Assembly: GCA_964537835.1 (NCBI GenBank)
Contig: CAZICS010000003.1
Span: forward strand, 7,163 to 71,162
Direction of reading: 5' to 3'
Length of the DNA stretch: 64,000 bases
From: an uncultured archaeon
Lineage (GTDB): Archaea; Aenigmatarchaeota; Aenigmatarchaeia; CG10238-14; SCSR01
Within the stretch, counting starts at the first letter, position 1. Each line of letters begins with the position of its first letter. A program made the position numbers and the translations under genes. The notes under the pieces are model-generated. The model was given only the letters and a program-made list of their open reading frames with translations. It was not told the origin of the DNA and ran no database searches. Positions 1 to 64,000 of this stretch are shown here, piece by piece.

Positions 1-968
1 GGGAGTTGGGAATAGGAATGGTTTATACTGATCAGCACCCTTCTTTAGTAAGCTATCCAGCCTTAGGAAATACTTCAACGCATGTATACATGAATTTAGG
101 TTTAGATACAAAACATTCTTCGGATATTCAGGATGCAGCTAACATGCTTGGATTGAAAGAAGAAGATTCGGGATATTTAAGAAGATTGCCTGTCGGGCAT
201 GCCTTCATTTTAATCAGAAGGTCCGAATTTCCCAATCCTTTTCTTGTGAAATTCCCTTTGCTAATCAAAGAGAGAGGGAAGATAGATGACGAGATTTTAA
301 GAAAGCTTATGGAAGAAAAAGTTGTGAAAATCGTAAAGTCAAAGAAAGAAAAAATTGCTGAAGTTGAGATTGAAGAAGAATTTAAAAAAGTTTCAGGTAA
401 TGGCTGGAGAATAATAGAGGCTCTTGGAAATTTTAGAGCTTGCACAACTTCTGAAATTTACAAGCTTTTAAGAATTTCTGGAAGAGTTTTCAAGCAAGAA
501 GTTAAAAAACTTGCAGATTTGGGTTTAGTTGCTTGGAAGAGAGCAAAAGTTTACAGACAAAAAGCAATATTTTACTTTTTAACAAGAAAAGGAGAGCTTG
601 CGTTTGTCTTTAAGTTTAAGAAAATACCAGAAGAAGAAGCTAGAATTGATGAAGAAAAAGTTTCTAAAAAATTGGAAGAAATGGGTTGTAAAGTAAAGAA
701 GGTTGATGATGAGAAAATTTACTGCGAAAAAGATGGAAGGGAAATTTTTGTTTTTCTAGAGAGTTCCCTAAATAGAAATAAAATTTCAACCCATGTGAAA
801 GAAGTTTTACCAAGCTTAGAAGGATATTTCGTTTGCTCTTCAGAAAAAATTAAAAACTGTGTTTTACAAGAGTGTGCAAGACAAAGCTTTCAGGCCAGAG
901 CCAATTTTACCTTATTCTATGCAAGCTTAAGCAAAAAAAGTTTTGAGAAAGTTGAATTCTTAGCTTAG
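1..968 (+). CDS. C-terminal part of a HerA/FtsK-superfamily (DUF87-like) NTPase fused to a winged-helix-like segment and an uncharacterised C-terminal domain; 5' end outside window
   Basis: The frame is open to the window edge. TDQHPSLVSYPALGNTSTHVYMNLG and LRRLPVGHAFI resemble the C-terminal region of DUF87/HerA ATPases. wHTH-like segment TTSEIYKLLRISGRVFKQEVKKLADLGLV. Confidence 0.45.
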   Translation, partial: ELGIGMVYTDQHPSLVSYPALGNTSTHVYMNLGLDTKHSSDIQDAANMLGLKEEDSGYLRRLPVGHAFILIRRSEFPNPFLVKFPLLIKERGKIDDEILRKLMEEKVVKIVKSKKEKIAEVEIEEEFKKVSGNGWRIIEALGNFRACTTSEIYKLLRISGRVFKQEVKKLADLGLVAWKRAKVYRQKAIFYFLTRKGELAFVFKFKKIPEEEARIDEEKVSKKLEEMGCKVKKVDDEKIYCEKDGREIFVFLESSLNRNKISTHVKEVLPSLEGYFVCSSEKIKNCVLQECARQSFQARANFTLFYASLSKKSFEKVEFLA

Positions 969-1307
969 GTAAGCTTTAAATATTTTTTCTTTTAATATTT
1001 TGTTACCATTGATAAATGACAAATGTTAGGTTTGAGTAGCTTGCAAGAATTTACAAAAAAACTAAGAGAAAAAGTGAACAGCAAAAAAACTTAAATCATA
1101 GCGTTTAGGATTTAATGAAAAATTGAGGGAAAATGCCTGAAACCTTTTCTTAGCTGGCTTACTTTCTCTTATCCTTTACTTTGTCTTCACTAGTCTTAAG
1201 TTGATTTTTTCTTGTCTTCAGTCATAGTCACTCGATGAAGCTTAGGCTAAGGTGATATTTAATGCAATGAAGGCTCTTAAGGCCTGAGAGAAATCCTAAA
1301 AACCTAG

Positions 1308-2369
1308 GTGATGGAAATGAAAGGGGATTACAAGTTTTTATTAGCACTAGTTGCATCGATTTCAATAGTCTCTCTGTTTTTCGTCGCTCCAACAGAATGC
1401 AAAGAAGTTGAATCAGAAGAAAAACTCTATTTTGAAATAGCCATAGGAGTTGAAAATACTCTTGTCGAGAACATTAGGCTCGATTTCAAGAATTTCAAGA
1501 TAGACTTTCCATTGAATAAAAATATGCCAGCTTTTGGTGAGAATTTCAAAAATCTAAGAATAGAATTAATTCCGGAAGGTCAAAGATTCGTTCTTTTCTT
1601 CGATATTCTCTATGATTCTTCCATCGGATATTCAACAGCAATCTCTTATGCTAATACAATCATTCAACATTTGCTTAACATCTTTGACTATGAGGATATG
1701 CAAGAGCTAGAAAGTCAAGTGAAATTAAAAGAATCAGCGATAGAGATAAAAGCCACTTATGGTTATGGAAAAAACTCGGTTGAAGAAGTTCTAAAGTTCA
1801 TCGAATACAAACCCATGACTGAGCTAGGAAAGTTAGTGAACAAGAATCTGCTAACCAGATATGTTCCAGGAATAAATACAGAGTCGTTCAACTCTGGGAT
1901 CTTCAGAATATTTTATGTTCTTAAAAAGTATGATTCAGACTTTTACTTTGACTTTCAAATTTACTGCGCTAATACCAAAGCTTTGTCAAAAGAAGTCAAC
2001 GACTACAAGGAAGTTATAGATGTTAACGAATTACTCAACAATGAAGGATGGCTAACAAGCCATTCATCGAATCTAAAAATAATCGGGGTAATCCAAAAAA
2101 GCAAGAGTACAACAAGAAGAACTTACATAGTTAACATAGATAAAATTCAGCCTGATATATATAAGCTCGATTCATCCGATCCCTACTACTATGTAATAGA
2201 ATTCGATTCATCGAGCTTTCCTTTGAGAAACATAATAGTAGAATTAACAATCAATCCTAGAAAGCTCTACAATGGAATACCAGTTCCTTATGCCATTCTA
2301 TTGATCATCGTAGTTGGGTTTATCATGTTTTTTTTGTTCTTGAAAAAATTTAGGAGGAAAAAAACATGA
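1308..2369 (+). CDS. Predicted secreted, C-terminally anchored surface protein, no recognisable family
   Basis: N-terminal hydrophobic signal-like segment FLLALVASISIVSLFFVAP. C-terminal TM AILLIIVVGFIMFFLFL followed by a basic tail KKFRRKKT. Confidence 0.5.
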   Translation: MMEMKGDYKFLLALVASISIVSLFFVAPTECKEVESEEKLYFEIAIGVENTLVENIRLDFKNFKIDFPLNKNMPAFGENFKNLRIELIPEGQRFVLFFDILYDSSIGYSTAISYANTIIQHLLNIFDYEDMQELESQVKLKESAIEIKATYGYGKNSVEEVLKFIEYKPMTELGKLVNKNLLTRYVPGINTESFNSGIFRIFYVLKKYDSDFYFDFQIYCANTKALSKEVNDYKEVIDVNELLNNEGWLTSHSSNLKIIGVIQKSKSTTRRTYIVNIDKIQPDIYKLDSSDPYYYVIEFDSSSFPLRNIIVELTINPRKLYNGIPVPYAILLIIVVGFIMFFLFLKKFRRKKT

Positions 2370-3442
2370 AAATTGGGAAGGAATCCAAAAATCAATTACT
2401 GGCAGTGTTCATCGGTACATTGATGCTCTTAACGCCTCACACGACCGCCCAACTCTACGCCACTCTCGTTAACCAGCCAAAAGTTTATACCTTTCAATGC
2501 ACAAAAACGATAAAAGTAGAGGGAAGGGTCCTACAATTCAACGGCCTTTCTGCAATCACAGAATATGCAAATGGGACAAAACAAATTCATCTCTCTGTGG
2601 ACATTTACAATATATCCAGCCAATTCCAGCGGTTAAGAGTGAACTTGACGAGAATAGTTTCGCCTGCTGATACTGAAACAGAGGAACGATATATTCAATC
2701 GTCCTATACCGGACCATTGATAGAGGAGCTATGGGATAATGTCCATTTCGTCTTAGCGCCGGGAAATGCTAGTATCTGGGTGAAATACGACCATCCAAAC
2801 AACTACTGGCGAAATTACTTATATCCTAAGCTGTTCAATCTTCGCTGGATACTTCCACCAGGAGCGCACGGTAATACCAAATTCTTCCTTCACTTGGCAC
2901 AGTCTGACGTGTATGACTGGAAGACTCAAGCTAAAAGCAGGGATGAGATACTTAACCTTTACATACGTGGAACCTCCGTAGGTATTGCGATCATCGGAAA
3001 TGCGTTAGCGGCTTACATCGCCTTTACCATGCAAAATATATGGGGTCTTATCTTAGGAATCATAATTAGTGCTTTGTCTACTCTCATCGGCTGGTTGTTA
3101 GAAGTGCTAGGGTACTCAAGCGAATCACAGTACGTCGAGGAGGAAGTTGAAACAGAAAATGGTGACGGATTCTGTTACATGTGGGGCTTTAGAACTGTGA
3201 GTAGCGATGCTCTCATTGTTCGTCCACCAGTATTGTATATAGCTACTAGAAACGACATCTACCGCATTTTTCAGTACCACCGAGTAGGGGTACTGTTCTA
3301 TGAAAAAAGAGAATTCAAAATCTCATGGGGAGCTGAGAGGGATAATCCATCAACTTGCACTGCCGAGTTCTGGTATTTGCACTGGTTCAATCCAGGAGTT
3401 TTCGGATTTCCCGACGAATACCTAGATTTGATACCGTGGTGA
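2366..3442 (+). CDS. Membrane protein of unknown family (signal peptide plus central TM hairpin)
   Basis: The start overlaps the upstream stop (ATGA at 2366). N-terminal LLAVFIGTLMLLTP. Central hydrophobic stretch VGIAIIGNALAAYIAF...LILGIIISALSTLIGWLL. GC-richer than its surroundings. Confidence 0.5.
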   Translation: MKIGKESKNQLLAVFIGTLMLLTPHTTAQLYATLVNQPKVYTFQCTKTIKVEGRVLQFNGLSAITEYANGTKQIHLSVDIYNISSQFQRLRVNLTRIVSPADTETEERYIQSSYTGPLIEELWDNVHFVLAPGNASIWVKYDHPNNYWRNYLYPKLFNLRWILPPGAHGNTKFFLHLAQSDVYDWKTQAKSRDEILNLYIRGTSVGIAIIGNALAAYIAFTMQNIWGLILGIIISALSTLIGWLLEVLGYSSESQYVEEEVETENGDGFCYMWGFRTVSSDALIVRPPVLYIATRNDIYRIFQYHRVGVLFYEKREFKISWGAERDNPSTCTAEFWYLHWFNPGVFGFPDEYLDLIPW

Positions 3443-3446
3443 AAGA

Positions 3447-3695
3447 ATGACGAGTTGGGGACCTCTTTTAGGAGTGGCAGCACTTCGCGGTGAAGAACGT
3501 CGCTGTCTCAAAGCGCTGAAGGAAATGAATGCCACATCGCCTGAAAACGCAATCGGTGTGAATAAAATCTCTAAAGTGACTAGCCTACCAATTGATAGAG
3601 TTATATCAGCACTTCAAAGATTAAAAAAATGTGGAAAGATTCAAAAGACAGCTGAGGGAAAATACTTTGCAATCTGTAAAGGGAAGTACTGTTAA
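3447..3695 (+). CDS. Small winged-helix-type DNA-binding protein
   Basis: 82 aa. The segment GVNKISKVTSLPIDRVISALQRLKKCGKIQK looks like an HTH plus wing. Lies in the GC-rich island. Confidence 0.4.
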   Translation: MTSWGPLLGVAALRGEERRCLKALKEMNATSPENAIGVNKISKVTSLPIDRVISALQRLKKCGKIQKTAEGKYFAICKGKYC

Positions 3696-3801
3696 GATGA
3701 AGAGCCTTAGGCTCTGACCATCTCCCCATTTTTCTATTTTTTAAGCCTACCCGAGATGATGGGCAGGAGGCTTTGGGCTGCCTGGCTGGAAAGGCGTCTA
3801 A

Positions 3802-5586
3802 ATGCCCATAAATTTGAAAAGAAGAGGTGATGAAAAAAAGATGTTTATAAACTGGTTCCTAACAATACTCTTTTGGCTTTCCATTTTATGGGAAGTAAGG
3901 AAAGTGGTTAAACATTCGGAAATGGAAGAAGGGGAAGAAAAAGCGACCATCTTTATCTGTGGCATACTTTTCTTAATAGCTGGTACAATTCATGGAGCAT
4001 ACACACTTGCAATACCTATCCATCTCTATCTCTTCTGGGCATTCATACTCAGAGGGGCTCTCTTCTGGATAGTTTCTGCACTTACAGCCGAAGAACCATT
4101 CCTAAGAACAAAGAAACTATTAAGCAGAGGAGGAGAAATAAGTCTATCTCGAGTAATAGCTCTTATCATCTTAATCTTTTTGCTACTAGGGTCACTAGCA
4201 TTCTTTGGAGTAAGAAGCATAAGCTACTGGCAAGCAACAACTTTTAAAGGGATGGTCGATGAATTTCAAGAAGGTAGTATTGAGCTCTTTCCTGAAATTG
4301 ACCCCGAAAATGTAAGGGTTACAACTTCTACGATAGCAAGAAGTATTGCAGAAATAAAGCGAACTAGTGCGGAATCGTGGGTAACAAGCGTCCATTTGGG
4401 AATGTATGAGGGTGAATTGTCATGGATATGCACAATATCCGAAAAACCAACCTTTGGAATGTTAATAGGTTCTTCCAACACTATCAGAGAGGTTATAATA
4501 ATACCAGTTATCGATGCAACTGGAGAAAGAGCCAAGGTAATACCGTTTAGAGCTTTTTATGCAGAAGGACTATGGTTCGGAAATGATATAAAAGTTCATG
4601 CCAATGATGTATTTCCTTTAAGAAGCTTTTCAAGAGGTTACATAACTTACCAAAATGAAAAACTTGTGCTAGTCACAACTAGCTATGTGAAAATTCCATT
4701 AGGTCCGCTTATCGATCCTAAGGTTCATGTTTGGGATCCGATTACTGGTGAGCTTATAGGAGAATACACTCCTTACAATGCCCCTGAGTTGATTGTTCAA
4801 AGATGGGATGAAGAAATGTTAGAAATTATGGGAGATGCTTTTGGAGATTTCAGATGGACGGCAGAAAATGAGCTAAACTACTGGAATGGTATACCAAGAT
4901 TCTCTGATAGAAGCGCTGACCCATCTGAGCCAGAAGGACTAAGATACCAAATGTGGAACGGTGAACTAACAGCAGTCTATCTTTTCGATAACAAAAGGAA
5001 TAATCAAGTTTTAGAGCTAGTAATAATAGCTACAAAGGAAGGACTAAAGGTATACTCAGTTGACCATTTAGGTCTTCTTTCACCCGATGATGCGAAAGAA
5101 TTAGCATTGAGTGGCTTACCAGCTTTACCAGAAGGGAAGAACTATTATGCACCAATCGCATTGATCTATAGAATAGGCTTAAGACTCTTCTATCATATAC
5201 CTATCTACATCCAGAGTCAAGAAAGGTATTATCCTGCATACTTTGCATTAGTTGACTGCCAAAGCAGAAGTTACATAAGAGAAAGTGTGGAGAAGTATGG
5301 TGGAATGACCGAAACTATTAAAGCTGTTTATGAAAAGGTAAGGATCCCTTCTGAAGAAAAAATCATTGAAGGTGAAGTAATAGACAAGGATGAATGGGTG
5401 GAGAATGGAAATACAAGGATATGGCTGACCATTAATGTTAACGGAACTGAAGTGGATGTGCTAGTTAAGGCAGAGCTTTTTGAAGAAACTCCAGAAGAAA
5501 TGCACTTGATTCTGGATAAACGAATAGGGGATAAAATAACTGTTAAAATCGATGAAAACAATGTGGTAACAAAAGTTATTTCATGA
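3802..5586 (+). CDS. Large membrane protein: N-terminal TM bundle plus about 430-aa extracytoplasmic domain, unknown family
   Basis: Several hydrophobic helices in the first 150 aa (FINWFLTILFWLSILW, ATIFICGILFLIAGTI, LYLFWAFILRGALFWIV, VIALIILIFLLLGSLAFF). The remainder is soluble-looking. Confidence 0.5.
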   Translation: MPINLKRRGDEKKMFINWFLTILFWLSILWEVRKVVKHSEMEEGEEKATIFICGILFLIAGTIHGAYTLAIPIHLYLFWAFILRGALFWIVSALTAEEPFLRTKKLLSRGGEISLSRVIALIILIFLLLGSLAFFGVRSISYWQATTFKGMVDEFQEGSIELFPEIDPENVRVTTSTIARSIAEIKRTSAESWVTSVHLGMYEGELSWICTISEKPTFGMLIGSSNTIREVIIIPVIDATGERAKVIPFRAFYAEGLWFGNDIKVHANDVFPLRSFSRGYITYQNEKLVLVTTSYVKIPLGPLIDPKVHVWDPITGELIGEYTPYNAPELIVQRWDEEMLEIMGDAFGDFRWTAENELNYWNGIPRFSDRSADPSEPEGLRYQMWNGELTAVYLFDNKRNNQVLELVIIATKEGLKVYSVDHLGLLSPDDAKELALSGLPALPEGKNYYAPIALIYRIGLRLFYHIPIYIQSQERYYPAYFALVDCQSRSYIRESVEKYGGMTETIKAVYEKVRIPSEEKIIEGEVIDKDEWVENGNTRIWLTINVNGTEVDVLVKAELFEETPEEMHLILDKRIGDKITVKIDENNVVTKVIS

Positions 5587-5601
5587 AGTAGAGGGAGAAA
5601 A

Positions 5602-6063
5602 ATGAAGTGTAAAATATGCCCCTTTCAATTTTCTTTACCATGCAGCGAATGTGAGCTTCCTTTTAAGGAAAGAAAAAAAGAAATTAGAATTAAAATTTGG
5701 ATCAAAAGAATTAAAATCAAAAGAGTTAAGAGAAAAGATGAATTACCCAGGAAACATGAGTGTAAAACTGTAATAGAATTTGATGGAAAAACTAGAAAAG
5801 AAAAATGGAAAAAAAGGGCTTTACGAAGATTGAGGAAAGAATTTCACTGCAACGCTTCTTTGAAAGATAATCAAATAATTCTAAACGGGAACTTCATTTC
5901 TTCTAAGCAAAAAATTATCCAACTCCTCTCTTTTTTTATTTTTAATGTTATATGTGTAACATCAGTTTTCTATTTAAAATTTTATTTTGTTACACGTATA
6001 ACACTTTTCACTTTTAATTTTTATGTTGTACATATTATGACATTAAAAACTATTCAATCCTAA
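5602..6063 (+). CDS. Hypothetical Cys-pair / lysine-rich small protein; the C-terminal third probably reads through an intergenic repeat pair
   Basis: CKICP...CSEC at the N-terminus and a KR-rich middle. The last about 40 codons run through palindromes at 5947-5960 and 5989-6002. Confidence 0.3.
   Translation: MKCKICPFQFSLPCSECELPFKERKKEIRIKIWIKRIKIKRVKRKDELPRKHECKTVIEFDGKTRKEKWKKRALRRLRKEFHCNASLKDNQIILNGNFISSKQKIIQLLSFFIFNVICVTSVFYLKFYFVTRITLFTFNFYVVHIMTLKTIQS
5947..6002. repeat. Pair of 14-bp palindromes GTTATATGTGTAAC / GTTACACGTATAAC (42 bp start to start)
   Basis: Members of the GTTAYAYRTRTAAC family, in a convergent 3'-3' gap. Confidence 0.8.
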
Positions 6064-7315
6064 AAACTCTATTGTTAGCTAATGGTGCAACTGCATCAAA
6101 TCCTTTTTCTCTAAGCTCAGCTGCAAATTCTTCTGTATGATCACCATGAATGCAAAAAATCTTTTCTGGATTAATCTTTTCTATGAATTCAAACAATCCG
6201 CTTCTTCCAACATGGGCAGAAAAATCTAACCTTTTAACTCTCATCTTAACTTCCAAGTCTAAATCCTCATAAATAAATCTTCCTGTTTCCAGCAAAATTT
6301 TTCCTGGAGTTTCTGGCAATTGCCAGCCAGTTAAAACTAAACTATTCAAAGGATTCTTGTAAAGTCTTTTCAAATACCAAATTATTGGGCCGCCGTGCAA
6401 CATTCCTGAAGTCGAAAGAAGTACGCAAGGTTGCTTTAAAGCTTTTTTTCTTTCCCTTGCATTGCTTATATACCTAACTTTTTTTAGCGCTTCATCCAAG
6501 CTCTTGGGTTCTTTCAAAAGATGCTTATGCTTATTAATTATAGTGGTTGCTTTCTTTGCCATCCCATCCAAGTACAAAGGATAATCTATTCCATACTTAT
6601 CTAGAATTAGAATGATTTCTTGCAATCTTCCAACAGCAAAGCCAGCGATCAAACAAATAGCATCCCTAGCCAAAGTCTCATTTATTATCCTTATCAATTC
6701 CTTTTCCTGACTTTTTCTTTTTGGATGTTCCCTATCAGCATAGGTAGATTCTGTTATTAGAATATCAACCTCCGGCAATCTTTTTTCACAACCTTTTAGC
6801 AAGCGTGTATCCTCGTCCTTAAAATCGCCTGTATACAGAATGCTCTTATTCCCTATTTTTAGATGGATAAAAGCTGAGCCTGGAATATGGCCAGCGTCAA
6901 AAAAAGTTATTTCTCCAGAATGAATCCTTATGGGCTTCTTATACTCAACGCTTTTAAAAGCAGCGATAGTTCTTCTTACATCATCCTTTGAAAAAGGTAG
7001 CTCAACCCCTTCTTCTCTCGAAACTTTTATTGAATCGTATAAAAGCAATTCAGTCAATTCCTTGCTGCAATCCAAAGCATAAATCGGAACTTTTTCACCC
7101 TTAGCTTCGAATAGAGCTAAACCACCGCTATGGTCTAGATGGGCATGAGAAAGAAAGATATAATCAGGCTTGCCATCTATTGGAATGGGAAATTTTGGCG
7201 GAATTTCCCTAACCTTAGTCCCGTAATCCAAAACTATTTTTTCGACTCCTGTATCTATTAAAACTGCGCTTGCTCCCACGCAAGTTAAAGCTCCGTTAAA
7301 GCTAAGCTCGAACAT
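6050..7315 (-). CDS. Beta-CASP family metallo-beta-lactamase RNase (aCPSF2-like, no KH domains)
   Basis: HAHLDHSG motif, 421 aa, beta-CASP-like middle region, C-terminal HGD motif (CIHGDH). Confidence 0.8.
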   Translation of the reverse strand: MFELSFNGALTCVGASAVLIDTGVEKIVLDYGTKVREIPPKFPIPIDGKPDYIFLSHAHLDHSGGLALFEAKGEKVPIYALDCSKELTELLLYDSIKVSREEGVELPFSKDDVRRTIAAFKSVEYKKPIRIHSGEITFFDAGHIPGSAFIHLKIGNKSILYTGDFKDEDTRLLKGCEKRLPEVDILITESTYADREHPKRKSQEKELIRIINETLARDAICLIAGFAVGRLQEIILILDKYGIDYPLYLDGMAKKATTIINKHKHLLKEPKSLDEALKKVRYISNARERKKALKQPCVLLSTSGMLHGGPIIWYLKRLYKNPLNSLVLTGWQLPETPGKILLETGRFIYEDLDLEVKMRVKRLDFSAHVGRSGLFEFIEKINPEKIFCIHGDHTEEFAAELREKGFDAVAPLANNRVFRIE

Positions 7316-8163
7316 TTGACCAGCCTTTTAACCTTTCCTAAACTATTCTTCAAATCCTTTTGTGTAACCTTCCCCTTCTCTTTCCTAAAAATTTCTAAAA
7401 CTATGTATTCACATTTTGTCCTTTTAATAAGTTTTGCTATCCTCTTTAAATTTAAATTTCCTGAGCCAATCGGAAAATGATCCTTAACTTTTTTGTCTTC
7501 AATAAACACATCGCTCAGATGAACTACCAAAATTTTATCTTTGAATTTAGAAAACCAATACTCTAGGCTTAATTTTTCCTTCTTAAACGGATTCTTCTTT
7601 CTTCTAATTTCATGCTTTGCTACAACCGCATGCCCCACATCCAAAGTAAATTTCAAATCCTTAGCTTCCTTCAAAACCATTTCGATTTGTTTAGGACTGC
7701 CAAAAAATATTTCCGGATTATTCTCCAAGCAAGCTTCTATCCCAATTTTTTTAGCTAGCTTTGAAATTAAAGAGGCGCTTTTCACACCTTTTTTCAAAAC
7801 TTCTTTTGTTATTGTTTCAAGCTTAAAAGTTCCATGAAATGGAGCGAGCAAATGAAAGTTGAAGTATAAAGGATCTAATTTTTTTGAAAACAATAAAGCT
7901 TTTTTTACTATTTTAAAAGAAGCATCAAAAATTTCTTTCTGAGGATGAGGTAAGCATAAGCCTATCCAAGGAGCATGGATAGCTACTTCCAAACCAAAAT
8001 CTCTTTTTAAATTTTTAATAAGCTTTAATTCCTTTTCGCTAATTTTTTCTGGCCATGGGTAATCTATGGAAAGCTCTATGTAATCAAAGCCAAGCCTTTG
8101 CATTAACTTAAAAACTTTTTCCAAAGGTCTTTCTCCATACCAAACATTTTTTCCAAATTTCAT
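7285..8163 (-). CDS. Xylose isomerase-like TIM-barrel protein (sugar phosphate isomerase/epimerase family)
   Basis: Family-like layout: FDYIELS, EVAIHAP, NFHLL, LENN, LDVGH, HLSD metal-ligand spacing. Confidence 0.6.
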   Translation of the reverse strand: MKFGKNVWYGERPLEKVFKLMQRLGFDYIELSIDYPWPEKISEKELKLIKNLKRDFGLEVAIHAPWIGLCLPHPQKEIFDASFKIVKKALLFSKKLDPLYFNFHLLAPFHGTFKLETITKEVLKKGVKSASLISKLAKKIGIEACLENNPEIFFGSPKQIEMVLKEAKDLKFTLDVGHAVVAKHEIRRKKNPFKKEKLSLEYWFSKFKDKILVVHLSDVFIEDKKVKDHFPIGSGNLNLKRIAKLIKRTKCEYIVLEIFRKEKGKVTQKDLKNSLGKVKRLVKCSSLALTEL

Positions 8164-8213
8164 GGAATCACGAATTAAATAAATTTGAAGAATTTGATTT
8201 AAATTTTTTTCAT

Positions 8214-8263
8214 GTTATATGTATAACATTAACAATCTTAATTTTTTCTGTTACACATGTAAC
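8214..8263. promoter_or_regulatory. Pair of palindromes GTTATATGTATAAC / GTTACACATGTAAC in a divergent promoter region
   Basis: Each copy lies about 50 bp upstream of one of the divergent start codons (8163 and 8311), upstream of A/T-rich TATA-like boxes. Confidence 0.6.
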
Positions 8264-8310
8264 ATGGGAATTGATAATCTTTAAAAAGTTAAATCAATTC
8301 CAATTTTCCA

Positions 8311-8661
8311 ATGGGAAAATTTTTAAAAATTTCCGCTCAAATTTTATTTGGGAAAATGGGCTCGAGCTCTAAAATGCTGGAAGATTTCCTGAAGAAGGAA
8401 GATAAATACAAGTATTTTAAAGAAACCGATATCTCAAAATTCCTTGAAATATACAAGTCTATTAAACCTAGTACATCAATTCTCGAAGAATATGAGCTCA
8501 GAAAAAAGAAAAAGCTTAAAAGAAGAAAAAATGAAGAAGAGCATAAATCTATTTTAGAATACGCAAGCACATGGCCAGAAGAAATAAAGAAAAGAGCTGG
8601 GGATATAATAAGCAAAGCCCCTAAACCTCCTTCTGCTCCACTTCCTCCTAAATTCCAATAA
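8311..8661 (+). CDS. Hypothetical protein
   Basis: 116-aa ORF downstream of a divergent promoter region. Charged, with a Pro-rich C-terminus. Confidence 0.35.
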   Translation: MGKFLKISAQILFGKMGSSSKMLEDFLKKEDKYKYFKETDISKFLEIYKSIKPSTSILEEYELRKKKKLKRRKNEEEHKSILEYASTWPEEIKKRAGDIISKAPKPPSAPLPPKFQ

Positions 8662-9451
8662 GCATAGCCTTCCTTTGAACAAGCTTAAAGATTAAAGCAG
8701 CTATTGTCAGAGAGATTATTGAAAAGAGAGCAAGATAAGCTAAAGTAGGTAAGATTTCAACTATTCCAGCATTTCTTATTACTATTGCTCTTATCGCATT
8801 CACTGCTTGGGAAGATGGAAGAAGGAGCAAACCATTCCTAAAACTTTCTGGCAAAATCTCTAGAGGGAAGAAAATACCTGAAGCTATCATTAAAACATAA
8901 TTTACCACATAAGTTAAATCTGCAAAATCTTCTCTCCAAGATGCTAAACCAGCTATTATCAGGCCTATTCCAGAAAATCCTAGGAAGGTTAGGAAGATTA
9001 CAAGTAAAGCTAGGAAGATATTTCCTTGAGAAGAAAAATTGAAGAATAAAACTCCTACGAACAAAAGGATAAAGCCAGAATAAACAGCTCTTATCAAAGA
9101 AAGCAAACACATTCCATAGGGTATTGCCAATCTGTTTATTGGAGAGATTAGCAAATAGGGTGAGGTTCTCCAATATTTTTCTCTTATGAAAGAATGGGTA
9201 ACCTCTCCGCTTAGAGCTGTGTCTACAAAACGCCAGAGTAGCAAGCCAGAAAGCAAATACGCAACATAATTTTTTGGGTTTAGATAACCTACTCCTTTAA
9301 AGCCACCGCTTAGAATAGCTCTCCAAACTAGGATGAAAAGAATTAGGTCTAAAAGAGGAAAGATTATGTCAAAAACTAAATGTAACTTCCATCTCAAATA
9401 TTGTTTTAAATTCTTTCTAAAAATTATGCGAGTATCTCGGAAAAACTTCAT
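8648..9451 (-). CDS. ABC-2 type transporter permease
   Basis: About 6 TM helices. Overlaps the upstream ATPase gene by 4 nt. Confidence 0.7.
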   Translation of the reverse strand: MKFFRDTRIIFRKNLKQYLRWKLHLVFDIIFPLLDLILFILVWRAILSGGFKGVGYLNPKNYVAYLLSGLLLWRFVDTALSGEVTHSFIREKYWRTSPYLLISPINRLAIPYGMCLLSLIRAVYSGFILLFVGVLFFNFSSQGNIFLALLVIFLTFLGFSGIGLIIAGLASWREDFADLTYVVNYVLMIASGIFFPLEILPESFRNGLLLLPSSQAVNAIRAIVIRNAGIVEILPTLAYLALFSIISLTIAALIFKLVQRKAMLIGI

Positions 9452-10404
9452 TCTAATCCCCTTCCTGTTAAGTAGAGAAAAACATCTTCGAGCGTAGGTT
9501 CTTCTACATGCACAGAATAAAATTTTACTCTATTCTTCTTCAATATCCTTAAAATTTCATCCAAAGTATCTAAATCATCAAGTATAATTCTCAATTCCTC
9601 TTGCTCTTCCTCAAAAACAACTCCTCTTACCCCTTCTACAAGCTTAATTCTTTCTATAATCTCGCTCTTTATGCCTCTTACATCCATCTCAACTATATTC
9701 TCCTTTCTCAACTTTCTTTTCAACTTTCTTGGAGTATCTATTGCTATTATCCTTCCTTCAAAAATTATGCCAACCCTTTTGCAAAGCATATCGGCTTCAT
9801 GCATGTAATGAGTTGTTAAAAGAATTGTTGTTTTTTCGATTCGATTGAGCTTCTGAAGAAATTCCCTCACCTTTAAAGCTATCGCAGGATCTAAGCCTAT
9901 GGTTGGCTCATCCAAGAATAGCACTTTAGGCTCATTCAACAAAGCTCTCGCAAGCTTTAATCTCATTAATTCTCCTGTTGAGCATTTGTCTGCATAAACT
10001 TTAGCTCTATCTTTTAGCTCAAAAACATCGAGCAATTCTTTAATCCTTTCTTCTAAATTCTTTACTCTATAAATTTTCCCAAAAATCCTAAGATTCTCCT
10101 CTAGAGTTAAATTCCAATAAACTCCACCTCTTGCAAAAACTACATTGATTTTATGCTTGATCTTATTCAATTCTTTTGGTATGTTTGCCCCTAAAACTCT
10201 AATCCTTCCTTCATCGGCTTCCATTAGCCCGAGTAAAATTTTAATTAGAGTTGTCTTTCCCGAACCGTTAGGCCCTAACAACCCAAAAATCTCTCCTTTT
10301 TTGACAGAAAAGCTTACATCTTTTAATGCATAAAAATACCTTTTCCTAAAAAATCCTTCTTTTACAAATTGCTTAGAAACCTTAAAAACTTCTATAGCAT
10401 GCAT
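9448..10404 (-). CDS. ABC transporter ATP-binding protein (ABC-2/DrrA-like)
   Basis: Walker A GPNGSGKTT, signature CSTGELMRL, Walker B LFLDEPT. Confidence 0.9.
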   Translation of the reverse strand: MHAIEVFKVSKQFVKEGFFRKRYFYALKDVSFSVKKGEIFGLLGPNGSGKTTLIKILLGLMEADEGRIRVLGANIPKELNKIKHKINVVFARGGVYWNLTLEENLRIFGKIYRVKNLEERIKELLDVFELKDRAKVYADKCSTGELMRLKLARALLNEPKVLFLDEPTIGLDPAIALKVREFLQKLNRIEKTTILLTTHYMHEADMLCKRVGIIFEGRIIAIDTPRKLKRKLRKENIVEMDVRGIKSEIIERIKLVEGVRGVVFEEEQEELRIILDDLDTLDEILRILKKNRVKFYSVHVEEPTLEDVFLYLTGRGLE

Positions 10405-10536
10405 AAATTATTTATATCTTGCTAGAAACTTATGCGCTTCTGTTTCAATTTCTTTGTAATCATACTTTTTGGTAATTTTCCAATCCACTTTTAGCTTAGA
10501 ATAAATCATCTATTTTTAAATTAGAGCAATTAGATT

Positions 10537-11502
10537 TTAAATCTTTAGGATGAAAAGCAATTCCCTTGCTAGCTCCTTATACCTCTTCCTTAAAGTGACT
10601 TCTGTCGTCCCAGCTACTCTGGCTATCTCCTTCTGAGTTTTCTTCTGATTATACAAAATTGATGAAATGTAAGCAGAAGCTCCTGCTACAGCATAAGGAT
10701 CCCTACCTCTTGCTACACCTACTTCTTTAGCTATGCTACAAATTTTATGAGCAGTTCCTTCCGCTTCTCCATAAAGTTTGAAAGATTCGCATAGTTTGTT
10801 AAGATAACGAGTAATGTTTGGGGGCTCTACATAATCTTCAAGTCCTATTACTAAACGTCTGTAAGCCCTCCACACCATCTTTTTATTCATTCCTACTCCC
10901 TTAGCAACTTCACTTAACTTTACGGGCAATTTGTGCTTCCTTATAGCAAAATAAACAGACCCTGCAACCAATTCCTCTATACTCTTACCCTTTATCAATT
11001 TTTCTTTCAAGGCTTTCCTGTATATCATACAGGCTGTATCTTCTACTTGACCAGGAATTTTTTGCCCATTATGAAAGCTCAGAGTGTTGCAAATGGTGTT
11101 GATTAATCTTAAACCTTCAGAAAGGCTTCTATCTGTAGGATTCATCATTCTTATTCTTTTCTGCAACTTTCTCAACCTAAACATCTCATACTTTTTTTCC
11201 GAATTGAGCAAGTTCATTTTAGAATCTCTATCCTCTATTCCTATCACACTTCCCAAACCTTTATCGTGCAACCTTATAGTTTCTGGAGCTGCCCTCATTG
11301 TTTCTCTAGCTTCTTCCCAATCAAAAATTCTCCGTTCAAGACCTTTGTCAATAATTTGAGAAATTACCCTTCCGCAAGAAGTGCAAACTTTTTCCCCACT
11401 GTTCCTATCTTCTATTAATTGGTGACTTCCGCATTCAGGACATTTTTCTTCCAAATCTTTCTGAAGTATACCCATCTCATTTTTAAAGTTGGAAAAAAAC
11501 AC
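10537..11502 (-). CDS. tfb: Transcription initiation factor TFB (TFIIB)
   Basis: N-terminal zinc ribbon CPECGS...CTSCG followed by two cyclin-like repeats, about 320 aa. Confidence 0.9.
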   Translation of the reverse strand: MFFSNFKNEMGILQKDLEEKCPECGSHQLIEDRNSGEKVCTSCGRVISQIIDKGLERRIFDWEEARETMRAAPETIRLHDKGLGSVIGIEDRDSKMNLLNSEKKYEMFRLRKLQKRIRMMNPTDRSLSEGLRLINTICNTLSFHNGQKIPGQVEDTACMIYRKALKEKLIKGKSIEELVAGSVYFAIRKHKLPVKLSEVAKGVGMNKKMVWRAYRRLVIGLEDYVEPPNITRYLNKLCESFKLYGEAEGTAHKICSIAKEVGVARGRDPYAVAGASAYISSILYNQKKTQKEIARVAGTTEVTLRKRYKELARELLFILKI

Positions 11503-11708
11503 TTAAATCTTTCCTCTCTAATCTTAAAAAATTTTAGTTTTTCAAAAGCTAAATCCTAAAATTATTAAACTGAAAAATATTGAATGAATTGGAAAAATAA
11601 ACTATCTTCCATGTTGGAAAAATGTTAGAATGTTAAAAATTGATGAAAAACTAATTTTTACCCATCATTGCTTGTGGAAGAATAAAAAAATTAAAACCCA
11701 AATAATAA

Positions 11709-12782
11709 GTGAGAGAAATGGACATAGAAAGTAAGATAGAGCTTGTTAAAAAAACACCTACAGAAGAAATTTTAACTGAAGATGATTTAAGAAAGCTCTT
11801 TGAAACAAATGAGCACCCTGAGCATTACCAAGGTTTTGAGATTTCTGGTTTATTGCACTTAGGTACTTTAATGGTTAGCGGTATTAAAATAAACGATTTT
11901 GCAAAAGCAGGGATAAAAGTTAAGGTTTTTCTCGCCGACTGGCATACTTTTTTGAACAAAAAGTTAGGAAGTGATTGGGAAAAAATAATTAAAGCTAGTA
12001 AGTATTATGAAGAGGCTTTTAAATTCTTTTGCCCAAAGGCTGAAGTAATTCTTGGTAGCGAGTTATACTTTAATAATAACGAATATTGGAAGGATTTGGT
12101 AAGGTTCGCTTCTCTAGTTACCTTACCAAGATTAATGAGAACTTTAACTATAATGGGAAGGAGTGAGAAGGAAAAGCTTTATGCCTCTCAAATGATTTAT
12201 TCGCCAATGCAAGCTGTTGACGTTAAATATCTAGCTCAAATAGCTCATGGTGGAAGCGATCAAAGAAAGATTCATGTTTTGTGTAGAGAAATTTTTCCAA
12301 AACTTAGATGGAAAAAGCCTGTAGCAATTCATCATCATTTGCTAGCTGGTTTGGAAAAACCTCCAGAAGTTGGAAACAAGCTAGAAAAAGTTATAGCAGC
12401 TAAAATGAGCAAGTCAAAACCTTGGACTTGTATTTTCATTCATGATAGCTATGAACAAATAAAAGAAAAGCTTAGGAAAGCTTGGTGTCCTGAAGGCATA
12501 GTAGAAGGAAACCCTGTTTTGGAAATTGCTAAATACATAATTTTTAGGTTAAGAAAAAGTTTTGAAATAGAAAGAGAGAGAAAATATGGTGGTAGTTTAG
12601 AAGTTTTTAGCTATGAGGAACTAGAAAAATTGTATAAAGCTAAGCAAATTCATCCTTTGGATTTGAAAGAAAATGTTGCCAGAGAATTGAATGAAATTTT
12701 AAAGCCTATAAGAGAGCATTTTGAAAAACCAAAGCATAAAAAGCTATTGGAAGTTTTTAAGGAGGTTAAGATAACTAGATGA
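11709..12782 (+). CDS. tyrS: Tyrosyl-tRNA synthetase (archaeal type)
   Basis: HIGH-like LHLGT, KMSKS motif, and the C-terminal block CPEGIVEGNPVLEIAKY...HPLDLK typical of archaeal TyrRS. Confidence 0.85.
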   Translation: MREMDIESKIELVKKTPTEEILTEDDLRKLFETNEHPEHYQGFEISGLLHLGTLMVSGIKINDFAKAGIKVKVFLADWHTFLNKKLGSDWEKIIKASKYYEEAFKFFCPKAEVILGSELYFNNNEYWKDLVRFASLVTLPRLMRTLTIMGRSEKEKLYASQMIYSPMQAVDVKYLAQIAHGGSDQRKIHVLCREIFPKLRWKKPVAIHHHLLAGLEKPPEVGNKLEKVIAAKMSKSKPWTCIFIHDSYEQIKEKLRKAWCPEGIVEGNPVLEIAKYIIFRLRKSFEIERERKYGGSLEVFSYEELEKLYKAKQIHPLDLKENVARELNEILKPIREHFEKPKHKKLLEVFKEVKITR

Positions 12783-12798
12783 GAAAGCTCGACTGTTG

Positions 12799-14088
12799 TT
12801 AAATTATGTATTTCTCTCTAACAATAAAGTAAAAAACTATTCCTAGAAAGATTATCAAGAAGCAATCGAAGATTGCATAAGTTGGAAATTGAGCTAGCAA
12901 AGCTAAACAGAAAAAAGAAGCAATAAGAGAGGGTAAAGGAATGTTTTTAATCGAGAAAGGAACTTTAAAGCCTCTTGGAATTTTTGGCTTAAAAACTCTC
13001 AATAAAATTATAGAAACATTGACCAAATAATAGCAAAAAAGTGTTAAAAAATTTGTTATATCTGCAGTAACTCTCAAATCTCTTATCAAAAATACTGTAA
13101 CGAAAGCTGCTAGAGAGATAAAACCTATTGCTAGAGAAGGAGTTTTGAATTTGGACAAATGGGAAAAAACTTTTGGGAATAGTCTTTCTTTTCCAAAGCT
13201 ATAGAGTAATCTTGAGCCAGAGATGGTTAAGCCTAAGACTGTGCTTGAGGTTGCGAAAATCGCTGAGAACCAAACTAGAGAGCCTGCTTGCTTCCCAAAT
13301 CTTTCTGAAACCGCTTCATAGAGAGGGGCGTTTGAAATAGCTAGCAGATTAATATCTAAAAGATTGATGACAGCAATCGAAACTAGAGTATAGATTATCA
13401 TCGAGATTAAAATCGAGAGTACTATCGCTTTTGGGATTAATTTTTTTGGCGCTTGGGTTTCTTCAGATTCAGCAGGAATTAGATGAAAACCTGCATAGGC
13501 AAAAAATATCAGGCTTGTTGCATAGAATATATTGCTCCCGAACTCAAAGTTTAAAAGAATTTCCTTACTCGGTTTTGCTAAAAATAAGCCTAAAACTATT
13601 ACAAAGACTAAGCCAAAAACTGCTAAAAAAGTTAGGAAAAGAGTTGTGTTAACAGATTCTTTGATTCCAAAAAATGCTAAAAGAGCTGAAACTATTATCA
13701 AAAAGAGGGAAAGTATGGATTCGTTTATGGGTACGAATCTTGATAAATAACCACCAAAAGCTATAGAGACTGTTGCTATTATGAAAACCGAGGTTATGAG
13801 TAAGGACCATTGAACAATAAAACCCCAAATTTTTCCCCCAAAAATTTTGAAAGCATCCCTTATTAGCTTGTAATAGCTTGAGGTATCTGGATAAATGCTT
13901 GCCATCTCAGCAAAGCTCAATCCAGTTAATATGGATAAAATTCCTGCTAGAATTACTGATAGCCAAGTTCCATAGCCTGCTATTCCCGCTACTTTTCCTA
14001 TTATGCTATAAATTCCAGCCCCGATTATTATCCCGATTCCAAAGATTAGAACATCCCTAAGTCTCAAAACCCTTTTAAGTTGGGGCAT
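12799..14088 (-). CDS. APC-family amino acid/polyamine permease
   Basis: 429 aa, about 12 TM helices, N-terminal GIGIIIGAGIY motif. Confidence 0.75.
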   Translation of the reverse strand: MPQLKRVLRLRDVLIFGIGIIIGAGIYSIIGKVAGIAGYGTWLSVILAGILSILTGLSFAEMASIYPDTSSYYKLIRDAFKIFGGKIWGFIVQWSLLITSVFIIATVSIAFGGYLSRFVPINESILSLFLIIVSALLAFFGIKESVNTTLFLTFLAVFGLVFVIVLGLFLAKPSKEILLNFEFGSNIFYATSLIFFAYAGFHLIPAESEETQAPKKLIPKAIVLSILISMIIYTLVSIAVINLLDINLLAISNAPLYEAVSERFGKQAGSLVWFSAIFATSSTVLGLTISGSRLLYSFGKERLFPKVFSHLSKFKTPSLAIGFISLAAFVTVFLIRDLRVTADITNFLTLFCYYLVNVSIILLRVFKPKIPRGFKVPFSIKNIPLPSLIASFFCLALLAQFPTYAIFDCFLIIFLGIVFYFIVREKYII

Positions 14089-14137
14089 ATAAATAATTTA
14101 AATTTGGGAAAATATAATTCAAGTTATTAGTGGGAGC

Positions 14138-15658
14138 ATGAAATTCAGCTTAGAAGCTACGATGGAATTTAGCAAGCCAATAGATTTTCTTAAGTTAGAT
14201 TTCCCAAAGTTGATTGCTCAAATAAATTCAGAACTTTTTAGAAAAGGTGTTCCTCAAGAGCAAGAAGGGTCAAGAATAGTTCATTGGAATATAGTTGGGA
14301 CAAAACTTATTCTAACGATTGAAGGAACAACTTATTTAAGACCGCATGATGCTTTGCTTAGGCTAAGAAAATTCTTGGCTCAAAAATTTGGAAAAGAGTA
14401 TAATATTGGGGTAAGAAGTGTTTTTGTAAAAAATTATGAGATAAGGCTCAAGCCTAAAAGAATAGCAAAAGAGAAAGTTGAAGTTAAGGTACCTTGGGTT
14501 AAAGAAATAGTTCAAAAAGATAAGGAGTTTTTGATTAAATTGCAAGACTTAGATTCTACTGCTTTAGAAGATAGGTATGTTGAAAGAATTTTGAAAAGAA
14601 TAGAGGAAAAAATAAATCAAAAACTCTATGGTGGAAAAGCTGAGCATTGGGAATTAGTCTGGAAAAGCAGAAAAAGAAGAGTTGTTTGGAATAAAGATCC
14701 TACTCCTGAAATGGAAAAAAGAGGATGGATAAAAAGATTTAATGTTGGTGTTTGGTTGCATATGCCAATAACTACAAAGATAATGAGAACTTTCCAGAAA
14801 ATTGCTGAAAGGGAAATTCTTAGACCGTTAAAATTTGAAGAAGTAATGTTACCAAAAACAGTTCCTTTAGAAGTGTGGCTCCAAACAGGTCATGTTCCTG
14901 GATCTTCAAATTCTTTCTTCTATGTCTCCAGACCAGAAAAATGGGATCCAGAATTTTGGGAAGATTTTGCAGATTGGGTTAAGGTTACTAGAAAGATTCC
15001 TTACGATTTGCTAAAACAAAAATTGGCTGAACCAAATGCAGGTATTTGTTTTGCTCAATGTCCACCCCTCTACTGGTATTTCAAGAAGAAACTTATTCCT
15101 GAAAAAGAGTTGCCACTAAAATTCTGGGATGCTTCTGGAGTAAGCTACAGATGGGAAGGTGGAGGATTGCACGGAATAGAAAGGGATTGTGAATTTCACA
15201 GAATCGAAATAGTTTGGATTGGTACTAAAGAGCAAGTCATAGATATTAAAGAAAAATTGTTAGAAAAGTTCAAGTATATCTTTGATAAAATTTTAGAACT
15301 TGAGTGGAGAATGGCAAAGGTTACTCCTTGGTATATGGCTCAAGCTGGTCAATTGGGCTTAGAAGAAGAAAAGGAAATAGGAACTATAGATTTTGAAGCT
15401 TGGCTGCCATGGAGAGGCCCAAGAGAAAAAAGTGAATGGTTGGAATTCCAAAATCTAACGGTTGCTGGAACTAAATTTAGCGATGCTTGGGATTTTAAAA
15501 CTGAAAAAGGAAAGGAAGTTTGGACTGGTTGCTCTGGAATAGGATTGGAAAGGTGGCTTGCTGTATTCCTTGCACAAAAAGGTTTGGAGCCTAAAAAATG
15601 GCCCAAAAAGTTTGTTAAAATTTTAGGGAAATTGCCTAAAGAAATAAAACTCATTTAA
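14138..15658 (+). CDS. serS: Seryl-tRNA synthetase, rare long methanogen-type
   Basis: 506 aa. Class II motifs. GKAEHWELVW, HGIERDCEFHRIEIVWIG and GCSGIGLERWLAVFLAQKG match my recollection of the Methanosarcina barkeri-type SerRS. Confidence 0.7.
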   Translation: MKFSLEATMEFSKPIDFLKLDFPKLIAQINSELFRKGVPQEQEGSRIVHWNIVGTKLILTIEGTTYLRPHDALLRLRKFLAQKFGKEYNIGVRSVFVKNYEIRLKPKRIAKEKVEVKVPWVKEIVQKDKEFLIKLQDLDSTALEDRYVERILKRIEEKINQKLYGGKAEHWELVWKSRKRRVVWNKDPTPEMEKRGWIKRFNVGVWLHMPITTKIMRTFQKIAEREILRPLKFEEVMLPKTVPLEVWLQTGHVPGSSNSFFYVSRPEKWDPEFWEDFADWVKVTRKIPYDLLKQKLAEPNAGICFAQCPPLYWYFKKKLIPEKELPLKFWDASGVSYRWEGGGLHGIERDCEFHRIEIVWIGTKEQVIDIKEKLLEKFKYIFDKILELEWRMAKVTPWYMAQAGQLGLEEEKEIGTIDFEAWLPWRGPREKSEWLEFQNLTVAGTKFSDAWDFKTEKGKEVWTGCSGIGLERWLAVFLAQKGLEPKKWPKKFVKILGKLPKEIKLI

Positions 15659-16413
15659 TATTCCCATAGCCGTTTAAGATTAAGCATCATGTTAGGAATT
15701 GATATTAAAACCACACCAAATAATCCTATTAAGTAAGCGATAAGCTTGTCTTTTCTTTCTCTATTTTCCTCTTCACTTAGGAAACTAAAATCTCTTCCCA
15801 CGCTCATTTCTCTAAGAGTACCATTTTCATCGTAACCTGAGAGACTAAAATAAATTCTTCTTACCCTATAAGGTGCAATAAAAGAAATTTCATTTTCATG
15901 AGTCTCAGTGAACGAACTTCCATTGAGAAAAGTAAATGTTATATTTGCTGTAAAGTTGCATAAGTTTGGTTCTGGGACACATGTTACTAGACTACCAGCC
16001 AGAAACATTCCAGTATTATCCACACATTTTAACGTTCCAACAATTTTGTTATTTCTATCTCTCAGAACAGAGCTAAGGCTAGATCTTCCTAAGAAATCAT
16101 AGAGAAACCCAAACCCTGTACCTAGTGCGAATATCATTAAGCAAATTGCTAACAAAAACCATTTATTTACTTTTCGTTTAAGATACTCTATTCCTGAGAA
16201 AAGAAAAAAGAGCGTCCATGCCGATGCAAAACTTATGGACATAGACACAGGAAAAATAGCGCCAGGCCGAAAAAAATCCCCAAAAAGATCTTGAAGAAGA
16301 AAATAATTCCATGAAGTAAAGATATAAAATATAAGTATACACATAGCCATACCAAAGAAAAATAAAATTACTTCAATAACCCTCGATACAGGAATCTTAT
16401 ATTTTTTCTTCAT
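15655..16413 (-). CDS. Membrane protein, unknown function
   Basis: Several TM helices flanking a soluble Cys/Asn-rich middle segment. Confidence 0.4.
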   Translation of the reverse strand: MKKKYKIPVSRVIEVILFFFGMAMCILIFYIFTSWNYFLLQDLFGDFFRPGAIFPVSMSISFASAWTLFFLFSGIEYLKRKVNKWFLLAICLMIFALGTGFGFLYDFLGRSSLSSVLRDRNNKIVGTLKCVDNTGMFLAGSLVTCVPEPNLCNFTANITFTFLNGSSFTETHENEISFIAPYRVRRIYFSLSGYDENGTLREMSVGRDFSFLSEEENRERKDKLIAYLIGLFGVVLISIPNMMLNLKRLWEY

Positions 16414-16437
16414 AGTTATCGATTATAAATCTTCGTA

Positions 16438-16522
16438 TGCGGCCGCCGGGATTCGAACCCGGGTCACCAGCTTGGAAGGCTGGGGTCCATTGGCGAGGTT
16501 AGCCAGACTAGACTACGGCCGC
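16438..16522 (-). tRNA. tRNA-Gly(UCC) with an oversized (21-nt) D loop
   Basis: Acceptor GCGGCCG/CGGCCGC. Anticodon arm CCAGC-CTTCCAA-GCTGG. T arm CCGGG-TTCGAAT-CCCGG. About 10 extra nt (16493-16502) in the D loop. Confidence 0.65.
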
Positions 16523-17239
16523 TTAAAAATGCTTACAAAATTCAATTTTAGTTCTTCTCTTAAATAATTCTTTAGGTCCAGCTTTTAAAATTATTCTTCC
16601 TTTTTCCATTAAATAAACCACATCCGCAAACTTTTTTATAACCTCTATTTCATTCGTCACCAAAAGAATTGTAGTTTGAAGTTCTTTATTCATCTTATTT
16701 AATTTTTTAATAATTACTTCTTTCGACTCAGGGTCTACTTCTGCTAAAGCTTCATCTAAGATAAGCAATTCAGGCTTTGAAACTATTGCTCCAGCTATCG
16801 CAACCTTTTTCTTTTCTCCTCCACTCAAATAAGAAGGAACTTTATTTTTTAACCTTTGAATTCCAAAATCTTTCAAAATCTTATTCACTTCCTTTCTTAT
16901 TCTATCTTCACTCCATCCTAAATTTCTTGGAACGAAAGCTATATCATCGAAGACAGTCGGTCCAAAAAGCTGATAATCAACATCTTGAAAAACAACTCCA
17001 ATTTTCGGAATTAGTTTTTTAAAGTTCTTATAAGGGCTTAATCCAAAAACTTTTATTTCTCCTCTTATTGGCTTTAATAAGCCGATAATATGATGGAGCA
17101 GAGTAGTTTTTCCCGAGCCATTTGGCCCAATTATCGCAACTTTTTCTCCTTTCTCAACTCTAAAAGTTAAACCACAAACTTTAACTTCGGTTTGGTCTTC
17201 ATACCTATGCTTGATGCATTTTACTTTAATTACTTCCAT
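16523..17239 (-). CDS. cbiO: Cobalt/ECF-type transporter ATPase
   Basis: Walker A GPNGSGKTT, LSGGEKKKV signature, Walker B ILDEA. Operon with cbiQ and cbiM. Confidence 0.85.
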   Translation of the reverse strand: MEVIKVKCIKHRYEDQTEVKVCGLTFRVEKGEKVAIIGPNGSGKTTLLHHIIGLLKPIRGEIKVFGLSPYKNFKKLIPKIGVVFQDVDYQLFGPTVFDDIAFVPRNLGWSEDRIRKEVNKILKDFGIQRLKNKVPSYLSGGEKKKVAIAGAIVSKPELLILDEALAEVDPESKEVIIKKLNKMNKELQTTILLVTNEIEVIKKFADVVYLMEKGRIILKAGPKELFKRRTKIEFCKHF

Positions 17240-17916
17240 AAGATCACGAAAATTATTATTCCAAACAAAATGAATAATAAATCTTTTAGCTTAAATTCTT
17301 CCCTTTCAGCTAATTTAATTCTCCCAGTAAATCCTTTCACAAGCAGGGCTTTATACATTTTTTCACTTTTTTCGATAGAAGAGATTAAAATCTGAGAAGC
17401 AATCAAGCCAGCATTTTTAATAGATTTAGAAAATGAAATAAAAGCATTCCTGCATTTGGCAGCTTTAATCCTATTTTCAATTTCTTCTAAAAGTAAGAAG
17501 AAAAATCTATAGGTCAAGAAAAGCAGGGTTGAAAGAGTTGAAGAAATTTTTCCGATTAAAGAGAAAATTTTAAGGTAGTTAGTTGTTGAAAAAAGAAAAA
17601 GAATTAGAAGACTAATATTCCAAGCTCTTAGCAAAGAAATCAATGGTAAGATTCCATATCCTATTTGGCTTAAAGCAAAGATTAGTGCAAAGAATAAGGG
17701 ATAAAGAGAAATTTTAAGCAAGGTTCTTAGGGGGAGTTTAGCAGCTCTAATTAAAGCAAGAATTAAAAAGAAAATCATAGCTAGCTTTAATAAAGAACTT
17801 GTGAACAAGTTTAAAATTACCAATAAAGCTATGAAAATTATTTTTGAGAAAGTTGAGAGCTTGTGAATTTTGCTTTCTAGCGAGGAAAACTTATCGATTA
17901 AGTATATTTCGCTCAT
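17230..17916 (-). CDS. cbiQ: Cobalt/ECF transporter transmembrane component CbiQ
   Basis: Polytopic membrane protein overlapping cbiO and cbiM. Confidence 0.7.
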   Translation of the reverse strand: MSEIYLIDKFSSLESKIHKLSTFSKIIFIALLVILNLFTSSLLKLAMIFFLILALIRAAKLPLRTLLKISLYPLFFALIFALSQIGYGILPLISLLRAWNISLLILFLFSTTNYLKIFSLIGKISSTLSTLLFLTYRFFFLLLEEIENRIKAAKCRNAFISFSKSIKNAGLIASQILISSIEKSEKMYKALLVKGFTGRIKLAEREEFKLKDLLFILFGIIIFVILWK

Positions 17917-18557
17917 CTTATCATTAAAATTTTTGGTTTAATCTTTTTAAGATAGTTTACTGCAAAAGCCGTAACAAAACTTTCTATTATTGCTCCGAGA
18001 GTTGCTATGGGCAAGGTTAAAGCCAAAAAAGTTTGAAGGTTTATCTTTAAACCTTCTAATTTTGAATGGAGGAAAATTTCTGGACTTAAAGTAGAAATTG
18101 AAACAATAAAAATTACGAAGAATGTTGAAACTATTAGGGCAAAAAATGTTGAGACCCAAGCTCTGATGAACCAATTTTTTGTCACTTCCTTCAAAATTAA
18201 AAACAAGTAGTAGCCAATTATACTTTCTATCCATAAAACCAAAGTGTTTAAGCCAACGAGAGTTATTCCTCCATGTCCAAAAGAAGCTAGAATCAAATTT
18301 ACTATAAAGTCAGAAATTAAAGAATAAAAAGGTCCTAGAATAAAGCCTGCAAGCACAGCCAGATTAATATGAGTTGGTATACCTAGAGGAATTGACATTA
18401 CTACAAGCATCAGAGCAGAAAGAGCAGGTACTAAAGAAAATTTTTTAATATCTTTTCTCATTTTAACCAAAGCAAAAGCAAGGAAGATAAAAGTAATTAG
18501 ATAACCTGAGCCCCAAAGCCATACTGGCAAAATGCCATCTGGAATATGGATGTGCAT
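17913..18557 (-). CDS. cbiM: Cobalt/nickel transport protein CbiM
   Basis: N-terminal MHIHIPDG motif, about 6 TM helices. Confidence 0.8.
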   Translation of the reverse strand: MHIHIPDGILPVWLWGSGYLITFIFLAFALVKMRKDIKKFSLVPALSALMLVVMSIPLGIPTHINLAVLAGFILGPFYSLISDFIVNLILASFGHGGITLVGLNTLVLWIESIIGYYLFLILKEVTKNWFIRAWVSTFFALIVSTFFVIFIVSISTLSPEIFLHSKLEGLKINLQTFLALTLPIATLGAIIESFVTAFAVNYLKKIKPKILMIR

Positions 18558-18904
18558 ATTTTTAAAATAGTTTTTTGTTTAAAAGTATTAAAGATTTAAA
18601 AATTTTGTGTGAATATTATTTTTGAATGACTCATCTTTGTTGGAAGCTATTAGTTTTACCAAAAAAATTAGGAAGAAAAAAAGATAGATTTTGAATACTT
18701 CAAAAGGAAATCTCTGGGAAAAACTAAATATGCTCTAAACTTAAATAAGAAAGCTAAATTAGAATGTAGAACAAGTAAAAAAGTTTGTGAAATTTAAAAA
18801 AAGAAAAGCTTTTGATGAAAAAAATGCTATACCATCTACGGAACTACTTCTTCAAACTATGAGAGAATTAAACTCTGAGAGAAAAGTTTGGTTACCTTTA
18901 AATA

Positions 18905-19273
18905 GTGCAGTCAATAAAAGATATAGTCAGAGTGCTATGGAAGCGTAAAACTTTAACTAAATATCAATTTAATCCTTCTATTTCTAAATTCCGCCCTTAC
19001 CTACAGAACTTTGAATTTTCAATTCTTTCACCTTCTTTCCTTAATTTTGAAGAGGATTTGATTTTGCCAACCAAGAAAATATTTGCTTCCATTCTTTTTT
19101 CTAGAAAACCACTTACCTGTAGGGAGATTAGTGAGTATATAGGCTACAGTCTTAAAACAGTTAATAATTCATTAGCCGGTTTGAAACAAATAGGTCTAAT
19201 AAAAGTAGAAAAAAAGGATAGGAATCCCTCCTCTCAACTACTACAGACCTACTTATGCAGCAAAAAGATTTAA
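18905..19273 (+). CDS. Small winged-helix protein
   Basis: LTCREISEYIGYSLKTVNNSLAGLKQIGLIKVEKK looks like a wHTH. Confidence 0.4.
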   Translation: MQSIKDIVRVLWKRKTLTKYQFNPSISKFRPYLQNFEFSILSPSFLNFEEDLILPTKKIFASILFSRKPLTCREISEYIGYSLKTVNNSLAGLKQIGLIKVEKKDRNPSSQLLQTYLCSKKI

Positions 19274-19281
19274 AGAATTAG

Positions 19282-20139
19282 CTAAACCTTACTTAGTAAC
19301 CAGGAACCGTCACATGTAGCTGAATTAAACTCAGGAAACCCTTCTCTACAGCAAGCAAATCTCATCCCACTCCTTTCAACCTCAGCTTTTATCTTCCTCA
19401 TTAATCTCAACCTTAGTTCCTTTGGTAAGTAATAGCTTCTTCCTATCTTCTCACCTTTTTCAAAATATAAAGGTTTTAATTTTTCTGCAATTTTTGGAAA
19501 AGCTAAGCTAAATCTTTGCCAATTATCTCTTCTGACTTTATAAGTAGAGCTTGTTATGTGCTTAACTCCAATAGAAGCTAAAATCCTTATTAGTTCAGTT
19601 TGTTCATCATTCAAAAAAGGAATTATCGGGTCGACCCTTACTGCTACAGGAATTTTATTTTTAACCAGTTTTTTAACAGCTTTAATTCTTTCTGAAGCTA
19701 AAGGAGCCTTTGGCTCAAGTTTTTTAGAAAGTTCATCATCTAAAGTTGTTATAGTAAGAGCAACCATTGCTTTCATTTTCTTCAAAATATCAATATCCCG
19801 AACTACTAGAGTAGATTTGGTTATCATTTGAATTTTGCAATTTGCTTTAGAGAGAATTTCTAAACATTTTCTAGTTAGTTTAAGCTTTTTCTCCAAGCTT
19901 GGATAGGGATCTGAAGAATTAGAGATTGAAATTAGCTCGCCTTTTAACTTTTCAGTATCTCTTTTTAATCGAGGAAGTAAATTTCGCTTTGCTCTACATT
20001 CAAAAAAATTTGGTATGTAGCTTGAGGCATAGCAGTAAACGCAAGCATGCTCGCAGCCCGTATAAGGGTTTAAGGAAAGCTTGAAAGGACAAGTACAAAG
20101 CTTTGATTGCCAGGGATCGAAAGATTTTAAAACTTCCAT
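19282..20139 (-). CDS. Radical SAM protein (SplB/DNA-repair-photolyase-like family)
   Basis: CEHACVYC (CxxxCxxC) near the N-terminus, 285 aa. Confidence 0.6.
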   Translation of the reverse strand: MEVLKSFDPWQSKLCTCPFKLSLNPYTGCEHACVYCYASSYIPNFFECRAKRNLLPRLKRDTEKLKGELISISNSSDPYPSLEKKLKLTRKCLEILSKANCKIQMITKSTLVVRDIDILKKMKAMVALTITTLDDELSKKLEPKAPLASERIKAVKKLVKNKIPVAVRVDPIIPFLNDEQTELIRILASIGVKHITSSTYKVRRDNWQRFSLAFPKIAEKLKPLYFEKGEKIGRSYYLPKELRLRLMRKIKAEVERSGMRFACCREGFPEFNSATCDGSWLLSKV

Positions 20140-20298
20140 CCTATCAAACCTTTATAAATACTCTTTTCTAGCATTAAAGTATGAGTGAGCTAATTAAAAA
20201 ATTTTTGAAAAGATTTAAGCGAATTTTCCCTGGAAGCGAAGGTTTGGAAAAAGAATTGATACCTCTTAAGCCGGAGGAGCATTTAGTGCCAAGAACTA

Positions 20299-20769
20299 TT
20301 AAGAAGAAGAAAAAAGAAATTTGAGGCTAACGAGCTTATCTTCTTCCTTTCTAACCAAATACCAAGGATGATCTTTCAAGAATTCATATCCTCCCTTAGA
20401 AAGAAAATAATTCGTTTCCTTCGGGTCGATTGTATAAAGGATTGATTCTTTATTCAAATGAACACCATTAACTAAGTGTAGATGTAAAAACTTATCTAAT
20501 CTCCTCTTCACGTCTTCCTTCTTAATTTTCAATCTTTTAGACAAATAGTCAACGCTTGTATATCTTGCAAGTTTTTTGACAAGTTCTTCACTAAGTTTAA
20601 TCTCATCCTCAAGATTCTGGGCAGGAGCAAATAAAGGTTTAAGCCTATCCCTTTGCTTAAAAAGATGGCTAATTATTTTAACATTCAAATTGTCATCTAA
20701 TGAGTTTATCCAATCATTCAAAATTCCTGGAATAGCTTCTTCTAGTCTTTCATAACTTCTTTTTTTCAT
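20299..20769 (-). CDS. Hypothetical protein (start trimmed to MKKRSYERLEE)
   Basis: The long form overlaps the upstream gene by 68 nt. The internal Met at 20769 removes the overlap. Confidence 0.4.
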   Translation of the reverse strand: MKKRSYERLEEAIPGILNDWINSLDDNLNVKIISHLFKQRDRLKPLFAPAQNLEDEIKLSEELVKKLARYTSVDYLSKRLKIKKEDVKRRLDKFLHLHLVNGVHLNKESILYTIDPKETNYFLSKGGYEFLKDHPWYLVRKEEDKLVSLKFLFSSS

Positions 20770-20794
20770 GAAATAGAAAGAAATGGTAAAATTT

Positions 20795-21448
20795 TTAAAT
20801 CTTTCTATTCCAACCTGAATATTTCGCCCAAATTGCAAATTGAAATAAAGCAGGGGATACACTATGCATTCTAGCTATTTGAGAAATTGTTTTCTCGTAT
20901 GCCAAATATTCTTTTGGCTTTGGCCCACTTCGCTTTTTATAATCTGGAATTTTGACTTTATAACCCAAATCTCTTAAGAATCTTAACACATGTAGGTCTA
21001 TCGAAACTACATTTTCATAACCACATTTATTCATAAAAAAGGAAGCCCCCTTATACCAAATTCCTGGAGCCTCTCTAGCAATTCTGTCCCTTAGTTTAAA
21101 TTCATTCCTCCTCCCAAGCTTTATATCTTCAATTATCTTCTCTGGGATGTCTGTCCTTGAGTACCAACCAGCAAAATCTACCAGGAATTTAAATTTTCTG
21201 TTCGGAAATCTTAGCCTCCTAACGATTTCCTTCAGTTCATTCCTTCTCCCGATCATCCTAGCTGGAGTGTTGAATTCAGCCTTCAGAATCTCATAAACTT
21301 TCTCGTATTTCCTATATTTTTCAACAGCAGAGATTATACATTTTACACCAGCACAGAACATAGTTTCTCTAGTTACGGGAAAAACCTTTTCTTTTTCAAA
21401 TAAAACCCTTCCAATCTCTAAATCATACTCACTAAGTATAGTCTTCAT
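20795..21448 (-). CDS. HhH-GPD DNA glycosylase, Ogg2-like 8-oxoguanine glycosylase/AP lyase
   Basis: GIWYKGASFFMNKCGYENVVSIDLHVLRFL fits the HhH plus catalytic Lys/Asp pattern of archaeal Ogg. About 215 aa. Confidence 0.55.
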   Translation of the reverse strand: MKTILSEYDLEIGRVLFEKEKVFPVTRETMFCAGVKCIISAVEKYRKYEKVYEILKAEFNTPARMIGRRNELKEIVRRLRFPNRKFKFLVDFAGWYSRTDIPEKIIEDIKLGRRNEFKLRDRIAREAPGIWYKGASFFMNKCGYENVVSIDLHVLRFLRDLGYKVKIPDYKKRSGPKPKEYLAYEKTISQIARMHSVSPALFQFAIWAKYSGWNRKI

Positions 21449-21479
21449 AGAATAAGTTTCAGAATTAGCTTTTTAATTC

Positions 21480-21821
21480 TTATCCTATATAAGACTGCTT
21501 TTCTGCTGGCATTCCCCTAACTCTTATTCTCGGCCTTTTCTTGAAAAACTCTTTGTAATACTCCCAAACTCTTTTACCTTTCTCTCCGTGCAAGATTTTT
21601 ATTATTATTTCCTTAGGCCTGAAAGGTTGCTTTTCAGTAGGGCTGTAATCTATTAAAACTATATCACCAACTTTTATCTTATCCTTTAGCTTTGGATCAA
21701 CCAAATAAGTTATTATATTCTCGTCCCAAGTCTCTACCACAGCCTGAAGAGATTGGTCTGAACTACTAACTTCTTTGCCCGAAAGTATTTCCAAAACCTT
21801 CCCAACATGATAGTAAACCAT
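21480..21821 (-). CDS. Hypothetical protein ending in SYIG
   Basis: 113-aa ORF with a basic C-terminal region and terminal EKQSYIG. Confidence 0.4.
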   Translation of the reverse strand: MVYYHVGKVLEILSGKEVSSSDQSLQAVVETWDENIITYLVDPKLKDKIKVGDIVLIDYSPTEKQPFRPKEIIIKILHGEKGKRVWEYYKEFFKKRPRIRVRGMPAEKQSYIG

Positions 21822-21988
21822 AGGCTCCCTTAAATAATCTATGATTTGGAAGAATAAAATTATTTAGAAATTTTTGGTTCCTTTCTCTGGAAATGATGGA
21901 GTAACTAAACATCATTTTTATAGAAGGAGAATAAACTTTTATCTTTTCTAACTTATTTATTTATCCTTTCCAATTCTATATAGAGAAG

Positions 21989-22762
21989 ATGCCGAGAAGA
22001 AAAGGTTTGCCCGAGTGGGGAGAATTTGTCATTTGCACAGTAAAAAGGATTACTCCTTATGCTGCTTGGTGTAGCTTAGAAGAATACCCTGAAGTTGAGG
22101 GAATGATCCATGTAAGCGAGGTTGCGGGAAAATGGGTTAGGGATATAAGGAAATTTGTAAAGGTAAACAAGCAATATGTTGCAAAGGTTATCAGAATAGA
22201 TTATCAGAAAAATTTTGTTAACTTAAGCTTGAAAAGAGTGAACAAAAAAGATGAAAAAGAAAAATGGAATGCCTTTAGAAAAGAAGAGAGAGCGGAAAAA
22301 ATGCTTGAACAAGCTGCTAAAGAGTTAGGAAAAAGTTTAGATGAAGCTTATGAAGAAGTTGGATTTCTTTTGCAAGATAAATTCGGTGATTTATTTTCAG
22401 CTTTTGAAGAGATTTTTAAGAATGAAAAAGTTTTAGAAAAGGTTAATATAAATGGAAAATGGAAAAAAGCTTTGGTAGAGGTAGTTAAAAAAAGCTTTAA
22501 GGAGAAAGAAGTAAAGATTAAGGCTGAACTACAAATTAAGAATTTTTCTGGAGATGGAGTAAATCGAATTAAAAAATTATTAACAGGTCTAGAAAAAGAC
22601 TTTGGATTAAGGATCATATACCTTGGCGCACCAAGATATTTAGTTGAAATAAAAGGAAAGAATCCGAAGCAGATGGAAAAAACTTTGGTTAAAGCTCTTG
22701 ATTTTGCTGTGAAAGAAGCTAAAAAGTTAAACGGTGAAGCAAGCTACCAGTTGATAAGATGA
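21989..22762 (+). CDS. Translation initiation factor aIF2 alpha subunit
   Basis: N-terminal S1 domain (GEFVICTVKRITPYAAWCSLEEYPEVEGMIHVSEV), about 257 aa. Confidence 0.9.
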   Translation: MPRRKGLPEWGEFVICTVKRITPYAAWCSLEEYPEVEGMIHVSEVAGKWVRDIRKFVKVNKQYVAKVIRIDYQKNFVNLSLKRVNKKDEKEKWNAFRKEERAEKMLEQAAKELGKSLDEAYEEVGFLLQDKFGDLFSAFEEIFKNEKVLEKVNINGKWKKALVEVVKKSFKEKEVKIKAELQIKNFSGDGVNRIKKLLTGLEKDFGLRIIYLGAPRYLVEIKGKNPKQMEKTLVKALDFAVKEAKKLNGEASYQLIR

Positions 22763-22914
22763 AAATGAGAAAGTGTTTAAAATGCAAGCTCTATACATTC
22801 AAAGAATTTTGTCCAAAATGTAAAGAAAAGACAATAAGTCCATTACCACCTCCTTTTTCTCCTGAAGATAAATATGGAAAATATAGGAGGATGCTTTTAA
22901 AGGAAAAGAATTAA
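22759..22914 (+). CDS. nop10: H/ACA RNP protein Nop10
   Basis: Not in the ORF track (51 aa). MKMRKCLKCKLYTFKEFCPKCKEKTISPLPPPFSPEDKYGKYRR. ATGA overlap with the aIF2-alpha stop. This adjacency is conserved in archaea. Confidence 0.85.
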   Translation: MKMRKCLKCKLYTFKEFCPKCKEKTISPLPPPFSPEDKYGKYRRMLLKEKN

Positions 22915-23255
22915 TTCTTTAAAAAATTTTATTTGAATTGTGAAAGAGGATTTGGACGAAATAGCTTCTTTTGAGCCTCAAATTATGCTAATTGAGGATA
23001 TATTGAAAACGAGATGGTTAGAAGTTTATTCTTTCAGAGACGTTTCTCTTGGAATAGGCTATTGAAGAAAAGGATATAGAAAACCTCTATTTGGTTTGCG
23101 ACTTATCGAAAAAGAAAAAATTGAACAAATTTATAAAAATAAGCTTGAAAATTATCTTTGGATAAGAAAAAAATCTCGAAAAATGAATTAATAGTTCTTT
23201 CAAAAACCAAAGATATTTAAACTAAAATTTCTTATATTTTTGAAAAGGTGAGGAT

Positions 23256-23432
23256 ATGGAAGAACAGGTTGAAGAAAAGCCTGAAGAGACTCAAGCAGAA
23301 GAAACTGAAGAAGAAAAAACTGAAGAAACGGGGGAAGAAAAACCTTCTGAGGAAGCTCCTAGCGAGGAAACGAGCGAAACTGAAGAAAAGCCTGAAGAAA
23401 CAACTTCTGAAACTCAAGAACCTCAGGCTTAG
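23256..23432 (+). CDS. Possible small acidic low-complexity protein (E/T/K-rich)
   Basis: ATG preceded by aggtgagg. The GAA-rich tract is open in several frames, so the frame choice is uncertain. Confidence 0.25.
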   Translation: MEEQVEEKPEETQAEETEEEKTEETGEEKPSEEAPSEETSETEEKPEETTSETQEPQA

Positions 23433-23715
23433 TTTTTAATTTTTTTCTTTTAGATTTATTTTCACAAATTTTTCTCTCGGCTATTTAAAGTTTTTTCTAT
23501 TTCTGGAGGAAAGAAACAAGCTGGGTAAGTTTCCTCTCTCTATGGTGTCTTATGCATTCACAACAAATTCCCTTTTCTCGCAAGGTTCATAGGACAAGGA
23601 CAATTTGCTTTAATCTTTTCCAGATTCATACAAACTTTCATATTAATTTAAACCAAAAAATTTATATTTCTCCAAATTTTCAAAAATTAATCTTTTAATT
23701 TCGATTATAATTTAA

Positions 23716-24189
23716 ATGGAATCGTTTTCATCTTTTTTACCCTTGAATGAAGTAATCGATAAGGATGAAATTGTTTTATACGTTTTAAAGGAAGGGATTT
23801 TCACTCCAAGCTTTAGAGAGTTGGATATGTTTATAGAAGCTTGTGGGTTTAAGCCATTAGAGTTGAAATCTGTTCACTTCAAAGGAGAGTTGGAGGATTT
23901 GAAAAAATTTACGACTGTTTATAAGGATACTGAGAGAAATTACTTGATTCTTGAGGGCGAGTTAAAACTCATCAAAATTAAACCCAGAAATTTAGATTTG
24001 GAAATTATGATTGGAGGTGTAGTAACGAACAGATATGGATTAGTCTATCAGGATTACTCTGGAGGGTTTGAGAAAATTGACTTGGTTAGGTATGCAAAAT
24101 TTCTTAGAAAGAACTATTTCGACAAATTCATCAAAAGAGTTCTTTCATTACTTTCCAAAAAACTAGAATATTTAGATTCTATAGAATGA
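23716..24189 (+). CDS. Hypothetical protein
   Basis: 157-aa ORF, no recognised motif. Confidence 0.4.
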   Translation: MESFSSFLPLNEVIDKDEIVLYVLKEGIFTPSFRELDMFIEACGFKPLELKSVHFKGELEDLKKFTTVYKDTERNYLILEGELKLIKIKPRNLDLEIMIGGVVTNRYGLVYQDYSGGFEKIDLVRYAKFLRKNYFDKFIKRVLSLLSKKLEYLDSIE

Positions 24190-24237
24190 ATCAGTTGAAG
24201 TAAAAAATAAATGAGTTAATTTTAAAAATTTTTAAGG

Positions 24238-24462
24238 ATGGGAGGTTACTCTCTCAACCCAAGAGTAATAGAGGAAGAAATAGAAAGATTAAGAAAGTTC
24301 TTGAGGGAAAATAGAGAACTAACCTTTGAGGAAGAAGGTAGTCTCTTAGATCAAATAGAAATGCTTAAAAAAGATTTAGAGTATGTAAAAGAAATTAAAA
24401 GAAAAAAGAAGCCCATCTATTCTCCTTTTGTCATTGAAATGAAAATCAAGTATTCCAGATGA
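24238..24462 (+). CDS. Small coiled-coil protein
   Basis: 74 aa, heptad-like charged sequence. Confidence 0.35.
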   Translation: MGGYSLNPRVIEEEIERLRKFLRENRELTFEEEGSLLDQIEMLKKDLEYVKEIKRKKKPIYSPFVIEMKIKYSR

Positions 24463-24495
24463 CTTGATTTAAATTTATTTAAATCGATATATTTA

Positions 24496-25299
24496 TTGAG
24501 AATCATGGTAACAAAGATAATTGAGCTTAAAAGGCCTAAGCTTAGGAACCCTATTTTCATAGAAGGTCTGCCAGGAGTTGGGAATGTAGGAAGGATTGCA
24601 GCCGGTTATTTAGCAGAAGAGCTTAAAGCAGTTAAGTTTGCAGAATTGCTTTCCTCCCACTTCATGCCTTTCGTTCTCTTGCACCAAACTAGTGCTGTTC
24701 ATGTTTTGAAAAATGAATTCTATTATTGGAAAGCTAAGCGAAAAGGACAAAGAGATTTGATAATCCTAATAGGAGATTCTCAAAGCACTAATCAAGAAGG
24801 TCATTATGAAATCGTTGAAACAATTCTCGATTACATCAAAAAATTTGGAGTAAAAGAAATGTTTACTCTAGCTGGCCTAAGCGTGGGGGAACAAGTAAAA
24901 GAGCCAAGGGTAGTGGGAGCTGTAAGTCATCCTGAGCTAGTCAAAAAATATGCAAAGTATGGGATAGATTTTGATTCGGGTGGTAAAATAGGGACGATAG
25001 TTGGTGCTTCAGGATTGCTAATTGGTTTAGGTAAATACCATGGGATAAAAGGAGTTTGCTTGCTTGGCGAGACAGCTGGCTTTCCCATAATTCCTGACCA
25101 TAGGAGCGCTGAAGCTTTGCTCAAAGTTTTGATCAAAATTCTTAATATTAAAATTGATACTTCCAAGATAGAAAGAAAAGTTAAGGAAATGGAAGAATTC
25201 ATGAAAAAAGTTGAAAGCGTGCAAATGAAAGCTATTTCTCAGCTGTTAAAAGCACAAAGAGAAAAGCCTAAAGAAGAAAAGCTAAGCTATATTGGCTAA
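24496..25299 (+). CDS. PAC2-family (proteasome assembly chaperone-like, COG1938) protein
   Basis: N-terminal PIFIEGLPGVGNVGRIAAGYL is typical of the family. C-terminal helical tail ends in LSYIG. Confidence 0.7.
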   Translation: MRIMVTKIIELKRPKLRNPIFIEGLPGVGNVGRIAAGYLAEELKAVKFAELLSSHFMPFVLLHQTSAVHVLKNEFYYWKAKRKGQRDLIILIGDSQSTNQEGHYEIVETILDYIKKFGVKEMFTLAGLSVGEQVKEPRVVGAVSHPELVKKYAKYGIDFDSGGKIGTIVGASGLLIGLGKYHGIKGVCLLGETAGFPIIPDHRSAEALLKVLIKILNIKIDTSKIERKVKEMEEFMKKVESVQMKAISQLLKAQREKPKEEKLSYIG

Positions 25300-25337
25300 A
25301 TTAAACTTTTAAATCTTGAAAACCTAAAATTCTTGAT

Positions 25338-25922
25338 ATGCCAAGACTTTTAATATCTAAGCAAAAATATTTGGCCTCGGGCATTCACATAGGCATGAAA
25401 AGTAGAACCAAGGATATGGAGGAATTTATTTATAAGGTTAGGGCTGATGGCGTAGCTACCCTAAACCTTAAAAAAATCGATGAGAGGATAAGAGTTGCTG
25501 CAAAATTTTTAGCAAGAGCAAAAAAGATTTTGGTTGCTGGAAGATTGTTAGTAACCCACAAGATTATCAAAAAATTTGCTGAAATAGTTGGGGCTAAAGC
25601 AGTTACTGGAAGATTCATGCCAGGAACCTTAACAAACCCAAACTATAAGAAATATTTCGAGGCTGATGTAGTTCTAGTTACAGACCCTTTGATAGATAGG
25701 CAGGCTGTCAGCGAGGCTGTTAAAGCAAGAATACCGGTTGTAGCTCTTTGCGATACTTTCAATGAAACAAAAAATGTTGACTTAGTGATACCTGCTAACA
25801 ATAAGGGAAAAAGGGCTTTAGCAACACTTTTTTGGCTTTTGGCGAGGGAAATTTTGAAAGCAAGAGGAGAAATTAAATCTGATTCTCAGTTCAAGTATAA
25901 GGTTGAGGATTTTCTCAAATAG
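25338..25922 (+). CDS. rps2: 30S ribosomal protein S2 (uS2)
   Basis: YLASGIHIGMK..., VLVTDP, ALCDT blocks; 194 aa. Confidence 0.9.
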   Translation: MPRLLISKQKYLASGIHIGMKSRTKDMEEFIYKVRADGVATLNLKKIDERIRVAAKFLARAKKILVAGRLLVTHKIIKKFAEIVGAKAVTGRFMPGTLTNPNYKKYFEADVVLVTDPLIDRQAVSEAVKARIPVVALCDTFNETKNVDLVIPANNKGKRALATLFWLLAREILKARGEIKSDSQFKYKVEDFLK

Positions 25923-26001
25923 TGTTTCTTAAAAAATTTTGAGAAAAAATTTTTCTCTGATTTAATGGATTGTTATTGTCTCTCTCAAAAATTTTCTATA
26001 T

Positions 26002-26015
26002 GTTATATATATAAC
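26002..26015. repeat. Palindrome GTTATATATATAAC
   Basis: 49 bp upstream of the Sec61-beta start codon. Confidence 0.7.
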
Positions 26016-26063
26016 ACCCGTTAGCTTTAAGAATATATAGACTTAGAATAAATTAGTGATCGG

Positions 26064-26225
26064 ATGGCAAAAAAGGAAAAAATTTACATGCCGATGGGTA
26101 CTGGAGGTTTATTGAGATATAGTGAGGAAGGAAAAGAATATATAAGGATTAAACCAAAGCAATTAGTTTTTATTGCCATCGCAATAATAATTTTTGAGCT
26201 AATCCTAAAATTCTTCCTAGGTTAA
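26064..26225 (+). CDS. Protein translocase subunit Sec61-beta (archaeal SecG)
   Basis: Not in the ORF track (53 aa). MAKKEKIYMPMGTGGLLRYSEEGKEYIRIKPKQLVFIAIAIIIFELILKFFLG. GLLRY motif plus a C-terminal TM. Confidence 0.75.
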   Translation: MAKKEKIYMPMGTGGLLRYSEEGKEYIRIKPKQLVFIAIAIIIFELILKFFLG

Positions 26226-26262
26226 AACTTTATTTTTAAAATCTCATTCTAATATAGAGAGA

Positions 26263-27093
26263 ATGATTTGGTTAGGTCCTGCGGGTGTTCCAACAGTTTC
26301 AAAAGAAAGGAGTACTTTAGCTGGAATAAAAACTGTCGCTGAGCTTGGTCTGAATGCTATGGAAATTGAGTTTGTAAGAGGAGTGAAGATGGGTTTAGAA
26401 ATGGCTAGAGAAGTTGGCGAGTTAGCAAGAAAGCTAAAGATTAGGCTTTCTATTCATGCGCCCTATTTCATCAACCTTTGTTCTCAAGATGAGAAAAAGC
26501 TTGAAAATTCAAAAAGAATGATTTTAGATTCTGCAGAAAGAGCTGAAGCTATGCAAGCTGATATAGTAGTTTTCCATCCTGGCTATTACGGAAAGTTATC
26601 AACCCGAGAGGCTTTGGAAAAAGTCAAAAAAGCTTGCGAAGATTTGAGGGATAGGATGAGAAGTATGGGGATAAAAAATGTGAGGCTTGGCTTAGAAACT
26701 ATGGGAAAACAATCAACTTTTGGAACTCTAGAGGAAATAATTGAAATTTGTAGAAATGTCAAAGGTTGTGCTCCAGTTATTGATTTTGCCCATATATTTG
26801 CAAGAGAAGCTGGAAGAATTGATTACGGAAAAATTTTTGATTCAGTTAGAGTTTTAAAACTTAAACATTTGCATACTCATTTTACATGCGTTGAATTTTC
26901 TCAAGTAGCCATAGGAAAGGGAAATGAGAGGTATCATTTGGAGTTAAAGGCTAAAAAGCCTGATTTTAAGCCTTTGGCAGAAGAAATTCTAAAAAGAAAG
27001 CTCGATATCACTATAATCTCAGAAAGTCCTGTTTTAGAGCAGGATAGTTTGCGAATGAAGAAAATTTTTGAAGAGCTTGGGTATAAATTTTAG
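26263..27093 (+). CDS. nfo: Endonuclease IV (Nfo) family AP endonuclease
   Basis: IHAPYFINL and VVFHPG blocks, TIM-barrel size. Confidence 0.7.
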   Translation: MIWLGPAGVPTVSKERSTLAGIKTVAELGLNAMEIEFVRGVKMGLEMAREVGELARKLKIRLSIHAPYFINLCSQDEKKLENSKRMILDSAERAEAMQADIVVFHPGYYGKLSTREALEKVKKACEDLRDRMRSMGIKNVRLGLETMGKQSTFGTLEEIIEICRNVKGCAPVIDFAHIFAREAGRIDYGKIFDSVRVLKLKHLHTHFTCVEFSQVAIGKGNERYHLELKAKKPDFKPLAEEILKRKLDITIISESPVLEQDSLRMKKIFEELGYKF

Positions 27094-27096
27094 ATT

Positions 27097-27675
27097 ATGA
27101 AAGTTTTACCTAGAGAATTTTTTGAAAGAGATCCAGCAAGAGTTGCGAAAGAATTGCTCGGGAAAATTTTGGTTAGAAAGTTAAACTCAAAAATTCTAGC
27201 TGGAAAGATAGTTGAAACCGAAGCTTATTATGGGAAAAAAGATCCTGCTTCTAGGGCATCCAGCGGAAGACCTAAATATTGCGTAAAATTATTGTATGAC
27301 GAGCCTGGAAAGATTTTGGTTTACATGGTTCATGGTAATTGGCTTTTTAATATAATAGCTCATGAAAAGAGAAAAGTAGGAGCAGTCTTGATAAGGGCTC
27401 TCGAACCTTTAAAAGGAATAGAAGAAATGAAAAAGAATAGGAAAGTTAGGAAGATTTTCGATTTAACTAATGGTCCGGGAAAGCTTACCGGAGCTCTGAA
27501 AATAGATAAAAGATTTAATGGAATCTCTGTAACTGATAAAAATGGTGAGATAGTGATAGTTGAAGGAAAGAAAGAAAAATTTGAAATAGCAGCTTCCCAT
27601 AGAATTGGTGTAACCAAAGATTTGAAAAGGAAGCTAAGGTTTTATATTAAAGGGAATAAGTTTGTTTCTAGATAG
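27097..27675 (+). CDS. DNA-3-methyladenine glycosylase (Mpg/AAG family)
   Basis: FFERDPARVAKELLGKILVRK...ETEAYYGKKDPASRA. Confidence 0.85.
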   Translation: MKVLPREFFERDPARVAKELLGKILVRKLNSKILAGKIVETEAYYGKKDPASRASSGRPKYCVKLLYDEPGKILVYMVHGNWLFNIIAHEKRKVGAVLIRALEPLKGIEEMKKNRKVRKIFDLTNGPGKLTGALKIDKRFNGISVTDKNGEIVIVEGKKEKFEIAASHRIGVTKDLKRKLRFYIKGNKFVSR

Positions 27676-27772
27676 AGAAATTCAAAAACTTCTTTTCAAT
27701 CCTTATACTTATTTTTTGTACGCTCAAGGATTAGAATTCAATTTCTTAAACTTGAAAAATACTTAGAAATTT

Positions 27773-28261
27773 ATGGAAGAGCTCTATAAACAAATCAAAG
27801 AAGCTCATGAAAAGAGGGATTTTAAAAAATTGTTTGAATTTGTTTTAAATGCTTCCAAGAAAATCAAAGAAAAAATTTTGAAATTATGGGAAAGGGTTGT
27901 AATAGAAAAGAGAATTAGCTGGCTTAATGAAAATCTTGAAAGATTAAGGACAGGAAATCCTATAGAGGATGCTTTAAACATTTTTTATAAAACTTATCTT
28001 GGGATTTCTCCAGAGAAAGATGGAGAAATTCTTGAAAAAAGTGAAAGAAAGTTGGTTACAAGATGGTGGAATAAATATCCCATACTTGAAAATTGTGAAA
28101 AATTTGGTTTGGATACAAGAGAGACTTGCAAAAAAGTTTATGAGAAGCCGGCCCAAATTTTTCTCTCCAAAATTAATCCAAATCTAAAGTTTAGAAGACA
28201 CTATGAATTAATAAGACCCCATGCTCCTTTCTGTGAGGAAATAATAACTTATGAGGAATGA
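27773..28261 (+). CDS. Hypothetical protein
   Basis: 162 aa. C-terminal Cys pair. No firm family call. Confidence 0.4.
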   Translation: MEELYKQIKEAHEKRDFKKLFEFVLNASKKIKEKILKLWERVVIEKRISWLNENLERLRTGNPIEDALNIFYKTYLGISPEKDGEILEKSERKLVTRWWNKYPILENCEKFGLDTRETCKKVYEKPAQIFLSKINPNLKFRRHYELIRPHAPFCEEIITYEE

Positions 28262-28994
28262 TTATTTGAGGCTACCTTTCAATCCAATTAAAAGAGCCGA
28301 AGAAGTTGAAGAGATGGTAATGCAAGGTTTAAAAAGAAAATATTATCGCTTTAGGTATGCAAGGTATTATGGAGGAATAGCTACTTTAGATGCTGTAGGC
28401 TGCTGCTTGCTCTGCGCTTTTTGTTGGAACTATTTCAGAAACTTAAATCCAGAAAAATATGGAAAGTTTTATTCTGCTCAAGAAGCCAGCGAAAAAATTT
28501 TAAAAATTGTAGAGAAGAAATGGGTTAATAAAGTTAGGGTTAGTGGAGCTGAACCAATCCTAGGCAGAAAATCTTTTAGGCATTTAATTAATTTGATTGA
28601 ATTAATCCTTGATAAAAAATCGGAAATTACTTTTATTTTAGAAACTAATGGGATAATTTTAGGTTATCGAGAAAATTTCTGCAAGAGATTGGCTAATTAT
28701 CCAATTCTAGTTAGAGTTTCTTTAAAAGGTTGGGATGAGAAAAGTTTTGAGCTTATTTCTGGAGCAGAAGGAAAATATTTTAAATTCCCTTTGATCGCAC
28801 TCAAAAATTTAAGGGATTATGGCGTTGAAGCATGGCCAGCTATCATGCACGAAATTTTTGGAAAAGAGGGTAGGGGAAAAATTAGGGAAAAACTTAAGGA
28901 ATTTGGGATTAGTGAAATTGAGGAAGAATATTTAGAAGCTTATCCCTTTGTTCTCAAAAATTTAAAGAAAAGAGATGTTAAGATAAAATATTAA
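28251..28994 (+). CDS. Radical SAM-like protein
   Basis: CCLLCAFC cluster (CxxxCxxC) about 50 aa from the N-terminus. Confidence 0.5.
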   Translation: MRNDYLRLPFNPIKRAEEVEEMVMQGLKRKYYRFRYARYYGGIATLDAVGCCLLCAFCWNYFRNLNPEKYGKFYSAQEASEKILKIVEKKWVNKVRVSGAEPILGRKSFRHLINLIELILDKKSEITFILETNGIILGYRENFCKRLANYPILVRVSLKGWDEKSFELISGAEGKYFKFPLIALKNLRDYGVEAWPAIMHEIFGKEGRGKIREKLKEFGISEIEEEYLEAYPFVLKNLKKRDVKIKY

Positions 28995-29018
28995 AGGCAA
29001 TTAGTTTAATTTTCTTTT

Positions 29019-29588
29019 ATGAAAGCAAAAGATTTTTGGAATTGGGTTTTTGAGTTAGGACAGCTAAAAAGGATTGACCATGAAGGCTGGAAGTTACTTG
29101 GAATTAAAAATCCAGAAAGCGTGGCTGAGCATAACCTAAGAGCTGCTCAAATAGCCTTTGTTCTAGCCAAGCTTGAAAATTATCCAAACCCATTTGAGGT
29201 TTGTACTTTAACTCTATTTCATGAATTGGAAGAATGCAGGATCGGAGATATCCATAAAGTTGCGAGAAGATATGTAAAAAGCTATGATGAAGAGAAAGCT
29301 GTAAAAGAACAGGTTAAGAAACTTGGTAGGATTGGGAAAGAAATTTTTGGTTTATGGAAAAGGGTTAAGAAACTTGATTCTAAGGCTGCCCTAATCGCTA
29401 AGGATGCTGATTTGCTTGAGATGGCTGCTACTGCAAAAGAGCTAATGGAAAGAGGTTATGAGTATGCAAAGGATTGGATTAAAAATATTTCAAAAAAGCT
29501 TAGGACTAAGTCTGCAAAAAAGTTGCTTGAAGGATTAAAAAAAGTTAATTCTAATGAATGGTGGCAAGGCTTAAAGAGAATTGATTAA
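29019..29588 (+). CDS. HD-domain phosphohydrolase (YfbR-like)
   Basis: H...HELEECRIGD...D pattern, 189 aa. Confidence 0.6.
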   Translation: MKAKDFWNWVFELGQLKRIDHEGWKLLGIKNPESVAEHNLRAAQIAFVLAKLENYPNPFEVCTLTLFHELEECRIGDIHKVARRYVKSYDEEKAVKEQVKKLGRIGKEIFGLWKRVKKLDSKAALIAKDADLLEMAATAKELMERGYEYAKDWIKNISKKLRTKSAKKLLEGLKKVNSNEWWQGLKRID

Positions 29589-29639
29589 AAATTTAAAGTT
29601 TATAAATCTTACTTCTTAAAAATTTATAGGGAAGAAAGA

Positions 29640-30176
29640 ATGAAATACTTAAACTTGGATAAAAATGAAATTGAGCTTGCTAAAATAATAGTAGAAGAAA
29701 CTTTCAAAAAACCAGTTAACCTTATAAATCTTGATCCTAGAGGAAAAAAAGTAGAGTTTTACACTTTTCCTGAGTTTCCAGAAGAAATAATAGGCTTAAG
29801 CGAAAGAGCCATAAAAAACATAGAGGAATCTCTTTCAACCACTTATGGGTCAAGAATTTTAGGAATGGAGAAAGAGGGAAACAGAATTAAAATAAAGACT
29901 GAGAAAGGAGAGATTGTTAAGAAAAATAAAGAATTCATGGATGATATCTCTTTGGGAGCTTATCTTAAGAGTAGGTATTTGTGCAGAATCTATGGAATAG
30001 AAACAGTTGGGTTAGAAGAAGTATCGAATGCTTTACCTCTAGAAGCAATAGCCTTTCTTTCAAACCTAGAGGAAAGAGTAGAGACTTATAAGCCTGTAGA
30101 ATATGGAGCAAAAGGAAAACTAATGGTTAAAAGAAATTCTAACGGAATACTAAGGACATACTTCAGGCTCATTTAA
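29640..30176 (+). CDS. Hypothetical protein
   Basis: 178-aa ORF. Confidence 0.4.
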   Translation: MKYLNLDKNEIELAKIIVEETFKKPVNLINLDPRGKKVEFYTFPEFPEEIIGLSERAIKNIEESLSTTYGSRILGMEKEGNRIKIKTEKGEIVKKNKEFMDDISLGAYLKSRYLCRIYGIETVGLEEVSNALPLEAIAFLSNLEERVETYKPVEYGAKGKLMVKRNSNGILRTYFRLI

Positions 30177-31064
30177 CTATGAAATGTATGACAAATCCTT
30201 ATCTTTTTTTCTTTTAATTTTGATAGAAAAATTCACATTTAGTTTGGATATAGGCTTGATTACTTTCCTCTCTTGTAAAAGACTCTTATAGACCTCTGGT
30301 TTGGTTAGAAGTTGAATTTGCTTTGGGTAACACATATAATCGATCCAATTTTCCTTGTATCTTTCTTCTAACTCAGACAAGTAGTTTACGATAAGGTTAA
30401 TTCTTTTAACACAAGTATTCCAGGCTATGGGATTTCCAGAATATATGACTTCATAATCATCGACTCCTAAACTAATTCTTTCTCCTCTATTATACAAATC
30501 TTTCAGAAGTTCATTTTCCATAACTCTCAAATAGCTCCAAGTAATCTCCGCTATTTCAAAAGGTTTTTTAGAAGGAATTCTTCCTTTTTTCAGGTAATCA
30601 TTCGTGGACTTAACGATTTCCAAAGCTTCTTTATAAAGCTCTTCTAAACCTAAACCTTCTTCTCTAGCTTTTTCTGCTTTGAGAATTCCCATAGCTTTAC
30701 TGTTTATCCCCATTAGAAAAAGGTTTTGCTTAGCAAAGAATAATTTTTCCTGTTTTTTGGATAGAGAGGGTGAATCATAAAACCAATATTTTTCTCTTTT
30801 TTCAATTCTCTCCAACACTTTAAGATTGCTTTTTATAAGTTTCGATATAGAACTCACATATTCCCTCTCTTTTTCGCGACAATTCTCGCTTAAACCCAAA
30901 GGCCAGCCAACTATTTTTTCTAAATTCTCTCTTAGACTCTCCAACCTTAGCTTTAAATCATTCAAATTTTTTCTTTCTAGTTTAAGCGGCGGAGAATTAA
31001 CAATAGCGCAAGTTCTTATAATACTATCTGCAAACTCGACTATTTGCACTCTTGTGTAATCCAT
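30177..31064 (-). CDS. Hypothetical helical protein ending in LSYIS
   Basis: 295-aa ORF downstream of the KaiC-like ATPase on the same strand. Confidence 0.4.
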   Translation of the reverse strand: MDYTRVQIVEFADSIIRTCAIVNSPPLKLERKNLNDLKLRLESLRENLEKIVGWPLGLSENCREKEREYVSSISKLIKSNLKVLERIEKREKYWFYDSPSLSKKQEKLFFAKQNLFLMGINSKAMGILKAEKAREEGLGLEELYKEALEIVKSTNDYLKKGRIPSKKPFEIAEITWSYLRVMENELLKDLYNRGERISLGVDDYEVIYSGNPIAWNTCVKRINLIVNYLSELEERYKENWIDYMCYPKQIQLLTKPEVYKSLLQERKVIKPISKLNVNFSIKIKRKKDKDLSYIS

Positions 31065-31149
31065 ACTCTCAGTGTTATAAATTTGAAAGAGGAATTTTTA
31101 AGCTTTTCTTTTTTCCCCTTTAAATTTTAAAGGAAAAGATTAGAATTTT

Positions 31150-31833
31150 CTAGCCTTTTTTAACAACTATTCCTTTGCTCGTGATCTCAAATGGATAAAT
31201 GTCAGTTCCGTGCTTGGTTCTTCTCATCTTCCTTATTATCAAGCTTCTTGGTATTCCCCCTACCGCATATTCTAAATAATGCAACCTTATTATTCCGTCA
31301 ACAACGAATTCTTCAACTCCAAGCCTGCTTAGCTTATTCTCCCCTTCTGGAATCTCGCTTATTAGTATACTCGTAACTTTTAAATCTCTCAAAGTCTTTG
31401 CTAAATCAAATATAGCTCTTCTTATTATGGGTATTGACTCACTTTCTTTCCATCCCATGGTTGCGACGCTTAAGCTATCTAGAACAAACCTTTTTGCATC
31501 TACCCTCCTTACCAAATCCCTTATCACATCCTTTATCTCTTCCATGCTAGAAGGGAACAAAGATTCGACTATAAGCTTTTTTTCACCAATATACTTCTTA
31601 AAATCCCATCCAAAATCCTGCGCACATTTTATTATACTTTCCTTATCTTCCTCCAAGGTTATGTAAACTCCATTCTCCCCATTTTGCAACCCATGCCATA
31701 GGAATTGACAGGAAAAAATGGTTTTTCCCGTCCCTGTACTTCCGCAGAGTAAAATCGTAGAGCCTTTTATAAACCCACCTTCGATTAGCTTGTCCAAGCC
31801 AGGAATTCCTGTTTCTATTCTCTCCTTTTCCAT
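31150..31833 (-). CDS. KaiC/RadA-like single-domain RecA-superfamily ATPase
   Basis: GIPGLDKLIEGGF...GSTGTGKT (Walker A), 227 aa. Confidence 0.8.
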   Translation of the reverse strand: MEKERIETGIPGLDKLIEGGFIKGSTILLCGSTGTGKTIFSCQFLWHGLQNGENGVYITLEEDKESIIKCAQDFGWDFKKYIGEKKLIVESLFPSSMEEIKDVIRDLVRRVDAKRFVLDSLSVATMGWKESESIPIIRRAIFDLAKTLRDLKVTSILISEIPEGENKLSRLGVEEFVVDGIIRLHYLEYAVGGIPRSLIIRKMRRTKHGTDIYPFEITSKGIVVKKG

Positions 31834-31867
31834 AAAACTAATTTAGAATTTTTTATAATTATAGTTT

Positions 31868-32161
31868 ATGAGCATAGCTATCGACAAGCTTCTTCTAATA
31901 ATCTTAGGCTTGATAGTCTTAGTAGTTGCTCTAGTCCTTTATTCTGGCTACATAAGACCAGAAATGACCAACTGCGAAATTTGCAGGAACTTACTCATGA
32001 GTTGGTGCGCAAAGTGTGCAGCGAATGAGTATTCTTCTGATATTTCCATTCCTGCAGAGATATGCGAATGCTCTGTTAAATGCGGCCTACTTTCTAGCTG
32101 TACATCTTCAACAAATTGCAACGATTTGGAAAGCGAATGCTCAAACTACATTTCATCTTAG
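31868..32161 (+). CDS. Small Cys-rich protein with an N-terminal hydrophobic (pilin-like) helix
   Basis: MSIAIDKLLLIILGLIVLVVALVLY followed by 10 Cys in 65 aa. Confidence 0.35.
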   Translation: MSIAIDKLLLIILGLIVLVVALVLYSGYIRPEMTNCEICRNLLMSWCAKCAANEYSSDISIPAEICECSVKCGLLSSCTSSTNCNDLESECSNYISS

Positions 32162-32764
32162 CCTTGGTAGAATCATGAGTATTTCGTCTTTATCTCCTAT
32201 TGCTAAGTAATTTCCATTCAGATACATCTTTGCTACCAGAGCGCAAGTAATTGCATCTAGCTCATCGTCGCTTATCTCTTTTTTCCTTACATCGCCTTTT
32301 ACTCCAAGCTTGATCAAACCCTTCCTCAACTTTTCTATACCTTCTTGCTTCCTAGGAATTTTTAAAATATCCTGAGCTGCCCCAGGATAAGTTTCTATAA
32401 CTTTAAAACCTTCTTTTTCCAATTTTTTTCTTAACCTAATTCCCCTTCGGGTTAACTTTCTCATAGGCCCTAGGGATATGGGAAAAAGCTTAATTCCCAT
32501 TCTAAGTAGCTCCTTATCACATTCTCTCAAATGCCCAAGCTTCGAATATTTTTTTGCTAAGCTAGGCCTAGCTTTTGGTAAAGCTAGAGGTGCGTCTATC
32601 GCAATAACTTCTGGCTTAACTTTCCTTACTTCTTCCAAAATTTCCTCATCTTCATGCAAAACTCTTGTTCTTGCTACCAGATTCTCGTCTAGAAGGCAAA
32701 AGCCTGTTTTTCTCCTTTCGCTTCCAGCTAGATCAATTCCTACAACCCTCAAGTTCTCACGCAA
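32153..32764 (-). CDS. DUF429-like protein (RNase H-fold predicted nuclease)
   Basis: VVGIDLAGSERRKTGFCLL N-terminal motif, 203 aa. Confidence 0.5.
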   Translation of the reverse strand: MRENLRVVGIDLAGSERRKTGFCLLDENLVARTRVLHEDEEILEEVRKVKPEVIAIDAPLALPKARPSLAKKYSKLGHLRECDKELLRMGIKLFPISLGPMRKLTRRGIRLRKKLEKEGFKVIETYPGAAQDILKIPRKQEGIEKLRKGLIKLGVKGDVRKKEISDDELDAITCALVAKMYLNGNYLAIGDKDEILMILPRLR

Positions 32765-33269
32765 ACTTTATGCATTCTGCCGGAGGAGAAAACATTAAAT
32801 CGCAAAACGCCTTAAAAATTTCATCGTTAGTACAATTCCTTAAGACTCTTTGCCCAAAAAAGCTTGAGATTAAAATTTTGTAAGAACTTCTGTTCTCAAC
32901 TATTTCCTGCAAAATTATCTGATTCTTAAACCTTTTCGCAAAATCTTCCAAATATGACTTTTTATCTATGCACTCGCTACACTCATTTCCATAGAAAAAC
33001 TTGACCAGAGTCTTTCCTTTTTGAATAGCCAAATTTTCTTGCTCTGGAGTAAGTTCATAATCTATTATATTCTCTTCTGGCAACGCAACCAAGCCGGTAG
33101 GCCTAAATGCTTGGAGGAAAAAATAAGTTATGCTTGAGCCTAGCATTAGGAATATCAAAAAACTTGAAATTATAGCACTCTTTGCAATTTTAAGCTTCAT
33201 ACCTTTTAACTTTAAGAATTTATTTTTATAAATTTTATTTGTGGTTCTTGAGAAGCTTATTTCAGTCAA
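32757..33269 (-). CDS. Membrane-anchored thioredoxin-like protein
   Basis: N-terminal TM. FFYGNECSEC (CxxC) in a thioredoxin-like context. Confidence 0.4.
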   Translation of the reverse strand: MTEISFSRTTNKIYKNKFLKLKGMKLKIAKSAIISSFLIFLMLGSSITYFFLQAFRPTGLVALPEENIIDYELTPEQENLAIQKGKTLVKFFYGNECSECIDKKSYLEDFAKRFKNQIILQEIVENRSSYKILISSFFGQRVLRNCTNDEIFKAFCDLMFSPPAECIKFA

Positions 33270-34035
33270 GACTGCAGAAAAGAAGCCTTACTTGCTTTTT
33301 CTATTTGGCATAGCCATTTCTTTAACCTGCTTGTTCATTTCCTTCATGGTTTTTGAAACTTCTGTAGGAATGTTCACAACTTTTTTAATAACTATAGCAG
33401 TAACTCCCTTTATGATTAATCTGTTGAGATATGAGGAAGCGAGAGAAGAAGAGCTTTATCAGCATAGGAAAGATATAAGCTTGATCAAAAGGCATAGAAA
33501 CATCTTGCTCATTTTCTCCATATTTTTTATCTCAATAGTCTTTTCTTATTCTTTGCTTTATTTGATTTTGCCAGAGGAACTAAGCCAAAAAATTTTTGAG
33601 GATCAGATAAGCGAGATAAAAGCAATAAGAGGAAGCTTCGCATCCCAAGATACTTTCGTCAAAATAGTTTCGAATAACATAGGCGTTCTCTTCCTCTCCT
33701 TCCTCTTCTCTTTCCTTTTTGGAGCAGGAGCTATTTTTATCCTCGCATGGAATGCTTCTGTTTTAGCAGTAGCTATAGGAATGCTGGCCCAAAGCATAGG
33801 AGGGATTAAAGCTTTACCTCTAGCTGCAATGGTTTTCTTCCCCCATGGTAGCTTGGAGATTCTAGCTTACTTCATAGGAGCGATTGCGGGCGGTTTAATC
33901 TCTGCAGCTCTAACGAGAAGAAAGCCTAAATGGTTCTGGTTCATCTTTAGGGATAGCGCAAAGCTTTTGATTATTTCCATAATCTTACTTTTTATCGCAG
34001 GAATGGTTGAAGTAATAGCTATAGGCTTAGGATGA
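33241..34035 (+). CDS. SpoIIM-like (DUF95) membrane protein
   Basis: Polytopic. FFPHGSLEILAYFIGAIAGG is typical of the family. Confidence 0.6.
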   Translation: MVLEKLISVKTAEKKPYLLFLFGIAISLTCLFISFMVFETSVGMFTTFLITIAVTPFMINLLRYEEAREEELYQHRKDISLIKRHRNILLIFSIFFISIVFSYSLLYLILPEELSQKIFEDQISEIKAIRGSFASQDTFVKIVSNNIGVLFLSFLFSFLFGAGAIFILAWNASVLAVAIGMLAQSIGGIKALPLAAMVFFPHGSLEILAYFIGAIAGGLISAALTRRKPKWFWFIFRDSAKLLIISIILLFIAGMVEVIAIGLG

Positions 34036-34419
34036 TCAGTAAGAAAGACTTTCTTCTTTTCTTTTTCTCTTAACTAAATCAAATATTAGCTTTTGAATTC
34101 CTTCTGGGTCAGGAACCGCTAATAAGGATGCTTCAGCTCCCATCCTTCCAGGAGAAATTTGACCAGCTAAAGTTTGGATTAACACACTCCCAAAGCCTAG
34201 GACTCTTTCTAAAAGTGTTCTTGAAACTATAACATCCGAAATTCTTTCCAATGGAATTGAAACAACCCTATATCCAATCAGACCTTTTTTATAAATTATT
34301 CTTTTATTTGTTATCCAATAATGCTGATGCTTATATTGAAGGCCAGAGATATACCAGCCTAGAAACAATCCTATGAGAGCTATAAACGATAGTAAAAGTA
34401 AAATTCCAAAAAGACCCAA
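34036..34419 (-). CDS. Membrane-anchored bacterial-PH (YdbS/DUF304-like) domain protein
   Basis: N-terminal TM hairpin, then YWITNKRIIYKKG...ISDV. Confidence 0.5.
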   Translation of the reverse strand: MGLFGILLLLSFIALIGLFLGWYISGLQYKHQHYWITNKRIIYKKGLIGYRVVSIPLERISDVIVSRTLLERVLGFGSVLIQTLAGQISPGRMGAEASLLAVPDPEGIQKLIFDLVKRKRKEESLSY

Positions 34420-34600
34420 ATCGAGTAAAGGGGTTTAAAAACTATTCCAAATTCTCGTAGCTAGGCGAACATAATAATTTCTTAAGTTATTTAATGTGTC
34501 TGCTACCTACATTGAATCGTCAAAGGGAAAGAAAAGTCTAGAGCTCTTGCATAAAGTTTTACGATTACTCAAGGAAATGGCATTGAAATTAGAACAAAAA

Positions 34601-37300
34601 TTATTCTAAGTAAATCCCTGGTTTTCCGTACTTAGCTTTACTCGCCTTATTCTGAGGATCGTACCTTTTCTTGTCGCTAGCCCTAAAAACAAAAATGTTT
34701 TCAAAACCTAAGATTCTCCTCAAAAATTCTTTTGCCTCGTTTAAATATTCAAACTCTTTTTTGGTCGATGTATACAAATAACAGTTTTTCTTCTTTCCAG
34801 CAAGCTTGATAACATGTCTTATATCTTCAATCGAATTTCTCAAAATTTCCTCGAGCTCCAAAACTTTTTTGTTGAACTTCTCTCTATCAAACTCTGGCCA
34901 TTTAGCCTTTGCTATAAAACCTTTTTTCTTCAATTTTTCCCAGAGCTCCTCGCAAGCATGCGGAACTAAAGGAGCTAAAAGTTTAGCTATAACTTCTAAA
35001 CTTTCCTTCAGGACCTTTCGATTGCAATTCTCCATTCCGTTATTCCTTTCAACATACCATTTAAGCTCTCTCACAGAATCGAACAAAGCATTCTTGGCTG
35101 CGCTCCTAAACTTTAATTCCTCATAATTCTGGGTAGCCTCTTTGATTAAAGCTTGGAGCTTGCTTTGCAGATAAACATCTATGGCTTTTATTTCTTTTCT
35201 CTTAGCCTTTTTAAGCTGCTTGACTAATTCAAAGAGAAAATTGATTCTTGAAGCATAGGCTTGTATACTTTCATCCCTCCAATCAGCATCGTTCAATCCT
35301 TCGCTGGAAGCTACTATGTTAATCCTAACCAAATCAGCCCCGTATTTTTCTACCAAGTTTCTTAAAGGAATTACATTCCCCTTTGATTTGCTCATCTTGG
35401 CTCCATAAACGTTAACAAAACCGTTTACGCCAATAGCCCTGGGCCAATACTTTTTTGGCCAAATGGCAACGTGGTGGAAGATGTAGAAGGTTAAATGGTT
35501 CGGAACCAGTTCTTTTGCCGAATTTCTCAAGTCGACCGGATAGAAGTATTCGAACTCTCTTCTCATCTCCTCCAAAACTTTTGGTTTTAACCCAGCCTGC
35601 TTAGCAATCTTTTTAGCATTCCCTTTTCCTAAAAATATAAAATCAAAAACTTCATCGGTCAATTTGCTCGCTGCTATCTTCTCCTTCTTTATTATCCTTG
35701 CGATAGTGTAGAAAGCCATGTAGATGGTTGAGTCGCTTAGAGTTTCAACTTTCCATTCTTTATCCCAGGGCAATTGCGTTCCCAAACCTGCTTTTCTTGC
35801 ACATGCTTTATCCTTAAGCCAATCTATGGTCGCTTCAAACTGAGCTCTTGCCTCTTCAGGATAAATTTTAATTTGTTTCAAACATTTTTTAGCGAGTTCT
35901 TTCCATCTTTTATCCGAATATTTCAAAAACCATTGTTTCTTAAGAATTTTAACATAATTCTCTGTTCCGCATCTGCAAACAACTTTTCCAGAAGGCTCGT
36001 AGATTAAATCAGCTATCTTTTCCTTCAAGAATTCTTTGGTAAGCTTCTCTTTAACTTCAGAAACTTTAAAGCCAGCATACTTGCCGCAATTTTGCTTTAG
36101 TATGCCCAGATGAAATTCCTTCTTGTACAAAATTTCAGTAGCCTGATCCAACTTTTCTTTTTCTTTTTGGCTTTTAATCTTAAGCTTTTCGCAAATTTCT
36201 TTGGCAGGAATTTCTCCAAATTCCTTAGTTTTAATCATCGAGATTGGCTTAATTTCTTTTATTCGTTCAGGCTCCAATCCATACTTTTTAATTTCCTCTT
36301 CACTAGCTTGCAATTCTTTCAGAGCTATGTAATCCCAAGGAGCATGAGCGGGAACGCTCATCACTATTCCGGTAGCAACCTTTGGGTCGCAAAAGCTAGC
36401 CGGTAAAACGATCACCTTATTTTTTAAAACAGGGTTTTCGGCTGTTTTTCCTACTAGCTCATAGCCACTAACTTCTTCTATTATCAAAACTTTTTTTAAT
36501 TGCTCCTTAAGCTTGAAGGTAGCTTCCTTGCTCAAAATCCAAACTTCATCGTCAATCCAGGCTTTCACATAATCTACGCTTGGATTAACCCAAATGTTTG
36601 TTACACCATAGATTGTTTCAGGCCTTAGAGTTGCACAAGGCAAAATCTCTCCTGTTTCCAAGGGAAATTTCAAGATTATATATTCTAAAGGACTTTCTCC
36701 CTCTCCTATTAGCCTATCATGATCTCCCGTAGGGCTTTTACAGTGCGGACAATAGATTACTGGATGCGTCCCCTTCTTCACATAACCTTTCTTTCTAAGC
36801 AAGTTGTACTGCCATTCGATAAACCTGTTAAAATGCTTGTCCAAAGCTGTAATGAAGGTTCTCCTCCAATCTATGGAAAAGCCTGCTCTTTTAATATCCT
36901 GAATGAACCTCTTTGCCCAGAATTTAGCTACATAGGCAGCTCCGTATTTTTTAAAATTATTTAAATCTTTTTCGCTAGCTCCATAAAGCTTGAAAGTTTC
37001 AGCCTGTGTCTTATCGCCTTTCTTCAACCTTTCTATAGCTCCTAAAATAGGCTCACCAGTAGCATGAAAACCTTGGGGGAATAGAACGTTAAAACCTTGC
37101 ATCCTCTTAAACCTTGCGTAAGAATCGCATCTTAGAGCGGTAAAGGCTGCACCTATGTGCATGCTTCCATTCAAGTAAGGGATTGGAAAGGTTATGAAAA
37201 ACTTTGGTTTCTTGCTTGGGTTTGCTTCGAATATTCTAGCCTTTTCCCATCTTTTCTGCCACTTCTTCTCTATTTTTCTTAAGTTCATACTCCCATCCAA
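34601..37300 (-). CDS. leuS: Leucyl-tRNA synthetase (archaeal type)
   Basis: 899 aa. PYLNGSMHIG (HIGH region), KMSKSKGN, large editing insertion. Confidence 0.9.
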   Translation of the reverse strand: MDGSMNLRKIEKKWQKRWEKARIFEANPSKKPKFFITFPIPYLNGSMHIGAAFTALRCDSYARFKRMQGFNVLFPQGFHATGEPILGAIERLKKGDKTQAETFKLYGASEKDLNNFKKYGAAYVAKFWAKRFIQDIKRAGFSIDWRRTFITALDKHFNRFIEWQYNLLRKKGYVKKGTHPVIYCPHCKSPTGDHDRLIGEGESPLEYIILKFPLETGEILPCATLRPETIYGVTNIWVNPSVDYVKAWIDDEVWILSKEATFKLKEQLKKVLIIEEVSGYELVGKTAENPVLKNKVIVLPASFCDPKVATGIVMSVPAHAPWDYIALKELQASEEEIKKYGLEPERIKEIKPISMIKTKEFGEIPAKEICEKLKIKSQKEKEKLDQATEILYKKEFHLGILKQNCGKYAGFKVSEVKEKLTKEFLKEKIADLIYEPSGKVVCRCGTENYVKILKKQWFLKYSDKRWKELAKKCLKQIKIYPEEARAQFEATIDWLKDKACARKAGLGTQLPWDKEWKVETLSDSTIYMAFYTIARIIKKEKIAASKLTDEVFDFIFLGKGNAKKIAKQAGLKPKVLEEMRREFEYFYPVDLRNSAKELVPNHLTFYIFHHVAIWPKKYWPRAIGVNGFVNVYGAKMSKSKGNVIPLRNLVEKYGADLVRINIVASSEGLNDADWRDESIQAYASRINFLFELVKQLKKAKRKEIKAIDVYLQSKLQALIKEATQNYEELKFRSAAKNALFDSVRELKWYVERNNGMENCNRKVLKESLEVIAKLLAPLVPHACEELWEKLKKKGFIAKAKWPEFDREKFNKKVLELEEILRNSIEDIRHVIKLAGKKKNCYLYTSTKKEFEYLNEAKEFLRRILGFENIFVFRASDKKRYDPQNKASKAKYGKPGIYLE

Positions 37301-37947
37301 TAATTAATTTCAGAAATTTTCTCTTTAAATTTCTCTTCCAATAATTTATTTCTTTTTAGAACTATATTGTTTTGTCGAATACAATCTCTTGAAAATATTA
37401 GACCTGTCAACCTAGCTTGACTTATCATCGTAGAATTATGAGCCGTATCCCTATCTAGCTTATATTTTTCCATTGCAACCCTTCTCATATTTTCTGTAAT
37501 TTTAAAACTATCTGCATAAGGATTTTCCAGAGCAACTTTAACGACTCTCCTTAAGTAATTTCTATGGAATTTGTAAACATTTCCTTCAAGCTTGCGTGGA
37601 AGAGGTTGCTCAGCATGAGTTGTTCTCATCTCAAGTTCTACTGGATTTTTTATAAAGAACTCATGCCTAAGATAAGGGTCTCTTGGTGTTCTTGGAAGAT
37701 ATATGGAAATAACACTAGGTCTTTTTAATTCTGGGCATTTCTTTTTTAGCAAATATTCATACCTTTTTTTCACTTTTTCTGTAACTCTTAAGATTTTTGA
37801 TCCTTTCTTTGAGTTAATTAAAATGTCTATATCATCCTCGTACGTTACAGTACCTTCGACAACGGAACCTCTTATAGAAATGAAAGTAATTAACTCCTTT
37901 CCGTACCTAGAAATTTCTTCACAAATTTCAAGAGCAGAAGAAATCAT
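37285..37947 (-). CDS. Possible nucleotidyltransferase-domain protein
   Basis: IRGSVVEG...EDDIDILI resembles the pol-beta NTase GS...DxD motif. Confidence 0.4.
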   Translation of the reverse strand: MISSALEICEEISRYGKELITFISIRGSVVEGTVTYEDDIDILINSKKGSKILRVTEKVKKRYEYLLKKKCPELKRPSVISIYLPRTPRDPYLRHEFFIKNPVELEMRTTHAEQPLPRKLEGNVYKFHRNYLRRVVKVALENPYADSFKITENMRRVAMEKYKLDRDTAHNSTMISQARLTGLIFSRDCIRQNNIVLKRNKLLEEKFKEKISEINYWMGV

Positions 37948-38132
37948 GAAGTTATAAAATTCATCTTCGTAGAGTCTTTTAGAAATTAGCTCTAACTTGC
38001 TTCCAGATCCGTAGAACTCTTTCCCCTCTCATCTCCTTCACTTTATTAGATTTGGAGTTCAAAATTTAAATTCTTTCCATTCGTCACTTTTCTTGGAGTT
38101 AGTAAGCTCTAAAAAAAGCTAAGGTAAATTTT

Positions 38133-39074
38133 TCAAGCTATTATAAGATAGGAAAGGAGATATAAGAAAATAAAAATTATTCCTGCTAACTTATCAACTT
38201 TTTCTCTAACTGCAAGAATTAGTATAACCAAAAAAGAAGCAAGGAAAGTGTAAAAGCCTACGCTCAAGCTAATGGGATGTATAGGAACAGGAAATAGTAG
38301 TAAACCAACAGCTGGCGCAAGAGTAGCATCTACAATGCAACTTCCTATCAAATCTCCGACAGCAATCCCATACGCTTTTTTCCTAATGGCTGTAAAATCT
38401 ACTGTTAGTTCAGGAAGGGAAGTTCCTATAGCTACAAGAAAGAAGCTAAGTAAGAATTCTGGAATTTTGAATGCTATTGAAAGTTTTATAATAGATTGGA
38501 TTACTAAATAGCTTCCGATTCCCACACCGGCAAAACCTAGAGTAGCAATGAGGATATCCCAAAGGAAGTTGTTCGATTTCTTTTTCGTATAAACTTTAAT
38601 TTTTTTTGACTTCTTCAAAAATTTTTCACTACTCCTAACCACAAGCATGAATAGAGGCCAGCTAATTACCAGAAAAAACGCGCTCAATCTTGAAATATAT
38701 CCTTTTTCAAGCGTTGCCAAAAGAAGTATCAGTGAAAGGATCAAACAACTTCCGATGATTAGTATTTCCTCCCTTTTAACCTTAAAAGCCCTGACAAAAG
38801 AAAGGATTCCAAAAACTAAGGTTATTTGAGCTAGGACAGAACCGATAGAATTCCCTATGTTTATATCTCCATGCCCCATTGCACAAGAGACTATAGAATT
38901 TGCAATTTCTGGAAAGTCTGTTCCTATGGAAACCAAAGTTAGTCCAATGAGGATCGGAGAAATTTTTAGAGCTTGAGCTATCTTTATTGAATGCTTAACA
39001 GCCTTATCGCTAGAAAAAGCTAGGAGTGCTATCCCGAAAATCAAGACACCCATTGCCCCAAAAATATCGAGCAA
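38133..39074 (-). CDS. Ca2+/cation antiporter (CaCA, YrbG-like)
   Basis: Duplicated alpha-repeat motifs GTDFPEIANS and GTSLPELTVD, about 10 TM helices. Confidence 0.8.
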   Translation of the reverse strand: MLDIFGAMGVLIFGIALLAFSSDKAVKHSIKIAQALKISPILIGLTLVSIGTDFPEIANSIVSCAMGHGDINIGNSIGSVLAQITLVFGILSFVRAFKVKREEILIIGSCLILSLILLLATLEKGYISRLSAFFLVISWPLFMLVVRSSEKFLKKSKKIKVYTKKKSNNFLWDILIATLGFAGVGIGSYLVIQSIIKLSIAFKIPEFLLSFFLVAIGTSLPELTVDFTAIRKKAYGIAVGDLIGSCIVDATLAPAVGLLLFPVPIHPISLSVGFYTFLASFLVILILAVREKVDKLAGIIFIFLYLLSYLIIA

Positions 39075-39164
39075 ACGAAAGCCCCTCTTTTATATTTTTG
39101 TTTTTGAGGAATAAATCGTTTCGAGCGAAAAATTAATTTATTTAAAAGTCTTGTATAGAATTAA

Positions 39165-39278
39165 GCCCCCGTAGCTCAGTTTGGATAGAGCGGCGCCCTT
39201 CTATGCTAGGCATAGAAGGTTTGATTCAAGATGAAAGAAGAAAGGCGAAGGTCGCGGGTTCAAATCCCGCCGGGGGCA
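39165..39278 (+). tRNA. tRNA-Arg(UCU) with about 39-nt intron at 37/38
   Basis: Acceptor GCCCCCG/CGGGGGC. Anticodon arm GCGCC-CTTCTA[intron 39204-39242]A-GGCGA (27:43 is G/A). T arm GCGGG-TTCAAAT-CCCGC. Confidence 0.75.
39220..39237 (+). other. Conserved intron block TTTGATTCAAGATGAAAG (copy 1 of 3)
   Basis: Near-identical to 44684-44701 and 57165-57183. UUGA-N3-AGAUGA resembles a box D'/C' K-loop. Confidence 0.6.
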
Positions 39279-39365
39279 TAAGTTAATTTTTTTAGTACTT
39301 TCGTTATTTTCCACTTTTTGAGCGATTCTGATACATTTAGATTGGCCCCAAGAAATTTTTTCTGA

Positions 39366-39605
39366 AAGCAAGATTTAATTCATGAGAAATTAACAGAGTT
39401 TGAAAGAAAGATACTGATTTATTTGGATAGCGAAGAACCTTTTAGCAGGACAGGCTAAATTGCAAAATCCTTGAAAGTTAATCTGGATAAAGTTCAAGCT
39501 GCATTGGTAGAATTAAGGAAGAAAGGTCTTGTACAAGAGAAAAATGGTTTGTGGTCTCCAACAACAAAATGGTTAAAATTAGAAGAAAATAATAAACTTT
39601 TTTGA
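39366..39605 (+). pseudogene. Disrupted small winged-helix gene
   Basis: Frame reads ...LTEFERKILIYLDSEEPFSRTG*IAKSLKVNLDKVQAALVELRKKGLVQEKNG... with an in-frame TAA at 39456-39458 and no start codon. Confidence 0.5.
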
Positions 39606-39627
39606 TTAGAGTACAAAAAGAAAAAAA

Positions 39628-40185
39628 CTATAAAATTGGTTTTGGAATTACTGATCCATCTTTGTATTTCCCTTTTTCATCATACCCAAAACTTGCTTCT
39701 TTCTCTAACCTAAAAATAGCCATTCTTGCTATCTTCATCTTATAATATAACTTTACAGGATTAAGTCCATTATTTTTAATTTCAAGAGTTAATCTTCTTG
39801 GTGTTGGAAATCCATGACCCGTATCAACAATCGCAGCTGTTTGGGTTACGGAAATACCCAGTCGCGCTAACGTGCTAGTACCATCCAGAAGAACTCCCAA
39901 TGACTTCGAAATTCCAATCTTTTCATAAGTTGAAGCTAATATAAACGCGTTAGGTTTAAGTATGTAAGGTGAAGTATCGCTTATCTCAACTCGTTTGTAA
40001 CATTTCATTGATTCTTCATCGTAAGGGTCGATTAAACCCTTCTTAACTTGCTCAAAAATCGTTGGCCCAAGTCTTAGGTTTATGCATGCAGGCCGCAGCA
40101 TTTCTCTATCAAAAGGTTCAATTATCAATAGCCCATTCTTTATAGCATCCAATATTTCTTTATCAGATAACATTTTTTCTACCAA
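39628..40185 (-). CDS. dcd: dCTP deaminase (Dcd family)
   Basis: MLSDKEILDAIKNGLLIIEPF...INLRLG N-terminal signature, 185 aa. Confidence 0.8.
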   Translation of the reverse strand: MVEKMLSDKEILDAIKNGLLIIEPFDREMLRPACINLRLGPTIFEQVKKGLIDPYDEESMKCYKRVEISDTSPYILKPNAFILASTYEKIGISKSLGVLLDGTSTLARLGISVTQTAAIVDTGHGFPTPRRLTLEIKNNGLNPVKLYYKMKIARMAIFRLEKEASFGYDEKGKYKDGSVIPKPIL

Positions 40186-40441
40186 ATATAAAATAGGTGG
40201 TTAACTTTAAAGTTTTAATGACAAAAGCTCATAGTTTGCTGATGAAATTTTTTATTATTCTAAAAAATCGAGAAACTAAACGTACTTTTTTCAGGATTTC
40301 TACTACCGAAGCAAACTTTTCATTCTTTATTTTAGCATAAGCCTCCTTATAACCAAAGAAAATGCTTTTCTTCTTTGGGTGTGTCGTTAGAAACTCTATA
40401 TTCTTTTTCTATCGTCTCTACAATCTCTTTTTAATTTTTAT

Positions 40442-40455
40442 GTTATACGTGTAAC
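40442..40455. repeat. Palindrome GTTATACGTGTAAC
   Basis: 20 bp beyond the GNAT gene stop, in the dcd upstream region. Confidence 0.7.
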
Positions 40456-40474
40456 GATTCAATAAAAATTTAAA

Positions 40475-40948
40475 CTATTCTAACCAAACTTCCAATTCTT
40501 TTTGAAACTCTTTAAACCCAAGCTTCTCATAGAATTTTAAAGCTCGCTCATTCTTGCTTAAAACATCTGTCCTGATCCATTTGATTCCCTTGTTCTTGAA
40601 CCACTGAATTATTTCTTCAACCAATTTTCTTCCTATGCCCTTTCTTCTAAACCCTTCCTCTACCCAAACTTCTCCTATATATCCATATTTTTCTTCCTTA
40701 AAGAAGAGGAAGGATTTAACCATCCAGGCATAGGCCATTCCCACAGGCTTTCCATTAGCCCAAGCTATCAGAAAAACACTATCTTCCCTTTTAATCCTCT
40801 TCCTGAAAAATTTCTCTATTTTTTCTTTATCTAATTCAAACCTCCTGTAATTTGGGTAAAGCTTTCTTTCAAACTCGTTAAGCTTTCTAGAAAATTCGAG
40901 CAAAATTTTTACATCCTTTTCAGTAGCTTTTTTAATTTCAACCATCAA
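40475..40948 (-). CDS. GNAT-family N-acetyltransferase
   Basis: RRKGIGRKLVEE acetyl-CoA binding motif. Confidence 0.8.
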   Translation of the reverse strand: MMVEIKKATEKDVKILLEFSRKLNEFERKLYPNYRRFELDKEKIEKFFRKRIKREDSVFLIAWANGKPVGMAYAWMVKSFLFFKEEKYGYIGEVWVEEGFRRKGIGRKLVEEIIQWFKNKGIKWIRTDVLSKNERALKFYEKLGFKEFQKELEVWLE

Positions 40949-41003
40949 TTTATTTTAGCCTTTTAAAATTTTTTAGCCTTCATTCAAATTCTTTAAAAAT
41001 TTT

Positions 41004-41306
41004 TTGGATAAGAACAAAAAGCTTAAATATGCTTGGGATACTACTCAATCAGATAGCATGTATGCAAAATTTTCACCCAAAATAATCCAACTCAAAGTCC
41101 TAGCTTTAAGGAGTGGAGAAAAAATTCCAGAGTATGTTACAGGAATTTTAAGGGAAGAAAGAAAAAGAGGATTATTACTTGAGACCGCAGTGATTACACC
41201 GAATAGAATAAAGCTTGGAGATTATTTTTTAATAAGAAAGTTGAAGAGTTATGGAAGAACTTATATTCCCTATAGCTTGATTCAAGAGCGTTTAAATATC
41301 GTTTGA
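41004..41306 (+). CDS. Hypothetical protein
   Basis: 100-aa ORF. Confidence 0.35.
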   Translation: MDKNKKLKYAWDTTQSDSMYAKFSPKIIQLKVLALRSGEKIPEYVTGILREERKRGLLLETAVITPNRIKLGDYFLIRKLKSYGRTYIPYSLIQERLNIV

Positions 41307-41318
41307 TAAAATATTTTT

Positions 41319-42182
41319 ATGGAAAAACTATGGGCTAGTAACTTCTCAGCCCACTCAGCAGATTTGCTCGCTTTAGGCATACCTCTAGGAAAAGACAGCG
41401 AAAAAGTTTTAAGATTTTTAAGGAAAACTAGCCTTTTTTTCGAAACTTTTGATGTAGACAAAAAAGGGGGGTTAAAGTTAAGGATTTGCGATCCGGGAAA
41501 CTTAAAGTTTAAAAAGCCTAGCCAAATAACAGAAAAAATCAGAGAAATAGTGAGAAAAGGGAAAGTACCTTTAATCCTCTCCAAATCCCATCTAGCCTCC
41601 CTTTTCTCCATTCAGGCTTTTGAAAAGGAGCTTAAAATAGTAGTTTTCGATGCCCATGCAGATTTAAGAAACGAATACTGGGATGAGAAAATCAAAGGTT
41701 CGATCCATCCGTTGAATTTTAGAGAAGAGAATTCGAGCTATAACTGTGCAACTTGGTTGAGAAGGCTGATAGAAAAAGGATATAAGAATGTTGTGCTGGT
41801 TGGCTTGAGAGCTTGCAGCGAGGATGAACTAGAATTTCTTGAAACCAATAAAATTTTGTACTTCACTTCTCAAGCGATTAAAAAAGATTTGGAGGATGTG
41901 AGGAAAAATTTGGGGAAATTTGCCAGAGGCTCGAAGCTTTATGTTAGCTTGGATATGGATGTTTTCGACCCTTCTATCGCTCCTGCTGTCGACCACCCTG
42001 AGCCCAACGGCTTGAACTTTCAAGAATTTTCAGAGCTAGTAGAAGGAATTGCTCGAGGAAAAATCGTTGGTTTGGATTTGGTAGAAATTTGTTTGACCGA
42101 AAAAAAACTAATGGAAATAACTTGCTTCCTCGCTCTTAAAGCCTTGTTCGAAATACTTTTAAGAATAAAGCCTAATCTTTAA
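41319..42182 (+). CDS. Arginase/agmatinase (ureohydrolase) family protein
   Basis: FDAHADL and SLDMDVFDPSIAPAV metal-binding motifs. Confidence 0.8.
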   Translation: MEKLWASNFSAHSADLLALGIPLGKDSEKVLRFLRKTSLFFETFDVDKKGGLKLRICDPGNLKFKKPSQITEKIREIVRKGKVPLILSKSHLASLFSIQAFEKELKIVVFDAHADLRNEYWDEKIKGSIHPLNFREENSSYNCATWLRRLIEKGYKNVVLVGLRACSEDELEFLETNKILYFTSQAIKKDLEDVRKNLGKFARGSKLYVSLDMDVFDPSIAPAVDHPEPNGLNFQEFSELVEGIARGKIVGLDLVEICLTEKKLMEITCFLALKALFEILLRIKPNL

Positions 42183-42188
42183 TTTTGG

Positions 42189-42800
42189 ATGCCCTACAAG
42201 TTTAACTTCGATTTTTCAAGCTTATACCAGAATCTCTTCAGAGAACTCTTCAGGATAGCAGGAGAGAAGAGATTGCACAGAAAAATAGGAAGCAAGCTAA
42301 GAGATTTGAACGAAAGATTTAGAATCAGTAAAATAACAGGTCTGGATATTAATACTTCCATAAGCCTTTTGGAAGATTTTGTGGACGTCTTCGTTGAAAA
42401 CTATTTGCAAAGAGAGAGATTTTTAAGAACGAGCAAAAGAGCTCTTCTACTACCCCATTGCTCTAGAAAATACATGGACAATAGATGCGAAGCAAGTTTC
42501 GATCCCTCTCTTTCATCCTACTTTTGTAACTCATGCTCTCCAGATTGCTTGATCAATAAGGCAAGCAAATTGGGAAAAGAAAGAGGATATGACATTTATA
42601 TTTTGCCTGGAGGTTCGTGCATACCAAAAATTCTGGAAAGAGGATACGAAGCAGTAGTTGGAGTTGCATGCTGTGAAGAGCTTAAACTGGGATTAAAATA
42701 CTTACAAGCAAAGAATATTCCTGGGCAAGGTATTCCTTTGATTAAAAATGGATGTGCTAACACAAGATTTAGCTTAGAAATGCTTGAAAAAATTTTGTGA
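42189..42800 (+). CDS. DUF116-like Cys-rich protein
   Basis: LLLPHCSRK...CNSCSPDC...GVACC pattern. Confidence 0.5.
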   Translation: MPYKFNFDFSSLYQNLFRELFRIAGEKRLHRKIGSKLRDLNERFRISKITGLDINTSISLLEDFVDVFVENYLQRERFLRTSKRALLLPHCSRKYMDNRCEASFDPSLSSYFCNSCSPDCLINKASKLGKERGYDIYILPGGSCIPKILERGYEAVVGVACCEELKLGLKYLQAKNIPGQGIPLIKNGCANTRFSLEMLEKIL

Positions 42801-43020
42801 AGAAGTCGATCAAAAATTTCTAACAGATTCTATAATCAAGCTGGATTTTGTTCCTATTGCTGAGGAGTTTAGAAGGATCTTTACATAAGAAAAATGAAGA
42901 ACTAATCATTCAGTGTTAATCCATTCTTTTGAAATAACCAGGGAAGGAATAAAAATCATAGAGATTAAGGAAGAATAGCAATTTTTCTTTTAAATTTTAA
43001 ATCTTTAATATTATTTTCAG

Positions 43021-43106
43021 GCGGGGGTCGCCTAGTCTGGTCAATGGCGCAGGGCTTAGGACCCTGTGGCTTAGTGCCTGCGTGGGTTCAAATCCCACCC
43101 CCCGCA
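43021..43106 (+). tRNA. tRNA-Leu(UAG), class II, no intron
   Basis: Acceptor GCGGGGG/CCCCCGC. Anticodon arm CAGGG-CTTAGGA-CCCTG. Long variable arm. T arm GTGGG-TTCAAAT-CCCAC. Confidence 0.9.
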
Positions 43107-43153
43107 TTAAAAATCTCTTTTACACTGTTGTAGTATGTTTGCGATGAACTAAT

Positions 43154-43167
43154 GTTATACGTATAAT
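43154..43167. repeat. Imperfect palindrome GTTATACGTATAAT
   Basis: Between tRNA-Leu and ORF 43209. Confidence 0.55.
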
Positions 43168-43208
43168 ATGAGAAAGAATAAATACTAAACTTTTCAATAT
43201 CTTAATCG

Positions 43209-43397
43209 ATGGAAGCTAGAGTAAAGTATTGCGTGTTAATGGATTGCAATAGAAAAGCTATAGGTGTTTGTAATAATTGTGGTCTACCAACTTGTGAAGT
43301 TCATTCTAAAAGGATGGGAAAAAATGTCTATCTATGCATAAACTGCTTCACTTACTTGAAAAAAGCTGGGTTGCTTAACCTAAAAAGGTTTAGATGA
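43209..43397 (+). CDS. Small zinc-ribbon protein
   Basis: CNNCGLPTC...CINC, 62 aa. Confidence 0.4.
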   Translation: MEARVKYCVLMDCNRKAIGVCNNCGLPTCEVHSKRMGKNVYLCINCFTYLKKAGLLNLKRFR

Positions 43398-43434
43398 ATC
43401 TGGAAAAACACTTCTAAAAAATCCTTAAATAAAC

Positions 43435-43758
43435 TTAGAGATCGTGGAAATTATTCCGACTATTATTCCCCCTATTAAAGTGTTCACGAAAATATCCGTA
43501 ATTAGCAAGCTGTAATTGAAGATTAGGAAGTTTGCAACCACACCTCCAGCTATCGTAAAAATAAAGCTTGAAATTTTTCTTCACTTTTAGCATCGCATAA
43601 CTTAACAAAGATAAAACGCAGAGGAATATTGCCATTTTTTCTAGGTTTAAGGGCAAATAAGGAAGCTCGATAGAAAAATAAATTAAAGCTTGGAGTATTA
43701 TAAATGTAATTAAAGTAGTTAGAAAGCCGTTGAGGAAGTTAAGGATAAAAGCTTTCAT
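43435..43758 (-). CDS. Possible small membrane protein (trimmed to internal Met)
   Basis: The long form overlaps the L37e start. The MKAFILNFLNGFLTTLITFIIL... part is hydrophobic. Confidence 0.3.
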   Translation of the reverse strand: MKAFILNFLNGFLTTLITFIILQALIYFSIELPYLPLNLEKMAIFLCVLSLLSYAMLKVKKNFKLYFYDSWRCGCKLPNLQLQLANYGYFREHFNRGNNSRNNFHDL

Positions 43759-43800
43759 AGATAATCTTTGGTAAAGCAAGCTAAAAAAATTGGTGGTTGA

Positions 43801-43986
43801 ATGACAAAAGGAACGCCTTCGATGGGAAAAAGGAGAAAAATAATCCATATAAGATGTAGAAGATGCGGGAGACATAGCTATAATGTTAAGACTAAAGTAT
43901 GTGCTGCTTGTGGTTACGGAAAAAGTTCTAAGCTAAGGAAATACAAATGGCAAACCCATACCTTGCAAAAAGAAAGAATCAAATAG
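43801..43986 (+). CDS. rpl37e: 50S ribosomal protein L37e
   Basis: [40 protein letters not shown]. Confidence 0.9.
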
Positions 43987-43993
43987 GGTTAAG

Positions 43994-44584
43994 ATGGAAG
44001 TTAAACCTTCTTATCCCTATCTCGTCAAAAATTTGAGAGGGATCGTTTACTTCTCAGAAAAGGTTAACGCTGAAAAAGAGCTTGAGTGGCTGAAGAAAAA
44101 GTTCAGATACAGAGATTTAGGTGTTTCTGAAACCCTAAAGCTGAAGGAGAAGTGGAAGAGGTTGATTACTCTATCGAGAATAGACGAGAATCCGGCCATA
44201 GATTCAGCTTTCCAAGCTTCGTTTTTTCTCTGTCCTTTGATAATCTTAAAGGAAAAAAGCTTGAGGGATTTTGAGAAGGGTATCGTAGCCAAGCTCAAAA
44301 CTAGTCAGAAGCTCAGCGATAAGGAATTGAAATTCAATTTAAGGCTCGTTAACTATTCGATAACAGACTTCTATCTTAAGGCTATAGAACTCGGAAAAAA
44401 GCATGATTTGGAAAAGAGGAAAGAGCTGGCTGAAAAAGATCTTAAAAGGTTTTGGAGGATTGAGGAAAGTAAGAAAGGGAAGGTTTTGATAGCATACATA
44501 GATCCTTTGCTTTTGAAAGAAGTTAAGAACGAATTTCTCATAAGCTTGATTCCTGCTTTAGTGCTAGATTTGAAAAAAGCTTAA
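43994..44584 (+). CDS. Hypothetical protein
   Basis: 196-aa ORF following rpl37e. Confidence 0.4.
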   Translation: MEVKPSYPYLVKNLRGIVYFSEKVNAEKELEWLKKKFRYRDLGVSETLKLKEKWKRLITLSRIDENPAIDSAFQASFFLCPLIILKEKSLRDFEKGIVAKLKTSQKLSDKELKFNLRLVNYSITDFYLKAIELGKKHDLEKRKELAEKDLKRFWRIEESKKGKVLIAYIDPLLLKEVKNEFLISLIPALVLDLKKA

Positions 44585-44629
44585 ATTTGCTTCAAAATTT
44601 TTATAATCTAAGCTTAATATTTAGAATAA

Positions 44630-44753
44630 GGGCCTGTAGCTCAGCCTGGTAGAGCAGCGGGCTTTTAGCTTTAAGCTAAAAGCTTTGATTCAAGATGAGA
44701 GAAACCCGTACGTGTAGGGGGAATGGTCGGGGGTTCAAATCCCCCCAGGCCCA
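44630..44753 (+). tRNA. tRNA-Lys(UUU) with about 36-nt intron at 37/38 and a second 14-nt insert after the anticodon stem
   Basis: Acceptor GGGCCTG/CAGGCCC. Anticodon arm GCGGG-CTTTTA[44668-44703]A-CCCGT. Extra acgtgtagggggaa (44710-44723) before TGGTC. T arm GGGGG-TTCAAAT-CCCCC. Confidence 0.7.
44684..44701 (+). other. Conserved intron block TTTGATTCAAGATGAGAG (copy 2 of 3)
   Basis: See 39220-39237. Confidence 0.6.
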
Positions 44754-44820
44754 TTTTTTTGATTATGTATATCTTAAAGTATAGAAATATTTAGGTACAA
44801 TAATAGAGATTATAATTAGT

Positions 44821-45391
44821 ATGAACCATATAAGAAAACCTAAACTTGGCGACCTAGAATTGGCCTATGAAACTGGCTTTCATATAGGAGACTGCACGAT
44901 GACAAGTTGTACAATCTAAATGTAAAGGTTAAAAATTTTGAAAATACTTGCTATATCCGTATATATTCTAAAGAATTAGTAGAATTTAAATCCAAAGTTA
45001 TAGGTTTACCTATCGGACCTAAAACTTCACTCAAAAAACTGCCTACACTAATAATATCCAGAGGTCCTGATTGTGTATCTAGCCTTATAGCAGTATATTT
45101 GATGCAGATGGTAGTGTCAAAATCATCCATAAAAATAAAAGGATATATCCTGCCTTGAACATTACATTAAAAAACAAAGAAATTATTTATCAAATTAAAG
45201 ATATTCTTATGAAACGTGGTATAACCAGTACTTGTTACAAGGAGAGAAAATATGATAAGCGAACAAATAAGTTTACAATTGTATGGAGATTAGATATTAA
45301 TGGAACCCTAAACGTAAAAAAGTTCCTAAAAGAAATACCTATAAGAAATATAAATCATTTGAGAAGACTAAAAAAATTAAGAATCGTTTAA
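44821..45391 (+). pseudogene. Decayed LAGLIDADG homing-endonuclease gene (three frame fragments)
   Basis: Fragment 44821-44919 (LELAYETGFHIGDCTM), fragment 44907-45158 (KVIGLPIGPKT) and fragment 45083-45391 (SSIFDADGSVKI...). Collinear with the intact paralog at 48909-49739. Confidence 0.7.
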
Positions 45392-45629
45392 AAAATTACA
45401 AAATCGTAAAAAAATGAAAAATATTATTGTGAATTTTTTAAAATTTATTCTAATTAAAAATAGTAATGAAAACTTTGAATTGGTACGTGTTTACAGGCGA
45501 TCCTTCTTCGGGTAAGTCAACTTATACACATGAGAGTAGGAATAGAAATAGAGGAATGAAAATAACTTACATCTAAGCTGCCTTTATTTATTAATTCTTC
45601 TAAGAAATTTTTAAGAGAGGGAAAATGGC

Positions 45630-46412
45630 ATGAGAGTTTCAAAAATTAAAAAAGATGCAGTTAGGTTTGCTAAGCAAGCTGGAAATTTCTTGCTAAAAGA
45701 GTTTAAAAAGGTTAGGGATTTCTCGGAAAGGAAGCATACGAAAGAACTTAAAACTTTTTACGATAGGGCTTCTGAGAATTTGATCAAAAGGTTGGTTCAG
45801 GAGAAATATCCCGAGCATAGCATTCTAGCCGAAGAATCTGGTTATTTGAAGAAAGATCCGAATTTTCTCTGGATAATAGACCCTTTAGACGGGACGACTA
45901 ACTTCGTTACAGGAAACCCTTTCTTCTCCGTTTCAATAGCTTTAAGGATAAACAAAGACCTTGAATTTGGAGTAATCTATGCTCCTTCGTTGAAAGAAGT
46001 TTTTATTGCTGAAAGAAATAAAGGTGCTTTTTTGAACGGAAGGAGGATTAAAGTTTCTGAAGTTAGGGATATAGGGAAAAGTTATTTGGTTACTTGCGAA
46101 GGGGGAGAAAAATCGAGAAGAAGAAAGGCTAAGCTTTTCTCTGTATTAGCGAGCGAAGCGATGGATATAAGAAAGCTTGGCTCTGGAAGCTTAGAATGTG
46201 CTTGGGTAGCTAGCTCTAGAGCTGACGCTTACATAACCTTTAAAATCTCTCCATGGGATGTTGCTGCTGGTATTTTGCTGGTTGAAGAAGCTGGAGGAAG
46301 AGTGAGCGATTTTAAAGGAAATGAATGGAAGCTTAAGAAGAGTGATTTGATAATCTCAAACGGAAAGTTGCACGAAAAAATTCTGGAAATTATAAAGAAG
46401 GAAAAGATTTAA
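45630..46412 (+). CDS. suhB: Inositol monophosphatase / FBPase family protein
   Basis: WIIDPLDGTTNF and WDVAAG motifs. Confidence 0.85.
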   Translation: MRVSKIKKDAVRFAKQAGNFLLKEFKKVRDFSERKHTKELKTFYDRASENLIKRLVQEKYPEHSILAEESGYLKKDPNFLWIIDPLDGTTNFVTGNPFFSVSIALRINKDLEFGVIYAPSLKEVFIAERNKGAFLNGRRIKVSEVRDIGKSYLVTCEGGEKSRRRKAKLFSVLASEAMDIRKLGSGSLECAWVASSRADAYITFKISPWDVAAGILLVEEAGGRVSDFKGNEWKLKKSDLIISNGKLHEKILEIIKKEKI

Positions 46413-46422
46413 TTTTTAAATT

Positions 46423-46482
46423 GTTATATGTGTAACATATGTAAAAAAAGAATTCACTTTAATACAATGTTATACATATAAC
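46423..46482. repeat. Pair of palindromes GTTATATGTGTAAC / GTTATACATATAAC (46 bp start to start)
   Basis: Fills the 76-bp gap between two convergent stop codons. Confidence 0.8.
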
Positions 46483-46488
46483 AAAGAA

Positions 46489-47154
46489 TTACTCCATCCT
46501 AAAAAACTTTTTTAGATAATTTTTGTCCAAGTTTGAAAAATGTTTTGCAAATTTAACTATTTCTGAATCTGAAGGAGGAAGGATTAGCAGTCTTTTGCTC
46601 AAATCCAACTTTTCTCTTTCTTTTTCCTTCCTATTCTTTATTTCTCCTCTTTCAATCTTGTCTATAAGCTTGATGGAAAGAACTTTTTTCATAAACCCGA
46701 TCATCTCATCTCGATATTTAACTGTCAAATAAAGCTTGGAGAAAACATTCACCAATTCTTTTTCATCACTCAAATTAAGAATGAATGGTGCTGAAGATAT
46801 TCTAAGAATTCCAAAAAGCTTTTCTCTTCCATTTTCATTCAAGTAACCAGCCAAAGTTTCTTTTAACTTCAGCAGTTCAGTATTCAGAACTACATCCTTC
46901 CAACCGGAATAAATTTGCTCCTTATCGAAAATTTCTTTAAAATTTTTGTTTCTATTAGCGTGAAACAATTGACCATATCTGTAAATAAAGATTAGCTCCC
47001 CTTCGTACTTTAAATTTCTCGAAAGAGGAAGTAAGTTAAGGTTTCTATACTCCTCCTCGACTTTCCCAATTAACTCTTCTCTTGAATTCAAAGCTTCTCC
47101 AAAAATTTCCTCCAAAAAATTCTTATAAATTTTTTTCCTCAGCTCTATCGACAT
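46489..47154 (-). CDS. Hypothetical protein
   Basis: 221-aa ORF. Confidence 0.4.
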   Translation of the reverse strand: MSIELRKKIYKNFLEEIFGEALNSREELIGKVEEEYRNLNLLPLSRNLKYEGELIFIYRYGQLFHANRNKNFKEIFDKEQIYSGWKDVVLNTELLKLKETLAGYLNENGREKLFGILRISSAPFILNLSDEKELVNVFSKLYLTVKYRDEMIGFMKKVLSIKLIDKIERGEIKNRKEKEREKLDLSKRLLILPPSDSEIVKFAKHFSNLDKNYLKKFFRME

Positions 47155-47208
47155 CTTTTAAAAATTTTATAGGTTAAAACTTAAATCCTTTCGAACAATC
47201 TTTAAATC

Positions 47209-47607
47209 ATGAGCATTAAGATAAAAGTTAAGGACAAACAAGTTGCGAGAAAAATCCTAAATTCAATCATTGAAAAATATTTTGACCAAATAGAAATACT
47301 CGAGTATGGAGGAAAAACGTCAGAAATCCCAACCCTTCTTTTAGCTAAGCTTAGCGATTATGAAAGAAAGACTTTTGAAGCAATGCTTAAGTTAAAAGAA
47401 GCGGATGCTTCCCAAGTCTCAAAAATAACCAAAAGAGCTAGAGCTATAGAATCACACTATCTTAATATCTTAGCTAGAAAGGGTTATCTTGAAGAAGAGA
47501 GATTAGGGAGAAAAAAATCTTCAGGATTTCAGAAAAATTTCAAGAACTTTCTGAATTGTATAAAGAAATGTAAAAAAAGATTTATAGGAAAAATGTTATA
47601 CGTGTAA
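47209..47607 (+). CDS. TrmB/MarR-like winged-helix transcriptional regulator
   Basis: LSDYERKTFEAMLKLKEADASQVSKITKRARAIESHYLNILARKGYLEEER. Confidence 0.5.
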   Translation: MSIKIKVKDKQVARKILNSIIEKYFDQIEILEYGGKTSEIPTLLLAKLSDYERKTFEAMLKLKEADASQVSKITKRARAIESHYLNILARKGYLEEERLGRKKSSGFQKNFKNFLNCIKKCKKRFIGKMLYV

Positions 47608-47608
47608 C
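47595..47608. repeat. Palindrome GTTATACGTGTAAC
   Basis: Contains the stop codon of 47209-47607. 8 bp from the convergent stop at 47616. Confidence 0.7.
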
Positions 47609-47615
47609 ATCGATT

Positions 47616-48758
47616 TCAATACTCTTTAGTCTTAGGTACTAATGCTCTAAGCCTCTTTAAAGCTTCTAGCTTTTCCTTTTTCTTTAACTCAGCCTCTTTT
47701 ATTACTTCGTCCAAAAACTTTATCGATTCATCCATGGCCCTTCTATCGACAGGCCTAGGGACACCATCCTTGCCTCCATAAGCGAAAGAATATTTTACTG
47801 GATCTCTCCAAGAGGGAGGAGAGCCATAGATTATCTCAGAAACCAAAGCTAAACCTCTAATCGTAGCTGGCCCTATTCCTTTCAAGCCAATTAACTCTTC
47901 ATAATCCTTCGGTTGAAAATCATAGGCTTCTTTCAAAGCATTCCAGTTTACATTCTTAGGCATCTTCAAAGCATAAACTTTAAATTCTTCTTTAATCTTC
48001 CCTGGTAAAAATTCTCTCAAGCTTTTTTGGTAGATTGGTTTTAAAGAAAGCAAATCATTCCTAATCCTTCTTATTCCTTCCTTAACCAAATCGACGCATA
48101 TTTTCCTTGCCTCCTCGCTTTGCTTAGCCGTCATATCCAAAACATCCTTCTTCTTTACATCGCAACAGATTGCTGCATGCGGCTCTTCAACGAAAGATTT
48201 AACCTTCTCGCTGATCCAATGGTACCTTCTTGCAGTCTGGTCTTCTACGCTCATCCCTTGCTGAATTACCACCCATTTTCCTTTTTCGGTAAAGAAGAAT
48301 GCATGATGGTACAAGGGATAACCAGCTTGGATTAGGGAGTTATCAACCTTTGCAGCCACCCTGCTCGCATAAACCAGCTTTTCAGTTTTCTTAGTCGAAA
48401 GGTTAAAAATTTCAGAAATCTTTTCTATTTCTTCGGGAGTCTTCCTTGAAACTTTACCCTTCCCACCTGCTACAGCAAAACCAAGCTCTTCAGGCCTGGC
48501 AATAGCTTTTATTACGGCTGTTGTTACTGTTGTAGTTCCACTCGAATGCCAGTCATAGCCTAGCACGCAGCTTAAAGCCTGGAACCAGAAAGGATTTGCC
48601 AACCTTTTGAATAATTCTTCATATCCATATTCTCGAATGATTAGAGTAATTATCTTCTCAGCAAGCCTTCTCATCCTGATTATTAACCAATAAGGAGCTT
48701 TTCCGTAGTGCAAGGGTAACTCAGTTATACCTACTTTTTTCATGCTATCAATTAACAA
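47616..48758 (-). CDS. DUF763-like protein
   Basis: 380 aa. N-terminal ELPLHYGKAPYWL and an HhH-like LKGIGPATIRGLALV. Confidence 0.55.
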   Translation of the reverse strand: MLIDSMKKVGITELPLHYGKAPYWLIIRMRRLAEKIITLIIREYGYEELFKRLANPFWFQALSCVLGYDWHSSGTTTVTTAVIKAIARPEELGFAVAGGKGKVSRKTPEEIEKISEIFNLSTKKTEKLVYASRVAAKVDNSLIQAGYPLYHHAFFFTEKGKWVVIQQGMSVEDQTARRYHWISEKVKSFVEEPHAAICCDVKKKDVLDMTAKQSEEARKICVDLVKEGIRRIRNDLLSLKPIYQKSLREFLPGKIKEEFKVYALKMPKNVNWNALKEAYDFQPKDYEELIGLKGIGPATIRGLALVSEIIYGSPPSWRDPVKYSFAYGGKDGVPRPVDRRAMDESIKFLDEVIKEAELKKKEKLEALKRLRALVPKTKEY

Positions 48759-48841
48759 GATAGAAAGAGGCTATTTAAAATTAACTCGAGTAAATTTCCG
48801 GTAAAAACTTAAATCTTCGGTAAAATCAATAATATGTTTAT

Positions 48842-48927
48842 GGGCGGGTAGCTTAGCCTGGTTGGAGCGTCCGGCTGATAACTCATTGGAAACCGGAAGG
48901 TCGCCGGTTCAAATCCGGCCCCGCCCA
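48842..48927 (+). tRNA. tRNA-Ile(GAU) with 11-nt intron
   Basis: Acceptor GGGCGGG/CCCGCCC. Anticodon arm TCCGG-CTGATA[actcattggaa]A-CCGGA. T arm GCCGG-TTCAAAT-CCGGC. Confidence 0.8.
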
Positions 48928-49739
48928 TTCTCTAAACTGAGGGAGTCTATTTCTCCGTTTAGGATGGAAGTCCTTATTTTTAGGTTTGTATTAGGTGGGC
49001 AGAAACCAAATTTCTTCCAAATTTTAAATTTTGTTAAATGTTTTGGATTGTGAGAGCCTATGAGAGAAAACCATCGATTTACCATCTTCTTACCTGAGAT
49101 GTATATTTCATAGACTTTATAAACCTTCCCTGTTCTCCTGTCATGCTCACTAGAAATTCTCCAAGAAAAGTTAAAGTCTAGTTCTTTCAATAATTTGCAA
49201 AGAGAGACTGTTAATCTTTCACTCGAGAATCCGCATTTTATAACAGGATAATAGTGAACATCTTTATACTTTCTCTTAAAGGTTAATGTAAAATCTGCAT
49301 CGAATAACCCTCTTAAAAAGCTTATTTTAAACTTTTTATCAGAATTCTTAATTATTAATGGCATATCTGCTATATTCGTCTTTTTCCCAAGTGGTATTCC
49401 TATTACTTTATTGTAAAAAAGTATTATTCCTTTCGATCTAAACTGAATTCCATAAGTTCCATCAGAAAACTTTTTAGGAATTAATGAAAGTCCAAATAGT
49501 TTAAACTTGAGACCCACTATGAAGTTATCATACCATTCTCTATCGTCAAGTGGATGTCCAGAGCACTTATAAAAGTAGTCATTCCCATGAGGGTTTGGAT
49601 AGATATTCATACAACCATCACCTATATGGATCCCTATATCTTCAGCAAGCTCAGGAGTAAGAAAAGCAGGTAGTTTTATTCCTTTCTTTAAATCCTTCCT
49701 GCTAACTTCGATAGATGAAATATCAAGTTCAATTACCAT
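48909..49739 (-). CDS. Intact double-motif LAGLIDADG homing endonuclease-like protein
   Basis: Motif 1 LAEDIGIHIGDGCM, motif 2 FLRGLFDADFTL. The last 6 codons plus the stop are the complement of the tRNA-Ile 3' end (stop = complement of T-loop TCA, 48909-48911). Confidence 0.75.
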   Translation of the reverse strand: MVIELDISSIEVSRKDLKKGIKLPAFLTPELAEDIGIHIGDGCMNIYPNPHGNDYFYKCSGHPLDDREWYDNFIVGLKFKLFGLSLIPKKFSDGTYGIQFRSKGIILFYNKVIGIPLGKKTNIADMPLIIKNSDKKFKISFLRGLFDADFTLTFKRKYKDVHYYPVIKCGFSSERLTVSLCKLLKELDFNFSWRISSEHDRRTGKVYKVYEIYISGKKMVNRWFSLIGSHNPKHLTKFKIWKKFGFCPPNTNLKIRTSILNGEIDSLSLENGRGRI

Positions 49740-49968
49740 AATTATTACTATAATCTTTAAAGTATTTAAAGCTGACTTTCAAATTATAGTATATGGCACT
49801 AGAAGGATCAACGCAATTATACAAACATAAAAAAGCCAGCACATGTTATATAACCATTCCAGCATCATTAGCAAATGATTCAGCTTTTCCCTTTAGGAGA
49901 GGGGAAAAACTAAAGATAAGAATTAAAAACAATAAGTTAATAATCGAAAAACTCTGAGTTGAAAAATT

Positions 49969-50262
49969 ATGAAAAGAATAAGAAAAATGATAAACGGCAA
50001 AAATCTGAAAAAAGAATTCACAGCTTTCCAAAAAGAGTTTAGAAAGCATCTAGCTCAATTCATAACAGGAGCTTTTGCTTTCGTTGCAGCTCTGCTCTGG
50101 AGAGATGCGATTAAATCTTTCATAGAAAGATATAAAGAAACTATTGAAAATTTAATGCCAATAAAGGAAGTTTGGTTTGCCCAATTTTTTACTGCATTTG
50201 CAGTTTCTGTAATTGCGGTAGTAGCAATAGTGATAATAAGTAAAGTGCTTAAGCCAGATTAA
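49969..50262 (+). CDS. Small membrane protein
   Basis: Two hydrophobic helices (ITGAFAFVAALLW, FFTAFAVSVIAVVAIVII). Confidence 0.4.
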   Translation: MKRIRKMINGKNLKKEFTAFQKEFRKHLAQFITGAFAFVAALLWRDAIKSFIERYKETIENLMPIKEVWFAQFFTAFAVSVIAVVAIVIISKVLKPD

Positions 50263-50695
50263 CATATTTTTGCAAAACTTTTTGAGCATTAAGGTTTATA
50301 ATTTCCTCAAGCTTACTTTCATCTACTTTCAAATATTTTTTCAAAATTTTAACTAGTTGATGATAATTTGGAAACTTCTTTCGCCTTACTTTTTCGATTT
50401 TCTTTGAAAGTATTCTTAGATTTCTCTTTTCAATTCCAGAAAAAAGCAAACCTACTTGAGGATTAAAACCCACTACTTTACCAGTTTCAAGGCTAATTGG
50501 CAATACTTCAATGTTTTTATATCCTGGATGTAAGGAATAAGCAGTTAAATAGATCTTTCCAAGTGAAGGGACTATAAATAAATGAAATCTTATACCTTCG
50601 TAAGTATCAACATTCGTATAGGATCTCCATTCTTTTCTTTTTTTCCTGCTTTCTTCGAGCAATTCATAACCTTTTTCATGCTCTACCAAACTCAT
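50249..50695 (-). CDS. Hypothetical protein
   Basis: 148-aa ORF. Confidence 0.4.
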   Translation of the reverse strand: MSLVEHEKGYELLEESRKKRKEWRSYTNVDTYEGIRFHLFIVPSLGKIYLTAYSLHPGYKNIEVLPISLETGKVVGFNPQVGLLFSGIEKRNLRILSKKIEKVRRKKFPNYHQLVKILKKYLKVDESKLEEIINLNAQKVLQKYVNLA

Positions 50696-50737
50696 TAGAA
50701 AAAATTTAAGAATTAAAAATAAAAACGTTTCTTTTTC

Positions 50738-51385
50738 TTATCCTACGACTTCAATTAGGTCAGAAAAAGTATTTAAGATAATGTCAGCTTCTCTTTCTAC
50801 ATTCTTGCTTTTGGGGCTAATTGCTACGCTTAATCCAACAACTTTGAAGATTGGTAGGTCATTTTCGCTATCTCCTACGAAGACAACTTCTTTAGAGCTG
50901 ATTTTAAGGATATTACAAATCTCTTTTAAAACTTCTATCTTTCCTTCATAATCGTAGTTCGAATAAGTACCGCCGATTAGCTTACCCTCTTCATCAAAAA
51001 ATAGTTCGGTGCAAAATCTTGGGAAATCTACTTTTAAACCTTCTTTTTTCTCAAAATAATCGTAAAAATTTTTTATTCCACCAGAGATTATGCAGGTTTT
51101 TAGTCCTCTTTCTCTAAGCTTTTTTAAAGTTTCTACGCAAGAATCGACTAGCTTTTGAGAAGAAGCTAATTCAATGAATTTCTTTTTAGTCAATCCATAT
51201 TTCTTGTACAATTCTATAGTTCTTCTAGACCATTCAGCATAGCTTATCTTTCCTTTCTTAAAAAGTTCTTCGTTGATAGAATCTTCTTTTTCACAGCCGA
51301 GAGCCGAAGTAATTAAAAACCAACTGCTAGAATTTATGTCTAAGAGAGTTCCGTCAAAATCCGAAGCAAGAAGATTAAATTTCAT
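50738..51385 (-). CDS. HAD-IB hydrolase (phosphoserine phosphatase-like)
   Basis: ASDFDGTL motif I, SGG motif II, GDSENDL motif IV. Confidence 0.7.
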   Translation of the reverse strand: MKFNLLASDFDGTLLDINSSSWFLITSALGCEKEDSINEELFKKGKISYAEWSRRTIELYKKYGLTKKKFIELASSQKLVDSCVETLKKLRERGLKTCIISGGIKNFYDYFEKKEGLKVDFPRFCTELFFDEEGKLIGGTYSNYDYEGKIEVLKEICNILKISSKEVVFVGDSENDLPIFKVVGLSVAISPKSKNVEREADIILNTFSDLIEVVG

Positions 51386-51482
51386 ATGCTTAAAATTTTT
51401 ATTTAAGAAGTTAAAAAATATTTGAAGGACTAGGGCCCGTAGCTCAGCCTGGTAGAGCAGCTGGCTCTTAGGGGGCTAGGAG

Positions 51483-51713
51483 ATGAAAAAAATAGACAAA
51501 AGTGTTATTAGCAAAATTCGGGAATACAGGAGACAAGGAAATTCTTTTAAACAAATAGCTCAAACTTTAGATTTAAGTCCAGCAACAGCATACAAGTATA
51601 GCAAAGATATTAAAGTTAGTGTAAGAAGAAAAACAACTCCTAAGAAAAAAGTTAAAATTCCTACTAAGATAACAAGGAATTTAGTAAAGAATAATAGGAC
51701 ATTGTATGTTTGA
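51483..51713 (+). CDS. Intron ORF part 1: HTH DNA-binding N-terminal region of the endonuclease
   Basis: ISKIREYRRQGNSFKQIAQTLDLSPATAYKYSKD (resolvase/transposase-type HTH). KKKVKIPTKITRNLVK aligns with KKGIKLPAFLTPELAE of the 48909-49739 paralog. Confidence 0.6.
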   Translation: MKKIDKSVISKIREYRRQGNSFKQIAQTLDLSPATAYKYSKDIKVSVRRKTTPKKKVKIPTKITRNLVKNNRTLYV

Positions 51714-52299
51714 TGGTAGTGTTTTCGAGTCCAAGAAAGATTACATAATACGTTACACCAACTCATCAAAAGAGGAAGTTAACAAGTTTGTAGAAGACAT
51801 GTGGGAAACATTCAGGTTATTACCAACATCTGTTATAAAAAGAAAAGGGAAATATATAGACTGGTTCGAAACAACATTCTCTTCAAAAAAAGTTTTCGAT
51901 TTTTTACACAATTTTGCTATCTCATTTAGCACTATTAGTGAAACAGGTTTCAGAGAGGAATTTTTATCTCTTCTTTCGAAGAATTTGAAAATAGAACTAT
52001 TAAGAACATTTTGGTGCGATGAAGGTAGCGTAGCAAAGGATGGAAAAATTGTGGGCAAAAGCAAGAGCTTAAGAATTATTCATCAGCTCAAAAATCTACA
52101 TGAATCGTTAGGAATAAAAACATCCATATGGAGAGATAATACCTCAAAAATTTACGGGCTTTACATTAAAAAGAATAAGAGAAATATTAAACTTTTTTCA
52201 AAGATAGGTTTTGGTAATGGTATTGTAACAAGAGGGAAATTTATAGGTCTAAAAAAGAATAAGGTATTAGTAAAATTATATGGGCCCGTCATCTCCTAG
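51706..52299 (+). CDS. Intron ORF part 2: double-motif LAGLIDADG endonuclease core
   Basis: Motif 1 (LY)FDGSVF at the junction, motif 2 LLRTFWCDEGSV. The stop TAG lies in the closing helix. Confidence 0.65.
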   Translation: MFDGSVFESKKDYIIRYTNSSKEEVNKFVEDMWETFRLLPTSVIKRKGKYIDWFETTFSSKKVFDFLHNFAISFSTISETGFREEFLSLLSKNLKIELLRTFWCDEGSVAKDGKIVGKSKSLRIIHQLKNLHESLGIKTSIWRDNTSKIYGLYIKKNKRNIKLFSKIGFGNGIVTRGKFIGLKKNKVLVKLYGPVIS

Positions 52300-52379
52300 C
52301 CCCAGGGAGACCAGTTGGTCGGGGGTTCAAATCCCCTCGGGCCCATTTTAGACAGGAATTATTTTCGATAAAAGTGAAA

Positions 52380-53399
52380 CTACTTAACTTTCGTTTTTAT
52401 TTCTATTAGAAAGCTGTTTTCTTCAGAATCCATTTCTCCTATGCTTCCGTAAGGGATTGTTATTATGGGATCTGTGTGTCCAAAGTTTACATTAGCCAAG
52501 ATAGGAAAATTATACTCACTTAATCTCTTCTCCACGAGCTTAAAGAATTCTTTTTTCATCCCTTCTGTATATTGATAGGGTATCCCAAATATCACACCCC
52601 TTGTTCTTTCAAAAACACCTATTTCCATTAGCTGACTCAAATTAGAATCGACTTTTTCGAGACTATAAGGTTTACCTGGTCTTTCACCTTCTGGTGTTTC
52701 AAGAAATATCAAAGATTTCTTAAAAGAAGGAAAGTATTTAGTTCCAGCAACTCTCAAAATACTTGGTAAACATCCGCCAACAAGCTTTCCTTTTCCATAA
52801 CCTTCTTTAAGCCAGAGAAACTCATTTTTCCTAAACCTATCCCTAGCTTTATTCCTATACCTACCCCAATCTAGAAATTGATCCGTATAGTTAACTGTCT
52901 TTACTTTACCTATTTCACCTTTCATCACAGCTTTGAAGAAATAATTTACAGTGTATTCAAATGGTTCTGGATATTCTCCAAATTGGGTTAAGACCATAGG
53001 CCCATAAAAAGTTACAACTCTCGATTTTTTATAAAATGCCAAGTGTAAAACTGTTATATCAGAAAAACCCATGAATATCTTCGGATTTCTTCTAAAAGCT
53101 TTAAAATCAAGGTATCTCAACAATTGAACTGAATTCTTGCCGCCTATGGAAGAAATAATACACTTCACTTCCTTATCCTCAATCATTCTATTAATATCTT
53201 CAGCTCTTTCTTCGGGCTCTCCCGCTATATAACCAGTCTTCCAAAAGTATTTACCGATTTTTACTTTAAAGCCATACTTATTAAACCATCTAATAGCTCT
53301 CCTAACCCTATACTTATACTTTCCAGCTAGACCGGCAGAGGGTGAAACAAGGCCTATAGTATCTCCTTTTTTAAGTAAGGGAGGGTAGATCAGTTTCAT
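52380..53399 (-). CDS. LD-carboxypeptidase (peptidase S66, MccF-like)
   Basis: GDTIGLVSPSAG N-terminus and GFSDITVLH nucleophile motif. Confidence 0.8.
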   Translation of the reverse strand: MKLIYPPLLKKGDTIGLVSPSAGLAGKYKYRVRRAIRWFNKYGFKVKIGKYFWKTGYIAGEPEERAEDINRMIEDKEVKCIISSIGGKNSVQLLRYLDFKAFRRNPKIFMGFSDITVLHLAFYKKSRVVTFYGPMVLTQFGEYPEPFEYTVNYFFKAVMKGEIGKVKTVNYTDQFLDWGRYRNKARDRFRKNEFLWLKEGYGKGKLVGGCLPSILRVAGTKYFPSFKKSLIFLETPEGERPGKPYSLEKVDSNLSQLMEIGVFERTRGVIFGIPYQYTEGMKKEFFKLVEKRLSEYNFPILANVNFGHTDPIITIPYGSIGEMDSEENSFLIEIKTKVK

Positions 53400-53427
53400 G
53401 ATTTAAATTACTCTTAGAAATTTTTAT

Positions 53428-53871
53428 TTAATTTTCTACTCTTTCAAAAAATCTTTTCAGCTTCCAGTTCTTGATTATTAAAGCTTTGGGTTTAAAAACT
53501 TTTATTAACTTTAAAGAAAGTCTTAAAACTTCCCATGGTCTTGCGCTTCCACTTATATCCAACAAAATCACAGAAAATTTTTCTCTTAGCTTAAGCAACT
53601 TTCTTACTTCATTCGCATCTATTAGATAAAATTTCAAATTATTTCTTTCAAGCTTTCTAGCGTTCTCTATAACCTCTTCTGATTTGTCTATTCCTATAAC
53701 TTTTTTAGCAATCCTTGAAAGTAAGGAAGAGGTTTTTCCAAACCCACAGCCAACTTCTAAAACTATATCATCCTTGCTAACAAGTTTTTTAGCAATTTTC
53801 CTATATTCTTTCACATCTCTAGTTAGGTAAATCTTTGTTTCCATCTCAAAAATTTTATCTTCATTAGACAA
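53428..53871 (-). CDS. Class I SAM-dependent methyltransferase
   Basis: VLEVGCGFGKT motif I. Confidence 0.65.
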   Translation of the reverse strand: MSNEDKIFEMETKIYLTRDVKEYRKIAKKLVSKDDIVLEVGCGFGKTSSLLSRIAKKVIGIDKSEEVIENARKLERNNLKFYLIDANEVRKLLKLREKFSVILLDISGSARPWEVLRLSLKLIKVFKPKALIIKNWKLKRFFERVEN

Positions 53872-53882
53872 AAAAATCTTTA

Positions 53883-54239
53883 TTGAAAGTTATGCACAAA
53901 ATTCTCTATGAAGAGAAACAATTCAAGTGGTATACTTTGTTTCCATTTCGATTTAGAATTTATTCTAGTAAAATAGAAGTAAGCTTTTTTCCTTATAAAT
54001 ATGAAATCCCCTTTTCTGATATCAAAGGCATAAAAATAGTGAATAAAATACCTTGGTGGGTTGGATGGGGTTTAAGGCTCAATCCTTTCTCAAAAACTCT
54101 ATATTTTCTCTCTCACCATAAGAAATGCGTTCAAGTAGAGAGAAAATCTGGTTATTGGAAAAAAATAATACTTTCCGTCAAAAATCCCGAAAAATTTATC
54201 ACTCATCTCAGAAATTTAAAGTTTGAGGAAGAGAGATAG
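53883..54239 (+). CDS. Hypothetical protein
   Basis: 118-aa ORF. Confidence 0.35.
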   Translation: MKVMHKILYEEKQFKWYTLFPFRFRIYSSKIEVSFFPYKYEIPFSDIKGIKIVNKIPWWVGWGLRLNPFSKTLYFLSHHKKCVQVERKSGYWKKIILSVKNPEKFITHLRNLKFEEER

Positions 54240-54242
54240 TAT

Positions 54243-54673
54243 ATGAAGTTGGTTAGTGCTTGTTTGATTGGAGTTAAGTGCAAGTATGATGGGAAGTCTA
54301 ACTTTAATCAAAAAATTTTTAAAATGCTTAAAAAGGGTGAATTGTTCCCAGTTTGCCCAGAAGTTTTTGCTGGCTTACCAGTACCAAGAGAGCCCATTAC
54401 TTTAACGGCACCAGGTTCAAAAATTTTAGAAGGTAAAGGAAGGATTATAAGCAAAAGTGGAAAAGATCTTACCAAAAATCTTAAAAAAGTGCAGAGCTCA
54501 TTTTAAAAATTTGTAAAAGTTTGGGAATAAAAGAAGCTATACTCAAGCAAAGGTCCCCCTCATGTGGCTGTGGGGAAACTTATATTAACGAAAAAATTAG
54601 AGAAGGGGATGGTATACTAACTGCACTCTTGAAGAAAAATGGGATAAAATGTTACAGCGAGGAAGAAATATGA
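54243..54673 (+). pseudogene. DUF523-family gene split by a -1 frame change in an A6 run
   Basis: N-terminal half is 54243-54506 (LVSACLIGVKCKYDG). C-terminal half is in frame -1 from 54485 (AELILKICKSLGIKEAILKQRSPSCG...), ending at TGA 54671-73. Confidence 0.6.
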
Positions 54674-55344
54674 ACATAGTAGTAGATTGCGATGGGGTTT
54701 TGATAAACAATGTAAGGTTTGAGAATAAAGTGCTGGATTTTCTCTTTCGTAGAATCATGGAAAAGTACGGGGTTTCCAAGGAGAGAGCCAGGGAAATGTT
54801 CTGGAAGATTGGAAAAAAGCTAGAAGGAAGAAAGGAATGGCATGATTGGAGGATTTATAGCGAAGAGTTGAAATTGGGTGATGCATGGAAAGAAGCGCAT
54901 CTTGCAAACCTAAAATATCTAAGGCTTGTCAAGGGCGCGAAAGATTTTCTTTCAAGGGTTAAGGGAGATGGACATAGATTAATTCTGGCTTCGGATGCCA
55001 TCAAGCCTGTGTTAGAATGGAAACTCAATCGTTTCGGTCTAGAAAAATACTTTGACCTAATTCTCTCCCAAGATGATACGGGATGCATAAAAAGCGAAGA
55101 AAAATATTTCAAACAAATTTTAAACAAGTTAAAGGAACCGGCGAAGAATTTTGTGGTCATCGATAATAGGTTGGATAGAGGAATTGAAACTGCTAAAAAA
55201 GTTGGAATGAAAACTATTTACATAAAAAGAAAGGAGCATTCTCATCTTTACTTAAAGGATAAAGAGGAAGTTGAACCTGATTTTAGCGTGAAAACTCTTG
55301 GTCAGGCCTACGAAAAAATAAAAGAAATTGAAGCTAGAGGATGA
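54670..55344 (+). CDS. HAD-superfamily hydrolase
   Basis: MNIVVDCDGVL motif I. The start is trimmed to the ATG overlapping the upstream stop. Confidence 0.65.
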   Translation: MNIVVDCDGVLINNVRFENKVLDFLFRRIMEKYGVSKERAREMFWKIGKKLEGRKEWHDWRIYSEELKLGDAWKEAHLANLKYLRLVKGAKDFLSRVKGDGHRLILASDAIKPVLEWKLNRFGLEKYFDLILSQDDTGCIKSEEKYFKQILNKLKEPAKNFVVIDNRLDRGIETAKKVGMKTIYIKRKEHSHLYLKDKEEVEPDFSVKTLGQAYEKIKEIEARG

Positions 55345-55960
55345 CTACTTCTGCTTCCTTAACCAATTCCTTAAACTTTTCTGCATCAGCCTTACTTCCC
55401 ACTATTTTGCCATAGTGCATGGGAATGGCAACTTTTGGCTTGAAGGAATTCACAGCCTCCGCTGCTTCTTCAGCGTTCATGGTATAAGTTCCTCCGACTG
55501 GCATTAAAGCTATGTCTACTTTCAATTCTTTCATCTCTGGAATAAAATCAGTGTCGCCAGCATGGTAAATCCTTACTCCATCGATTTCAATTATATAGCC
55601 AACCCAATTGCTTGCCTTCGTATGGAAAGCTTTGTTTAGATTATAAGCAGGGACTGTTTCAAACTTGATTCCCTTAATTTCATAGCTCTTTCCTGGAACT
55701 ACGGGAAAAGTTTTTAGTCCGCTAAGCTTTGCTATGCAATCTTCGGTTATCACTACTTGCGTATCCTCTTTTACAAGCTTTTTGATGTTATCGACTGCGC
55801 AATGGTCGTAATGCTCGTGAGTTACAAAGATTAGGTCAGCCTTTTCTGGTTCGGCTGGCAAAACGTAAGGGTCTATGTAGATTACTAGCTTGTCGGAGAT
55901 TTTAAAGGAAGCGTGTCCTAACCATTCGATTTTTATTCCCTTATACTCAAAAACTCCCAT
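55334..55960 (-). CDS. Metallo-beta-lactamase fold hydrolase (UPF0173-like)
   Basis: WLGHASFKI, VTHEHYDH, HAGDT motifs. Confidence 0.75.
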   Translation of the reverse strand: MGVFEYKGIKIEWLGHASFKISDKLVIYIDPYVLPAEPEKADLIFVTHEHYDHCAVDNIKKLVKEDTQVVITEDCIAKLSGLKTFPVVPGKSYEIKGIKFETVPAYNLNKAFHTKASNWVGYIIEIDGVRIYHAGDTDFIPEMKELKVDIALMPVGGTYTMNAEEAAEAVNSFKPKVAIPMHYGKIVGSKADAEKFKELVKEAEVVIL

Positions 55961-56016
55961 AAATTTCTATTGGCTTAGGCTTTTAAAAAATTTAACTTAA
56001 AAAATCGAAGAAAAAT

Positions 56017-56370
56017 TTGATGAAAATCAATAGTTGGGTTCTAGTTTTAGCTTACATGTGTCTAATTTTCATTCTCTCTTCCTTTCCTTTAGAATTTCCA
56101 GAAGTGGTGGATAAGCTTGACCCAACCAAATTTTCTTTACATGTAGTCGAATATTCGATTCTCGGGCTTTTGCTTTTCAAAGCAAGTAGGAATTTTAAAG
56201 CTTCAACTCTTGTTGGAATGGCTTATGGCTTAAGCGATGAAATACACCAATACTTTGTTCCGTTCAGAACTTTTAGCTTGTTTGACTGGATGGCTGATAT
56301 TATCGGGGTAATTCTAGGAGTTTTAATTTTCATGAAGTTAAGGGAAAGAAAAATTTTAACCTTTTACTAA
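56017..56370 (+). CDS. VanZ-like membrane protein
   Basis: 4 TM helices, DEIHQYFVP motif. Confidence 0.55.
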   Translation: MMKINSWVLVLAYMCLIFILSSFPLEFPEVVDKLDPTKFSLHVVEYSILGLLLFKASRNFKASTLVGMAYGLSDEIHQYFVPFRTFSLFDWMADIIGVILGVLIFMKLRERKILTFY

Positions 56371-56434
56371 TTTTAACAATCCTTTCTTTAACAACCCAAA
56401 CATTTTTAAATAACAAATTCCAATTCCTTTTGGC

Positions 56435-57055
56435 ATGCAGGGTAAGTTTATTGTATTTGAAGGCATTACAGGCTCTGGGAAAAAAACTCATATAAAGCTT
56501 TTAGCTGATAGGTTGAAAGCTAAGGGAAAAGATGTTGTAATTTTAAGCTTCCCTGATTATGAGGAAGAAATTGCAAGGTTGACTAAAAGGATTGATTTAG
56601 ACCCGTTTACTCAAAGCTTATTGTTCGCTGCAGATAGGGCAAGACATCAAGAAAGAATAAGGAAATTTTTGGGAGAAGGGAAAGTAATTTTAGCAGATAG
56701 GTATTGCTACAGCAATTTTGCTTATCAAAGTGTAAAAGGAGTTCCTTTAGAATGGCTAATCGAAATTGAAAAACCCATAATTAAGCCGGATTTGGTTATT
56801 CTAATCGATGTTCCGGTTGAGATGAGCGTTAAGAGAGTTATGCAATCCAGCATCGAAGATTTTACCAAGCAAGAAATCATTTCAAGGCTTGAAAGAGAAA
56901 AGGAGAATTTGGAAAAGATTAGGGAAACTTATTTGAAGCTTGCTGAAACGGATAAAGAAACTAAATGGTATGTCATAGATGGATCAAGAGATATAAGCGA
57001 GAATCATGAAGAGATTTGGAAAATCGTGGCAAAGGAAGTTGGAGTAGAAGGATGA
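56435..57055 (+). CDS. tmk: Thymidylate kinase
   Basis: FIVFEGITGSGKKT P-loop, DRY motif. Confidence 0.8.
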   Translation: MQGKFIVFEGITGSGKKTHIKLLADRLKAKGKDVVILSFPDYEEEIARLTKRIDLDPFTQSLLFAADRARHQERIRKFLGEGKVILADRYCYSNFAYQSVKGVPLEWLIEIEKPIIKPDLVILIDVPVEMSVKRVMQSSIEDFTKQEIISRLEREKENLEKIRETYLKLAETDKETKWYVIDGSRDISENHEEIWKIVAKEVGVEG

Positions 57056-57109
57056 ATTCTCCTCAAGAATTAAACTTTTTTAAATCATGGGGTTAAAAAT
57101 ATATAAAGT

Positions 57110-57246
57110 GCCCCCGTCGTCTAGTCCGGCCAAGGATGCTGGCCTTTCGATTGAGTTCGAAAGGTTTGATTCCAAGATGAAAGCCAGCGACCCGGGAAAT
57201 ATAGAGTGTAACTCTATATTCGGGGATTCAAATCCCGGCGGGGGCA
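57110..57246 (+). tRNA. tRNA-Glu(UUC) with two introns (37/38 and 53/54)
   Basis: Acceptor GCCCCCG/CGGGGGC. Anticodon arm CTGGC-CTTTCG[57150-57181]A-GCCAG. T arm CCGGG[57197-57226]TTCAAAT-CCCGG. Confidence 0.75.
57165..57183 (+). other. Conserved intron block TTTGATTCCAAGATGAAAG (copy 3 of 3)
   Basis: See 39220-39237. One extra C. Confidence 0.6.
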
Positions 57247-57530
57247 TATTTCTTTAGAAAATTGGAGATTTTTTCTTTTTTATGAGAAAGGACCATAAAA
57301 GGTAAGACATGGTTTTTGATGAATTCAAAATTTTTCCTTGAAACTAAGAATTCTAGTGCAAACCATCTTCCTTTAATAACTCTATTTTCTTTTCTAAAAT
57401 AACTCTCTCCTTCTCTTTCAGTTATACTTACTGAACAGTTTAAAAGCCTTCTTATCCCTCTTGCTAGTTCCGTTTGATCTTTCTCGAAGTTTATCTCGAT
57501 GTTTATATTTATACCTCTTAAGACTATATT
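57228..57530 (-). pseudogene. Start-less remnant resembling the C-terminal half of a LAGLIDADG endonuclease
   Basis: 100-codon open frame ...ELARGIRRLLNCSVSITEREGESYFRKENRVIKGRWFALEFLVSRKNFEFIKNHVLPF...KYAPAGI*. It ends on the complement of the tRNA-Glu T-loop TCA (57228-30). Not in the ORF track. Confidence 0.4.
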
Positions 57531-57651
57531 TTATTATTTTGAAATAATTTGTATAAATATTTTTCTATATGGAATTCTAGGACCGATTTCTTAACAAAAT
57601 GAAAACTCTGATAAATTTTTAAAAGTTCTTTTAGAGAAAAATTAAATTAAG

Positions 57652-58344
57652 ATGGCTTGGGAGAGGTATTTTGCTTCAATCTACCAAGCTATCCTCATTT
57701 CCTTGACAGAAGTGTGGAGAAAATTTTTTGCAAACTTACCAAACTACTTTTCAGCATTAATAATTTTGCTGGTCGGCTATGCTGTAGGAAGAATAATAGA
57801 AAGGTTAGTCTACATTCTTTTTAGAAAATTTTTAAACTTAGAAGGCTGGCTTAAGAGGAAAAAGCTAACAGGAGCCATTTACAAATTAGAAATTTCAAGA
57901 CTCATTTCTTTAATGGCAAAGTGGTATGTGTACATTCTCTTCTTAGCTCAGGCAATTCTCTTCATCAACCTTCCTATTCTAACTTCATTCTTCAGCATGC
58001 TAATAGAGTATCTGCCTAGAATATTTGCATCGATAATCATCTTTATCCTAGGTTTTCTCTTGGGAGAAATAATTAAGCAAGAGATTATGAAATCGGATTA
58101 TGCTTATAGGAAAGAATTAGGGTCTGCAGCTAAATACCTAATAGCTTACCTAGTGCTCATCATAACTTTGCAAAACATAGGGTTCGACGTAAGCATTTTA
58201 ATTGAGTTACTTAAAATAGCCCTTGCAGGTTTTGTGATAACTCTTTCTCTAATAATCGGGATAGGAGTGGGTTTTGCCTACAAGAAGGAGATTGGAAATT
58301 TGGTTAAAGATTTGGTTAAAAAGCAGAAGAAAAAGAGGAAATGA
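57652..58344 (+). CDS. Polytopic membrane protein, unknown function
   Basis: About 5 TM helices and a Lys-rich tail. Confidence 0.45.
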   Translation: MAWERYFASIYQAILISLTEVWRKFFANLPNYFSALIILLVGYAVGRIIERLVYILFRKFLNLEGWLKRKKLTGAIYKLEISRLISLMAKWYVYILFLAQAILFINLPILTSFFSMLIEYLPRIFASIIIFILGFLLGEIIKQEIMKSDYAYRKELGSAAKYLIAYLVLIITLQNIGFDVSILIELLKIALAGFVITLSLIIGIGVGFAYKKEIGNLVKDLVKKQKKKRK

Positions 58345-58357
58345 ATGGCTTGATTCT

Positions 58358-59617
58358 ATGCACAATCCTCTTTCTTTAAAGCCAAGATGGCTTATATCGA
58401 TAATCCCTTACAAGCTAGTAATGGCGATAATGAGCACTCTAATCATCCTTTATGTTATCGATGTTGGAGGAAGGGCAGAAGAGGTTTCTCTCACAGTAGC
58501 TACTCTAACCCTAGGTGGGCTGATTGGCTCGCTCCTATGGAGCTATTTAATAAACAGAGCGAAGAATAAATTGGGTTTCTATCTCCTAGGATACCTAGGT
58601 TTAATCTTCCCTTCTTTAATTCTTTATTTTTCACAGGATTTCCTCCTGATTTTAATCTCAGCATTTTTCTTCTCCTTCGTAACTGCCTCAACTTACTTTG
58701 CTGGCCTTTTCATGATTTCTAAGACTAAAAAAGGGATGGATAAAATGATTGGAAGGTTTGAAGAGGTAGGAGGATGGGCATGGGTTGCTGGGCTTGTGCT
58801 CGGAACTTTGCTCACAAGCTTTTTAAATTTAAGAACAATTTTCCTGATCCTAGGAATTCTTTCACTTCTCTCGATTCTTCTGATAGTTCCATCTCTTGAA
58901 AGAAAGCTTCTCGTAAAATTCAAGGAAAAGATTAAGGAAGAAGAACTAGGATTGTTGCCCATGGTAGAAAGGGGGGTAGAATTTATATTAAAAGAAGAGG
59001 AGTTTGTCGTTCATCATTTTTTCAGAGGGCTTGGGGCTGTAGTCAAAGGACCGCTCTCTCTAACCCATCCTATAGTAAAAATAGGTTTACCCAAAACCCA
59101 TATTTACTTCCATCTCTCTTTTCTTTTACTCTTTATTTCTTTTGGATTGGTTAGCTCCCAAATCATAAATTTCCAAAAGCAAAATGGTTTGAGCGATAGC
59201 CTAGTGTTTATGTTTAGTTTACTGAGTTCTGTTGTCGCTGCAATCTTTTACTCTAAGGCTAGTAAAACGAAAAATCTGGAAAAAACTCTGAAGTGCATGT
59301 ATGCCTTGCGTGGATTAATGTTTCTAGTGGTTGGCATACCATTTCTTCTTTTCTATCCATTCATTTACTTCTTGTTCTTTACTTTCTTCTTAGTAGATGG
59401 GTTTACATGGGCCCACATACTAATCCTTTCAAACTCCAACATCCTTAGGGTTGCTAAAGGGGAAATAGGCCTTAACAATTTCTTCCGTTCAATCGGCTTT
59501 ATCATAGGTAGTTTTCTTGCCGGCATCGTTGTCTCGAGCTTAGGATTTTTCACCAATTTTTTAATGGCCTCGATAATTGTTTTTATGGTTGCACTAATTT
59601 TCAAGAAGATGGGATAG
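58358..59617 (+). CDS. MFS-type transporter (start trimmed to MHNPLS)
   Basis: About 12 TM helices. The long form overlaps the upstream gene. Confidence 0.55.
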   Translation: MHNPLSLKPRWLISIIPYKLVMAIMSTLIILYVIDVGGRAEEVSLTVATLTLGGLIGSLLWSYLINRAKNKLGFYLLGYLGLIFPSLILYFSQDFLLILISAFFFSFVTASTYFAGLFMISKTKKGMDKMIGRFEEVGGWAWVAGLVLGTLLTSFLNLRTIFLILGILSLLSILLIVPSLERKLLVKFKEKIKEEELGLLPMVERGVEFILKEEEFVVHHFFRGLGAVVKGPLSLTHPIVKIGLPKTHIYFHLSFLLLFISFGLVSSQIINFQKQNGLSDSLVFMFSLLSSVVAAIFYSKASKTKNLEKTLKCMYALRGLMFLVVGIPFLLFYPFIYFLFFTFFLVDGFTWAHILILSNSNILRVAKGEIGLNNFFRSIGFIIGSFLAGIVVSSLGFFTNFLMASIIVFMVALIFKKMG

Positions 59618-59619
59618 CT

Positions 59620-59760
59620 TTAACTATACTTCTTAAATCCAATCTTTTTAGCAATCTCCCTAAAGCATTGCCTACAATAGTACAAACCATACTTCCTAAT
59701 AACCCCTCTAGTTTTACCGCATCTCCTGCATTTGATTACATCCCTTCGCTTCCTAACCAC
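59620..59760 (-). CDS. rps14: 30S ribosomal protein S14 (uS14, zinc type), short, GTG start
   Basis: Not in the ORF track (46 aa). [46 protein letters not shown]. Expected position downstream of L5. Confidence 0.8.
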
Positions 59761-59938
59761 CTACATCACCAAAAATTTGAAGAAAATCTATCTCATCCAG
59801 CTCCCCAAAAGCCTCTATCTCAAAAATCTTTCTCATAGCTTGTAAATAAACCTTCTTAAAATTCTTTTGTAATTCAGCTTTCCTTAAAATTACTCCTACT
59901 AGCTTACCTATCTCTTCAACCCTCAACCTCAACACCAA
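59753..59938 (-). CDS. Orphan 61-aa ORF filling the L5-S14 spacer
   Basis: Overlaps the L5 end by 23 nt and the S14 start by 8 nt. Amphipathic helical sequence. Confidence 0.3.
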
Positions 59939-60437
59939 AAGTTTTTTTAACCCATTCTATAGCTTCTTCCTTACTAATTCTATGCTCCTTAGGTATTTTT
60001 CTTTTTTGAACTTTTCTCCTTTTTATTCTAAATCCAGGTCTCTCAAGAGTCACGCAAACATCCATGCCCAACATCCCTATTTCTGGCTTATATTTTACTC
60101 CAGGTAAATCTATATATTCTTTTATTCCAAAGCTGAAATTTCCTTCTTCGTCAAACCATGAAGCTTTTAACTTATTGTCTATTGCTGCAAAAGCTTTTTT
60201 AAGAAATTCCAAAGCTTTTTTCTTCCTTAAAGTAACTTTTACTCCTATTGGCTTGCCTTTAGCGATGCCAAAAGTTGACCTTCTTTTCGATTTGGTTATT
60301 AGAACTTTTTCTCTTCCAGTCAAGTATTTCAAGAGCTTTTCTGCCTTCTCTACTTTTTGCAAATCTCCTCCACACCCTATATTCAAAACAACCTTTTCTA
60401 TTCTTATTTGCCTCATAGGATTTTGCATTTTAGGCAC
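59916..60437 (-). CDS. rpl5: 50S ribosomal protein L5 (uL5)
   Basis: NPMRQIRIEKVVLNIG..., operon position. Confidence 0.9.
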   Translation of the reverse strand: MPKMQNPMRQIRIEKVVLNIGCGGDLQKVEKAEKLLKYLTGREKVLITKSKRRSTFGIAKGKPIGVKVTLRKKKALEFLKKAFAAIDNKLKASWFDEEGNFSFGIKEYIDLPGVKYKPEIGMLGMDVCVTLERPGFRIKRRKVQKRKIPKEHRISKEEAIEWVKKTFGVEVEG

Positions 60438-61137
60438 CTATTTCAATCAAAGGCTTTTCCTTCCCAACCACGATCACATAATCTTTTCTGATTTCCAATT
60501 CTTTTCCTTCTAACTCGCAAACAATCTTACTTGACTCTCTCAAAGCCCTCCTCTTAACTATCCTCTTAATTTTAGCAATTTTTCCTGCATTCTCTCCTTT
60601 AACGAGCAAAGCTAATGCCCCCTTCTCGAATTTTACATGTTTCAAGATTTTCTGAGAAGGCAGCTCAATCAAAAGAGAATCTCCGGTCTTATACTCATCC
60701 TTCTCGACTAAAATATTTCTTCCATCGTGTAAGTTTAACTGAAGCTTTCCTCCCTTCACATAAGTTTTATTATCTATCCTACAAATCTTCACCTTACTTT
60801 CCTTCTTCGGAATTTCCTGCAGCACTAAGCCTTTCTTCCCAACCAAAATCCTGAAATATTTTTCTATTTTCGGTATTGCGATAACATCCATCAAGCCTGC
60901 AGGATAGGCATGATCCCTCCTTGGTCTTCCATCGACCAAAATTTCTCCTCTCTTTATAATCTTTTTTGCTTCTTTTCCAGTTTCAGCAAGTTTCAAGATA
61001 TCTCTAACTATTACTAGCAGCGGAATGCATTCAAACTTTTTATGCGGTCCTGGCCTTGGAGAGACTGCAAACTTTGCAAGCTTTTTTGGCAATCTCCAGA
61101 ATTCGGGAGCTAATAACCTTTTAAGCTTCTTTACCAT
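60430..61137 (-). CDS. rps4e: 30S ribosomal protein S4e (eS4)
   Basis: [15 protein letters not shown]...PGPH..., 235 aa. Confidence 0.9.
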
Positions 61138-61510
61138 AGCCTCTCCTCTCTAGTATTTTAACTCTTCTTTTATCCTCAAGGTTTAAATTTATTATTCTTA
61201 GATTCGAAGGATGAATCGGAACTAGCCTTTCGGTTCCGTCTGTTCTTTTTCTAGTTATTCCTTCTACGTAAACTTTGTACTTTTTTGTATCAACTCTTAT
61301 AATCTTTCCCTTCCTTCCCTTATATTCACCCCTCATCACTTCTATTTCATCACCTTTTCTGACTGGCAAGCTTCTGGTTTTATACTTTTCTCTCAATTCT
61401 TTCGATAGATGAGCTGCAAGCATCTTTCTCCTTAAATGCAAAGGTGCTTGGTACAAAAATTTTCTTTGCTTCTTTGGTTTCTTAGATTTTGGTCTCTTCA
61501 TATTCTTCAC
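61121..61510 (-). CDS. rpl24: 50S ribosomal protein L24 (uL24)
   Basis: KOW motif [21 protein letters not shown]. Confidence 0.9.
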
Positions 61511-61909
61511 CTAAACCACTATCGATGCAATCTTTCCTATTCCAGGAAATCTTTCAACAGCTTCCTTCGCAACCGGCCCTTTAATCTGAGAACCTTTTGG
61601 CTCTCCTCTTTCATCGACTAGCACTGCAGCATTATCCTCAAACTTAATCCTCAAGCCATTAGGCCTTCTGTATTCAGCCCTTTGCCTTATTATAACAGCA
61701 TTGAATAGCTGCTTTCTCAATTTTACATCCCCTTCCTTAACCGTAACTTTAACCATATCCCCGACTCCAGCAGCAGCTCTCCTTCTCCTCTTTCCCTTAT
61801 AACCAAAAACAGAAATTATTTCTAAAAGCTTCGCTCCAGTATTATCTGCACAATTGATAAAACTTCCTACAGGTAAAGCTTTTGTAACCTTTGCTCTTAC
61901 TGCTTTCAT
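61511..61909 (-). CDS. rpl14: 50S ribosomal protein L14 (uL14)
   Basis: CADNTGAK...IRQR..., 132 aa. Confidence 0.9.
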
Positions 61910-62253
61910 TTCTCTTCCCTCTCTAAAATTTCAACCACAACAAAATGCTTTGTCTTGCTCAAGGGTCTGCATTCAGCAATCTTAACCCTATCCCCTTCCT
62001 TAGCTGAAATGCATTCAGGATTATAGGCTACTATTCTCGACCCTCTTTTTTCATATCTCTCATACTTTGGAACGTAGTGCAAGTAATCCCTTCTTATTAT
62101 CGCAGTCTTGGGAGCTTTTACTGAAACAACTACTCCTTCCAAAATCTTTCCTCTTATGGACAAGTTTCCATGAAATGGACATTTTGGGTCGTTGCATTCT
62201 TTCGCTGGAGGCTTAACTTCTATGCCTATGTCCCTAACCTTCTTTTTTTTCAT
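61906..62253 (-). CDS. rps17: 30S ribosomal protein S17 (uS17)
   Basis: [16 protein letters not shown]...[14 protein letters not shown]. Confidence 0.9.
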
Positions 62254-62528
62254 TTTTTTTCACCCATTTTCTTTAAAATCTCTTGAAGAGAAACGTATAT
62301 TTCAGTTTCTGTGTATATTATTTTCCGAGAGTTGACGGGAGATTCGCTACTTTTATGAGTTTCGTTCATTACTATTGGTAAGGGATATATTATTTCTGAA
62401 TTATCATATGAGATAGAAACTACTAAAGGAGATCCTTTTATTTCAACCTTTTTTACCTCTAGCCCTAATTTCTCCTCTATATAATCTCTTATTTGCTTCT
62501 CTATGGCTTTCGAAATTTTTACTTCCAT
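62250..62528 (-). CDS. Orphan 92-aa ORF inserted between Rpp29 and S17
   Basis: Start 2 nt after the Rpp29 stop. Its stop overlaps the S17 start (ATGA). No recognisable family. Confidence 0.45.
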
Positions 62529-62529
62529 C

Positions 62530-62811
62530 CTACCACCTTGGAAATTTTTTCTTTATCCTATCTTCAGGCCTTGCTACGAGCAATTTTCCATCAACTTGTA
62601 CTTTTGTTTTATTAGGCAAGATAAATATAAATATACAATTCTTTTTAGGAATAATTTTTTCTTTTCCCTTAACTTCAATCTTAAAAGTGTTATAAGTTTC
62701 GTCTACTATTCTACCCTTCAAATTTTTAAGCGTAGGATCAGTAGAATCCTTTATCTTTACTTCTAAGCCTATCAATTCATGTCTTACTAGATTTTTTGGT
62801 GTTATTGGCAT
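62530..62811 (-). CDS. rnp1: RNase P protein component 1 (Rpp29/Pop4)
   Basis: HELIGLEVKIKDSTDPTLKNLKGRIVDETYNTFKIE. Confidence 0.85.
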   Translation of the reverse strand: MPITPKNLVRHELIGLEVKIKDSTDPTLKNLKGRIVDETYNTFKIEVKGKEKIIPKKNCIFIFILPNKTKVQVDGKLLVARPEDRIKKKFPRW

Positions 62812-62835
62812 ATACTGAAATTTGTTGAAAAACCC

Positions 62836-63135
62836 TTAAATTATTTCTATTTGCTCTTCGTTATACCCAAGCTTGACTAGGATTTCTTTAATTTTACTCC
62901 TATGGTCACCTTGCAACTCTATATGCCCTTTCTTGAAAGTACCTCCGCATGCGAGCTTTGATTTAAGCTTAGAAACTATTTCTTTAGGATTCTCTCTTAT
63001 TCCTTCTATTATTGTAGTTGGTTTCCCGAATCTTCTTTTTTCCACGTACACCTTTATCTTCTCTGCTTCTCTCTCTATAGTCTTACAGATGCACAATTCT
63101 AAGGGCAACCCACACTTTGGACATACGGCAGGCAT
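62836..63135 (-). CDS. Translation factor aSUI1 (eIF1 homologue)
   Basis: N-terminal Cys cluster plus GKPTTIIEG...LACGGT...ELQGDHR. Confidence 0.85.
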   Translation of the reverse strand: MPAVCPKCGLPLELCICKTIEREAEKIKVYVEKRRFGKPTTIIEGIRENPKEIVSKLKSKLACGGTFKKGHIELQGDHRSKIKEILVKLGYNEEQIEII

Positions 63136-63137
63136 TT

Positions 63138-63359
63138 TTACTTCTTACCCTCTCTCATTTTTTCTTTTTTAATAGTTAACAACCTAGCAATGGTTCTCTT
63201 TAGCTCCCTTATCTTTCCAGGATTCTTAATCGGTCTTCTCATCTTAACGTTTGCCATTTCCTTCATTAGTTCTAACCTTAACTCAGAAATTTTCTTTTCT
63301 ATTTCTTCAAGCTTCATTTCCCTTATCTGTCTAGCTTTCAGTATAGCCATACTCATCAA
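63138..63359 (-). CDS. rpl29: 50S ribosomal protein L29 (uL29)
   Basis: [25 protein letters not shown]... Confidence 0.85.
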
Positions 63360-63371
63360 GAAAAAATGAAT

Positions 63372-64000
63372 TTAGCTTGTAGCTTCACTCACTTCCTCCT
63401 GTTTTTCTATTTCTTCTCCAGATTTAAATTCTTTTCCCTCCAAGCCTTTCTCCCAGAGCAGCTCTTTCGGCATCTCTTTCATAATTTCAACCTGAACTCC
63501 TACCACTCCAGGCTTGATCATGGCTTGAGCATAACCTTTATCGACCAAAGTTTCGGAATACTCGCCCGAATGAACTATAAAACCTTTTTTAAATTTTTGG
63601 AACCTTGACCTTTCCACGCCTGCAAGCTTTCCAGCAACCCTTATTTGCACCCCAATAGCACCAGCTTCCATAACCTTATTCAAATAATAATTTGCAACCT
63701 TCTTGTAATGGATACCCCTCTCCAAGGCTCTTGCAATCCTTTGAGCAACTATTTTTGCGTCCAGAAAAGGATTTTCAACTTCCTTAACATCCAGCATAGG
63801 ATTCTCAAAACCAAACTTTTGCTTGATTTCTTCAGCAATTTCCCTAATCTTTCTTCCAGACCTTCCTACTACTATCCCAGGTCTATGAGCATAAACTACA
63901 ATTCTAGTCCCCAGAGGAGTTCTTGAAATTTCCGTATGGCTGTAGCCAGCTTTTTCGAACTTTTTGGCTAGAAATTCCTCTACATCAGCCTTCTTTATCC
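63372..64000 (-). CDS. rps3: 30S ribosomal protein S3 (uS3), 5' end outside window
   Basis: The frame stays open upstream of the track Met to the window edge (...ISRTPLGTRIVVYAHRPGIVVGRSGRKIREI... KH domain). Confidence 0.9.
   Translation of the reverse strand, partial: IKKADVEEFLAKKFEKAGYSHTEISRTPLGTRIVVYAHRPGIVVGRSGRKIREIAEEIKQKFGFENPMLDVKEVENPFLDAKIVAQRIARALERGIHYKKVANYYLNKVMEAGAIGVQIRVAGKLAGVERSRFQKFKKGFIVHSGEYSETLVDKGYAQAMIKPGVVGVQVEIMKEMPKELLWEKGLEGKEFKSGEEIEKQEEVSEATS

Follow-up and report, generated by a model that had tools for sequence, protein, structure and literature searches.

Why do three different tRNA genes in one short stretch of an Aenigmatarchaeota genome carry introns built to the same plan? 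It has long been asked why tRNA introns persist at position 37/38, and the clearest archaeal answer to date is the tRNA-Trp intron that guides methylation of its own tRNA. In the 64-kb window (the whole 64,000-nucleotide stretch of DNA analysed here), the pattern TTGATTC(N0-1)AAGATGA matches three times, always on the + strand, at 39221-39234, 44685-44698 and 57166-57180; the chance expectation for this block is 0, and none of 100 dinucleotide shuffles of the window matched the pattern. All three matches lie within 32-39-nt introns at 37/38, in tRNA-Arg(UCU), tRNA-Lys(UUU) and tRNA-Glu(UUC), and the block is always preceded by an 8-11-nt segment complementary to the anticodon loop of the same tRNA. 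The first-pass annotation had read these inserts as sharing a common build, with a perfect complement to the anticodon loop and the fifth nucleotide upstream of TTGA (N+5) set against wobble U34. Indeed, the block occurs in exactly these three introns window-wide, the complements hold in each, and N+5 pairs with nucleotide 34 in three of three.

The tRNA-Arg(UCU) gene (39165-39278; this and all features below are on the + strand) has exons at 39165-39203 and 39243-39278 and scores 56.1 bits with the Rfam tRNA model (model positions 1-71). Its 39-nt intron at 37/38 (39204-39242) interrupts the anticodon arm GCGCC-CTTCTA/intron/A-GGCGA. The target strand (39197-39206) consists of nucleotides 31-37 plus the first three intron nucleotides, with nucleotide 34 at 39200, and forms 10 perfect bp with the guide-like segment at 39210-39219, where 39216 is N+5. 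Next to this segment come a spacer U (39220) and the K-loop-like block (39221-39234), made up of a D'-like UUGA (39221-39224), the loop UUCAA (39225-39229) and the C'-like core GAUGA (39230-39234). In the purine tail (39235-39242), GAAG at 39237-39240 is pairable with CUUC at 39198-39201 as the central helix of a splice motif, followed by an AA/A bulge. The tRNA-Lys(UUU) gene (44630-44753) matches the Rfam tRNA model end to end with 54.8 bits. Within its 36-nt main intron at 37/38 (44668-44703), the guide-like segment (44675-44683; N+5 at 44680) is the complement of the target strand (44661-44669; nucleotide 34 at 44664), a helix extendable to 11 bp, and is followed by a spacer U (44684) and a block (44685-44698) with UUGA at 44685-44688, the loop UUCAA and GAUGA at 44694-44698; AGAG at 44698-44701 also forms a splice-helix strand. 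A second insert of 14 nt sits at about 43/44 (44710-44723), and a related locus has the same tRNA without it. The tRNA-Glu(UUC) gene (57110-57246) was assigned by hand from its acceptor GCCCCCG/CGGGGGC and anticodon arm CTGGC-CTTTCG...A-GCCAG. Its main intron at 37/38 is 32 nt long (57150-57181), with the target strand at 57143-57150 (nucleotide 34 at 57146), the complementary guide-like segment at 57157-57164 (N+5 at 57161), a spacer U (57165) and a block (57166-57180) that adjoins the 3' splice site and contains UUGA (57166-57169), the loop UUCCAA and GAUGA (57176-57180). This gene also carries a second insert of 30 nt at about 53/54 (57197-57226), which splits the T arm as CCGGG/insert/TTCAAAT-CCCGG.

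Default ARAGORN called none of the three module tRNA genes, and its intron mode, which found many genes with misplaced introns and anticodons (the Arg gene was called 'SeC(tca)'), was set aside. The Glu gene escapes both ARAGORN and the Rfam tRNA model because of the second, 30-nt insert in its T arm. Rfam holds no family for the module intron, the sole match being a chance one (E = 8). Module-bearing tRNAs have many further introns at unusual positions.

The same module is carried by at least about 50 related introns from other genomes. Among the matches listed, the carriers are Trp(CCA), elongator Met(CAU), Leu(CAA), Leu(UAA), Lys(UUU), Arg(UCU), Glu(UUC) and Gln(UUG), with tRNA-Trp a carrier in at least eight genome loci and the C34 tRNAs Trp(CCA), elongator Met(CAU) and Leu(CAA) as major carriers. 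The link of the module to U34 tRNAs proposed in the first-pass annotation therefore falls, since C34 carriers exist and two U34 tRNAs of the window, Leu(UAG) (43021-43106) and Gly(UCC) (16438-16522, - strand), lack the module; U34 by itself is thus not the criterion. All eight carrier species among the matches listed read purine-ending codons of split boxes or single codons, against 2 of 14 non-carrier species from the same loci, a bias with a hypergeometric estimate of p ~1e-4 among these matches. The module is also dispensable, as LeuRS synteny identified three Arg(UCU) orthologues of which one has the module and two, in Aenigmatarchaeota relatives, are intronless. Synteny via the dCTP deaminase gene recovered too few relatives. 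The gene neighbours of the window's tRNAs are shared with one locus only (L037), which together with L081 represents the sister genome, and the blocks are nearly identical in the window's three tRNAs and this genome. One locus labelled Methanosarcinales matched the pattern with its guide off register and was omitted as ambiguous.

Covariation was scored in 40 distinct introns from eight tRNA species, and a register table was drawn up for 49 curated introns. Anticodons were assigned by hand because automatic picking of the anticodon stem was unreliable and helix searches gave false partners; unconstrained best-helix searches with G-U allowed returned spurious partners in A/U-rich flanks. In the N+5 register of the 40 introns, 88.8% of cells were paired versus 25-49% when the guide was slid by 1-3 nt, and the covariation score was 0.72 (reached by 0 of 500 shuffles) versus at most 0.16 when slid. 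Covariation of the complementary segment with the anticodon, which the earlier annotation had put forward as a check, is therefore found across eight tRNA species. The 34:N+5 pair is Watson-Crick in 37 of 37 standard introns (24 C-G and 13 U-A), matching what box C/D methylation requires, and the remaining three of the 40 rows are Lys introns of shifted spacing that give U-G when scored in the N+5 register. There is also covariation between guide position 2 and nucleotide 31, one bp into the anticodon stem. The guide helices span 5-11 bp, some having just 5-7 bp.

Nucleotide 34 stands at N+5 in 46 of the 49 curated introns, a common register that is partly inherited rather than independently selected because the module introns are homologous. 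The placement of N+5 on nucleotide 34 thus extends to most relatives, but not to a class with 2 nt of additional spacing, seen in the other three curated introns, which come from genome loci (L016, L023 and L050), and in about seven metagenome Lys introns, where C32 occupies N+5 and the D'-like box has no conserved G. In one lineage, the Leu(CAA) genes of L104 and L110, the intron with the module sits at about 30/31, so that the target lies 3' of the module; N+5 is still C34, and in L110 guide and target share 9 perfect bp. This test is weakened, as the 5' part of the guide in both genes is also complementary to the 5' exon.

How constant is the block itself? For a sample independent of it, we fetched metagenome tRNA-Lys(UUU) introns by anticodon hairpin and T loop only. 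An xYGA box lay exactly 1 nt past the guide in about 77 of 84 (~92%), and GA(U/A)GA followed a further 2-10 nt on in 68 of 84 (~81%). The 64 Lys introns that fitted the full pattern automatically comprised 31 with CUGA and 29 with UUGA, and their loop sequence varied freely, as expected for a K-loop. Across the family the usual D'-like boxes are UUGA and CUGA, with AUGA, GUGA or UCGA in rare cases, and C'-like boxes read A(A/G)GAUGA or AUGAAGA. The block had been described as almost invariant; its K-loop signature is kept, but the D'-like box, the C'-like box and the loop all vary. A relaxed K-loop expression had 53 matches in the window, so the motif is common in bulk sequence and it is the fixed position, not the motif alone, that carries the signal.

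As judged from sequence, the block is compatible with tandem sheared G-A pairs, the GA of xUGA standing opposite the first GA of GAUGA or GAAGA, and the following pairs would be U-U or A-U, G-U or G-C, and A-U with the spacer U. The window type (AAGAUGA/AGGAUGA) has A or G at box C position 2, where canonical boxes have uridine, and the CUGA...AUGAAGA type has U there. L7Ae also binds K-turns with a purine at this position. The uridine, the protruding nucleotide of the loop, is described as essential for L7Ae binding (PMC7994747). Pairing between the loop and the tail (UUCC with GGAA) was rejected: there was no covariation, and the mean longest helix was 2.62 versus 2.61 in shuffled sequence. 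The tail past the C' box is purine-rich and alike in different tRNAs (UAGGAAGA, AAGAA), and is therefore not a guide.

At the level of primary sequence, the arrangement of D' box, short loop and C' box (UUGA, 5-6 nt, GAUGA) is present three times in the window. The terminal pair of boxes C (RUGAUGA) and D (CUGA) is absent from the three introns, and a full C-D'-C'-D expression had no match over the window, which thus holds no canonical bipartite C/D sRNA. Nor do the module introns have the four-box set with a second guide, such as the U39 guide of the tRNA-Trp intron; they have no D box. The genes for the cognate proteins, another check put forward at the outset, are encoded in other Aenigmatarchaeota with the module, but none for L7Ae, Nop5 or fibrillarin was found within the 64-kb window itself. 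Fibrillarin (PF01269, E 4e-81) and Nop5 (PF01798, E 9e-53) lie on one Aenigmatarchaeota contig together with a module tRNA (L104), this Nop5 aligning through the coiled coil with solved Nop5 structures, and L7Ae is found in four module-carrying Aenigmatarchaeota loci.

The anticodon loop can also be engaged in a second way. In Arg and Lys, a 4-bp alternative helix (CTTC/GAAG and CTTT/AGAG, the latter with one G-U) lies beside an AAA bulge, as the first-pass annotation had pointed out, and in Glu the corresponding CTTT/GATG has one U-U and so three of four pairs, GAUG being the sole candidate for the splice-helix strand. Set against the bulge-helix-bulge motif, in which a 4-bp helix separates two 3-nt bulges, Arg and Lys show this helix along with the AAA bulge on the 3' side; the intron-side helix is absent. 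The further claim of the first-pass annotation, that guide and splicing folds are mutually exclusive, is borne out by folding: the minimum-free-energy fold is the guide hairpin in Arg, Lys and Glu, and constrained folding puts this hairpin about 5-7 kcal/mol below the splice-competent fold in Arg and Lys. Most relatives keep only C32:G and U33:A of the splice-motif pairs, and in many cases one strand of the central helix comes from the C' box. Ordinary archaeal bulge-helix-bulge introns share with module introns the 37/38 position and the conserved ...AGAA/A junction, which yields C32:G, U33:A and, at the 3' splice site, a bulge of 3 nt. Unlike them, module introns have a splice motif that is weak in most members, whereas ordinary introns from these genomes (Ile GAU, Thr CGU, Val CAC and Tyr GUA) lack both the block and any long complement to the anticodon.

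We consider it probable, though well short of certain, that the module introns are minimal guides with a single K-loop for 2'-O-methylation of nucleotide 34 of their own tRNA, in competition with the splicing fold. The intron would then represent the half of an archaeal box C/D sRNA that reads D' guide, D' box, loop and C' box. Sequence comparison shows the architecture of the introns, their covariation and register, their spread in the phylum, the set of carriers and the presence of the protein genes in the phylum; from these we infer the following course, in which folding of the K-loop, its binding by L7Ae, transfer of the methyl group and the sequence of steps are all proposed. The 8-11-nt guide of the precursor would pair with nucleotides 31-37/38 of the same tRNA, U-(U/C)UGA...(A/G)GAUGA would form tandem sheared G-A pairs, and thereby a K-loop to which L7Ae binds, and Nop5 and fibrillarin would join, so that the wobble C34 or U34 opposite N+5 of the D'-like box could be 2'-O-methylated. 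The guide helix would bury the 5' splice site, and the splice motif would need the intron tail (in some tRNAs the C' box) paired with nucleotides 32-35. As splice motif and guide fold compete for the anticodon loop, the precursor would have to leave the guide fold before the endonuclease cuts, an exit that could set methylation ahead of splicing. The excised intron, perhaps circularised, could act in trans too. The carriers overlap known RNA-guided Nm34 targets, namely Trp C34, the N. equitans Met intron, the predicted Leu(CAA) C34 and Gln U34. Against this guide reading stand the single K-motif with no second K-turn, natural archaeal guides being bipartite, and the A or G in place of U at the C' position of RUGAUGA in the window type. 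The class with 2 nt of additional spacing, the short guide helices of 5-7 bp and the intronless Arg(UCU) orthologues also count against it.

The module is best read as a single-K-loop version of the known tRNA-Trp and tRNA-Met intron guides. The Haloferax tRNA-Trp intron, whose target C34 of Trp is methylated under RNA guidance, acts in trans (PMC11408192). Like the module, the tRNA-Trp intron guide sits at 37/38, has a guide upstream of D' against its own anticodon loop, places C34 at N+5 and has incompatible guide and splicing folds; it is 60-105 nt long with complete C, D', C' and D boxes and a second guide for U39, whereas module introns have 32-45 nt, one K-loop, one guide and no C/D box, and occur in eight tRNA species. 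This precedent was correctly named in the first-pass annotation, but a second exists: in Nanoarchaeum equitans, a 66-nt elongator tRNA-Met intron with box C/D features is a proposed methylation guide (PMC3491384). It resembles the module in its DPANN host and elongator Met(CAU) carrier, and differs in being a longer, single case with box C and box D annotated, not described as a multi-tRNA family. In P. furiosus, Leu(CAA) C34 is a predicted RNA-guided target (PMC7668247), and in Pyrobaculum C/D sRNAs act in trans on nucleotide 34 (sR26 on Trp C34, sR27 on Gln U34, sR45 and sR46; PMC6009581). The chemistry, the target position and some target tRNAs (Trp, Gln) of the Pyrobaculum sRNAs are those proposed for the module; they are bipartite products of separate genes, whereas the module guide would sit in its substrate's own intron. 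Half-mer C/D RNPs have been made in vitro (PMC6239191), and single-domain guides are reported active as a minimal Drosophila snoRNA (as cited in PMC7994747) and as mouse tiSNORDs, including a 36-nt guide (bioRxiv 10.64898/2026.07.28.740266). These share with the module one K-motif and one guide of about 10 nt, but they are engineered or eukaryotic and have a terminal stem and the order C box, guide, D box, whereas the module is natural and archaeal and runs guide, D', short loop, C' inside a tRNA intron.

Could the block serve splicing rather than methylation? It might be a K-loop that binds L7Ae and acts as a clamp, chaperone or timer of the splice motif, with L7Ae holding the anticodon loop in a protected hairpin, a proposal that we regard as unlikely. 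The K-loop signature, the 5-7 kcal/mol by which the guide fold exceeds the splice-competent one in stability, the weak canonical splice motif with the C' box often doubling as central-helix strand, and the register tolerance implied by the +2-nt spacing class would all suit it. It leaves unexplained the 1-nt spacing in about 92% of block-independent Lys introns, the constant Watson-Crick pair at 34 in the 37 standard introns, the tracking of nucleotide 31 by guide position 2, and the coincidence of the carriers with tRNAs known elsewhere for Nm34. We give similarly little credence to a spreading or decaying intron family, in which the complementarity would serve splicing only, the block would be an endonuclease or propagation element, and the K-loop look and N+5 register would be by-products. 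Transposing intron families have been described in Thermoproteales, the near-identical blocks of the window's three tRNAs and the sister genome suggest that the module has lately spread, or undergone gene conversion, inside the genome, Arg(UCU) orthologues differ in whether they have the intron, and the carriers are rich in other introns at unusual positions. Yet splicing requires no more than about 4 bp with nucleotides 32-35, for which the tail provides its own strand; the guide helix of 8-11 bp is a competitor of the splicing fold, and module-free introns of the same genomes are spliced without a block. Moreover, block sequence shifts (UUGA...AAGAUGA versus CUGA...AUGAAGA, loops of 2-10 nt) while the G-A/G-A signature and spacing are kept, and the carrier set is non-random.

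A guide function might also be exerted after splicing, with the excised linear or circular intron acting in trans on the spliced or mature tRNA and the precursor fold being incidental. The Haloferax tRNA-Trp intron does act in trans (PMC11408192), archaea are known to contain both tRNA introns and C/D sRNAs in circular form (PMC7994747), and in a circularised intron the guide would be expected to lie with the C'-like box on one side and the D'-like box on the other, the layout of a single-domain C/D RNA. The very stable precursor hairpin would compete with pairing in trans, however, and we think this route very improbable; it is in any case a variant of guidance of N34 methylation by the intron, not a true alternative to it.

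Returning to the intron-borne guide for nucleotide 34, the recurrence of the module across the phylum suggests that these introns have a job. The logic of the tRNA-Trp intron would be met here in reduced form, with about 35 nt, one K-loop and one guide in eight tRNA species of a DPANN phylum, and the carriers are tRNAs whose wobble base must distinguish purine- from pyrimidine-ending codons. A broader proposal, which we offer only tentatively and with more doubt than confidence, is that Aenigmatarchaeota possess a family of minimal guide RNPs, each with a single K-loop, within the introns of their substrates, directing Nm34 to Trp, Met, Leu(CAA) and split-box U34 tRNAs, perhaps with an Nm32 sub-class, and that the fold switch acts as a methylation checkpoint before splicing. 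This proposal, if true, would make one half of a box C/D RNA a working unit in nature, with a bearing on the origin of bipartite guides, and would supply a direct selective advantage of retaining 37/38 introns. If the guide reading itself is true, the module would be the smallest kind of box C/D guide in nature. It would also provide a signature for annotating intron-rich tRNAs that are now missed or mis-called by ARAGORN and Rfam. Wobble modification would be tied to the order of splicing, and the retention of introns in reduced genomes would be explained.

Re-reading the window confirmed three tRNA introns at 37/38 as the first-pass annotation had described them, in tRNA-Arg(UCU) (39204-39242, 39 nt), tRNA-Lys(UUU) (44668-44703, 36 nt) and tRNA-Glu(UUC) (57150-57181, 32 nt). 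All three run from a short loop through an anticodon-loop complement, one U, UUGA, UUC(C)AA and GAUGA to a purine tail whose terminal GAA lies directly 5' of A38. The complement, 8-11 nt long, matches nucleotides 31-37 and beyond of its own tRNA and, together with the spacer U and the K-loop-like block (a D'-like box of UUGA type, a short loop and a C'-like box of GAUGA type), forms what we call the module. Counting upstream from UUGA, the fifth guide nucleotide (N+5), which marks the methylation target of box C/D guides, lies opposite nucleotide 34 in all three introns, as had been proposed. The pattern TTGATTC(N0-1)AAGATGA matches the window only at 39221-34, 44685-98 and 57166-80, where none is expected by chance, and the window's three other tRNAs, of which Gly(UCC) and Leu(UAG) have U34 and Ile(GAU) does not, lack the block.

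Default ARAGORN called none of the three module tRNA genes, and the Rfam tRNA model covered those for Arg (39165-39278) and Lys (44630-44753) end to end. The Glu gene (57110-57246) was called by neither tool because of a second, 30-nt insert in its T arm, and was assigned by hand via the acceptor stem, anticodon arm and T arm. Block-free inserts were seen in tRNA-Gly(UCC) (16438-16522, minus strand; ~13 nt in the D loop), tRNA-Ile(GAU) (48842-48927, plus strand; an ~11-nt intron at 37/38), tRNA-Lys (44710-44723; 14 nt at ~43/44) and tRNA-Glu (57197-57226; 30 nt at ~53/54 with a 9-bp hairpin); all four genes were missed by ARAGORN and the Glu gene by Rfam too. The guide hairpin predominates in minimum-free-energy folds of the window introns and, for Arg and Lys, is ~5-7 kcal/mol more stable than the splice-motif fold of nucleotides 32-35 with the tail. 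Most module introns have a weak splice motif in which only C32:G and U33:A are conserved, and in the window's Glu intron, as in several relatives, the central-helix strand comes from the C' box itself.

To survey relatives, we searched a genome set with one representative per species for a relaxed form of the block with a T loop downstream. At least 116 loci (L-numbers below denote loci from other genomes or metagenomes) were recovered, at least 42 of them intron-bearing archaeal tRNAs, labelled Aenigmatarchaeota (at least 24), 'uncultured archaeon' (at least 16), Micrarchaeota (at least 1) or ambiguous (at least 1); the other loci, at least 74, were chance matches, mostly in bacterial DNA. 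The carriers were Leu(CAA) (at least 12), Trp(CCA) (at least 8), Lys(UUU) (at least 6), Met(CAU) (at least 5, with the anticodon arm of elongator rather than initiator Met), Leu(UAA) (at least 5), Arg(UCU) (at least 4) and Gln(UUG) (at least 1), and the window contributed Glu(UUC) as an eighth species. The earlier assignment of the module to U34 tRNAs thus held for Arg, Lys and Glu but was too narrow, since C34 tRNAs also carry it. In the same loci, a simple search for acceptor stems and T arms identified 14 module-free species (Tyr GUA, Lys CUU, Glu CUC, Thr CGU, Thr UGU, Gly GCC, Gly UCC, Val CAC, Ser GCU, Phe GAA, Ala GGC, Asp GUC, Leu UAG and Ile GAU), several of which have other introns. 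Decoding of purine-ending codons in split boxes, or of single codons, characterises 8/8 carriers vs 2/14 non-carriers (~1e-4 by our own hypergeometric estimate). The module-free introns of tRNA-Gly(GCC) in L099 (minus strand) and tRNA-Thr(CGU) in L063 (445-526) resemble the block's 3' half in fragments (UCAAGAUGAAUC, UUCAAGAAA) and may be decayed or unrelated copies.

With anticodons assigned by hand and introns anchored at the D'-like box, nucleotide 34 lay opposite guide position 5 in 46/49 introns. Covariation of the complementary segment with the anticodon, on which the first-pass annotation had hinged its reading, was indeed found: across 40 distinct target/guide pairs, 88.8% of cells were paired in the N+5 register vs 25-49% with the partner slid by 1-3 nt, and the covariation score was 0.72 vs at most 0.16 in the slid registers, with 0/500 shuffles reaching the observed value. 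The 34:N+5 pair was C-G in 24 and U-A in 13; the remaining three cells, scored U-G, are introns of shifted spacing. Nucleotide 31 covaries with guide position 2 (G-C 17, A-U 8, C-G 4, U-A 4, G-U 3), and the helix therefore takes in just one pair of the anticodon stem. In box C/D guides, pairing starts at position 2 and is Watson-Crick at N+5 (PMC7994747; PMC6009581). The Leu(CAA) genes of L104 and L110 have the module intron at ~30/31, so that the target lies 3' of the module, and C34 is still at N+5, with 9 perfect pairs in L110, although in both the 5' portion of the guide can also pair with the 5' exon.

Two groups of introns depart from this spacing: the Lys introns of L016, L023 and L050 (GC-RUA-UUGA), and L098 together with about seven Lys introns from metagenomes (GC-RUG-YNNA-hairpin-NAU-GA-CAG), which do not conserve the G of their D'-like box. 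In both groups two extra nucleotides place C32, another common ribose-methylation site, at N+5 instead of U34. The shift may represent retargeting to C32, or it could be a register that is not read by a methylase.

As the first scan had fixed both TTGA and GATGA, their conservation could not be tested on it, and we therefore fetched a block-independent metagenome sample of tRNA-Lys(UUU) with the query GGCTTTTA, gap, AAAAGC, gap, T loop. This gave 107 loci with 95 distinct sequences, ~84 of them genuine introns; the counts that follow pool automatic classes with a manual reading of sequences that failed the tRNA filter. An xYGA box stood exactly 1 nt past the guide in ~77/84, and GA(U/A)GA followed 2-10 nt beyond it, most often at 6 nt, in 68/84. 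Among the 64 automatic full-pattern introns the D'-like box was CUGA in 31, UUGA in 29 and UCGA, GUGA, AUGA or ACGA in one each; the C'-like box was A(A/G)GAUGA or AUGAAGA, and the loop between varied freely. The block is thus not near-invariant, contrary to the claim made from the window. For either main type, sheared G-A and A-G pairs are possible between the strands, followed by U-U or A-U, and beyond these by G-U or G-C and an A-U pair using the spacer U. Exons matching those of the window's Lys accompany the CUGA...AUGAAGA type, so close relatives differ in the block and still retain its signature. The same pattern appears in Glu introns (L034, AUGA-UCAA-AGAUGA; L110, AUGA-GCAUUGC-GAUGA), in L158 Met and Trp, in L209 Met and in L224 Arg (UUGA-AAAAAAAG-GAUGA). 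A relaxed K-loop expression matched the window 53 times, being common in bulk sequence, so what counts as evidence is the fixed position beside the guide, not the motif by itself. Rfam holds no family for the module intron.

Some variants deserve mention. Those two Glu genes (L034 6350-6463; L110 5763-5873) have the anticodon loop CCUUCGA, and hence C33 where U33 is near-universal in tRNAs, with the module intact. L158 (13778-13929) has a ~100-nt tRNA-Trp intron with the same guide, a GUGA box, a 5-bp hairpin between the boxes, a long 3' extension and no recognisable D box, which may be intermediate between mini and full-size Trp introns. In tRNA-Lys(UUU) genes of L134, L144, L147 and ~25 comparable loci from metagenomes, the exons are the same as in the window's Lys, and there is at ~29/30 an additional intron of 16-20 nt, which ends in CUGA, UUGA or GUGA immediately 5' of G30 and whose interior complements the target-guide loop of the main intron. 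Two versions of this pair, changed on both sides, have the appearance of two introns covarying within a single precursor.

The first-pass annotation had tied a guide function to L7Ae, Nop5 and fibrillarin, and these are encoded in the phylum, with none of the three within the 64-kb window. L104, an Aenigmatarchaeota contig with a module tRNA-Leu(CAA), encodes fibrillarin (PF01269, E 4e-81) and Nop5 (PF01798, E 9e-53), and L7Ae genes are found in L062, L069, L073 and L087. Alignment of this Nop5 to solved Nop5 structures extends through the coiled coil, and the protein seems to be an ordinary dimer-forming Nop5; a single-K-loop RNA would therefore leave a site unoccupied, or one dimer would serve two precursors. 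The fibrillarin and Nop5 genes (L104 4422-6870) lie 2-4 kb from the module tRNA, L7Ae is <3 kb from module tRNA-Leu(UAA) in L062, L069 and L087, and the two share one 8-kb locus in L073; such closeness is probably chance in small genomes.

The window has a GC content of ~34%, and its LeuRS shares 97% identity with an Aenigmatarchaeota protein, all named matches among the 120 listed being Aenigmatarchaeota (56-97% identity); its source is therefore an archaeon of this DPANN phylum. Among the loci recovered, the window's nearest sequenced relative is the MAG of L037 and L081. Block loops are near-identical between the window's three tRNAs and this sister MAG, and vary between tRNAs of one genome elsewhere (L042/L059/L061, L158). 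For the window lineage, the near-identical loops suggest recent spread or intragenomic gene conversion of the block. tRNA-Arg(UCU) orthologues near LeuRS are intronless in the Aenigmatarchaeota loci L225 and L226 (minus strand; LeuRS 60-64% identical to the window's), and L224 (LeuRS 76% identical) has kept the module with an 8-nt A-rich loop. The module is thus dispensable, because two relatives lack the Arg(UCU) intron; the Haloferax tRNA-Trp intron, which guides in trans, is likewise dispensable (PMC11408192).

Euryarchaeal tRNA-Trp introns have a full C/D set with two guides, for C34 and U39 (PMC11408192), the 66-nt tRNA-Met intron of N. equitans has box C/D features (PMC3491384), and trans-acting sRNAs target N34 in Pyrobaculum (PMC6009581). 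Archaeal tRNAs contain Nm34 derivatives, including Um34 in tRNA-Gln(UUG) (PMC7668247). Half-mer RNPs have been crystallised (PMC6239191), and eukaryotic single-domain guides are reported as functional (bioRxiv 10.64898/2026.07.28.740266; PMC7994747). We found no description of the module, or of such a motif in Aenigmatarchaeota tRNA introns, in full-text literature covering few subscription journals.

To conclude, the initial reading stands wherever computation reaches, with its scope widened to C34 tRNAs and to boxes of variable sequence, and with the shifted-spacing and intronless exceptions taken into account. The remaining probability would be shared by two alternatives, a role in structure or timing and an intron-family by-product. 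Judged from sequence, we are more confident that the module is an L7Ae-type K-loop than of its function; with moderate confidence, we favour the reading that it would guide 2'-O-methylation of N34.

Follow-up and report, generated by a model that had tools for sequence, protein, structure and literature searches.

LAGLIDADG homing endonucleases make site-specific double-strand cuts in targets of 14–22 bp, and in archaea they are textbook residents of rRNA introns and inteins. tRNA genes serve as conserved landing sites for integrative elements (tyrosine-integrase viruses, plasmids, and islands), in which the tRNA stays functional and a partial copy marks the far boundary. In fungal mitochondria, free-standing endonuclease ORFs such as that of Allomyces atp6 invade a gene at its 3′ end, for which they supply a substitute; the original terminus is pushed downstream, where it survives as a decaying fragment.

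Phage T4 SegB is a free-standing GIY-YIG homing endonuclease encoded in a tRNA gene cluster; it cuts the tRNA region of a rival genome, and its own gene is preferentially inherited together with the flanking tRNA region (PMC2330249). Bacterial and organellar tRNA genes harbor endonuclease-bearing group I introns (PMC3984707), and in one survey 39 of 39 archaeal group I introns resided in rRNA genes, 21 of them encoding LAGLIDADG proteins (PMC6125680). In the open-access literature searched, neither LAGLIDADG genes flanking tRNA genes nor tRNA BHB introns with an endonuclease gene turned up for archaea, an absence that is not proof.

The locus described here lies in a 64,000-nucleotide stretch of DNA from an uncultured archaeon of the Aenigmatarchaeota, referred to as the window. 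Its endonuclease shares with the archaeal rRNA-intron enzymes of the I-DmoI, I-Tsp061I, and I-PorI class a monomeric double-motif fold, archaeal hosts, and a stable-RNA gene as partner. In contrast to that class, the gene is free-standing, outside and antisense to the RNA gene, with its own TATA-like promoter; its partner is a tRNA rather than an rRNA gene, and the protein is extended at its N terminus and, by ~45 conserved residues, at its C terminus. As in the case of SegB, a free-standing endonuclease gene is found among tRNA genes without an intron, but SegB is a GIY-YIG enzyme from a phage rather than from cellular archaea, and lineage-per-tRNA specificity, systematic end-on tRNA overlap, and pseudo-tRNA duplicates have not been reported for it. 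The tRNA landing site, the retained functional tRNA, and a displaced partial copy are reminiscent of tRNA-targeting integrative elements; unlike these, the endonuclease elements are ~1 kb in length, lack an integrase, dock at 5′ as well as 3′ ends, and in some cases (L081 and L043) have repeats that span nearly the whole tRNA. The Allomyces atp6-type ORFs likewise abut or overlap the end of an essential gene, but they are organellar and fused in frame to a protein-coding host gene, whereas the DPANN family has a tRNA partner and its ORF is often antisense. Finally, a further copy in the window, in tRNA-Lys(CUU), resembles the group I introns of tRNA genes in its location inside an anticodon-loop intron; this intron is of the protein-spliced BHB type rather than a group I ribozyme, and no group I intron match was obtained in the window with Rfam.

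The endonuclease gene and its tRNA-Ile partner

The features at the locus are as follows.

48842–48927, + strand: tRNA-Ile(GAU), with an 11-nt intron (~48882–48892) adjoining the anticodon loop (Rfam, 59 bits; T-arm intact)
48909–48927: 19-nt antisense overlap in which GRGRI and the stop codon cover the tRNA-Ile T-loop, T-stem, and acceptor 3′ strand
48909–49739, − strand: family-A LAGLIDADG endonuclease gene, intact, free-standing, double-motif (276 aa, ATG start)
49740–49792: short divergent promoter region, with TTTAAA-type TATA-like boxes ~25–30 nt from both ATGs
49793–49957, + strand: AbrB/MazE-like gene of 54 aa, divergent from the endonuclease gene (weak Pfam MazE_antitoxin match, E = 0.023)

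The initial annotation had read the 276-aa ORF as a LAGLIDADG protein with both motifs and their acidic residues in place, and both alignment and fold agree with this. The two LAGLIDADG helices, IHIGDGCM (residues 36–43) and LFDADFTL (residues 144–151), each end in a conserved acidic residue. D41, D147, and D149 occupy nearly invariant columns in a 37-sequence family alignment, and G40, D41, G42, D147, and D149 are at least 90% conserved in it; motif 2 reads DADF instead of the canonical D-G, a G-to-F change common to a subclade. The AF2 model (pLDDT 95.8, pTM 0.92) consists of tandem alpha-beta-beta-alpha-beta-beta-alpha domains in the secondary-structure order expected for the DNA-binding-saddle fold. 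Foldseek matched it to 7qsu (1.3e-10), 2dch (I-Tsp061I; 2e-8), and 2vs7 (I-DmoI; 1e-7), with a probability of 1.00 for the TliVMA and PI-PfuI endonuclease domains, I-Tsp061I, I-DmoI, and I-OnuI; homing endonucleases of archaeal inteins and introns rank best among the fold matches. Sequence profiles alone were less decisive. Pfam LAGLIDADG_3 scored the window protein below threshold (16.4 bits, E = 0.011; cut-off 22.5), but its 116 homologs mostly carry PF14528 and, together with the fold match, support family membership; a sequence search of the PDB gave nothing useful. The conserved fold stops near residue 270, and residues 273–276 have pLDDT values below 50; the model leaves these last four residues disordered, where the frame reads on into the tRNA. 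Outside the core fold, the family-A alignment shows a conserved tail at the C terminus, NPKHLTKYxIWKKFGFCPP.

The partner tRNA has the anticodon loop CTGATAA followed by the 11-nt intron, as judged by inspection. ARAGORN -i miscalled it as Ser(GGA), whereas the copy in a 95%-identical strain (L083) was called Ile(GAT), as were the intron-free orthologous tRNAs in L002 and L008; given this miscall, ARAGORN anticodons of tRNAs with introns were accepted only after inspection. Sequence and Rfam bear out the earlier claim that the ORF runs antisense into tRNA-Ile(GAU): its stop codon is the complement of tca 48909–48911, inside the T-loop TTCAAAT (48908–48914). The C-terminal ENGRGRI had been described as tRNA complement throughout, but only GRGRI, the last five codons, lies fully inside the tRNA, with N contributing one base and E outside. 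The same stop-in-T-loop geometry occurs in L001, L002, L008, L011, L014, L041, and L081. With a complete tRNA-Ile, an ORF outside it on the opposite strand, and an AT-rich divergent promoter region upstream, the gene is free-standing, and ORF 48909–49739 is not contained in a BHB intron. Genes are tightly packed elsewhere in the window as well, an ABC ATPase ORF (16523–17239) abutting a tRNA (16438–16522) without a spacer.

The boxes in the promoter region were assigned by eye, by analogy with archaeal promoters in general; by alignment the region is conserved with L001, L081, and L083. Repeats resembling TTACTGTCA are present in this promoter, which the endonuclease and AbrB-like genes share. 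A TTCAAAT heptamer at 49780 was considered as a tRNA relic and rejected because it is not conserved in L001 or L081. The AbrB-like gene is co-inherited with the endonuclease gene in an Aenigmatarchaeota subclade (58–94% identity, 31 invariant columns). A metagenome scan with the AbrB-like protein returned one new locus, L084, where a different, unclassified ORF lies beside the AbrB-like homolog; hhalign of that ORF against family A gave a weak match (probability 18%, E = 0.0013).

Three further tRNA genes in the window carry LAGLIDADG sequence.

44630–44753, + strand: intron-containing tRNA-Lys(UUU) (Rfam, 54.8 bits)
44785–45388, + strand: family-A LAGLIDADG pseudogene with at least two frameshifts (family profile in three frames, E = 7e-18, 6e-14, and 1e-3)
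51434–52346, + strand: tRNA-Lys(CUU) with an intron of ~839 nt (~51471–52309) at 37/38 (ARAGORN -i, sequence, and folds)
51483–52299, + strand: intron-borne HTH plus double-LAGLIDADG gene (family B), frameshifted, 51483–51713 plus 51688/51706–52299 (Pfam LAGLIDADG_3, 3.9e-10; weak HTH matches)
57110–57246, + strand: tRNA-Glu with two inserts, the second of 30 nt between the T-stem 5′ strand and the T-loop (53/54) (Rfam, 26.2 bits, sub-threshold)
57231–57530, − strand: family-C LAGLIDADG C-terminal remnant of ~100 codons without a start codon, converging on tRNA-Glu

The window holds seven tRNA genes: five above the Rfam threshold, tRNA-Glu, and tRNA-Lys(CUU). Default ARAGORN detected one of the seven. 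That four of seven are coupled to LAGLIDADG sequence had been proposed and stands; that a single endonuclease family is responsible does not, since three subfamilies are involved and the two family-A copies are mutually distant. The three other copies are genuine, though of independent lineages. tRNA-Lys(UUU) ends 31 nt upstream of the first detectable homology of the pseudogene and 77 nt upstream of its first ATG (44831), and the nearest relatives of this distant lineage, the Arg(GCG) clade, are only 31–32% identical. The tRNA-Lys(CUU) intron junction forms a canonical helix-bulge-helix-bulge-helix (hBHBh′) with a 14-bp outer helix, backed by compensatory changes relative to L088 and L089, and an intact homolog of the family-B gene (P0119, 286 aa) occupies the same intron site; this copy does qualify as an archaeal BHB-intron-encoded endonuclease. 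The family-C remnant was not detected by tblastn, by the family-A profile, or directly by Pfam, but exhaustive phmmer gave 64 matches, the best (P0123, 57% identity, E = 3.9e-19) aligning over residues 141–222 of its 232 aa. Intact family C is ~225 aa, and the matches carry Pfam LAGLIDADG_3/_1.

The remnant's frame, ...KKYAPAGI*, stops on the tRNA-Glu T-loop tca 57228–57230. Both this frame and the tRNA-Ile-linked ORF do stop on a T-loop TCA, as had been pointed out, but the coincidence is incidental. A special register was rejected, as other clades stop at −16, −1, 0, +1, +6, or further in, and the T-loop stop is a by-product because TTCAAAT, read antisense, has a TGA in one frame out of three.

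Association with tRNA genes across relatives

To place the locus in context, 80 related loci, almost all from DPANN archaea, were surveyed. With ARAGORN alone, a tRNA edge was located at the ORF stop codon in 40 of the 80, against a background of 2.1% of flank positions (binomial p = 2.3e-45), which meets the expectation of the initial annotation that copies would be enriched beside tRNA genes in relatives. Other detectors raised the count to at least 50, with Rfam and T-arm scans adding L055, L064, L066, L001, L011, L033, L052, and L063; no adjacent tRNA was found in 25–30 of the 80 with the detectors used. The C-termini of family-A and family-C proteins spell antisense-tRNA peptides (for example, GRGRI, PGRDLNS, WARGDLNS, and WAGFEP).

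In a neighbor-joining tree, members group by tRNA type and orientation, including groups for His (ten called, with a further clade member whose tRNA is untyped), Arg(GCG) (three), Leu(CAA) (three), Thr(UGU) (four), and Cys (two). The Ile, Thr, Asn, Cys, and Met clades are convergent and docked at the tRNA 3′ end; the His, Arg, and Leu clades are co-directional and docked at the 5′ end. The Ile(GAU) clade comprises the window, L081, L001, L002, and L008, from Aenigmatarchaeota, Iainarchaeum, and Nanoarchaeota bins. Its cross-phylum identities of 41–64% could also be compatible with old vertical inheritance. One family-A member, L072, sits in a 23S rRNA intron. Taken as a pattern among the sequences surveyed, the tRNA link is a property of the family and not a matter of local chance.

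Probable footprints of insertion and competing explanations

In eight related loci (L039, L081, L043, L013, L015, L051, and L049, plus L090), the adjoining tRNA, or just its end, is present a second time as a decayed direct copy beyond the endonuclease gene. Six of the first seven have background frequencies of 0.005 or less, with 0.2 expected. In six loci (L039, L090, L013, L015, L043, and L081), the 3′ end of the tRNA recurs in direct orientation at the distal boundary; L051 and L049 have a duplicated 5′ end. Breakpoints are heterogeneous, lying near position 20 in L081 and at positions 49–56 in four loci, with both ends kept in L043, and hence no single cleavage position can be read from them. 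Between the repeats, the L090 element of ~950 nt contains the endonuclease gene alone, and the bracketed L081 segment of ~1.2 kb contains it together with a 55-aa AbrB-like gene, which there lies within the tRNA/pseudo-tRNA bracket. No pseudo-tRNA was found in the window's own flanks for Ile, Lys(UUU), or Glu.

Signs of turnover accompany these footprints. The copy in the 95%-identical strain is frameshifted, several related loci have internal stops, and the distribution of the family is patchy. In the window, the locus is flanked by DUF763, DUF5654, and HAD hydrolase genes; flanks differ among the window, L001, and L081, while the endonuclease and tRNA-Ile pair is retained. Together with the decaying copies and duplicate tRNAs, these differing flanks leave no sign that the ORF is merely an ancestral neighbor unrelated to the tRNA. 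Searches for identical copies of the neighboring DUF763 and DUF5654 proteins led back to the same strain only, and the same-strain contigs recovered (L083, L086, and L087) are all occupied. No empty allele was found; insertion point and mobility are therefore not demonstrated, and mobility is supported only indirectly, by the patchy distribution, differing flanks, pseudogenes, and pseudo-tRNA duplicates. A scan of viral contigs returned only distant, partial relatives (at most 33% identity), which gives no sign of a viral vector.

Based on the observed fold, motifs, adjacency statistics, match of clade to tRNA, pseudo-tRNA remnants, and pseudogenization, the ORF is best explained as a free-standing, monomeric double-motif LAGLIDADG homing endonuclease gene, probably active although cleavage is inferred and motif 2 departs from the canonical form, of a DPANN-archaeal family in which each lineage is tied to one tRNA gene (probability roughly 0.72). 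The 3′ end of the gene abuts, and most often overlaps, a complete tRNA gene at one of its ends. A simple model would suggest that the enzyme recognizes and cuts the cognate tRNA gene of element-free genomes, either within it or across its end. Repair of the break from an element-bearing copy, with the tRNA gene itself as homology, would set the endonuclease gene next to a functional tRNA and, in new hosts, leave a redundant second tRNA copy or fragment on the far side, which would then decay. Since tRNA genes are conserved and essential, they would offer a portable landing site across phyla, and docking beside rather than inside the tRNA would make an intron unnecessary. Within the window, the Ile-linked copy is intact, and the tRNA-Lys(UUU), tRNA-Glu, and tRNA-Lys(CUU) copies may represent later stages of invasion and decay. 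Target position, integration mode, and the escape of the linked tRNA from cutting are inferred, as is cleavage activity itself. Adjacency enrichment and the clade-to-tRNA match support the initial suggestion of a family that homes into or next to tRNA genes, with cleavage and mobility again inferences. None of the outcomes set beforehand as refuting it (no family match, no enrichment, an ancestral neighbor) was obtained.

Alternatively, the endonuclease may destroy a sensitive resident tRNA while the linked tRNA, with variant stems or a site-splitting intron, acts as a cleavage-resistant rescue. Such a cleave-and-rescue-like pair would spread by addiction as well as homing, and it refines rather than excludes the homing explanation; it is regarded as unlikely, though possible. 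The ORF/tRNA overlap amounts to zero recombination distance, and the decaying copy is the far-side one. Linked and orphan tRNAs differ by compensatory T-stem changes in L039 (GGTGG/CCACC versus GCTGG/CCAGC) and at four positions in L051, and a 28–32-nt insert at 53/54 is present in 4/21 convergent-linked tRNAs versus 0/34 others (Fisher p ~0.018). However, 53/54 is a known non-canonical intron position in archaeal tRNAs generally, and most linked tRNAs, including all His, L002, and L008, have ordinary intact T-arms and no junction-near intron. The L081 orphan has the same odd intron segments as the linked copy and is therefore not obviously a different allele, and there are no cleavage or resistance data.

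It is more doubtful that the family once resided in tRNA BHB introns and that free-standing copies and orphan pieces arose by exon duplication or repair restoring an uninterrupted tRNA. Real endonuclease-bearing BHB introns do exist in the window, L088, and L089, a family-A member occupies the 23S rRNA intron, and the L081 orphan starts after the tRNA 5′ part while the L090 and L039 orphans are 3′ pieces. Yet the copy within the intron is from another subfamily, matching the family-A profile with an E of only 1.4e-4, ORFs of the convergent clades are antisense to the tRNA, which is unexpected for a passenger transcribed with its host, and co-directional clades lie upstream of the tRNA 5′ end rather than between exons.

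Little credence is given to domestication, in which a vertically inherited rather than mobile LAGLIDADG protein would serve the host in a role linked to the adjoining tRNA, for example as a WhiA-like DNA-binding regulator or an RNA maturase. The fold also matches bI3 maturase and WhiA (Foldseek ranks 7–11), and the conserved C-terminal tail, the G-to-F change in motif 2, and the persistence of the Ile linkage at 41–64% identity would fit. Against this, both catalytic acidic residues are conserved, distribution is patchy with frequent pseudogenes, even in the 95%-identical strain, and the window contains three other decayed LAGLIDADG copies; with about a dozen tRNA types partnered in two orientations, a single host function is hard to reconcile.

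In L039, L090, L013, and L015 the gene lies between directly repeated tRNA 3′ ends, as is classic for tRNA-targeted integration. That these are att sites and the gene a passenger of an integrase element is nevertheless regarded as very unlikely: the bracketed segments, of only ~0.95–1.2 kb (~950 nt in L090 and ~1.2 kb in L081), contain no integrase, co-directional clades duplicate the tRNA 5′ end (L051 and L049), unlike integrases, and the genes flanking the locus in the window are housekeeping genes.

Significance for tRNA genes in DPANN archaea

For annotation, the locus is a caution: default-setting tRNA finders missed six of the seven window tRNAs, and gene callers run these ORFs into tRNAs. 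More generally, tRNA genes would constitute a target class new for archaeal LAGLIDADG enzymes and, in the open-access literature, not previously described; one large family and at least one further subfamily dock free-standing at specific tRNA ends, lineage per tRNA, across DPANN phyla. If tRNA genes are indeed what the enzymes cut, they would represent a new natural meganuclease target class and a non-integrase route by which mobile DNA uses tRNA landing sites. They would also provide a testable link between selfish endonucleases and odd tRNA architecture (numerous introns, some at non-canonical positions, and genes that are split).

How tRNA genes came to be built so unusually in these archaea is a long-standing open question. 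A speculative answer, held with low confidence, is a natural cleave-and-rescue-type drive on tRNA genes in DPANN archaea, in which enzymes cut the conserved T-arm or D-arm of a specific tRNA gene and travel welded to a functional, cleavage-proof copy as the resident copy decays. Non-canonical introns such as those at 53/54, as immunity, would then be its side-products, and large ORF-bearing introns of the anticodon loop, with 14-bp terminal helices just like the complementary leaders found in split tRNA genes, would turn these enzymes into drivers of intron gain and of tRNA gene splitting in Nanoarchaeota and relatives.

The endonuclease gene at tRNA-Ile

48842-48927 (+), tRNA-Ile(GAU), Rfam 59 bits
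48909-49739 (-), LAGLIDADG ORF, 276 aa, ATG start, motifs GIHIGDG and LFDADF
49793-49957 (+), AbrB/MazE-like gene, 54 aa, divergent from the endonuclease gene

As the initial annotation proposed, an intact endonuclease ORF runs antisense into tRNA-Ile(GAU), with its stop codon complementary to the T-loop tca (48909-48911); the overlap is 19 nt. Inspection of the sequence places an 11-nt intron after the anticodon loop CTGATAA, and ARAGORN assigns the orthologous tRNAs of three related loci (L083, L002, and L008) to Ile(GAT). The terminal peptide ENGRGRI had been read as the complement of the acceptor and T stems, which holds for GRGRI, wholly within the tRNA, but not for the residues before it, which are not fully inside. 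Pseudogenization is frequent in the family. In L083, from a strain 95% identical in DNA, the equivalent gene (1049-1878) is frameshifted and broken into ORFs of 73 aa and 202 aa, which indicates ongoing decay of the gene in the population.

Assignment to a profile family, for which an HMM search had been suggested, succeeds only through relatives: the 276-aa protein alone scores 16.4 bits against Pfam LAGLIDADG_3, below the cut-off of 22.5, but the PF14528 annotation is carried by most of its homologs, which number 116 and come almost exclusively from DPANN archaea. An AlphaFold2 model computed with 37 of the homologs has a pLDDT of 95.8 and a pTM of 0.92, with disorder limited to the last four residues, those encoded by the tRNA overlap. 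Foldseek searches of the PDB with this model returned LAGLIDADG enzymes throughout; the best matches comprise archaeal intein endonucleases (7qsu, 1.3e-10; PI-PfuI) and archaeal intron enzymes (I-Tsp061I, 2e-8; I-DmoI, 1e-7). Across the family alignment, both motifs keep their acidic residues almost without exception, and the core fold is extended by a conserved C-terminal tail, NPKHLTKYxIWKKFGFCPPNTTL..R..IL. Motif 2 (residues 144-151, about 49287-49310) reads LFDADF, in which the Gly that normally follows the catalytic Asp is replaced by Phe. This D-F form (DTDF or DADF) is common to roughly the closest third of the homologs, which suggests that the Phe is selected rather than a lesion. Judged by the predicted structure, 48909-49739 is the gene for a well-folded LAGLIDADG enzyme, cleavage itself being inferred.

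The AbrB/MazE-like gene is conserved in an Aenigmatarchaeota subclade, lying divergent beside the endonuclease gene in the window, in the relative L001 (2753-2911), and in L083. In a further Ile-linked locus, L081, a 55-aa AbrB/MazE-like gene (4901-5068) is enclosed in the tRNA/pseudo-tRNA bracket. The intergenic region between the two genes (window 49740-49792) is conserved, and repeated TTACTGTCA-like motifs occur in this region; the window endonuclease gene has its own putative TATA-like boxes. In another related locus, L084, the neighbor of an AbrB/MazE-like homolog (3001-3156) is a different ORF, of 292 aa, whose motifs are LAGLIDADG-like (weak by hhalign, E=0.0013); this ORF abuts what resembles the 3' end of a tRNA.

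Linkage to tRNA genes across the family

The expectation that family copies would be enriched beside tRNA genes is borne out in relatives. A one-genome-per-species scan found 246 relatives, with 80 loci kept; at 40 of the 80, ARAGORN (-i) places a tRNA edge at the ORF stop codon, usually with 10-60 nt of overlap, whereas a tRNA lies at this distance from a background of 2.1% of flank positions (binomial p=2.3e-45). At least 10 further linked loci, with tRNAs that have several introns, come from Rfam, a T-arm scan, and a home-made detector, and no tRNA was detected at 25-30 of the 80 loci with the detectors used. Multi-intron genes were typed partly by eye. Many genome bins are MAGs, and one His-clade locus under a bacterial label is probably mis-binned. 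One of the loci added by these other detectors is L001, the closest genome relative (59% identity), where the T-loop of tRNA-Ile(GAU) likewise holds the ORF stop codon. It is important to note that overlap alone is weak evidence, since zero-spacer packing against tRNAs is normal in the window genome. An ABC-transporter ATPase ORF at 16523-17239 (-) ends exactly at the start of the tRNA at 16438-16522 (-).

The ORF overlaps either the tRNA 3' end on the opposite strand (convergent, at least 15 loci) or the 5' end on the same strand (co-directional, at least 25 loci). In a simple distance tree of 82 proteins (neighbor joining, no support values), clusters follow tRNA identity and orientation.

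Co-directional: His(GUG), 10 called plus one untyped tRNA in the same clade; Arg(GCG), three; Leu(CAA), three; Arg(UCG)
Convergent: Thr(UGU), four; Cys, two; Ile(GAU), the window, L081, L001, L002, and L008, from Aenigmatarchaeota, Iainarchaeum, and Nanoarchaeota bins

Docking against tRNA genes is systematic, oriented, and tRNA-type-specific, and such grouping is the pattern that site-specific homing lineages would be expected to produce. Co-directional clades have no spacer, and their tRNAs are therefore inferred to be transcribed either by read-through of the endonuclease gene or from a start inside it. In the His clade (L018, L019, L022, L031-L037, L053, and L057), the conserved sequence coding for C-terminal NPKNLNK (AATCCAAAAAATTTAAATAAA) also reads as a TTTAAATA box, some 45-60 nt before the tRNA begins, which might act as a tRNA promoter within the ORF.

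I-DmoI-type archaeal enzymes resemble the window protein in fold and chemistry but reside in rRNA introns. In one survey, 39 of 39 archaeal group I introns lay in rRNA genes, 21 with LAGLIDADG ORFs (PMC6125680). The present family also occupies this classical niche, as the L072 ORF (3001-3783) is contained in a 23S rRNA gene of an archaeon (Rfam LSU match 496-5171). Open-access literature, the only kind searched, yielded no account of archaeal tRNA-docked LAGLIDADG genes. By analogy, phage T4 SegB, a free-standing GIY-YIG endonuclease in a tRNA cluster, comes closest as a functional precedent (PMC2330249).

Duplicated tRNA copies and a putative homing route

Copies of tRNAs are duplicated and decaying beside family members. 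In L039, a complete tRNA-Met stands on one side of the endonuclease gene and an orphan T-arm and acceptor fragment on the other; the T-stem of the fragment shows compensatory changes relative to the complete copy. When the 28 nt of every linked tRNA that are nearest the endonuclease gene were aligned to the 400 nt beyond the gene start, six loci (L039, L081, L013, L043, L051, and L015) gave scores reached by at most 0.5% of non-cognate pairs, against 0.2 expected; L049 was marginal. Full alignments define the far-side copies.

L081: decayed, nearly whole second tRNA-Ile, positions 20-117, intron segments included
L043: pseudo-tRNA-Thr with an internal deletion
L039, L013, L015: 3' fragments starting at positions 49-56
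L051, L049 (co-directional): 5' fragments

In L090, a relative of the intron-borne type, tRNA-Val is followed by the endonuclease gene and then by 19 nt that repeat the 3' end of the tRNA. No far-side pseudo-tRNA was found in the window itself. The duplicated ends resemble those left by integrase-mediated integration into tRNA genes, but the endonuclease loci lack an integrase, none being present inside the bracketed segments of ~1 kb.

In the proposed mechanism, the enzyme would cut in, or at the edge of, the cognate tRNA gene of naive genomes, a step inferred without biochemistry or empty alleles. The tRNA gene itself would provide portable homology for repair, so that the endonuclease gene ends up next to a functional tRNA. 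A second tRNA copy, left in new hosts by one-ended repair or a single crossover, would later decay.

How the linked tRNA avoids cutting is unexplained. Possible hints are its variant stems relative to the orphan copy and an insert of 28-32 nt exactly at 53/54, where the T-stem 5' strand meets the T-loop; the insert is present in 4 of 21 convergent-linked tRNAs versus 0 of 34 others (29 co-directional partners and five other window tRNAs).

Window 57110-57246, insert about 57193-57222
L039 868-972
L043 3765-3911
L055 797-903

The L039 and L055 inserts have end sequences in common. Such inserts may be a way to split the DNA target site, or a coincidence.

Other endonuclease lineages in the window

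Judged by its closest relatives, the window resembles an Aenigmatarchaeota (DPANN) genome. Seven tRNA genes are present in the window (GC about 34%): five reach the Rfam threshold, tRNA-Glu scores 26.2 bits, and tRNA-Lys(CUU) is split by an 839-nt intron. Default ARAGORN detects one of the seven. Introns interrupt six of them, in several cases at non-canonical sites or with multiple introns in one gene.

44785-45388 (+), pseudogene of the Ile-linked family, matches in three frames (E = 7e-18, 6e-14, and 1e-3)
51434-52346, tRNA-Lys(CUU) with an intron of ~839 nt (about 51471-52309) at 37/38
57231-57530 (-), LAGLIDADG C-terminal remnant, found by exhaustive phmmer

Homology in the pseudogene begins 31 nt past the end of tRNA-Lys(UUU). 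The closest affinity of the pseudogene is to the Arg(GCG) clade (31-32% identity), which indicates that it did not arise by duplication of the Ile-linked copy. The frame of the remnant at tRNA-Glu does stop on the T-loop TCA (57228-57230), as initially described. The remnant is not matched by the profiles of the Ile-linked family or of Pfam; exhaustive phmmer gave 64 homologs (best 57% identity, E=3.9e-19), proteins of about 225 aa with LAGLIDADG_3/_1 domains, of which the window piece is the C-terminal third. Many of these homologs end in antisense-tRNA peptides.

The initial annotation coupled four of the seven tRNA genes to one endonuclease family. The count stands, but the distinct affinities of the Ile-linked, 44785-45388, intron-borne, and 57231-57530 copies indicate four independent lineages; the remaining three tRNAs have ordinary neighbors.

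The tRNA-Lys(CUU) intron has a canonical bulge-helix-bulge (BHB) junction with a 14-bp outer helix and encodes an HTH and double-LAGLIDADG protein, frameshifted in the window. Intact homologs of 286 aa and 258 aa occupy the same site in the related loci L088 (53-994) and L089, so that an ORF-bearing BHB intron of ~840-870 nt lies at 37/38 of tRNA-Lys(CUU) in three independent sequences. No account of endonuclease-bearing BHB introns in archaeal tRNAs was found in the open-access literature searched. The intron ends pair as a 7-14-bp GC-rich helix with compensatory changes among the three, and a rearrangement inside an intron of this type would yield exactly the architecture of a split tRNA gene with complementary leaders.

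What the first reader, a model, noticed from the sequence alone, without database searches (positions are those of the whole stretch)
51433..52345. 839-nt bulge-helix-bulge intron in tRNA-Lys(CUU) filled by an HTH plus double-LAGLIDADG endonuclease gene
The exons (51433-51470 and 52310-52345) join into a normal tRNA-Lys(CUU). The intron sits at the canonical 37/38 site and its ends fold into a textbook hBHBh' motif:
- anticodon stem GCTGG/CCAGT;
- 4-bp central helix CTCT 51465-68 with AGGG 52304-07;
- 3-nt bulges TAG 51469-71 and AGA 52308-10, with both cuts after the second bulge nucleotide;
- a 13-bp closing helix GGGGCTAGGAGAT 51472-84 with ATCTCCTAGCCCC 52291-303.
The coding region uses the whole intron. 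The ATG (51483) lies inside one strand of the closing helix and the stop TAG (52297-99) lies inside the other.

The product has a resolvase/transposase-type HTH (ISKIREYRRQGNSFKQIAQTLDLSPATAYKY) and two LAGLIDADG motifs ((LY)FDGSVF and FWCDEGSV). It is a paralogue of the tRNA-flanking genes at 48909-49739 and 44821-45391.

ORF-bearing BHB introns are established for archaeal rRNA genes. Archaeal tRNA introns are normally only tens of nucleotides long, up to about 100 nt, and non-coding. A tRNA intron acting as a homing element would be unusual, and it offers a mechanism for the spread of tRNA introns.
Basis: partly seen in the sequence, partly recalled or inferred. Interest (0 to 1): 0.85.

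Follow-up and report, generated by a model that had tools for sequence, protein, structure and literature searches.

The report
Endonuclease gene inside archaeal tRNA intron
An archaeal tRNA-Lys gene is interrupted by an 839-base intron that the cell's normal tRNA-splicing enzyme should remove. The intron carries a selfish DNA-cutting enzyme gene, here broken by one extra base, of a type previously described only in archaeal ribosomal RNA introns, which suggests how tRNA introns might spread.

Summary
The RNA anatomy is confirmed. Exons 51433-51470 and 52310-52345 join into a normal tRNA-Lys(CUU). The 839-nt intron sits at position 37/38 and its ends form a bulge-helix-bulge (BHB) motif closed by a 13-bp helix.

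One correction. In this window the ORF is split by one extra A (51686-88) into a 76-aa HTH ORF and a 197-aa LAGLIDADG ORF. A 99.7%-identical contig from another sample carries the intact 271-aa gene. Its AlphaFold model best matches I-DmoI, the endonuclease of an archaeal rRNA intron.

The arrangement recurs. Related genes fill 37/38 introns of tRNA-Lys(CUU) in three further lineages, and of tRNA-Arg(CCU), initiator-like tRNA-Met and tRNA-Gln. All excise in silico to normal tRNAs.

Mobility is supported by four observations:
- a syntenic intron-less tRNA-Lys(CUU) in a related organism;
- synonymous divergence 4-10 times lower in the intron than in flanking genes;
- decayed endonuclease copies;
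- endonuclease clades that follow tRNA identity.

Many relatives lie directly beside tRNA genes, most of which carry introns.

No description of a coding archaeal tRNA intron was found; reviews give 11-129 nt. Verdict: real, a new variant of a known kind. Splicing and DNA cleavage are untested.

The parts
51396..51407 (+). A/T-rich TATA-like box (TTTTTATTTAAG), 26-37 nt upstream of the mature tRNA 5' end. Putative archaeal promoter of the pre-tRNA.
   Evidence: Read from the sequence. This is an inference only; no archaeal promoter tool was available.
51433..51470 (+). tRNA-Lys(CUU) 5' exon (tRNA positions 1-37).
   Evidence: ARAGORN with introns allowed, and the cloverleaf of the joined exons.
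51471..52309 (+). 839-nt BHB intron at the canonical 37/38 position.
   Evidence: No group I or II intron model matches, even at permissive threshold. The intron is 31.6% GC against 34.4% for the window.
52310..52345 (+). tRNA-Lys(CUU) 3' exon (positions 38-73). No encoded CCA. Followed by TTTT.
51460..51471 (+). 5' strand of the BHB: anticodon-stem strand GCTGG, central-helix strand CTCT, and 3-nt bulge TAG. The predicted cut is after 51470.
   Evidence: Sequence. Pair counts over 8 such introns give 90.5% of cells paired, against 31-46% when the partners are slid.
52304..52315 (+). 3' strand of the BHB: central-helix strand AGGG, 3-nt bulge AGA, and anticodon-stem strand CCAGT. The predicted cut is after 52309.
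   Evidence: In L001 the equivalent AGAG/TTA forms the canonical BHB as the unconstrained minimum-energy fold.
51472..51484 (+). 5' strand of the 13-bp closing helix (GGGGCTAGGAGAT). It overlaps the ATG at 51483.
   Evidence: L001 has GGGGTCAGAGGA/TCCTCTGACCCC, which is four double compensatory changes.
52291..52303 (+). 3' strand of the closing helix (ATCTCCTAGCCCC). It contains the stop codon TAG at 52297-99.
51483..51713 (+). First fragment of the endonuclease gene: 76 aa holding a three-helix HTH (51507-51599), ending at a premature stop caused by the frameshift.
   Evidence: ORF list. Pfam HTH_38 and HTH_7 match below their cut-offs. Helices 6-17, 22-28 and 33-40 appear in the model of the intact protein.
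51686..51688 (+). AAA run that carries one A more than the intact allele. This is the frameshift site.
   Evidence: Alignment of L006 with the window: one indel here plus four SNPs inside the intron, and none in the 1215 nt of upstream flank.
51688..52299 (+). Second fragment of the gene, holding the double-LAGLIDADG core. The frame is open from 51688 and the first ATG is at 51706 (197-aa ORF).
   Evidence: Pfam LAGLIDADG_3 at E=3.9e-10 in two stretches. Foldseek's best match is I-DmoI, with E=9e-9 and TM 0.73 normalised to the target.
51688..51723 (+). LAGLIDADG motif 1 (RIIGHCMFDGSV), with the acidic residue D retained. The 197-aa ORF starts inside this helix.
51997..52032 (+). LAGLIDADG motif 2 (LLRTFWCDEGSV). 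D-E-G is invariant across the family alignment.
52282..52289 (+). GGGCCCGT inside the intron, identical to the first 8 nt of the tRNA. It encodes the G-P-V of the C-terminal YGPVIS. Probably a relic of a tRNA 5' end.
   Evidence: 17 of 18 nt match the end of the L007 ORF, where the same bases are the real 5' end of tRNA-Val(UAC). Weak tRNA-like Rfam hits cover 52282-52344/8.

Best explanation
The locus is a tRNA-Lys(CUU) gene of an uncultivated archaeon, interrupted at position 37/38 by a protein-coding BHB intron.

Shown:
- The exons make a normal tRNA.
- The intron ends form helix, 3-nt bulge, 4-bp helix, 3-nt bulge and a 13-bp helix.
- The intron is almost entirely a gene for an N-terminal HTH fused to a monomeric double-LAGLIDADG endonuclease of I-DmoI-like fold.

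Inferred mechanism:
- The gene is transcribed as one pre-tRNA.
- The host tRNA-splicing endonuclease cuts after 51470 and after 52309, and RtcB-type ligase joins the exons. This yields functional tRNA-Lys(CUU) and an excised, probably circular, intron RNA.
- The endonuclease is translated from the precursor or from the excised intron.
- It cleaves intron-less tRNA-Lys(CUU) genes around the anticodon-loop insertion site. Repair from the intron-bearing copy then converts the cut allele (homing).

In this particular strain the endonuclease gene carries a +1 frameshift. This copy is therefore probably at the decay stage of the homing cycle, while the intron remains spliceable.

The element belongs to a wider family of HTH-LAGLIDADG genes that specialise on tRNA genes. 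Members sit in the intron, or immediately 5' or 3' of the tRNA.
For: Anatomy:
-, described under the observation check.

Protein:
- Pfam LAGLIDADG_3 matches at E=3.9e-10.
- Full-length homologues of 258-288 aa fuse the HTH and LAGLIDADG parts.
- The intact 271-aa allele P0007 lies in a 99.7%-identical contig.
- The AF2 model has pLDDT 87. Its top PDB folds are I-DmoI, then I-Tsp061I and intein endonucleases.
- The acidic residues of both motifs are conserved.

Splicing competence:
- The same intron occurs in tRNA-Lys(CUU) of L001, L002/L018 and L017 (proteins 53-69% identical). Exons are diverged but compensated, and the closing helix covaries.
- Related genes lie in 37/38 introns of tRNA-Arg(CCU) (L020, L049), initiator-like tRNA-Met (L066) and tRNA-Gln (L083).
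- Every one excises in silico to a normal tRNA.
- BHB pair counts give 90.5% paired against 31-46% in slid controls, and 19 of 21 pairs change on both sides.
- Five of the six tRNA genes in the window carry introns, so the host depends on BHB splicing.

Mobility:
- L171 comes from the same sample as a contig identical to the window. It has an intron-less tRNA-Lys(CUU) at the syntenic position, divergent from a 69%-identical HAD gene. It matches the window exons over 21 nt 5' and 5 nt 3' of the insertion site.
- Between the window and lineage L161, dS is 0.07 for the intron gene. For three flanking genes it is 0.30, 0.59 and 0.79.
- Decay states exist: the frameshift here, a split ORF in L017, and a 496-nt deletion derivative in L049.
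- Endonuclease clades follow tRNA identity.
- Contigs of related strains break exactly at the intron.

Not an artefact:
- Identical junctions appear in at least four assemblies.
Against: - No RNA data exist. Splicing and intron circularisation are inferred only.
- For the window's own sequence, nearest-neighbour folding favours a register-shifted central helix by 6 kcal/mol over the canonical BHB.
- The intron contains three oligo-T runs (T6, T5, T6). These could attenuate archaeal transcription before the 3' exon is reached.
- The endonuclease gene is frameshifted here, so this copy cannot currently drive homing unless the extra A is an error.
- The intron-less allele comes from a fairly distant relative (69% aa identity in the neighbouring gene), not from the same species. 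It is therefore equally compatible with ancient gain or loss.
- The dS contrast rests on only 91 codons, because the L161 contig ends inside the intron.
- Endonuclease activity and target site are untested.
- The rest of the genome was not available to check for a second tRNA-Lys(CUU) gene.
Confidence: 0.75

Rival explanations
1. The tRNA gene is dead. A free-standing endonuclease cassette inserted into the anticodon loop and destroyed the gene. The transcript is not spliced, and tRNA-Lys(CUU) is supplied by another gene or by wobble reading from tRNA-Lys(UUU) at 44630-44753.
For: - No expression data exist.
- RNAfold prefers a non-BHB register for the window sequence.
- The intron contains oligo-T runs.
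- The endonuclease gene is already decaying.
- A tRNA-Lys(UUU) gene lies 7 kb away.
Against: - The exons stay perfect cloverleaves in at least 4 diverged lineages, with compensatory stem changes.
- The intron ends keep a BHB plus a covarying closing helix in 8 independent introns.
- The insertion point is exactly 37/38 in four different tRNA species. Chance disruption does not predict any of these.
Confidence: 0.08
2. The protein is domesticated and is not, or is no longer, a homing enzyme. It could be a WhiA-like DNA-binding regulator, or an RNA chaperone or maturase that helps fold or process the very long pre-tRNA. The intron would then be inherited vertically.
For: - The HTH plus LAGLIDADG combination recalls WhiA, which appears among the structural matches.
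- dN/dS is about 0.2 between two lineages, indicating selection on the protein.
- LAGLIDADG maturases are known in organelles (general knowledge).
Against: - The catalytic D and E of both motifs are conserved, unlike WhiA.
- The HTH is N-terminal, not C-terminal.
- The gene is dispensable, since frameshifted, split and deleted copies persist with intact BHB and exons.
- dS is far below that of the flanking genes.
- An intron-less allele exists.
- BHB splicing needs no maturase.
Confidence: 0.08
3. The frameshift is an assembly or sequencing error in a homopolymer, or is bypassed by +1 ribosomal frameshifting. The window's copy would then encode the full 271-aa enzyme and be an active homing element. 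This rivals only the 'decaying copy' part of the main explanation.
For: - The defect is a single extra A in an A-run.
- The remainder of both ORF fragments is intact.
- The intact allele differs by only 4 further SNPs.
Against: - The 197-aa product is called on four contigs from several sources. An ENA assembly is base-for-base identical to the window, including the extra A.
- The intron shows 4 SNPs against 0 in 1215 nt of flank, which fits relaxed constraint.
- No known +1 slippery motif is present (inspection).
Confidence: 0.2
4. The intron is a self-splicing group I or group II intron, or the locus is an assembly chimera.
For: Group I introns carrying LAGLIDADG genes occur in archaeal rRNA genes (PMC6125680) and in bacterial tRNA genes (PMC3984707).
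Against: - No intron ribozyme model matches, at gathering or at permissive threshold.
- The ORF spans 817 of the 839 nt (51483-52299), leaving no room for a ribozyme core.
- The ends form a BHB.
- The same junctions recur in independent assemblies and in diverged homologues.
Confidence: 0.01

Closest known systems
Archaeal rRNA BHB introns carrying LAGLIDADG homing endonucleases (I-DmoI of Desulfurococcus mobilis 23S rRNA, I-PorI, I-ApeI, I-Tsp061I)
   Same: - A BHB splice motif processed by the tRNA-splicing endonuclease.
- The intron is almost filled by one ORF.
- A monomeric double-LAGLIDADG enzyme; I-DmoI is the best structural match.
- Sporadic distribution and decayed copies.
- Background: PMC4496867, PMC2738675.
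   Different: - The host gene is a tRNA, and the site is the canonical tRNA intron position 37/38.
- The enzyme has an extra N-terminal resolvase-type HTH.
- Sequence similarity to characterised enzymes is marginal (best PDB sequence hit E about 1e-3).
- Relatives also live outside introns, beside tRNA genes.
Ordinary archaeal tRNA introns
   Same: Position 37/38, an hBHBh' motif using the anticodon stem, and presumably the same splicing machinery. Five such introns occur in other tRNA genes of this window.
   Different: Described archaeal tRNA introns are 11-129 nt and non-coding, apart from a box C/D RNA in tRNA-Trp (PMC4090602). This one is 839 nt and encodes a protein.
Bacterial and cyanobacterial tRNA group I introns with homing endonuclease genes (for example the tRNA-fMet intron encoding I-Ssp6803I; recalled from memory, with general background in PMC3984707)
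   Same: An endonuclease-bearing mobile intron in the anticodon loop of a tRNA gene.
   Different: Those introns are self-splicing ribozymes with a different endonuclease family. Here there is no ribozyme and splicing is done by a protein enzyme.
Free-standing homing endonucleases acting with ORF-less introns: 'collaborative homing' and the 'endonuclease-gene invasion' route to mobile introns (PMC3984707, PMC6083498, PMC2790892)
   Same: - Members of this family lie 10-140 nt from tRNA genes, and 31 of those 38 tRNAs carry introns.
- Within one clade, tRNA-Arg(CCU), the gene is found 5' of the tRNA, 3' of it, or inside its intron.
   Different: The known cases are phage group I introns in protein-coding genes. 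Whether the archaeal flanking enzymes cut the intron insertion site is untested.
tRNA intron transposition in Thermoproteales (Fujishima et al. 2010, as summarised in PMC10714607)
   Same: Homologous introns appear in different tRNA species. This is also seen here for the short introns of tRNA-Arg(UCU) and tRNA-Lys(UUU).
   Different: Those introns are short and no mobilising enzyme is known. Here an endonuclease is physically linked to the intron.
WhiA (bacterial LAGLIDADG plus HTH transcription factor)
   Same: A two-domain LAGLIDADG scaffold combined with an HTH. It appears among the fold matches.
   Different: In WhiA the HTH is C-terminal and the catalytic residues are lost. Here the HTH is N-terminal, the acidic residues are retained, and the gene sits in an intron.

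Membership tests
Archaeal bulge-helix-bulge (BHB) intron | Two 3-nt bulges on opposite strands, separated by a 4-bp helix and flanked by helices. | tested here: met
   - The sequence gives CTCT/AGGG, bulges TAG and AGA, the anticodon stem and a 13-bp inner helix.
- Over 8 related introns, 90.5% of cells are paired against 31-46% in slid controls.
- The canonical BHB is the unconstrained optimum in L001 and L066.
- For the window itself it is 6 kcal/mol above a register-shifted fold.
Archaeal bulge-helix-bulge (BHB) intron | Excision at the bulges restores a functional RNA. | tested here: met
   In silico only. The joined exons give a normal tRNA-Lys(CUU). The same holds for L002, L017, L020, L049, L066 and L083.
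Archaeal bulge-helix-bulge (BHB) intron | Cleavage by the tRNA-splicing endonuclease (EndA) and ligation by RtcB, with a circular intron as by-product. | not testable with these tools
   No RNA data or enzymology were available. The window was not searched for EndA or RtcB. Five other intron-bearing tRNA genes in the window imply the machinery is present.
LAGLIDADG homing endonuclease (monomeric, double-motif, I-DmoI-like) | Two LAGLIDADG helices, each ending in a conserved acidic residue. | tested here: met
   RIIGHCMFDGSV and LLRTFWCDEGSV. D-E-G is invariant in the alignment. In the window itself the frameshift separates motif 1 from a usable start codon.
LAGLIDADG homing endonuclease (monomeric, double-motif, I-DmoI-like) | A duplicated alpha-beta-beta-alpha-beta-beta-alpha fold. 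| tested here: met
   AF2 model with pLDDT 87 and pTM 0.74. Foldseek finds I-DmoI at E=9e-9 and TM 0.73 normalised to the target. Pfam LAGLIDADG_3 is above its cut-off.
LAGLIDADG homing endonuclease (monomeric, double-motif, I-DmoI-like) | Site-specific double-strand cleavage of the intron-less allele at or near the insertion site. | not testable with these tools
   A candidate target exists: the intron-less tRNA-Lys(CUU) of L171, identical to the window exons over 26 nt spanning the insertion site.
LAGLIDADG homing endonuclease (monomeric, double-motif, I-DmoI-like) | Presence/absence polymorphism and a history discordant with the host gene. | tested here: inconclusive
   - The intron is present in the window, L006, L161 and L172, and absent at the syntenic site of L171.
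- dS is 0.07 against 0.30-0.79 for the flanks.
- The absent allele is from a distant relative, and the dS test covers only 91 codons.
Group I (or group II) self-splicing intron | A conserved ribozyme core. | tested here: not met
   No Rfam intron family matches, at gathering or at E<=1. The ORF spans 817 of the 839 nt.
WhiA-like LAGLIDADG-derived transcription factor | Degenerate LAGLIDADG motifs lacking catalytic acids, with a C-terminal HTH. | tested here: not met
   The acidic residues are conserved and the HTH is N-terminal.
Integrase-type element targeting a tRNA gene | An integrase gene, and a direct repeat of the tRNA 3' part at the far end of the element. | tested here: not met
   The intron has no integrase and no such repeat. 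Partial tRNA 3'-end repeats do follow some flanking family members, L003 and L021, but without an integrase.

The most novel reading that the evidence does not exclude
HTH-LAGLIDADG endonucleases that specialise on tRNA genes are a driver of the origin and spread of archaeal tRNA introns.

- Free-standing copies beside tRNA genes cut intron-less anticodon loops.
- A short intron at 37/38 disrupts the target, so it protects the carrier allele and is co-converted with the endonuclease gene (collaborative homing).
- Occasional movement of the gene into the intron creates autonomous coding tRNA introns like this one.
- Loss of the gene then leaves ordinary short introns.

The GGGCCCGT relic at the intron's 3' end would be a trace of a former position just upstream of a tRNA.
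Probability: 0.3. Interest if true: 0.9.

Novelty: new variant of a known kind. Interest (0 to 1): 0.75.

Why it matters
How archaeal tRNA introns arise and move between genes and genomes is a long-standing open question. Short tRNA introns have no known mobilising enzyme, whereas archaeal rRNA introns have homing endonucleases.

A tRNA intron that carries such an enzyme, together with a family of related enzymes parked beside intron-bearing tRNA genes, gives a concrete and testable mechanism. The test is to express the 271-aa protein and cut the intron-less tRNA-Lys gene.

There is also a practical consequence. Standard tRNA finders miss these genes, so genomes carrying them will appear to lack essential tRNAs.

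Finally, these enzymes would be new, naturally tRNA-gene-specific LAGLIDADG scaffolds.

Tried and rejected
- **Group I/II intron:** no Rfam match, at gathering or at permissive threshold.
- **Intron-less allele in viral contigs:** a scan for the 16-nt anticodon arm gave 63 hits. All were phage-type tRNAs and none was a full-length archaeal allele.
- **Intron-less allele by synteny through the S66 peptidase neighbour:** the 92% relative (L161) also has the intron. The 72% relatives are not syntenic. The HAD-hydrolase neighbour succeeded instead.
- **Close paralogy with 48909-49739 and 44821-45391:** rejected. The relationship is remote only.
- **Programmed +1 frameshift:** no slippery motif, and the intact allele simply lacks one A. 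Not pursued further.
- **Local tRNA-like cloverleaf of 52282-52345 as a functional element:** the fold energy is not distinguishable from shuffles (z = -1.5). The Rfam hits are far below gathering score. Kept only as a possible relic.
- **Sequence search of the PDB:** only marginal intein-endonuclease hits. Fold comparison was needed.
- **Host taxon:** the window's genome is not among the GTDB representatives scanned, so the taxon could not be named directly. Neighbour-protein labels conflict: Ca. Geothermarchaeota at 92% and Ca. Aenigmarchaeota at 69%.
- **Literature:** seven of the eight full-text searches looked for a coding archaeal tRNA BHB intron and found no description of one. The library lacks most subscription journals.
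Full report
**1. What is at the coordinates**

ARAGORN in its default mode finds only one tRNA in the window. Rfam at gathering threshold finds five, and none of them at this locus. With long introns allowed, ARAGORN calls tRNA-Lys(ctt) at 51433-52345 with an 839-nt intron starting at gene position 39. The joined exons fold as a normal 74-nt cloverleaf.

- anticodon stem GCTGG 51460-64 with CCAGT 52311-15;
- central helix CTCT 51465-68 with AGGG 52304-07;
- bulges TAG 51469-71 and AGA 52308-10, which place the cuts after A37 and before A38;
- a perfect 13-bp helix 51472-84 with 52291-303;
- the ATG (51483) and the stop codon (52297-99) lying inside the two strands of that helix.

No group I or II intron model matches, even permissively. 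The ORF leaves no room for a ribozyme.

The window is archaeal and chromosomal. It carries archaeal-type LeuRS, a methanogen-type SerRS, TyrRS and an aCPSF1-like RNase. Five of its six tRNA genes have introns.

**2. The coding region is broken in this window**

The ORF list shows two ORFs in different frames: 51483-51713 (76 aa) and 51706-52299 (197 aa). The second frame is open from 51688, which completes LAGLIDADG motif 1 as RIIGHCMFDGSV.

Homologues of 258-288 aa fuse the two parts. A cluster mate, P0007 (271 aa), is encoded on contig L006 from another sample. L006 is 99.7% identical to window 50218-52670. Its differences from the window are:
- one A fewer in the run at 51686-88;
- four SNPs inside the intron, two of them non-synonymous;
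- none in the 1215 nt of upstream flank.

An ENA assembly (L005) is identical to the window, including the extra A. The 197-aa product is called on four contigs. The simplest reading is a real strain-level frameshift, meaning a decaying copy. A homopolymer error cannot be excluded without reads.

**3. What the protein is**

- Pfam gives LAGLIDADG_3 (E=3.9e-10, two stretches) for the second part. For the first part it gives sub-threshold resolvase/IS-type HTH hits.
- The AlphaFold model of the intact protein (pLDDT 87) shows a three-helix N-terminal domain, a flexible linker, and two alpha-beta-beta-alpha-beta-beta-alpha halves.
- Foldseek's best PDB matches are some thirty I-DmoI entries (E about 1e-8, TM 0.73 normalised to the target). 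After them come the TliVMA intein endonuclease, WhiA, PI-PfuI and I-Tsp061I.
- Sequence-only comparison with the PDB is marginal.
- The acidic residues closing both LAGLIDADG helices are conserved. This argues for an active nuclease rather than a WhiA-like regulator.
- An exhaustive profile search finds 77 clusters (at 50% identity) at E<=1e-30 and 578 at E<=1e-10. The family is of modest size.

**4. The arrangement recurs, and its RNA structure is conserved**

- tRNA-Lys(CUU) introns:
  - The closest relatives (53-69% identity) also sit in 37/38 introns of tRNA-Lys(CUU).
  - L002, and L018 from another sample, has an 867-nt intron with an intact ORF.
  - L001 is cut off by the end of its contig inside the anticodon stem.
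  - L017 has an 848-nt intron with the ORF split in two.
- Compensated divergence:
  - Their exons differ from the window's by compensated stem changes.
  - The closing helix covaries: GGGGCTAGGAGAT/ATCTCCTAGCCCC in the window, GGGGTCAGAGGA/TCCTCTGACCCC in L001.
- Other tRNA species. More distant relatives occupy 37/38 introns of:
  - tRNA-Arg(CCU): L020 full length, and L049 as a 496-nt deletion derivative with a textbook BHB;
  - an initiator-like tRNA-Met (L066, 693 nt);
  - tRNA-Gln(UUG) (L083, 654 nt).
- In-silico excision. Removing the intron at the predicted sites gives a normal tRNA in every case.
- Pair counts:
  - The alignment of the eight intron ends was anchored on the splice sites.
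  - 90.5% of cells form standard pairs, against 31-46% when the partners are slid.
  - 19 of 21 pairs change on both sides.
- Folding energies:
  - Unconstrained folding returns exactly the canonical BHB for L001 and L066.
  - For the window it prefers a shifted central helix, -38.9 against -32.9 kcal/mol.
  - This is a caveat for this particular allele.

**5. Evidence bearing on mobility**

- (a) Presence and absence.
  - Related lineages at about 90-93% DNA identity (L161, L172) have the intron.
  - L171 has an intron-less tRNA-Lys(CUU) in the same place and orientation. Its neighbouring HAD hydrolase is 69% identical and it comes from the same sample as L005.
  - L171 is identical to the window exons over 21 nt upstream and 5 nt downstream of the insertion site.
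  - That is a ready-made candidate target.
- (b) Divergence.
  - Between the window and L161, synonymous divergence is 0.30, 0.79 and 0.59 for three flanking genes.
  - For the 91 available codons of the intron gene it is 0.07, with dN 0.014.
  - The intron is therefore younger than its surroundings, as expected after transfer between lineages.
- (c) Decay states. Intact, frameshifted, split and internally deleted copies coexist with intact exons and BHBs. This is the pattern of the homing cycle.
- (d) Target tracking.
  - In a neighbour-joining tree the endonuclease clades follow tRNA identity.
  - There are Lys(CUU), Arg(CCU), Met, Val and His groups, as expected for target-specific enzymes.
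- (e) Assembly breaks. Two assemblies break exactly at the intron boundary or inside the intron. This is consistent with the sequence being shared among co-occurring strains.

None of this demonstrates cleavage or homing directly.

**6. Family context**

- Of 95 loci encoding relatives, 55 have a tRNA gene containing, overlapping or within 300 nt of the ORF. The density in the far flanks of the same loci predicts about six.
- Besides the intronic cases, some genes lie directly upstream of a tRNA, with the ORF reading into its 5' end.
  - L007 ends ...YGPVI*, encoded by GGGCCCGTGATCTAG, which is the start of tRNA-Val.
  - L019/L039 read into tRNA-Arg(CCU), and L045 shows the same pattern.
- Others lie 10-130 nt downstream. 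In L003 and L021 these are followed by a remnant of a tRNA 3' end.
- Within the tRNA-Arg(CCU) clade all three positions occur.
- tRNAs within 140 nt of the gene are called intron-containing in 31 of 38 cases. For more distant tRNAs in the same loci the figure is 7 of 37 (Fisher p=5e-8). The loci are not independent and ARAGORN's intron calls were only spot-checked.
- The window's intron ends with TATGGGCCCGTCATCTCCTAG. This matches the L007 ORF/tRNA overlap at 17 of 18 nt and repeats the first 8 nt of tRNA-Lys itself. It looks like a relic of a former position just upstream of a tRNA.
- Together these observations fit the 'endonuclease-gene invasion' and 'collaborative homing' routes described for phage group I introns (PMC3984707, PMC6083498). 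Whether the flanking enzymes cut the intron insertion site is untested.

**7. Mechanism proposed**

Shown: the tRNA exons, the BHB geometry and the endonuclease fold.

Inferred:
- one precursor transcript, from an A/T-rich box at 51396-51407 to the T-run after 52345;
- cleavage at both bulges by the host splicing endonuclease, then exon ligation;
- release of a linear or circular intron RNA that serves, or served, as the message;
- cleavage of intron-less tRNA-Lys(CUU) genes by the protein, with the HTH probably extending DNA contacts;
- copying of the intron during repair.

In this strain the enzyme is probably inactive while the intron persists.

**8. Comparison with what is known, and novelty**

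BHB introns carrying LAGLIDADG genes are established for archaeal rRNA genes (PMC4496867, PMC2738675). Archaeal tRNA introns are described as 11-129 nt and non-coding (PMC4090602). Eight full-text searches were run. Seven looked for a coding archaeal tRNA BHB intron and none found a description of one. The eighth retrieved the collaborative-homing literature. The library omits most subscription journals, so prior description cannot be excluded.

I classify this as a new variant of a known kind. It combines a known splice mechanism and a known enzyme superfamily with three new features:
- a new host-gene class;
- a new domain architecture (N-terminal HTH);
- a new link to a tRNA-gene-specialised endonuclease family.

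**9. Limits**

- There are no RNA or biochemical data.
- The host genome beyond 64 kb was not seen, so a second tRNA-Lys(CUU) gene is unknown.
- The host taxon is uncertain. Neighbour-protein labels are Ca. Geothermarchaeota at 92% and Ca. Aenigmarchaeota at 69%.
- The dS test covers only a short stretch.
- The tree is a rough distance tree.
- The intron contains three oligo-T runs that might reduce read-through.

Noticed in passing
window 48841-48928 and 48909-49739 (-): The tRNA here is tRNA-Ile(GAU) with an 11-nt 37/38 intron; ARAGORN had called it Ser(gga). A 276-aa LAGLIDADG_3-like gene without an HTH lies on the opposite strand. Its last 20 nt overlap the tRNA's 3' end, so the protein ends ...ENGRGRI* encoded by the complement of the T-arm and acceptor. 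It is only remotely related to the intron gene (hhalign 71% probability, 25% identity).
   Followed up: partly
window 44630-44753 and 44821-45391 (+): The tRNA is tRNA-Lys(UUU), not Ser as ARAGORN called it. It has a roughly 36-nt 37/38 intron plus 14 extra nt (ACGTGTAGGGGGAA) after position 43, possibly a second intron. A degenerate LAGLIDADG gene starts 68 nt downstream, broken into at least three frames. It is a distant paralogue (36% identity in part) of 48909-49739.
   Followed up: partly
window 39165-39278 and 44630-44753: The short introns of tRNA-Arg(UCU), which ARAGORN called Leu(aag), and of tRNA-Lys(UUU) share TTTGATTCAAGATGA(A/G)AGAA. The same short intron therefore appears in two different tRNA species of one genome, which resembles the intron transposition described in Thermoproteales.
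   Followed up: partly
window 52282-52345: The intron's GGGCCCG can pair with the 3' acceptor strand, giving a local four-arm tRNA-like fold. Rfam reports weak mascRNA-menRNA (27.5 bits) and tmRNA (21.8 bits) hits there. The fold energy is not better than shuffles (z = -1.5). It may be a relic of an older tRNA 5' half, or a competing structure that hinders BHB formation.
   Followed up: partly
L003 1036-1060; L021 1320-1350: Where the endonuclease gene lies downstream of a complete tRNA (Val-CAC in L003, Arg-CCU in L021), a diverged remnant of a tRNA 3' end follows the gene. This suggests that homing carried a tRNA copy along and displaced the resident gene's end.
   Followed up: partly
L013 2739-2883, L015 2721-2870, L084 1824-1966, L089 651-808: tRNA-His and tRNA-Tyr genes beside family members carry a conserved 37/38 intron of about 70-85 nt (GGCYAKAGATRCG...GGAATGAKAGAGAGCCAG). 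A hairpin plus T-run lies between the tRNA and the endonuclease gene. The conserved intron might encode a small RNA. ARAGORN misplaces its boundaries.
   Followed up: no
L161 4013-5840 (NCBI CAYYER010000029.1): In the roughly 90%-identical lineage, 1.8 kb of extra DNA lies between the tRNA-Lys 3' end and the S66 peptidase gene, which is only 34 nt away in the window. It holds a 312-aa ORF and a 122-aa ORF, with no significant Pfam match for either. This lineage's intron also has an in-frame 3-nt insertion (YGPVIIS*).
   Followed up: partly
window 16438-16522 (-): tRNA-Gly(UCC) appears to carry a roughly 10-nt insertion in the D-arm region rather than at 37/38, which would be a non-canonical intron position. 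ARAGORN finds it only with introns allowed and fails on the raw sequence.
   Followed up: no
window 14138-15658 (+): The seryl-tRNA synthetase is of the unusual methanogen type. It matches NCBIfam PRK00960 and serS_MJ at E=4e-170, just under the curated cut-off. This is unexpected if the host is a DPANN-like or Geothermarchaeota-like archaeon.
   Followed up: no
L170 3375-3500: A 67%-identical HAD homologue has no tRNA upstream. There is only a T-arm-like fragment (TTGGGGGTTTAAATCCCAC), possibly the remnant of a lost tRNA gene at the syntenic position.
   Followed up: no
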